DNA from: Bdellovibrionales bacterium
GTDB taxonomy: Bacteria > Bdellovibrionota > Bdellovibrionia > Bdellovibrionales > UBA1609
Assembly (NCBI GenBank): GCA_050246815.1
Contig: JBFWVI010000026.1
Span: forward strand, 1 to 22,718
Reading direction: 5' to 3'
DNA length: 22,718 bases
Shown here: one piece after another, positions 1 to 22,718 of the stretch
Numbering within the stretch: position 1 is the stretch's first letter
Layout of the letters: each line of letters starts with the position of its first letter
Notes under the pieces: model-generated
Told to the model about the DNA's origin: nothing
The model's database searches: none
What the model saw: only the letters and a program-made list of their open reading frames with translations
Made by a program: the position numbers and the translations under genes

Positions 1-776
1 TGCTGTCGCATATTCGCTTCCATTGCCGGCAGCTGCTTTTGAATTTCATTGTACATTAAGGGCATGGCGGCCAAGGCCATTCGATTGGCCTCTGTCCATG
101 TCGTCCGCAAGCGCGGGCTCAGCGCGGTCACTTGCTGGTCTAAAACGGGGGTCAAGTCCTGCGCGCCACCTGGGCCATCCACGAAAAGCGCATAGCTGGG
201 CTGAACCTGGTTGGGTTTCATTATGGCATATTCTTGATCAATTTTGTCAGCGGGGATCGAAAACTGAATGACTCTAAAACCACTGCCCTCAAATGCATTT
301 TCATAACCGTAAAAAAATTCGGCGAAATGCCGCGCCACTTGATCTTTGATGCCTTGATCTACGCCGGGTACCATATTGGCATATTCATGCATCAAGGTTT
401 GCAACAACAAGTTGAAGGGCTTGAGCGGTGCCGACGCAAACGAATCACGGTTCAAAACATCTGCGCTCACCAAAATCGGGCCGTAAGAACCATCTGCAAT
501 CCCCATAAAACGATTCGAGTCCGCATTCTTAAATGCGTAGCCGTTGAAATTGGGCACCTTCTGCAAAGCCACTCCGGATTGGCAAAGAGACCGAATTTGC
601 AATAAAAACTTTTGCTGCGAATGCAAGTAGCTGTCGCGCTTGGCCGCCAGCAGGACATGTTGAACCAAGGGACAAAAAATTCTATGCGCTGCCTGAACCA
701 AGGGGAATCGATCTTGGGCTTGGGCCACCTGGGTCACAAAACTCAATATGAAGGCGAACAAGACAGATCGAATCAA
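1..776 (-). CDS. Secreted hypothetical protein, runs off the left edge; degenerate zincin-like motif; paralog of 780..1670
   Basis: Not in the ORF track. Hand translation from TTG at 776 (AAGGAG SD just upstream) is open to position 1: MIRSVLFAFILSFVTQVAQAQDRFPLVQAAHRIFC...LLLQTLMHEYANMVPG...YALFVDGPGGAQDLTPVLDQQV...EANMRQ. Signal peptide ends in AQA. Starts 3 nt after the upstream stop. Confidence 0.85.
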   Translation of the reverse strand, partial: MIRSVLFAFILSFVTQVAQAQDRFPLVQAAHRIFCPLVQHVLLAAKRDSYLHSQQKFLLQIRSLCQSGVALQKVPNFNGYAFKNADSNRFMGIADGSYGPILVSADVLNRDSFASAPLKPFNLLLQTLMHEYANMVPGVDQGIKDQVARHFAEFFYGYENAFEGSGFRVIQFSIPADKIDQEYAIMKPNQVQPSYALFVDGPGGAQDLTPVLDQQVTALSPRLRTTWTEANRMALAAMPLMYNEIQKQLPAMEANMRQ

Positions 777-779
777 ACG

Positions 780-1670
780 CTACTCCTTAAGGGCCTCATC
801 ACAAGGCCCGTAGGGCCTAAAATTCACCGGCCGAATCGAGTGGATATGGGTCATGATCTGCTCTTTGGCGTTTGCAAAGGTCGTACCCTCAGGCACGCCA
901 ATCATCAGCAGCCCCTCAAAACGCGACGAACCGCAATCCCACTGCACCTTGGCCACCACGGCGTGCTCTGCCACTTGCAGTGACGAAATCTGCCTAATGA
1001 GGCCCTTTTCAGCCCCTTCACAAACCAGGTTTTGCTCCACGGACGGAGTCTCATCTAAAGTGCCCTCGGGCCATTCCAACAAAAGCTTATACTCGGTTAT
1101 CCTCGGCTCAAGACTCATGCCCAGCAAGTGAACCCAGGCTTCCGTCCCATTCAGTTGCAGCGTTTGGTACTGAGTTTTTTGTGCCACCGCATGGGCCAGA
1201 CGAGCGGCCAAGGCCCACACATCGGCACGACTAGCACCATGATCATTTAAAATTTGTTTTATGTGCGGCGAACGCCCCCACGCCTCAAACGCCAAAGCCC
1301 AAAGCTCACTCGCGCTTAAAGCAATCCCTTTTTCATCGTAAAGGACTCGGCTAGAGATGTGGATTTGCATCGGGTTCGTTTTGTCATATTGAAATTTGTC
1401 TTGCTTACCCGATTCATCATAAAAGAAGCCCACTTCGAGGCGTGAAAAATCAGCGCCCGCCGCGAACTGCACTATGGATTTTTCGCCTTGGCTCCAATCC
1501 CCTTGCGCGATTTGCGAGCTGTAAATTTTTAACAGGGTGTTCATATGGCTATAGGCACTCAAGACCACCATTTCCGCGTACCCCCCGCCATTAAAGACCA
1601 CTCGGATGGCCAAGGCCGGTACCGCAAACGTCAGCAAACCAATCAAAAAAAGCCACTTGATATTTTTCAT
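780..1670 (-). CDS. Secreted hypothetical protein (296 aa)
   Basis: Signal peptide MKNIKWLFLIGLLTFAVPALA, then an NGGG motif. C-terminus GPCDEALKE. Start overlaps the upstream stop (ATGA, 1667-1670). Confidence 0.85.
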   Translation of the reverse strand: MKNIKWLFLIGLLTFAVPALAIRVVFNGGGYAEMVVLSAYSHMNTLLKIYSSQIAQGDWSQGEKSIVQFAAGADFSRLEVGFFYDESGKQDKFQYDKTNPMQIHISSRVLYDEKGIALSASELWALAFEAWGRSPHIKQILNDHGASRADVWALAARLAHAVAQKTQYQTLQLNGTEAWVHLLGMSLEPRITEYKLLLEWPEGTLDETPSVEQNLVCEGAEKGLIRQISSLQVAEHAVVAKVQWDCGSSRFEGLLMIGVPEGTTFANAKEQIMTHIHSIRPVNFRPYGPCDEALKE

Positions 1671-2515
1671 AAAATTCTCAATTCATTAGAGGTGGTTTTC
1701 AACTTTTCAGACGGCAGCAGAGTCAACATTTGCATAGCCAACGACACCACTTGATCGCAGTCATTTTCAGAATCGCCGTAGCGCGAGGCGACACTGATCA
1801 CGGCATCGCGCATGGCCTTGCGCAGTTCGGGCCAAGCCGCCTGTGGCAGTTTAAAGCTGACGGACATGCTTTCTCTCTCGTCCATCGAGCGTTCCTCGAC
1901 CGCATCCGCATGCAAGCGCAAAGTCTGCTGATGGCAAAGGCGAATAGCCTGGTCTGCACCCTCCCCGCCGGCCACGGTGACTTCGGTGTTGGTGCAGCGG
2001 CGGCCATTTTCATCGACAGTGATCAATCCAAGACGCTCTAACCTTGATAAGGCAGCCCCCAGCTCTTCCGTCGACAGCCCCACCGCCTTGGCCAACTCAG
2101 GGTCTGTCAGGCGCACACTTTCAAGACTTAGAATTTCTAGCAACGCAAAATGGTACCAATCGGCAACTAGACGAAACCGCTCTAAGGGCAAACGCTTTTG
2201 GCTGACCTGGGCGCGCCGTTCTGCACGAACTTCAGCCGCACGACGTTCGCGCCGATCACGCGCGAAACGTGACTCAATCAGATCCCACAAATGTTGCTCT
2301 TGATCCAACGACAGCTGGATCTTCGCTGAGATCATGGTCACACGCTCGCGCGAAAGTCCTTGGCGCCCCGACAAAAACTCGCAAAGCGAAGAAGGGCTGA
2401 TATTCAAGTCGCGAGCAAAGGCGCGCAGCGAGTACTGCGGGCGTCGACTTTGCCGCAAGTTGAGTTCAAAGCGCAAATAATCCTGGGGTTCACTTGGATA
2501 GTATTCGTTTGTCAT
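1667..2515 (-). CDS. TIGR02147/DUF4423-family HTH putative regulator
   Basis: N-terminal YLRFEL..RQSRRPQYSLRAFARDLNISPSSLCEFLSGRQGLS HTH, then DWYHFALLEIL with a second winged HTH and a typical C-terminal region (IRLCHQQTL, ERESMSVSF). ATG 2515 (MTNEYY) preferred over 2566. Confidence 0.85.
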   Translation of the reverse strand: MTNEYYPSEPQDYLRFELNLRQSRRPQYSLRAFARDLNISPSSLCEFLSGRQGLSRERVTMISAKIQLSLDQEQHLWDLIESRFARDRRERRAAEVRAERRAQVSQKRLPLERFRLVADWYHFALLEILSLESVRLTDPELAKAVGLSTEELGAALSRLERLGLITVDENGRRCTNTEVTVAGGEGADQAIRLCHQQTLRLHADAVEERSMDERESMSVSFKLPQAAWPELRKAMRDAVISVASRYGDSENDCDQVVSLAMQMLTLLPSEKLKTTSNELRIL

Positions 2516-2558
2516 GTTCGGCCATTTACCGTGCCCGCGGCCACGACACAAGCCTCTA

Positions 2559-2585
2559 CCGAACATCTATAAACACTTTGTTCGG
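2559..2585. promoter_or_regulatory. Inverted repeat CCGAACA-N13-TGTTCGG upstream of the TIGR02147 gene (candidate operator)
   Basis: CCGAACA 2559-2565 and TGTTCGG 2579-2585. A third TGTTCGG at 2515-2521 touches the start codon. Confidence 0.45.
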
Positions 2586-2656
2586 CGCGAAATATACGCG
2601 CTTTCAGATAGTTACATATATTGACAACTAAGTAGATTTTATAGAAAAACGGGCGA

Positions 2657-3652
2657 TTAAGCAGCCTTGGTCAAAACGTTTTGAGTGTTTTGCAACTTGG
2701 GTAAACACAAGACAAAATGCGTGTGAGCGGACCTATGGTCTAAGATTAATTTCCCCCCATGCCCCTCGGCAATGCGTTTTGAAAGGCTTAGGCCCAAGCC
2801 CGTTCCTTTGTCGACACGTTTTGTAGTGAAAAAGGGCTGCATGATTTTATCGCGAATTTTTTCTGGAATGCCATCGCCACTATCGATCACGCTGATTTCA
2901 ACCGAGCCTTGGTTTTCTTTCACCGAAATGGAAATCCATCTTTCTGATAGATTCTGAACGGCATCGAATGCATTGTTGCACAAATTCAACAAAATCTGCG
3001 AAATCTCGACGAACCGGCATTCAATTTCCACGTCAGGGCCCCATTCCACGGTTAACTCAACACCATTGTCCTTAAAGCGCTCTTGGCACAGACTTAAGGT
3101 GTCCGCGATAATTTTGTTCAACGAGGTCTTTTCCATGGCGTCGGCGGCGCCGTCGCGAGCGAAATTACGCATGCCTTTGATGACCTTTGAAATCCGTTTG
3201 ACCGTATTTAAAATCGTCGCCGCAGTCTGCAGCACGAAATTCTTGTCTAAATCTTTATGTTCGAGCAAAATCTCTTGCAGCTGCTCCGTGCGCATTTGGA
3301 TCACGGCCAGAGGAGTGTTGATCTCATGGGCGATTCCGCCGGCCATCTCGCCCAAAGCCGACATTTTAGTCGTGTTCATCAACCGCGACTGGGCCTCAAT
3401 CAGAGCCTGGTTTGCGACCTCAAGTTCCGATGATTTTGCTTCGGCTCTTCTTTTTGCCTCTATCAATTCTTTGGAGCTTAAGTCCTGTGATCTCTCAGAC
3501 AGTTCGCGGCTGTCATCAAAATCATGGTAAGCTTGGCTGACAGCATCAAAAAACTTTTCAAGCTCCAAACGAACATGAGCAGAATCCTCGTCAAGGATCC
3601 GCTTCAAATGGCGTCGGATCTGTCTTTCTAAAAGCTTATGCCGCGTTTTCAT
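2657..3652 (-). CDS. Cytoplasmic sensor histidine kinase (NtrB-like HisKA + HATPase), FIST-associated
   Basis: H-box GEMAGGIAHEINTPL, N-box NLCNNAFDA, G1 DSGDGI, F-box QPFFTTK, G2 GTGLGLSLS. No TM segment. Overlaps the FIST gene by 17 nt. Confidence 0.93.
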   Translation of the reverse strand: MKTRHKLLERQIRRHLKRILDEDSAHVRLELEKFFDAVSQAYHDFDDSRELSERSQDLSSKELIEAKRRAEAKSSELEVANQALIEAQSRLMNTTKMSALGEMAGGIAHEINTPLAVIQMRTEQLQEILLEHKDLDKNFVLQTAATILNTVKRISKVIKGMRNFARDGAADAMEKTSLNKIIADTLSLCQERFKDNGVELTVEWGPDVEIECRFVEISQILLNLCNNAFDAVQNLSERWISISVKENQGSVEISVIDSGDGIPEKIRDKIMQPFFTTKRVDKGTGLGLSLSKRIAEGHGGKLILDHRSAHTHFVLCLPKLQNTQNVLTKAA

Positions 3653-4784
3653 CAGTTTCGATCAAAGTGGTGATCGTCATAGTTTGATTGTGCAGCTCAC
3701 ATTTGGCGCTCGAGGTGAATGGTGAAATTTCACCATACGAATAAAAGCCCGTCAGCACTGTTTGGCTGCCAAAAATGTCGCGCACACCTTCAACCTCCTC
3801 TTCAATTCTTTGCTTTAAAACAAGCTTTCTGCCCACGCAACTGATCAAAAGCGCCAACTCGGGCGGCTCTGCCTTGAAATTTGCACGGCTCTTTTCGGCC
3901 GCGCCCACGGCACCATCCACCAATCGATCAAAATTGGCTTTCATCAGTTGCACATACGAGCCTTCGGGCACGTCTCCGGCAAAAATAAGGCTCTGATCCT
4001 CTTCATTAATGCCCAACACAGTACGAACTACACCTTGGCTGCCCTCACTCTTGATACAAAGTGGAAACAGCAAGGCGCTGCTCGGCAATTCTTTGGCATG
4101 ATCCCCCAGATAGGACTTATAAAGTTGCAGTACTGAATTGTGATCAAGCTCATATAAAACGTTGGCTTTAGATTTGGTTACCAGCCGCTCGGGCCCGAAA
4201 GAGTCCCACCCCCCTAAGGAAGCAGAACCCGTTTTGATATGACGCCCATAAAGTCCCACCACGGCGATTTGATCGTTCGAAAGACCATCGTTGCCAATCA
4301 CCAGCGTTTCTTGAAAACGTGCTTTGTCGCCAGCAAGACCGCCGGTCATAGTCACGCCCACCGGCAAAGCCGAAGCCAATCCTCGCACCAACTCACTGCC
4401 GTTGACATTCAAACCGACGGAAAGAACAAACACGTGCGATAGGCCCTTTGGATCTAGACGCCTAATCAGCTGTGCCCCGGCATCAAAACTGCTTTTGGTT
4501 TCGAAGAGGCGTAGACTTGCCGATTTGACCGTCGTTCGTTCGAAGTGAATCGCCGTTGTACACACAGAGTCGTCAAAAACTCGATCACCATGGATTTCAC
4601 CAGCTGTTGAGCAACCGAATAGTTGAGCATTGGGATAGGTCCTCTTAATCTCTTGAAGCAAAGATTGGGTTTTTAGTGCATTGGTCTCACCGAAAATAAA
4701 AACCAAATTCGCTTCACCCTGTTGATTGGATTGGCTGAATTGCCAACCACCCGACCGGGTCCATTGACGTTGTTCTAATTTCAT
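3636..4784 (-). CDS. FIST N + FIST C domain protein (NosP-like sensor)
   Basis: FIST motifs GCSTAGEI, GGLAGD, SCVGR, GFYSYGEI, LHNQTMT. GGGGA SD upstream. Confidence 0.92.
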   Translation of the reverse strand: MKLEQRQWTRSGGWQFSQSNQQGEANLVFIFGETNALKTQSLLQEIKRTYPNAQLFGCSTAGEIHGDRVFDDSVCTTAIHFERTTVKSASLRLFETKSSFDAGAQLIRRLDPKGLSHVFVLSVGLNVNGSELVRGLASALPVGVTMTGGLAGDKARFQETLVIGNDGLSNDQIAVVGLYGRHIKTGSASLGGWDSFGPERLVTKSKANVLYELDHNSVLQLYKSYLGDHAKELPSSALLFPLCIKSEGSQGVVRTVLGINEEDQSLIFAGDVPEGSYVQLMKANFDRLVDGAVGAAEKSRANFKAEPPELALLISCVGRKLVLKQRIEEEVEGVRDIFGSQTVLTGFYSYGEISPFTSSAKCELHNQTMTITTLIETDENAA

Positions 4785-5114
4785 ATTTCCCCCTTCTTTT
4801 TATCGGAAATCCATGTCATTTCGGTGAGGTAAGCGCTTTTTGACATTCGTTTCAAATTCATAAATATCTCACTTTTGAACGCTCAAATGCACGGGGTTAC
4901 GATCGACAGATCGTCTCAACAATTATTATTTTTTGATCAACAAAACGCCATCTCACCATAAAACAACGATATGAAAGCACCCTCACAATTGCCCGAACAC
5001 TTCCGAACGTTATCTGCTCGAACTTGAGCAAAAATATTTACGCCAGCAAATTGACGATGTCATAAATCAAAGGCCAACAAAATTTGCCCTCGTTAATCGA
5101 GACAAGGAGAAAAC

Positions 5115-5543
5115 ATGAAAACGGTTTTTCTGTTCCCGGCTATCGTCATCACCCTGGCTTTGACAGCCTGCCAAACTGTTCCCTACGAGGGCCAGGCCCG
5201 CGAAGTGAAGCGCAAACCCCAACAAGAAGGCGTGATCGCCCTTGAAACCAATCACCGCAGCGAGGACCGCGCCAAGGCCGATGAAAAAATGAAAAGCAAC
5301 TGCGCACCTTACCCAGTTAATATCTTAGAAGAGGGTGAAGTGGTCACAGGACAAGCAACCACCACAAACGCCAGCGAAACCAATCGCGCCTCCAGCCAAA
5401 AGAAGGTTGGCTCGCTATTCGGTATACCGGTGACCACCGGTCAAGCCAGCGGCACGGACACCTCAACGTCCTCTACCACAACAGCCCTCAAAGAATGGCA
5501 GATCTCATACACCTGCGATAAAAAAGCGACCGCCAAACGCTAA
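5115..5543 (+). CDS. Lipoprotein of unknown function
   Basis: AAGGAG SD, lipobox LTAC, two further Cys, Ser/Thr-rich segments. Confidence 0.85.
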   Translation: MKTVFLFPAIVITLALTACQTVPYEGQAREVKRKPQQEGVIALETNHRSEDRAKADEKMKSNCAPYPVNILEEGEVVTGQATTTNASETNRASSQKKVGSLFGIPVTTGQASGTDTSTSSTTTALKEWQISYTCDKKATAKR

Positions 5544-5568
5544 TCAACAACGCGCGATGGTTTTCCCC

Positions 5569-5606
5569 GAGTGGGGCCGGCACCACCTCGGCCTCACTCA
5601 TTTTTT
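5569..5606 (+). terminator. Intrinsic terminator between convergent genes
   Basis: Stem GAGTGGGGCCGG / TCGGCCTCACTC (two G-U pairs), 7-nt loop, followed by ATTTTTT. Confidence 0.7.
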
Positions 5607-6468
5607 AGATGGCTTGACGTAAAGGCGAGACCTCAAGACGAGGCTCGATAATCAAACTGGCCACGAACTCACGAATATGACGGGCCAGCAGCTCGGGATG
5701 AGTGCGCACCATCACATGAGGCGCCTCTTCAATCACTTTATGTTCACTCATAGGAACCAACTGCTGATAAGCTCTTAGGTCTTTTTCGTGGAACAGGGCG
5801 TCCGCCCCACCGGTGATCAGCAATAGCGGTATCAGATGATCGCGCAATTGATTGGACCAATAGGACCAATTTTCGTGCTGGGCAATCCAAGCAAAACGTT
5901 GCACGGCTTTGCTGATCAACATCAGCTTTCGCTCCGACAAACTCTCAAGACCCCGCCGGCCTTCTTTGCCAAAACCGAAGGTGCCGCCCAGTTGGGATAA
6001 AATTTCTTTGCCCATATGGGTTTTTAAAAAGAGCGGCAACGCGCCAGGCACCATATTCATTCCACAAAGCATACGCAGCTGAGTGTTTTTGACTCGCGCG
6101 ATCGGATCCAGCGGCATCGGGTTGAGCAATATATGCCCCTGCACCAAACTTTGAAAATGTGCGCGCAAACCATAACTCAAGGTGCCGCCATAGCTTGAGC
6201 CAACCAAAACAAAAGGCTCACGCTCGCCATTGACCACGTTCAACAACGCGGCGATCATCTGAACCTGCTTTGAAAAACTAATCGCGGACTCGCACGAAAA
6301 AAGTGGAGTGAGATTGGGAATTGCCACCCGACAGCCCGTCAGATGAGGCACCACATGATGCCAATCCAATGGGCCACCACCGTAACCGTGCAACAGCACC
6401 ACCAGTGGACCTTGCTCACCTTGAACATTGCACTTGAATTCGAAGGATCCGATTTGGATCTTACTCAC
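5605..6468 (-). CDS. Alpha/beta-fold hydrolase
   Basis: Oxyanion motif LLHGYGG, nucleophile elbow GSSYGG, Asp in GGADAL, His in EAPHV. GTG 6468 preferred because the 6744 start overlaps the ferredoxin gene. Confidence 0.88.
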   Translation of the reverse strand: MSKIQIGSFEFKCNVQGEQGPLVVLLHGYGGGPLDWHHVVPHLTGCRVAIPNLTPLFSCESAISFSKQVQMIAALLNVVNGEREPFVLVGSSYGGTLSYGLRAHFQSLVQGHILLNPMPLDPIARVKNTQLRMLCGMNMVPGALPLFLKTHMGKEILSQLGGTFGFGKEGRRGLESLSERKLMLISKAVQRFAWIAQHENWSYWSNQLRDHLIPLLLITGGADALFHEKDLRAYQQLVPMSEHKVIEEAPHVMVRTHPELLARHIREFVASLIIEPRLEVSPLRQAI

Positions 6469-6601
6469 GCTTTTGCCCCACTCACGTCCCGTTCTCTTTT
6501 TAGTATGGGGCAAACCAGATAGGCCGACGATAAGATTTACGCGCCGTGCTTCAAACCGGGACAAAGTCCTGGTCAAATTGAGAACCTCGAATGAAAAATG
6601 C

Positions 6602-7222
6602 CTACCGCCGACGGCGACGGCCCCGCCCCCGGCCTGCACCACGGCTTTCACCAACATTGCCGTCAGGGCGGCTGCCGGCCGGTTGATTGTCACCACGCCC
6701 ACCGCCGCTTTGCGAACGTCGGCCGCGGTCCTGTCCGCCGCCACCGACCTGTCGCGCCCCTTGATCCTGGCGCTGTTCGCGGGGCTGGGGGGCGCGTCCC
6801 ACCTCAGCTTCAGCCTGCTTCACAAGAGCGGTGTCTTCCTCTAAAAGAACGCCGCCCACCGAATTGTAATCTTCGGCCCGCTCTTTATTGGCGCGAGCTA
6901 AAAATTTCTTCGGCACTGGACCTTCGTTGGTCTTTTCAAGCTGCTCAGCCAAGTCCACCGTGATGTCGCCAAAACAATATAGTTGGCAAGACAGCCGCCG
7001 CTGGTCGATAAAATAGCCCGTGCCGATCAAATTCAATTCTTTGCGCGAAGGTGGCGGCACATTGTATTCACCGTCCACCAGCTTCACCCTGCATTCCGAA
7101 CAAGAAGGCATGCCATTGCAGACCGAGCGGATCGGCAGATTATTTTCGTGGGCTAAATTCATCACCGATTGGTTCGGTTTGATTTCCAGTTCTATATTTT
7201 GTGGCAGAAATTTGACCTTCAC
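6602..7222 (-). CDS. 2Fe-2S ferredoxin-domain protein with Gly/Arg-rich disordered C-terminal tail
   Basis: [10 protein letters not shown]...RLSCQ cluster ligands (C-x5-C-x2-C...C). Tail ends [15 protein letters not shown] start overlaps the tyrS stop (GTGA). Confidence 0.88.
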
Positions 7223-8445
7223 AACACCACCACCTTAGCAAAACGTTTTTTGCCAGCTTTCACCACCAGCTCGTCGCCCTTTTTCAGATTCAATTTCAGT
7301 TGGGGATCTTTGACTTTTTCGCTGTTGATTTCAACTGCATTGCCTTCCACCAAACGACGCGCTTCGCTGGTGGATTTGGCCAAATCAGCTTTCTGCAGCA
7401 GATGACACACCCATAAGTCTTTGGCCGCCGGCAATTCCACTTTGGGCATGTCATTGGGCAAGCCCTTGTCCACAAAAATGCGTTCGAATTCGGCAAAGGC
7501 CTCGTCGGCGGCGGCTTGACCATGAAATCGTTCGACTAATGTTTTGCCCAACTTCACCTTCACTTCGCGCGGATGAAATTTTTTGTCTTTCAAGCCTTGG
7601 CGCATGGCCGCCACTTCTTCGACGCTCATGTCCGTCAGTAACTCATAATAACGCACCATCAATTCGTCCGACACCCGCATGGTTTTGCCAAACATTTCGC
7701 GCGGCGAATCTTCGACTGCGATGTAATTATCATAGCTTTTCGACATTTTTAGCACGCCGTCCAAACCTTCAAGTAGCGGCACTGTCATGACCGCCTGCTG
7801 CGAAGTTTGGCCATAGGCCTTCTGCAACTCACGTCCGACCAGCAGATTGAACAGTTGGTCGGTTCCACCCAATTCAACATCCGCCTTCAACACCACCGAA
7901 TCGTAGCCTTGTGCCAAGGGGTACAAAAATTCATGAATCGAAATCGGCTGGTGATTTTTGAAACGTTTGCTGAAGTCTTCTCTTTCCAACATTCGAGCGA
8001 CGGTGTATTGCCCCAGCAGCTTTAAAAAATCGGCGGGCGTGAATTTGCCCAGCCATTCGTTGTTGTAGACCACTTCGGTTTTTTGCCTGTCCAATATTTT
8101 ATAGACTTGGCGAGCATAAGTTTCGGCATTGACCTTGATTTCTTCCACGGTCAACGCGGGGCGGGTTTCATTGCGCCCGGTGGGATCCCCAATCAATCCG
8201 GTGAAATCACCAATCAAAAAAATCACATGGTGACCAAATTGTTGAAACTGCCGCATCTTATTGATCAAAACGGTGTGACCCACATGCAGGTCGGGGCGCG
8301 ACGGATCAAAACCGGCTTTTACCTTGAGTGGCTTGTTGTTTTTGACCGCATCTTTAAGCTTTTGCAGCAATTCGGCTTCGCCGACCAAATCGACGATGCC
8401 TTTTTTAAGTTGCTTCAACTGCTCTTCGGCCGGAACCCAAGCCAT
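7219..8445 (-). CDS. tyrS: Tyrosine--tRNA ligase
   Basis: [13 protein letters not shown] (HIGH motif), GGTDQ, KMSKS, C-terminal S4 domain. Confidence 0.98.
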
Positions 8446-8447
8446 GA

Positions 8448-10031
8448 CTACCTCGCGTGCTCAACGATGCGTGTTTCGCGCACCACGTTCACCCGCACCT
8501 GGCCTGGGTAATTCAATTCACGCTCGATTTTGCGTGCGATATCGCGAGAAAGCATTATGGCTTGTTCATCTGTGACTTTGCCGCTGTCGACCAAAACGCG
8601 AATTTCTTTGCCGGCCTGAATCGCATAACTGCGCGCCACACCATCAAAACTATTCGCCACCGATTCTAAATCGGCCAAGCGCTTCACATAACCATCCAAA
8701 TTTTGGCGACGGGCACCGGGTCGTGATTTTGCCAAGTTAAAAGCGGCTTGGACCAAATGAGCCACCACAGACTGGGGTGGTACTTCACCCGTGTGGCTGC
8801 GAATGGCTTGGCAGACATCATCCTTTTCGCCATTCTTTTTGGCATACTCGGCGCCCACCAAAGCATAACTGCCCTCGAAGCTGTGATCCAATCCAAGGCC
8901 GATCCCATGCAACAAACCGGCACGGCGCACAAGCTTCACATCGGCGCCGATTTCACCGGCCATCAGACCAGCGATGTGCGCCACTTCCACGCTGGTGGCT
9001 AGCAGGTTTTGGCCATCGGCTTGGCGGTACTTCAGGCTTCCTAAAACATTCACTAGACTTGGGTGCAATCCATGCACACCCAAATCGAAGGCGGCTTTTT
9101 CTCCGTCTTCTTTCATGGTGCTCAAAAGTTCAGATTTCACTTTGTCGACGACCTCTTCAATGCGCGCCGGGTGCACCCGACCGTCTTCGATCAAGCGCTG
9201 AAGCGCACGACGCGCGATCTCACGGCGAACCGGATCAAAGCTTGAAATGATCACGGTCTCAGGCGTTTCATCGATGATCAAATCCACGCCACAGGCGGCT
9301 TCAAGGGCGCGAATGTTGCGGCCTTCACGGCCGATGATTTTACCCTTCATCTCGTCACCTGAAAGCGGGATGGTCGAAACCGTACGCTCGGTGGTGACTT
9401 CAGAGGCATAGCGCGAAATGGCAATGGACAAAGCACGTTTAGCACGACGATCGGCCTCACTAAGGGCCTCTTCTTCAATTTTTTGTAACTTTGCCGCTGA
9501 ATCGCGACGGACCTCATCGACCATTGAGTTCATCAGCTCGGACTTGGCCTGGTCTGCAGTCATATTCGCCACGGATTGCAGTTTGTTCTCTAAATCGTCG
9601 ATTTGACGTTTGCTCTGCTCTTCCATATCTTTCAAACGGCCTTCGCTGATGTTCAAACGCTGGGTCTGCTCCTCTAGATCACGCATTTTGCTCTGCAGCT
9701 GCTCTTCTTTGCGACGGTAGTCCTTGTCGAGCCGCTGCTCTTTGTCCTTCAACACCATTTCAGTGTTCTGAATTTTTTGTTTCTCTTTACGAATGTCGGC
9801 TTCAAGATTACGGCGCGCGCGCGTCTCAAAATCTTTGGCGCGAGTTTCGGCATCACGTTCAATTTTGCTCACTTGCCCCTTGGCGCGAGACAAGATGCGT
9901 TCGGCCTCTTTTTCGGCGGCGTTACGTACTTTTTCATCCAACATCCGGCGGTACAGCAAAAAGCCCAATGCCCCGATGCCAATCCCAGCCACCACACTCA
10001 AAATCAAATTTAACAGCGCCGCAGCGGTCAT
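8448..10031 (-). CDS. rny: Ribonuclease Y homolog with degenerate HD domain
   Basis: N-terminal TM helix, coiled coil, KH domain ([17 protein letters not shown]), [45 protein letters not shown]. The HD motif reads LLHGIG. Confidence 0.95.
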
Positions 10032-10035
10032 CTGC

Positions 10036-10617
10036 CTATCCTTTCGGCTTCAAAATAAAATTTTCGGTCACAACGTAGTCCATCCGCACGTCGTGCGGCT
10101 CAAAAGGCAAATCTTGGTTTTCAATCTGAACACTGTAAGCCACACCAACTTTGGTGCCACCGTAATGTTGCAAAGCTCGGTCGTAATAGCCCTTACCACG
10201 TCCCAGCCTCGCGCCGCGGCGATCAAAGGCCAGACCCGGCACACAAACCACTGCACAATCCTGCAAAGCCACCTCTTTTGCCATGCGCGCGTCGGGCTCT
10301 TGCAGACCGTAGGGGCCAACCACAAAGTCTGCCGTCTGTTTCGCATTGTAAAAATGCAAATTGTCGCCCACCACTTTGGGCCAACCCCAACTCCAGCTTT
10401 TCATTTTAAGAAGAGGTTCTGCTAAAGCGGGCTCATCGTGCAAACCCACAAAGGCGGCGGCTTGCCCACCTGCTATAGGCAACAGCTGCTCAAGAAACTG
10501 AGCGATCTTTTGATCCCAATTGGTTTTTAGATCTGGCCGCAAAATCCCGTGCAAACGAGCCCGACATTCGCGGCGCAGGCTCAGCTTGCGATCAGCAAGC
10601 GCGGCTGCAGCCGTCAT
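10036..10617 (-). CDS. ygfA: 5-formyltetrahydrofolate cyclo-ligase
   Basis: Signature VPGLAFDRRGARLGRGKGYYDR and EPHDVRMD. ATG 10617 has an AAGGAG SD. Confidence 0.95.
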   Translation of the reverse strand: MTAAAALADRKLSLRRECRARLHGILRPDLKTNWDQKIAQFLEQLLPIAGGQAAAFVGLHDEPALAEPLLKMKSWSWGWPKVVGDNLHFYNAKQTADFVVGPYGLQEPDARMAKEVALQDCAVVCVPGLAFDRRGARLGRGKGYYDRALQHYGGTKVGVAYSVQIENQDLPFEPHDVRMDYVVTENFILKPKG

Positions 10618-10669
10618 CAAAAACTCCTTCAAAGTCGACTGCCAGTCGAACAGCGCTAACGCTTTTGCG

Positions 10670-10981
10670 TTAGTTGTCCGCCCGTAATCGAGCGATCGGA
10701 GATGACTCGAGCTCGGTTAAAATCCGTTTGGCCTTGTTTTCAAGGTTATCCAATTCGGTATGAGTGGTGCGCTTAAGAAAAACCAAGTCTTCGGCGATGT
10801 GAAGTGACGCCAGCAACAGAGCTTTTTGAAACGAGATATTGGGGTTTAAATCCAAAGCTTTTTGCACCCGATCATTTACGAGCTCGATCAATTCATTCAC
10901 AGTTTCCAAATCGTGACTGGAACGCAATTTCAACCCGAGGCCTGCGATTTGGACCTCGTATGTGTTTTTATTTGCGTCCAC
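10670..10981 (-). CDS. zapA: Cell division protein ZapA
   Basis: YEVQIAG..LKLRS, V..RV, KALLLASLHIAEDL, C-terminal coiled coil. GTG start with AGGAG SD. Canonical position upstream of ygfA. Confidence 0.9.
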   Translation of the reverse strand: MDANKNTYEVQIAGLGLKLRSSHDLETVNELIELVNDRVQKALDLNPNISFQKALLLASLHIAEDLVFLKRTTHTELDNLENKAKRILTELESSPIARLRADN

Positions 10982-11273
10982 GGTTGCTCCTGTGATGAGT
11001 CAAATCCTTGCTATATTCTTAATTTATAAGCACTTTTTGGTCAAATTACGGGGTCATTTGGGGCAATGAGTCGTAATCTGGTGCGACACGGCTCTCTAGA
11101 TCGCCATGCTTCATTAAACTTTCTAATCGCATCCCAAAGCTGAAGTCGGTAACACCTGAAAAAAGCTCAACAAATCAGCTTTTTCCCATTTTTTTAGTTC
11201 CAAAAAGAGACCAGTGTTGAACATCTAGACAGTTACATTTAAAGAAGCCTCAACTTTGAGGATAGGACCATGA

Positions 11274-13013
11274 ATGCCACGCATACGACCTTTGCTCTAT
11301 AAACTTCTACTGCTGTTGCTGCTGGCCCTAGCCTCGGCGGCCCAGGCCGATCTGTGTGATTCGGCTTTGATGGCAAAAAAACGTCCCTTGACCCGCTTCC
11401 AACAGCTTAGAGTTGAACAAGAGCAGCAGTGGCGTGGTACAGGCCTCAACTTTGAAGCTCTCTTTGAATGGGGCTTTTATTCTCAAGAGCTTTGCAGCGA
11501 AAGCCCCGAAGCCGCTGTTCAGTGCCTCACCTTTTTGGACGCCTTGGCGCGCACGGGACGCCCCAACTCCTATGCTTTGATTCCCGAGGGGGCCCTGAAG
11601 GCCTATGCGGACGAAATCATAAAAAGCAAAAAAGTCCTCGGCCCGTTTCGCTTGGTGCAAGTGAACCCAGATTGGGTTGCGCCGCCCGAAAAAGGACAGA
11701 CCAAAAACATCCAGCAGCTCAATCGCCAGCGCGCTTCCTTTTTGAATCATGCTAGGCGCATTGCTAAACGTGAAGAAATCGACTTCATGGCTTTACTTGA
11801 AAGAATCGGCCGATTGGTCCTCGAGCCCAAAAGTCAGGCCTCACAAATCGCAGACGCCATAAACACAACTCTACGCCTCGATGACTCCCATGCCCACATC
11901 GTGTCTTCTGACGCCATATTTAGCGATGCAAAACGTGATGGCGAAAGTTCGTGGGGAGGGATCGGTATTTCCCAATCTCCAACAAAAAGCGGCTTTCGAA
12001 TCATGGGAGTGCTGCAAAATACACCTGCAGCGCAAGCCGATCTGCAAATCGGAGACGAGATTATCGAGGTGGATGGGCTGAACAGCCATACCCACGGCCT
12101 TATCGCTATGAATCGCCAGCTCGAGGGACGCGTCGGCGCAACAGTTCATCTGTTAATCCGGCGCCACAGGCAGACATTCGAGCTCACCTTAAAACGCGAA
12201 CTCATTGAGCAACGAAACGTCGAGGCACAACTGGTCTTCAACGCCTATCGAACATCGTCATACGGCCATTTAATACTTCGTAGCTTCGCCAACACTTCAG
12301 GCTGCCGCAATTTAAAACGTAAGATCATTTCGCTCGCTAAAAAGGGGGCCCAGGGCCTGATCCTTGATCTGCGGGGCAATATCGGTGGGCTCCGCTCACA
12401 AGCTCAATGCATTGCCGGACTGTTTTTGGGAAAAAAAATTGTCGCTTACGAAGTTGATCTTGAAACGGGCAAGCGGGTGCCCCTCTATGGTCACGAGAAA
12501 AAAATGACCAATCTACCGCTGGTTGTTCTACTAAATGGTCAATCGGCCAGCGCCTCTGAATTTGTTGGCGGCGCCTTACGTGATCATCATCGCGCCTGGA
12601 TAATGGGCGAACGGAGCTTCGGAAAAGGTAGTGTGCAAACCATCAAAGGCTTTTTTGTGTCGCCCTCAGAAACCTCTTTGATCCATTTATTTACGACTAC
12701 GGCACGCTTTGACCAGCCCGGTGGCACCAGCAATCAAGTTGTGGGCATCGAACCACAGTTTTTCGCCCCCATTATTCCAGGTGGAAACGAAACCGACGTC
12801 GCCCGCGAGGCTTTGTTGTACCAAAATATTCCGGCCCCAGTTAGCAAGAGATGGCGGGAAGACCGTCCTGCTGAAGTTAAGCAACTGAATAAGTGCCTCG
12901 ATGAACGGGGCTACGCCGATGCGATTTTTCTGGAAATGCGCTCAAATGCAGGTCCCTATGCGGACTATCAACTTTTGAAGGCGATCGACCTGCTTGATTG
13001 CATGAACTATTAA
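11274..13013 (+). CDS. Secreted S41-family carboxy-terminal protease (PDZ + peptidase) with N-terminal extension
   Basis: Signal peptide ending AQA, PDZ (GGIGI, TPAAQADLQIGDEIIEVDG), DLRGNIGG, catalytic SASASE and FGKGSVQ. Confidence 0.93.
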   Translation: MPRIRPLLYKLLLLLLLALASAAQADLCDSALMAKKRPLTRFQQLRVEQEQQWRGTGLNFEALFEWGFYSQELCSESPEAAVQCLTFLDALARTGRPNSYALIPEGALKAYADEIIKSKKVLGPFRLVQVNPDWVAPPEKGQTKNIQQLNRQRASFLNHARRIAKREEIDFMALLERIGRLVLEPKSQASQIADAINTTLRLDDSHAHIVSSDAIFSDAKRDGESSWGGIGISQSPTKSGFRIMGVLQNTPAAQADLQIGDEIIEVDGLNSHTHGLIAMNRQLEGRVGATVHLLIRRHRQTFELTLKRELIEQRNVEAQLVFNAYRTSSYGHLILRSFANTSGCRNLKRKIISLAKKGAQGLILDLRGNIGGLRSQAQCIAGLFLGKKIVAYEVDLETGKRVPLYGHEKKMTNLPLVVLLNGQSASASEFVGGALRDHHRAWIMGERSFGKGSVQTIKGFFVSPSETSLIHLFTTTARFDQPGGTSNQVVGIEPQFFAPIIPGGNETDVAREALLYQNIPAPVSKRWREDRPAEVKQLNKCLDERGYADAIFLEMRSNAGPYADYQLLKAIDLLDCMNY

Positions 13014-13067
13014 GACCAACGCTCGTCGACTGGCGGACGATACTTTCGCCCGATGTCAAACCCCTTA

Positions 13068-13102
13068 TGACGCGAAGCTAAACCAAAAGGTGCCAGGCAC
13101 CT
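13068..13102 (+). repeat. 35-bp repeat with palindromic core, left copy
   Basis: TGACGCGAAGCTAAACCAAAAGGTGCCAGGCACCT. Its reverse complement matches 14795-14829 at 33/35 positions. Confidence 0.92.
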
Positions 13103-14744
13103 ATTCGCGGTCGGGGTCGGTGACGCCTTTGAGTTCGTCGCCTTCTTTGACTAGGCTGTAAACGTGACCGGCTAACAGGCCGACGATGCGGCGGTATTCG
13201 CCTAGAACATCCATGTGGATCGAAGATGTGACTATGGTCTCTGGGCGTCCCTTCACAAGGCGTGAAATGTGGCTTTCGCGGAAACGCTTTTCAAGTTTGC
13301 GGATGTTGCGCTTTTGAAAAAGCACCTGGCGTGCAAGATCGTGATCCTGGCGCTGAAAACAACTGATCGAAAGAGTCACGGTCTCGGTGACATGCTGATA
13401 AATTTCTTCCAGCTCACTCCAGCCTTCATCACTAAAGTCGACTTTTTGATTGTGCTTTTTGCTGGCCAAATCCAACAGCATATTGTCGATCACATCCGCA
13501 GCACTTTCAAGATCGGCCGAAAAGCTCATCACCCGCATCATGCCCAGTTGAATGGGGTTGGGCGCTTCTTCTAAGTGTTGGGCCAAATACAAACTAATTT
13601 CGCGATTCAACAAGTCCACCCGATCATCACGACGGCGGATGCTTTCAATCAGGTCCGTGTCTTCTTTGCGAAAAAGTCTTAGGCTGTCTAGAAGCATGGA
13701 TTGCACGATATCTGACATGCGCATCAATTCCCGCTCGGCATGAGCCAGGACGACCGACGGCGACTCCCAGTCACTTTTGTGGATGTACTTCACGGAGTAT
13801 TCTTTTTCGGCATGGGAAGGAGGAAAAAATTTTTCAACTAATGCTGCGCCCTTTTTGACAAATGGATAATAGATAATCGCGGCCATGACGTTCAAAATTG
13901 TATGCGTATTGGCGATTGAGCGGCCAACAACGTCACCGCTGACCAACTCGCTGAGCTGGTCCACGAAGGGCACAAAAATCAACATCGAGGTGATTTTATA
14001 AAAGCAGTGAGCCCAGGCCACCTGCCGGCCGACATAATTGCCGCCGATCGACGCCACCAACGCTGTAGCTGTGGTGCCGACGTTGGCGCCAAGGACCCAA
14101 TAAACTGCATCGTTCAAATTGATCAAGTCAGCCGTGGCTAATGACATAGCAAAGCCAATGGTGATCGCGCTGGACTGCACCAAAGCGGTGAATATCGCGG
14201 TTAAACCAATGGCGTAGAATGGATTTTCTTTCATCGTCTGCAGCATGCTGGCAAAAACCTGAACATGGCGCAATTGCTCAGTGCCGTGTGAGATCAACTC
14301 CATGCCCCAAAAAATCAAACCGAAACCCATACCCACCGCCATGGTTGTGGTTAAGGTTCGTTGCCTTGACATGAAGTAAACAAAAAAGCTCATCACAAAA
14401 AGCATCAGGCCATATTGCGCGACATTAAAACTGATCACCTGCACGGTGAAGGTGCTACCAATGGCCGAACCCAAAATCACACTCATCACTTGCGGCAGGC
14501 TGATCACTCGCGCCGAGCCTAACCCCACCAACATCGAAGTCACAGCACCAGAGCTTTGCAGTAAAATGGTCAGGATGATCCCCAGCACGACACCCCAGAT
14601 GGGTCGCTTTGCTAAAGTGGTGATGATTTCACGAATGCGATTGGCGGCCAGCTTCTGTAAGTTTTCAGAAGCCAATGACATGCCGTACATAAACAGCGCA
14701 AGTCCGCCCAAGGTGATCAACAAAGATGAATGCGTGGTGCTCAT
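13101..14744 (-). CDS. Na/Pi cotransporter family protein (NptA/YjbB-like) with C-terminal PhoU-like domains
   Basis: GGLALFMYGM, two QSS repeats (LQSSGAVT, VQSSAIT), GANVGTT, helical C-terminus with DLESAAD and HISRL. ATG 14744 preferred. Confidence 0.93.
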   Translation of the reverse strand: MSTTHSSLLITLGGLALFMYGMSLASENLQKLAANRIREIITTLAKRPIWGVVLGIILTILLQSSGAVTSMLVGLGSARVISLPQVMSVILGSAIGSTFTVQVISFNVAQYGLMLFVMSFFVYFMSRQRTLTTTMAVGMGFGLIFWGMELISHGTEQLRHVQVFASMLQTMKENPFYAIGLTAIFTALVQSSAITIGFAMSLATADLINLNDAVYWVLGANVGTTATALVASIGGNYVGRQVAWAHCFYKITSMLIFVPFVDQLSELVSGDVVGRSIANTHTILNVMAAIIYYPFVKKGAALVEKFFPPSHAEKEYSVKYIHKSDWESPSVVLAHAERELMRMSDIVQSMLLDSLRLFRKEDTDLIESIRRRDDRVDLLNREISLYLAQHLEEAPNPIQLGMMRVMSFSADLESAADVIDNMLLDLASKKHNQKVDFSDEGWSELEEIYQHVTETVTLSISCFQRQDHDLARQVLFQKRNIRKLEKRFRESHISRLVKGRPETIVTSSIHMDVLGEYRRIVGLLAGHVYSLVKEGDELKGVTDPDRE

Positions 14745-14794
14745 AGTGCATATATATGTCGGAGCTTTTGATGCAGAGCTTAACTCCCGGACCA

Positions 14795-14829
14795 AGGTGC
14801 CTGGCACCTTTTGGTTTAGCGGCGCGTCA
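14795..14829 (-). repeat. 35-bp repeat with palindromic core, right (inverted) copy
   Basis: AGGTGCCTGGCACCTTTTGGTTTAGCGGCGCGTCA, inverted copy of 13068-13102. Confidence 0.92.
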
Positions 14830-15951
14830 AAGAGCTAGGGTGAAGCGGGCCTTTGCTTTTGGTTTGCCGTTGAGCAGGATCTCGAGGCCCTGCTCACCCG
14901 GGTAGTACTTGCGTGTGGTGATGGGCTTGATCTTATGGCTTTTAACTACATTCAAGATAGCGCCTGGTTCAAGCCAACCACTTTTCAGCTTAAAGACTTT
15001 TGGGACAAGCTCGCCATTGGCCTTTCGATGCAAAACCGCATAATCGACCAAAAAGCGTGTTTTCTTTTGGCCCTTGTTGCGAATGTTGAACTGAAATTCC
15101 AGCGCTTTTCCCAGTTTTACTTTTGGAGTACTGATTTTTAGGCCCCCTACGCTTAGGTCCGGATGCCCCTGCTGAACGCCCATCAGCTTAAGTGCCGCGG
15201 GATTTCCCGCCTTCACCAGTGTACGAAGCGCGCGATGGCGAATAAAGGCGAATTCTTTTTCAAATTTGGGGGGGACTAATTTTTGCCAACGCGCCAAAGT
15301 CTTTATCACGATATCGGGGTGATCCTTCGCCACGTCATTCAAATGATTCGCGACGCTCTTACGAACAAACAAAGACGCATCGAACTTTAAGTGCTCTAAA
15401 AGTTTTAAATTGCGGGTGGGATCCTTTACAAAGGCAGGCAAGCGCTCACCCCAAGGCAATCTTGGTCGAGTGCCCTCACTAACCCAGCGGCGCACATTTT
15501 CGTCTTCATCTTTTATAAGTTGAGTGAGCGCTGTTAGCGTCGCATCCGGACTGCGGTTCAAAAACGGCCTGACCGCGAATTCAGAAGTGAAAATCTTAGT
15601 CAATTTGATCATGGCCTGAAAAGATTCGTCAAAATGATCATGTCCATAGGTTTGAATGTATTCCGACACCGGCCACAACTCGAATCCGCGAATCTTATTG
15701 AGCTCGACGGCACGCCAAAGGGCTGTTAAAACTTTGGGGTAATCCCGAGGACCAAGCTGCTGAAAAGCTTCGGCCAGCAGTCGGGCTCGATCACGAAGCT
15801 CAAGAGTTTCCAAAGCCTCCGTCGCACGGTAAAAATTTTTGGCGTCAAAGGAAATTTCACCGGCGATGCCCTGGGCGTACTTCTTGACGGTTTTTTGATT
15901 GATCCAATGTTTGAAGGCCGTGGGTTTATCGTCGTTCATACTAGAACCCAT
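14827..15951 (-). CDS. alkC: DNA alkylation repair glycosylase, AlkC-like (HEAT repeats + C-terminal Ig-like domain)
   Basis: SEFAVRPFL, VRRWVSEGTRPRLPW, FVRKSVANHLND. Beta-rich C-terminus with KVFKLK and TTRKYYPG. ATG abuts the ftsY stop; an alternative ATG lies at 15939. Confidence 0.82.
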   Translation of the reverse strand: MGSSMNDDKPTAFKHWINQKTVKKYAQGIAGEISFDAKNFYRATEALETLELRDRARLLAEAFQQLGPRDYPKVLTALWRAVELNKIRGFELWPVSEYIQTYGHDHFDESFQAMIKLTKIFTSEFAVRPFLNRSPDATLTALTQLIKDEDENVRRWVSEGTRPRLPWGERLPAFVKDPTRNLKLLEHLKFDASLFVRKSVANHLNDVAKDHPDIVIKTLARWQKLVPPKFEKEFAFIRHRALRTLVKAGNPAALKLMGVQQGHPDLSVGGLKISTPKVKLGKALEFQFNIRNKGQKKTRFLVDYAVLHRKANGELVPKVFKLKSGWLEPGAILNVVKSHKIKPITTRKYYPGEQGLEILLNGKPKAKARFTLAL

Positions 15952-17094
15952 CTAAATAATCGCGTCCACGTACTCTTGGGCCGAAAATGGCCGCAAATCG
16001 GTAACGCGTTCTCCTACACCGATTAAGCGTGGGGGAAGCTGCAATTCAACTGCTAAGCTGAGCGCGACCCCACCCTTTGCGGTTCCATCCATTTTGGTCA
16101 GAATCACGCCACTCAAGTTCAGGGCCTGATGAAATTCGCGGGCTTGCAGCAATGCGTTTTGACCTGAGTTGGCATCCAGGACCAGCAAGGTTTCACTGGG
16201 TGCCTGCGGATCCAATTTCGCCATCACCCGCTTCACCTTTTTTAATTCTTCCATCAGATTTTTTTGTGTGTGCAATCGGCCGGCAGTGTCGATGAGCACC
16301 ACGTCAAAGTTTTGCGCACGGCCCCTTTCGAGCGCTGCGTAGGCCACGGCAGCGGGATCGGTCACTCCTTCTGGAGAGAAAATTTCCACTTGGGCGCGAT
16401 CGCTCCACACTTTTAACTGAGCCCCTGCAGCCGCGCGAAATGTGTCACCCGCCGCAACCAAAACTTTTTTCCCTTTTTGCGCCAGAGAGTATGCCAGTTT
16501 ACCGATCGTGGTGGTTTTACCAGCACCATTCACTCCCACAATCAGCCATGTCATAGTGGTTCCTGCCGTGGTTCCCGCAAGCAGTGCTGTGGCCGCGTCT
16601 TCATTTAAAAGTCTTGGGTCGTTAATTTTTTGTAAATCCAAAATCTGTAACATCTCTTGCTTTAATGCCTGGCGCACTTGTTCAATGTCCATCTTGGCAT
16701 TGGCATTCAGGCGCTGATCGATCACATTCATCAAACGCTGAACCGTGGCCACTCCCAAGTCGCTGGTGTAAAGCACCTCTTCCACTTGGTCGCGAATGTC
16801 TTTAGGAAGTGTGTCACTGCCAAGCAACCCCTTGATCCGCCCCCAAAAGCTCAAGCGGGTTTTTTCTAAGGCCGATGAAAGTTGAACTGGCGGTTTTTCT
16901 TCGGTTGTTTTTGCAGGCCGCGGGTCAACAGAAGGTCGGGCCGCCTCCTCAGCAGAACTTTGTTTGGGCTCAAAATCTTTTTCACTTTCGCTCTTAAAAC
17001 CATAGCGAGCGAAGTAGTAACCAATAGTGCCAACGACGCCGACAATGACGGTCAGGCCCAATAAAATCAAAAGTAGCTGCTCGTTATTTTCCAT
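15952..17094 (-). CDS. ftsY: SRP receptor FtsY with N-terminal TM segment
   Basis: GVNGAGKTTT, DTFRAAA, DTAGR, TKMDGTAKGG. ATG 17094 preferred over TTG 17130. Confidence 0.96.
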   Translation of the reverse strand: MENNEQLLLILLGLTVIVGVVGTIGYYFARYGFKSESEKDFEPKQSSAEEAARPSVDPRPAKTTEEKPPVQLSSALEKTRLSFWGRIKGLLGSDTLPKDIRDQVEEVLYTSDLGVATVQRLMNVIDQRLNANAKMDIEQVRQALKQEMLQILDLQKINDPRLLNEDAATALLAGTTAGTTMTWLIVGVNGAGKTTTIGKLAYSLAQKGKKVLVAAGDTFRAAAGAQLKVWSDRAQVEIFSPEGVTDPAAVAYAALERGRAQNFDVVLIDTAGRLHTQKNLMEELKKVKRVMAKLDPQAPSETLLVLDANSGQNALLQAREFHQALNLSGVILTKMDGTAKGGVALSLAVELQLPPRLIGVGERVTDLRPFSAQEYVDAII

Positions 17095-17133
17095 GCCCAA
17101 GGAGTTAATCAGCCTTAGGCTGAAATGCAATGT

Positions 17134-18609
17134 CTACTTGCTGTTGCGGACTGGCTTTGGTGATGGCGTCAACCAATCGCGACAATTTTGCAGCGAAATC
17201 AAATCTTCTTGCTGCCACGCGGGCATACTGGTGATACGCGCCAGCATGCTTTGCGCACGGGTGGGCCAATGGGCATTGGCCCGGCCCATCTCACGCCTCA
17301 ACAGATCTGCCCAACCATGACTTTGCTTATGCATAAACACCTGAACCATCACATCTGACGCCAAATCCTGGCTCCAGTCCAATCGCTGCAGCAGTGCATC
17401 GGCCAACAAACGCGCCTCCTGCACCTGCGGCAGGACTGATTGGGCTATGATCAAAAGCGCGGGGTGTTCCGCTTTTAAAATAAAAAGTCTCAACAACTCC
17501 TGATCTTGAGAGCAGAGCGGATCGACCAACACATGGCCTGCCAAAAGCGAATTTGCCCAAAGCGATTTTTGTTCGATGACTTGCAATAAAGTGTCGCGCA
17601 GATCAGGGATGCAAAGGCGCCCTGCCAAATCACGAATCAAATCCGCATTTAGGAATTTCTGCGTGGCAAACATATTGTGCACAAGGTTCGGCAATTTTTC
17701 GATATCGGGCAAAACAGCCAACCTCAAAACCGGATCACTTAAACGAGGATCCCTTTTGTTCAGCAGCCAAAGCAGATAGGGCTGGTCACCTAATGTGACC
17801 TGTTTTTTATCTTTCACGCCCAGAACGAATTGATGTTGCAGGCGCTCTTTGTCGGTTTCATCCGCGTGTTTCCACAAGCGTTCGGCCAAATCCACTTGGG
17901 CCAAAGGCCACAAACGGGGCAGCACATAGGCGGCAAGACAAGGGCGCAAATCGCGAAAATCCGCTTCTGCCGCCAGCTGCATCAAGAAGTGCTGATCTTG
18001 GGGCATAAGATCCACGGCGCGCAGAACGCCACATTGCAGACCGGCGTGGGCACCGCCAAAGATCATTTGCAAGATGGGCTTGATGGAACTTAGGCGACGC
18101 CCCTTCAACATCACATGCTGCAGATTCAGAATGTAATTGTACAAAAAGCGCCCATAGGGCTGCTTATGCATGACCTCTTCAGGTCTTTGGGCATATAGAA
18201 TCTCAGCCTCGAACCGCGCTATGGCGTCCGTGAACAGCGAGTTGATCAAACCCATCTCGCTCAGACCCTGCTCGTATATTTTCAGCTGATGCTGGGCATG
18301 CTGCATGGTGTATTCACAACCAGGACATTTTTCTTGATGGACATAGCGAAAGGCATCGGTCAGCGCCCAATCCACCTGCTCGGGAATGTCGCGCATTAAA
18401 TTCTCAGAGCCGACCGTATCCACTTTTAGTTTTTCAAAAATATCGAAAGTTTTGGCGCTTTGCTGGCGGGCTTTTTCAACCGCGTTGCTGGCTTGACGTT
18501 GCACGGATTTGGGCACTGGCACGACAGGCTCGGGCGGGTTGGCGTAAGCCACCATCGCTGTCAGAAAAGCCGCGCTCAAAACCCCGAAACGTCGAAACTC
18601 ATGTGACAC
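17134..18609 (-). CDS. Secreted hypothetical protein, Leu-rich and probably alpha-helical
   Basis: 491-aa ORF, GTG start with GGGGGA SD, signal peptide ending AYA, CPGC motif, C-terminal CRDWL. Confidence 0.75.
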   Translation of the reverse strand: MSHEFRRFGVLSAAFLTAMVAYANPPEPVVPVPKSVQRQASNAVEKARQQSAKTFDIFEKLKVDTVGSENLMRDIPEQVDWALTDAFRYVHQEKCPGCEYTMQHAQHQLKIYEQGLSEMGLINSLFTDAIARFEAEILYAQRPEEVMHKQPYGRFLYNYILNLQHVMLKGRRLSSIKPILQMIFGGAHAGLQCGVLRAVDLMPQDQHFLMQLAAEADFRDLRPCLAAYVLPRLWPLAQVDLAERLWKHADETDKERLQHQFVLGVKDKKQVTLGDQPYLLWLLNKRDPRLSDPVLRLAVLPDIEKLPNLVHNMFATQKFLNADLIRDLAGRLCIPDLRDTLLQVIEQKSLWANSLLAGHVLVDPLCSQDQELLRLFILKAEHPALLIIAQSVLPQVQEARLLADALLQRLDWSQDLASDVMVQVFMHKQSHGWADLLRREMGRANAHWPTRAQSMLARITSMPAWQQEDLISLQNCRDWLTPSPKPVRNSK

Positions 18610-18725
18610 TCTGATCCCCCCGGATCCTTTGCTTTAGGTCTTAGCGGATTTGCTCCTGAAGGGGTACTTTTCATTCACGATAAGCCCATGATTTTACGAG
18701 CTCATCGTGCACTTTTTTCATACTT

Positions 18726-19817
18726 TCACGGAGTCTTTTTGGATTCGGGCTCAATGCGATTGTCGAAATGCCACGCGTATTCGCTGTTGCCTGGCCGACG
18801 CTCGAGGATAAAGTCTAGGACCTTTCGGTCGTTGCGGGAACCACCATCATCACGCGAAGTCCAAATATTGTAGCGCATTGGCATCGGCGTCAACGCCATG
18901 GAATCCAGATACTCCTTCAGTTTTTTGCACTCACTTACATAAAGAAAGGTGCTCTCGTCTGGCAGTTGGGCCTTATGCTCGAGGTCGACCAAGACGATCT
19001 TAAGCTCTTCTTTGTCGTGGTAAATCATCTTGATCAGGAAATTATAATTTAGCCCGCAAGTTTTGTTTAGAAAGGACATTGTTTTGTTTTTCTGATCGAT
19101 CAAGAGATCGGTCGGATAGCCAACACGCTGATAATCTTTTGATAGAGGCGGAAAAATCGCAAGCCGATCCTCTGTTACATCAACGATGGCACCGTCTTTG
19201 ACCAAGTAGATTTGACGATAACCACCCTGGCTCAATTCATCCGTGTTGCCGGCGTGATTGTACGAGGAAGAAATGAAAACCCATTTATTGTCTTTCAGCT
19301 GGCTAAAACTTAATCGCGCTAATTGGATATGACTGGCCGAATAACCCGTCAACTCCCAGTTGAATTCGCGGGTCTTCTGGATCATTTCCCCGAATTCCTG
19401 GCAAAGCACTGGTGCCGTGGTCGAGATCTGGCCCGAGCGCACAAGTACCGAAGTTAAGACTTCGACCTTATCAACATAAACACGCATCGTTGTGTCAAAT
19501 GGACCTGAAGCCCCACGCTCGCGCAAAATTTTAAATGAGCCAGACACATTCACGCCGCAACGGGCGTTGGCCTCTGAACTGGAGTTTTCTTCATAGCTGA
19601 AATTGCGAACAAAGCCATCGTAATGTAAATCAAAATGGCCGTCCTGGCCGATGGTCAGGGCCGTATTGCCGTACCGGTAGATTGTATTTTCGGTTTGCCC
19701 CAGAAACTCACGGGTCTTGTCAGACACTTGCGGCGGCCGCTTTGTGAAGTTGTCGCAGGCAACAAGCCACACTAATGACGAAGCCAAAACCAATTTAAAA
19801 ATAATGTTGTGAACCAT
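18726..19817 (-). CDS. Hypothetical lipoprotein
   Basis: ATG 19817 with AAGGA SD gives MVHNIIFKLVLASSLVWLVAC (lipobox LVAC). Four further Cys. Confidence 0.8.
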   Translation of the reverse strand: MVHNIIFKLVLASSLVWLVACDNFTKRPPQVSDKTREFLGQTENTIYRYGNTALTIGQDGHFDLHYDGFVRNFSYEENSSSEANARCGVNVSGSFKILRERGASGPFDTTMRVYVDKVEVLTSVLVRSGQISTTAPVLCQEFGEMIQKTREFNWELTGYSASHIQLARLSFSQLKDNKWVFISSSYNHAGNTDELSQGGYRQIYLVKDGAIVDVTEDRLAIFPPLSKDYQRVGYPTDLLIDQKNKTMSFLNKTCGLNYNFLIKMIYHDKEELKIVLVDLEHKAQLPDESTFLYVSECKKLKEYLDSMALTPMPMRYNIWTSRDDGGSRNDRKVLDFILERRPGNSEYAWHFDNRIEPESKKTP

Positions 19818-20116
19818 CTCGATCTTCCTTTTTATACCGTCATTTAAGGGGTTAAGTTCAATACTGAGTGGCCTTGCCCGGATCCGCCGGGTAGCAAATG
19901 GTTTTGAACATAACATTCCACTTCGAGCGAATAGGCTGTGAATATCAAAAAATGTGCCTAGGCGCTTCAACCTATTGACGATTTAGGTTGGCCTTAAGAT
20001 TGATCAAGCCTAAAAAATTTACTGCTCTAGCCCCAAAATGTCTCCTTAAAAGCGCCCTGCCTTTAATCCCTTAAGCCAGGCTTCATCGGTACAGTTCTTG
20101 CTGTAGGGAGCATGAA

Positions 20117-20683
20117 ATGCACACACTAATTTTAGCTTTTAGTTTGTTTGTCAGCATGCCCACTTTGGCCATGCATGAAGGCCCGCTTTTTGAGAACTGC
20201 GACGCCACTCTACAAACACCAGTGGAACCCACTGTCTGGGCATTGAGCAACGTGGAACTGGTCGAAGTTTTATCCCCGCGGGCCACCGTACCTATGCAAG
20301 CGGCGATGCACTTGGCACTCAGTGGTAAGTTGCATGGTCGAATCAAGCTTGAGCTTCTGCAAGACATGGATCACATGACCGAACTGCCTTCAACGCCAGC
20401 ACTTGTGATGACCATCCTAGCTAAAATTGGCTTTCGCTTGAAACAGCTTCCGCTGATCGCCAAAGGCCGCCAAATCAGCTACACCCCACGCATAACCGCG
20501 ATGAGTTTTATTCATGACAACCAAGTAGAATGGAACGGACTCAAGCCCAAACAGCTGGCACGGGTTGTGGTCAAACTAGATGCAACGGATTTACTTCCCT
20601 TACTGCACTCGTTCAACAAAAGCCTTAACCATCCCGCCTTAGGTAATAAGCTCTTTAAGCTGGATATGTTATCACTGAAGTAA
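20117..20683 (+). CDS. Secreted hypothetical protein
   Basis: 188-aa ORF, AGGGAG SD, signal peptide ending TLA, followed by NCDATL. Confidence 0.72.
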   Translation: MHTLILAFSLFVSMPTLAMHEGPLFENCDATLQTPVEPTVWALSNVELVEVLSPRATVPMQAAMHLALSGKLHGRIKLELLQDMDHMTELPSTPALVMTILAKIGFRLKQLPLIAKGRQISYTPRITAMSFIHDNQVEWNGLKPKQLARVVVKLDATDLLPLLHSFNKSLNHPALGNKLFKLDMLSLK

Positions 20684-20730
20684 TCCGAGTGGTACACGCC
20701 TACTTTTACTCGACTAAGCATCCAACAATT

Positions 20731-21561
20731 TTACTTAAAGCGAATTTCGAAACGGCGGGGCAAATTGGGTATGCCTTTTAACGGCACAACCTCGCCATGA
20801 TCGACCATTTGATAACGTTCTTTCATCCGCTCAACCAATTCTATCCCTTGGGTCGAGAATAGCTCAGTCAGCATAAAACCCTCTGGCATCAGCTGATCGA
20901 TAAAAAATTGGTAAGTTTCCCAAGGGCCAGCGGCACCGGTCATCACCAGACCAATCAAAGGCTGGATCTGGATTTGTGCCATGGCTTGCAAATCGTTGTA
21001 GTCCCCTTGATGCATCATAAAGATCTTTTTCATCGGCCCAAGAGAAGGGCTGGTCCATGTCACTTCCCAAATCAAAGGCCCCTTCAGCGAGTCTTCAATT
21101 TTGCGCCAATCGCCTTGATTGTCCAAACGCCTAAATTCAGCGTTGGGTGCTAAAGCCTTCAAACGCATTTCAATCTCTTCCAAAAGATGGTCAGCGCCTT
21201 GACCCCAACCACGCAAGCTGTCAATCAAACGAAATACGGGAGCATTGGGGAACTGATAGAGCGGCAGAAAAATGTCTGGCCCTGAGCCCAACGAAACCAC
21301 CTGCCCTTCACTCACTTGTGGTGGTAAAATGTCGAGAGCCCGGCCCTCGATAAAATTTGAGCCCAAGGCTTCAGGCCGTCCGGATTTTTGGTATTTCAAG
21401 TGGGCTTGCATGATTTCTTGGCGCAGCTGCGCGATTGTGCTTTGAAAATCAAAAAGAGAATCGCAAGGCGAGGATATCCCCGCCGGGGTCGCCCCTTGAA
21501 CAGGAAATGCGATGGCGAATAAGACACCAAACGGGATAAAAAATAGATTTAATTTACCCAT
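20731..21561 (-). CDS. Secreted hypothetical protein with methyltransferase-like Rossmann motif
   Basis: GAGG SD, hydrophobic N-terminus, PCDSLF, then VVSLGSGPD...FRLID resembling class I SAM-binding motifs I/II. Confidence 0.7.
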   Translation of the reverse strand: MGKLNLFFIPFGVLFAIAFPVQGATPAGISSPCDSLFDFQSTIAQLRQEIMQAHLKYQKSGRPEALGSNFIEGRALDILPPQVSEGQVVSLGSGPDIFLPLYQFPNAPVFRLIDSLRGWGQGADHLLEEIEMRLKALAPNAEFRRLDNQGDWRKIEDSLKGPLIWEVTWTSPSLGPMKKIFMMHQGDYNDLQAMAQIQIQPLIGLVMTGAAGPWETYQFFIDQLMPEGFMLTELFSTQGIELVERMKERYQMVDHGEVVPLKGIPNLPRRFEIRFK

Positions 21562-21666
21562 GAAAACCTCACTTAAAAAGTGAGCTACTACACACGCGAA
21601 CTCGTCTCAACTTCAAAGAGCGCGATGCGTAATTATTGCCAGTTGTATATGCCGCAATTGAAGTTT

Positions 21667-22718
21667 TTAGGCGTTCGCAACTGAAACCGCATCAGTCAAA
21701 CTGACTGAGACCATTTTCGAAACACCCTTTTCTTCCATGGTCACGCCGTACAACTTATTGTTCACCTTCATGGTGTGTTTGTTGTGGGTGACAACGATGA
21801 TTTGGCTGCGTTTGGCCATTTCACGAACCAAGTCGTTGAAACGGAAAACGTTGGCGTCATCAAGAGGCGCATCCACCTCATCCAGCAAACAAAAAGGAGA
21901 AGGTTTCACCAAGAAGATCGAGAAGATCAGCGACACCGCCGTCAAAGCTTTTTCGCCACCACTTAAGAGGCTGACGTTTTGCAGCTTCTTACCCGGTGGT
22001 TTGGAAACAATGTCGATGCCCAGTTCGTCTTTTTCAGGATCTTCAACCAGCAGCAAGCGGGCTTCACCACCACCAAACAAAACGGGGAACACTTTCATAA
22101 AGCGTTCGTTGACCTGTTCGAAGGTTTCTTTGAAGCGTTTCGAGCAAATTCGGTTGATGCGGTCGATCACTTTTTTAAGCTGCTCTTTGGCATCAGTCAG
22201 ATCGGTGAACTGTTTGTTCAAAAATTCATAGCGGGTGATCAAATCGTCGTACTCTTGGATCGCCGACAAATTCACTTCGCCGATTTTGCCCAACTTTTCT
22301 TTAAGCTCGGCCAGTTCGGCTTCGATAGTTGCCAAATCACCTGATTGCTCGCAGATCGTGGGCGCCACTTCAGCCAAATTGACCATATAGCGCTCAAACA
22401 TTTGGTCGATCAGGTACTGCTCTTTCATTTTGAGCTGCTCAAGTTTTAATTGAGCATCATTCATTTTGGCTTTGAGCTCGTTTAAGCGATGAAAGCGACT
22501 TGAGACCGTCACTTCAAGTTCACGCGCTTGTTCCGCCACCACTTCGTAGGCGTCGCGGGCTTCGGCCAAGAGCTTTTGCGCCTCTTCGGTTTCACGCACC
22601 ACGCGTTCGAATTCCACTTTGCGGTGTTCGATGGTGACTTGGTTGGTGCTTAAAGATTCTGTGTTTTTCTGCGACTCTTCACTCATTTTGGCGATCTGTT
22701 CGTTCACCTCAAGCAAAG
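21667..22718 (-). CDS. smc: Chromosome segregation protein SMC, C-terminal part (5' end outside the window)
   Basis: Coiled coil, GEVNLSAI, PPGKKLQ, LSGGEKAL signature, Walker B/D-loop LLDEVDAPLD, VVTHNK. Confidence 0.97.
   Translation of the reverse strand, partial: LLEVNEQIAKMSEESQKNTESLSTNQVTIEHRKVEFERVVRETEEAQKLLAEARDAYEVVAEQARELEVTVSSRFHRLNELKAKMNDAQLKLEQLKMKEQYLIDQMFERYMVNLAEVAPTICEQSGDLATIEAELAELKEKLGKIGEVNLSAIQEYDDLITRYEFLNKQFTDLTDAKEQLKKVIDRINRICSKRFKETFEQVNERFMKVFPVLFGGGEARLLLVEDPEKDELGIDIVSKPPGKKLQNVSLLSGGEKALTAVSLIFSIFLVKPSPFCLLDEVDAPLDDANVFRFNDLVREMAKRSQIIVVTHNKHTMKVNNKLYGVTMEEKGVSKMVSVSLTDAVSVANA

Follow-up and report, generated by a model that had tools for sequence, protein, structure and literature searches.

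The rny locus and its metal site

The window, a stretch of 22,718 nucleotides from a Bdellovibrionales bacterium, carries an RNase Y gene (rnyA) in the order zapA, ygfA, rny, tyrS, and the same surroundings are found in many single-copy relatives. The closest named relatives of the window are Bdellovibrionales and Pseudobdellovibrionaceae MAGs at 80-86% identity, with Bdellovibrio bacteriovorus at 52-55%. The features of the locus are as follows.

10670..10981 (-): zapA
10036..10632 (-): ygfA, 5-formyltetrahydrofolate cyclo-ligase, upstream of rnyA; ancestral rny locus
8448..10031 (-): rnyA, encoding a 527-aa RNase Y (paralog A) with an intact KH domain and a lost HD metal site
9951..10019 (-): N-terminal membrane anchor, about residues 5-27, a hydrophobic helix in the model
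9405..9944 (-): coiled-coil region, about residues 30-209 (PF12072; model helices 3-155 and 159-213)
9183..9380 (-): intact KH domain, about residues 218-283 (PF00013 match)
9321..9332 (-): KH GxxG loop G234-R-E-G237; G[RK][ED]GRN in 58/58 clade A proteins
8724..9005 (-): HD-fold domain, about residues 343-436 (PF01966), with a preserved fold and a degenerate metal site
8994..8996 (-): T346 in place of the first ligand His, codon ACC
8904..8909 (-): H375-G376, HD dyad, His kept and Asp lost (codon GGG, 8904-8906)
8865..8867 (-): Y389, His lost, codon TAT; Tyr in 38/58 clade A proteins
8790..8795 (-): H413-T414, HH pair, second His lost (codon ACG, 8790-8792)
8739..8741 (-): F431, terminal Asp lost, codon TTT; lost in 58/58 clade A proteins
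8451..8699 (-): C-terminal domain, about residues 445-527; within-A identity 0.72
7219..8445 (-): tyrS, directly downstream, 2 bases past the rnyA stop

The gap between ygfA and zapA (window 10632-10670) is only 37 bases. In proteobacteria, 6S RNA is often located between these two genes; an Rfam search over window 9000-12000 gave no credible match and no 6S RNA. Elsewhere on the minus strand, a protein at 6602-7222 overlaps the end of tyrS and has a long low-complexity tail, rich in Gly and Arg, after its 2Fe-2S ferredoxin domain, and a NosP-like protein (below the cut-off) adjoins a histidine kinase at 2657-4784.

The rnyA product scored 606 bits against TIGR03319, above the curated cut-off of 454, and its Pfam matches (RNase_Y_N, KH and HD) all lie in one unbroken open reading frame. 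It shares with known RNase Y proteins (B. subtilis Rny/YmdA, S. aureus CvfA, TIGR03319) the domain order of anchor, coiled coil, KH, HD and C-terminal domain, including the anchor with its long coiled coil, the KH GxxG loop and the HD fold. In the AlphaFold model every domain was folded (mean pLDDT 83.8; HD region mostly above 90), and a Foldseek search with the HD region returned weak matches to the HD hydrolases 2pq7 (E 9.8e-4) and 3ccg (E 2e-3). A search of the PDB copy by sequence gave 0 matches and thus no RNase Y structure of full length. The first-pass annotation had described the KH loop, anchor, coiled coil and C-terminal domain as well conserved, and this held up in the sequence, the Pfam matches and the model; DGRVHP is also intact, as is the GREG loop.

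The metal ligands are where rnyA departs from the family. The HD phosphodiesterase motif is H...HD...H...HH...D (PMC8177086), and single-copy relatives, which served as our reference, carry H-HD-H-HH-D in 57/57 cases. Only two of the seven ligands, H375 and H413, are retained in rnyA, while the other five are changed (H346T, D376G, H389Y, H414T and D431F). The replacement of five conserved His/Asp positions in a full-length, frameshift-free gene, as originally noted from this sequence, is thus confirmed. Four of the five changed codons are at least two base changes away from any codon for His or Asp. All three further genomes from the window's genus likewise keep only 2/7 ligands, and together these points show that the changes are not sequencing errors, as had also been anticipated. 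We found no point in favor of either sequencing error or a decaying pseudogene, and the multi-base codon changes, the intact frame, the agreement of 58 genomes and a whole-protein omega of 0.033 refute both; the chance of this explanation is negligible. In B. subtilis, single HD mutations nearly abolish RNase Y activity (PMC10303841), which makes the inactivity of a protein with five lost ligands very likely. On sequence grounds, copy A is very probably catalytically inactive.

A second RNase Y copy and its reciprocal losses

A second gene, rnyB, lies outside the window on contig C34 of the same assembly (G000:C34:27974-29563, plus strand; L002:1462-3051), and these two are the only rny copies there. 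The two proteins are 34% identical. All seven ligands are present in rnyB, and its KH module is eroded: it reads TLGPERKLL where rnyA reads IIGREGRNI, has no Pfam KH match, and scored 424 on TIGR03319, under the cut-off of 454.

From whole-genome searches, 178 proteins were typed. The counts for the three classes leave out the two split-gene pieces of G042 and the pair of G100, which were treated apart, and include a B fragment from G025 that lacks the KH domain and was added by hand, so that B has 59 members of which 58 have KH sequence. Both paralogs fall into clades with support of 1.0. None of the 58 clade A proteins has 7/7 ligands and all of them have lost D431, yet G[RK][ED]GRN is present in 58/58. 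In clade B the pattern is reversed, with 7/7 ligands in 59/59, the KH motif in 0/58 and GxxG in 2. The single-copy relatives have both 7/7 ligands and the KH motif in 57/57. Position follows the same division, since 58/58 A loci and 0/59 B loci lie beside tyrS or ygfA. These ligand and KH counts are not independent because the main A/B split is a single evolutionary event.

Further sets gave similar results. Eight additional pairs from family f12 all had HHDHHHN in A and 7/7 ligands in B, and nine additional single copies were all 7/7. Among proteins from named loci (80 loci, one dropped for N), 77/79 were A-type without D431 and the remaining two were canonical. The best 120 database relatives of B had 7/7 ligands in all 120, the full KH motif in 0 and DGR[VI]HP in 0; 38 of these 120 retain two glycines at GxxG spacing.

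Conservation within each clade was compared by mean identity over 40 matched genomes and 23 single-copy proteins of the order. In the KH domain the values were 0.74 for A, 0.40 for B and 0.76 for single-copy proteins, and in the HD domain they were 0.54, 0.72 and 0.73. When columns conserved in single-copy proteins were followed, 21 KH columns were lost in B only and 0 in A only; for the HD domain, 14 were lost in A only and 6 in B only. Clade B also has 13 clade-specific conserved columns. Two of these are Cys residues, at positions equivalent to 213 (90%) and 347 (87%); they occur in rnyB as well, were not seen in single-copy proteins, and one adjoins the first metal His.

Purifying selection acts on both copies. 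Omega was estimated with IQ-TREE codon models under a fast search, and the values are rough, the domains being short and synonymous sites probably near saturation. Across 16 Bdellovibrio genomes, omega was 0.033 for A and 0.037 for B; within the window's genus, from only three to four sequences, it was 0.033 and 0.045. By domain, the Bdellovibrio set gave 0.004 (the lowest value) for the KH of A and 0.026 for that of B, and 0.031 and 0.015, respectively, for the HD domains. B's KH is predicted to be folded and is itself constrained (omega 0.026-0.036). As judged from these estimates, neither rnyA nor rnyB is drifting. The first-pass annotation had considered rnyA catalytically dead but kept under selection, with neutral drift of this copy as one outcome that would speak against it; the 2/7 ligands and the whole-protein omega of 0.033 lend good sequence support to the former and do not bear out the latter. 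Less well supported is the picture of a stand-alone pseudo-nuclease acting as a lone RNA-binding scaffold, which overlooked a second rny with intact ligands and the opposite defect.

The constraint on A's HD domain (omega 0.013-0.031) raises the possibility that A retains some chemistry or ligand binding in a remodelled pocket. H375 is kept in 57/58 and H413 in 52/58 clade A proteins, the Tyr at 389 (38/58) arose in several separate groups, and HD sites can use non-canonical ligands. On the other hand, the replacements vary freely: D376 is replaced by N, A, G, C, S or M, D431 by N, Y, F, H, K, I, C or V, and one A protein has 0/7 ligands. This fits maintenance of the fold, not a new site, and we regard a remodelled pocket as highly improbable. 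A separate matter is the 9/58 clade A proteins that keep 6/7 ligands, which may retain some activity.

The two copies also travel together. In 198 genomes of the order with at least 95% completeness, where two-match genomes were typed in part, at least two rny matches were found in 96/99 genomes of family f10, 12/13 of f12 and 40/50 of f1, the window's family. All other families had one match each, save for the split gene of G042, and the 10 single-copy f1 genomes carry a canonical rny. Neither A nor B was clearly lost alone in about 150 genomes. An apparent B without A in G047 was set aside because tyrS was absent as well, indicating an assembly gap at the locus. A without B was found in three genomes (G272, G249 and G258), and in G272 the contig stops just past pgsA, where relatives have B, so that case was rejected. 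All three A proteins are of the 6/7 type, and the Asn form may retain some activity. The sole rny of G042 (L239, G042:C42:9277-10819) is in two pieces in different frames, from either a frameshift or an assembly error.

History of the pair and its cellular setting

Loss of D431 occurred once, at the base of clade A, whose basal members have Asn there and keep the other six ligands. The remaining ligands went later and repeatedly, with a minimum of 6 separate losses for D376, 7 for H346, 8 for H389 and 9 for H414, as counted on a tree of 41 A proteins with low support for many of its inner branches. A mixture model places B within the order, and A+B as a single clade is not rejected (p-AU 0.53), which fits an origin of the pair by duplication but does not prove it. 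Trees built with LG+G4 and FastTree placed B outside the order; this was taken as long-branch attraction, given the placement under the mixture model. B may also have been acquired by transfer within the order. The A/B split is ancient in Bdellovibrionales. A group of genomes from the window's family (G007, G015, G021, G031 and G331-G337) has one canonical rny each, outside clade A and near family f2; an intact gene acquired by transfer may have replaced the pair, or these genomes may have branched off early.

A similar pair was found in family f24, which belongs to another order (genomes G100, G342 and G343; loci L195, L320, L321 and L223, L322, L323). In 3/3 genomes the syntenic copy has D431N and has lost H414, and the second copy has 7/7 ligands, lacks DGRVHP and retains GxxG. 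The syntenic locus reads zapA-ygfA-rny-probable ymdB-tyrS; ymdB was not found in any of five genomes of the window's order that were searched. A clade joining A with the f24 dead copies was rejected (p-AU 0.008), indicating that D431N was the first step on two occasions, each time beside an intact second copy.

A second rny, RNase E and RNase J had been named at the outset as genes to look for. Besides rnyB, a short RNase E/G (frames of 517-552 aa) was present in five genomes searched, and no RNase J over the cut-off was found in 5/5. In RNA-seq data, at least half of the sequence words of one Bdellovibrio A gene were present in 14 runs, and in 4/4 runs examined a contig spans nearly all of the B gene. 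Since contigs cover most of the genome in these runs, they indicate presence only and not expression level.

Published Tn-seq of B. bacteriovorus 109J bears on the importance of each copy. EP01_RS15625 ("ribonuclease Y 1") has 0 insertion sites in 6/6 samples and is listed as putatively essential, one of 201 such genes (PMC6561027). We take it to be copy A because it sits between ygfA and tyrS. EP01_RS07005, which matches copy B by neighbors shared with a B locus, is not among the 201 putative essentials listed there; its SD exceeds its mean in 4/4 conditions, compared to 3/4 for tyrS and 0/4 for each of two neighbors (PMC6561027). We read these noisy values as few insertions. RNase E/G is dispensable in the same study, with well-behaved W values of 0.43-0.97 (PMC6561027). 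zapA also has 0 insertions and ygfA is ND (PMC6561027), and the apparent essentiality of A may be a polar effect on tyrS. The Tn-seq values are compatible with a dead subunit that is needed for the live one, but they are confounded.

Another possible explanation for the lack of insertions in A is that A acts as a brake. It would restrain an otherwise active B in mixed oligomers or by competing for RNA through its KH domain, and cells might not survive the loss of such restraint on a nuclease. A precedent comes from B. subtilis, where overproduced dead RNase Y was dominant negative (PMC10303841). This account leaves B's universal loss of the KH motif and DGRVHP unexplained, and B also looks poorly tolerant of insertions, so we consider a brake improbable.

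A probable division of labor between the two copies

Because a second rny with the opposite defect co-occurs with it across three families, rnyA is better read as half of a split enzyme. The reciprocal losses, the co-occurrence, the purifying selection and the order of ligand loss are established at the level of sequence, and together they make a division of labor after duplication very probable. In this scheme, the duplication of an ancestral rny would date to the ancestor shared by the three Bdellovibrionales families. Copy A, which stayed in place, would have changed its terminal HD Asp to Asn first and lost further ligands lineage by lineage, while its RNA-binding KH module, its DGRVHP and its two dimer surfaces were retained. 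Copy B, which moved, would have retained its seven ligands as its KH module eroded, and B alone would presumably bind RNA poorly. In an A:B heteromer, the KH domain of A could capture RNA for the HD site of B to cut, and both copies would then be needed for the cell's main decay-initiating endonuclease.

The heteromer itself is suggested by the architecture of RNase Y, a membrane-anchored coiled-coil dimer. RNase Y is described as at least a dimer (PMC10303841). In the modelled dimer the chains meet at the coiled coil and at the final beta strand, a channel lies close to the KH domain, and the C-terminal domain is part of the interface in the B. subtilis model (PMC9775385). In our proteins, the N-terminal anchor helix is kept in 56/56 scored A and 54/55 B sequences, and the C-terminal strand consensus is kept in both clades. 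The anchor-to-KH span (G20-R207) is 188 residues in 55/55 A and 53/55 B proteins; it lends the heteromer weak support, being also the ancestral length (found in 18 single-copy proteins, with four of the same order 4 residues shorter). The coiled coil of B is 17-24% identical to that of A, and in a coiled-coil charge test cognate A/B pairs did no better than non-cognate ones.

Those last two results also favor a different account, in which A and B each form homodimers with separate jobs. B would then be a self-sufficient nuclease or phosphodiesterase that works without a canonical KH loop, and A a membrane-bound RNA-binding protein or degradosome scaffold beside this independent active paralog. 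The 13 clade-specific columns of B and the lack of linkage between the genes, with 0/59 B loci near tyrS or ygfA, would also be expected. Separate jobs do not readily explain why the two copies show complementary losses in the two functional modules, why neither copy was clearly lost alone in about 150 genomes, or why the split recurs in f24. We consider this account unlikely.

Two complementary half-enzymes that are kept together are most simply explained by a heteromer, and we put the probability of a physical, productive A:B complex at roughly 60%. Against it stand the blank charge test, the ancestral span, and the fact that B's KH is still folded and constrained. In addition, the dominant-negative effect in B. 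subtilis indicates that a dead subunit need not help. It is an even bet that in Bdellovibrio and its relatives the main, probably essential mRNA-decay endonuclease is an obligate RNase Y heteromer that arose at least twice in the phylum, each time beginning with a change of the terminal Asp to Asn. If such an obligate heteromer exists, it would imply that in RNase Y dimers in general, RNA bound by one chain's KH domain can be passed to the HD site of its partner. A 2024 review notes a lack of structural studies on RNA binding by the KH domain of RNase Y (PMC11261784). A natural pair that may separate binding from cutting, in a cultured and tractable species, would make the cis-or-trans question testable and would provide an asymmetric sample for structural work.

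Canonical RNase Y combines RNA binding and catalysis in one self-associating chain, whereas here the two appear divided between paralogs. Prozyme-type pairs, such as the trypanosomatid AdoMetDC (PMC5201418) and deoxyhypusine synthase (PMC3663545), resemble the present case in that a dead member is retained alongside its partner; here too, dead and ligand-intact paralogs persist together and a single duplication is not rejected (p-AU 0.53). As those sources describe them, prozyme-type enzymes are heteromers in which the dead paralog activates its partner allosterically. The losses in the RNase Y pair are reciprocal, as the substrate-binding signature is missing even from its putative live copy.

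RNase J1 and J2 of Firmicutes are likewise paralogous decay nucleases of unequal activity that form a complex. They differ in having a metallo-beta-lactamase fold, and they are not known to have divided binding and catalysis by reciprocal losses.

The terminal Asp to Asn change of clade A and f24 has a parallel in Bd1817, a B. bacteriovorus HD-GYP protein that has Asn at this position and is reported to be inactive while still binding iron (PMC8177086). Bd1817 belongs to another family with another substrate, its GYP motif is degraded too, and it is not known to have a compensating paralog of this sort. In our literature searches, which left most subscription journals outside, a dead or split RNase Y pair was not found in print.

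Databases name both copies ribonuclease Y. The annotation can be corrected, since rnyA exceeds the curated RNase Y cut-off despite its lost active site and rnyB, with all ligands intact, falls below it; from its sequence, rnyA is best filed as the putative pseudo-nuclease half of a divided RNase Y. Clade A, with its series from 6 to 0 ligands, provides a clear record of pseudoenzyme formation after duplication. Another variant of the family was seen in f22, where the single RNase Y matches of 3/12 genomes (G153, G129 and G101; loci L224, L225 and L226) start at model position 180; the anchor and most of the coiled coil are seemingly absent, and the KH and HD domains are intact.
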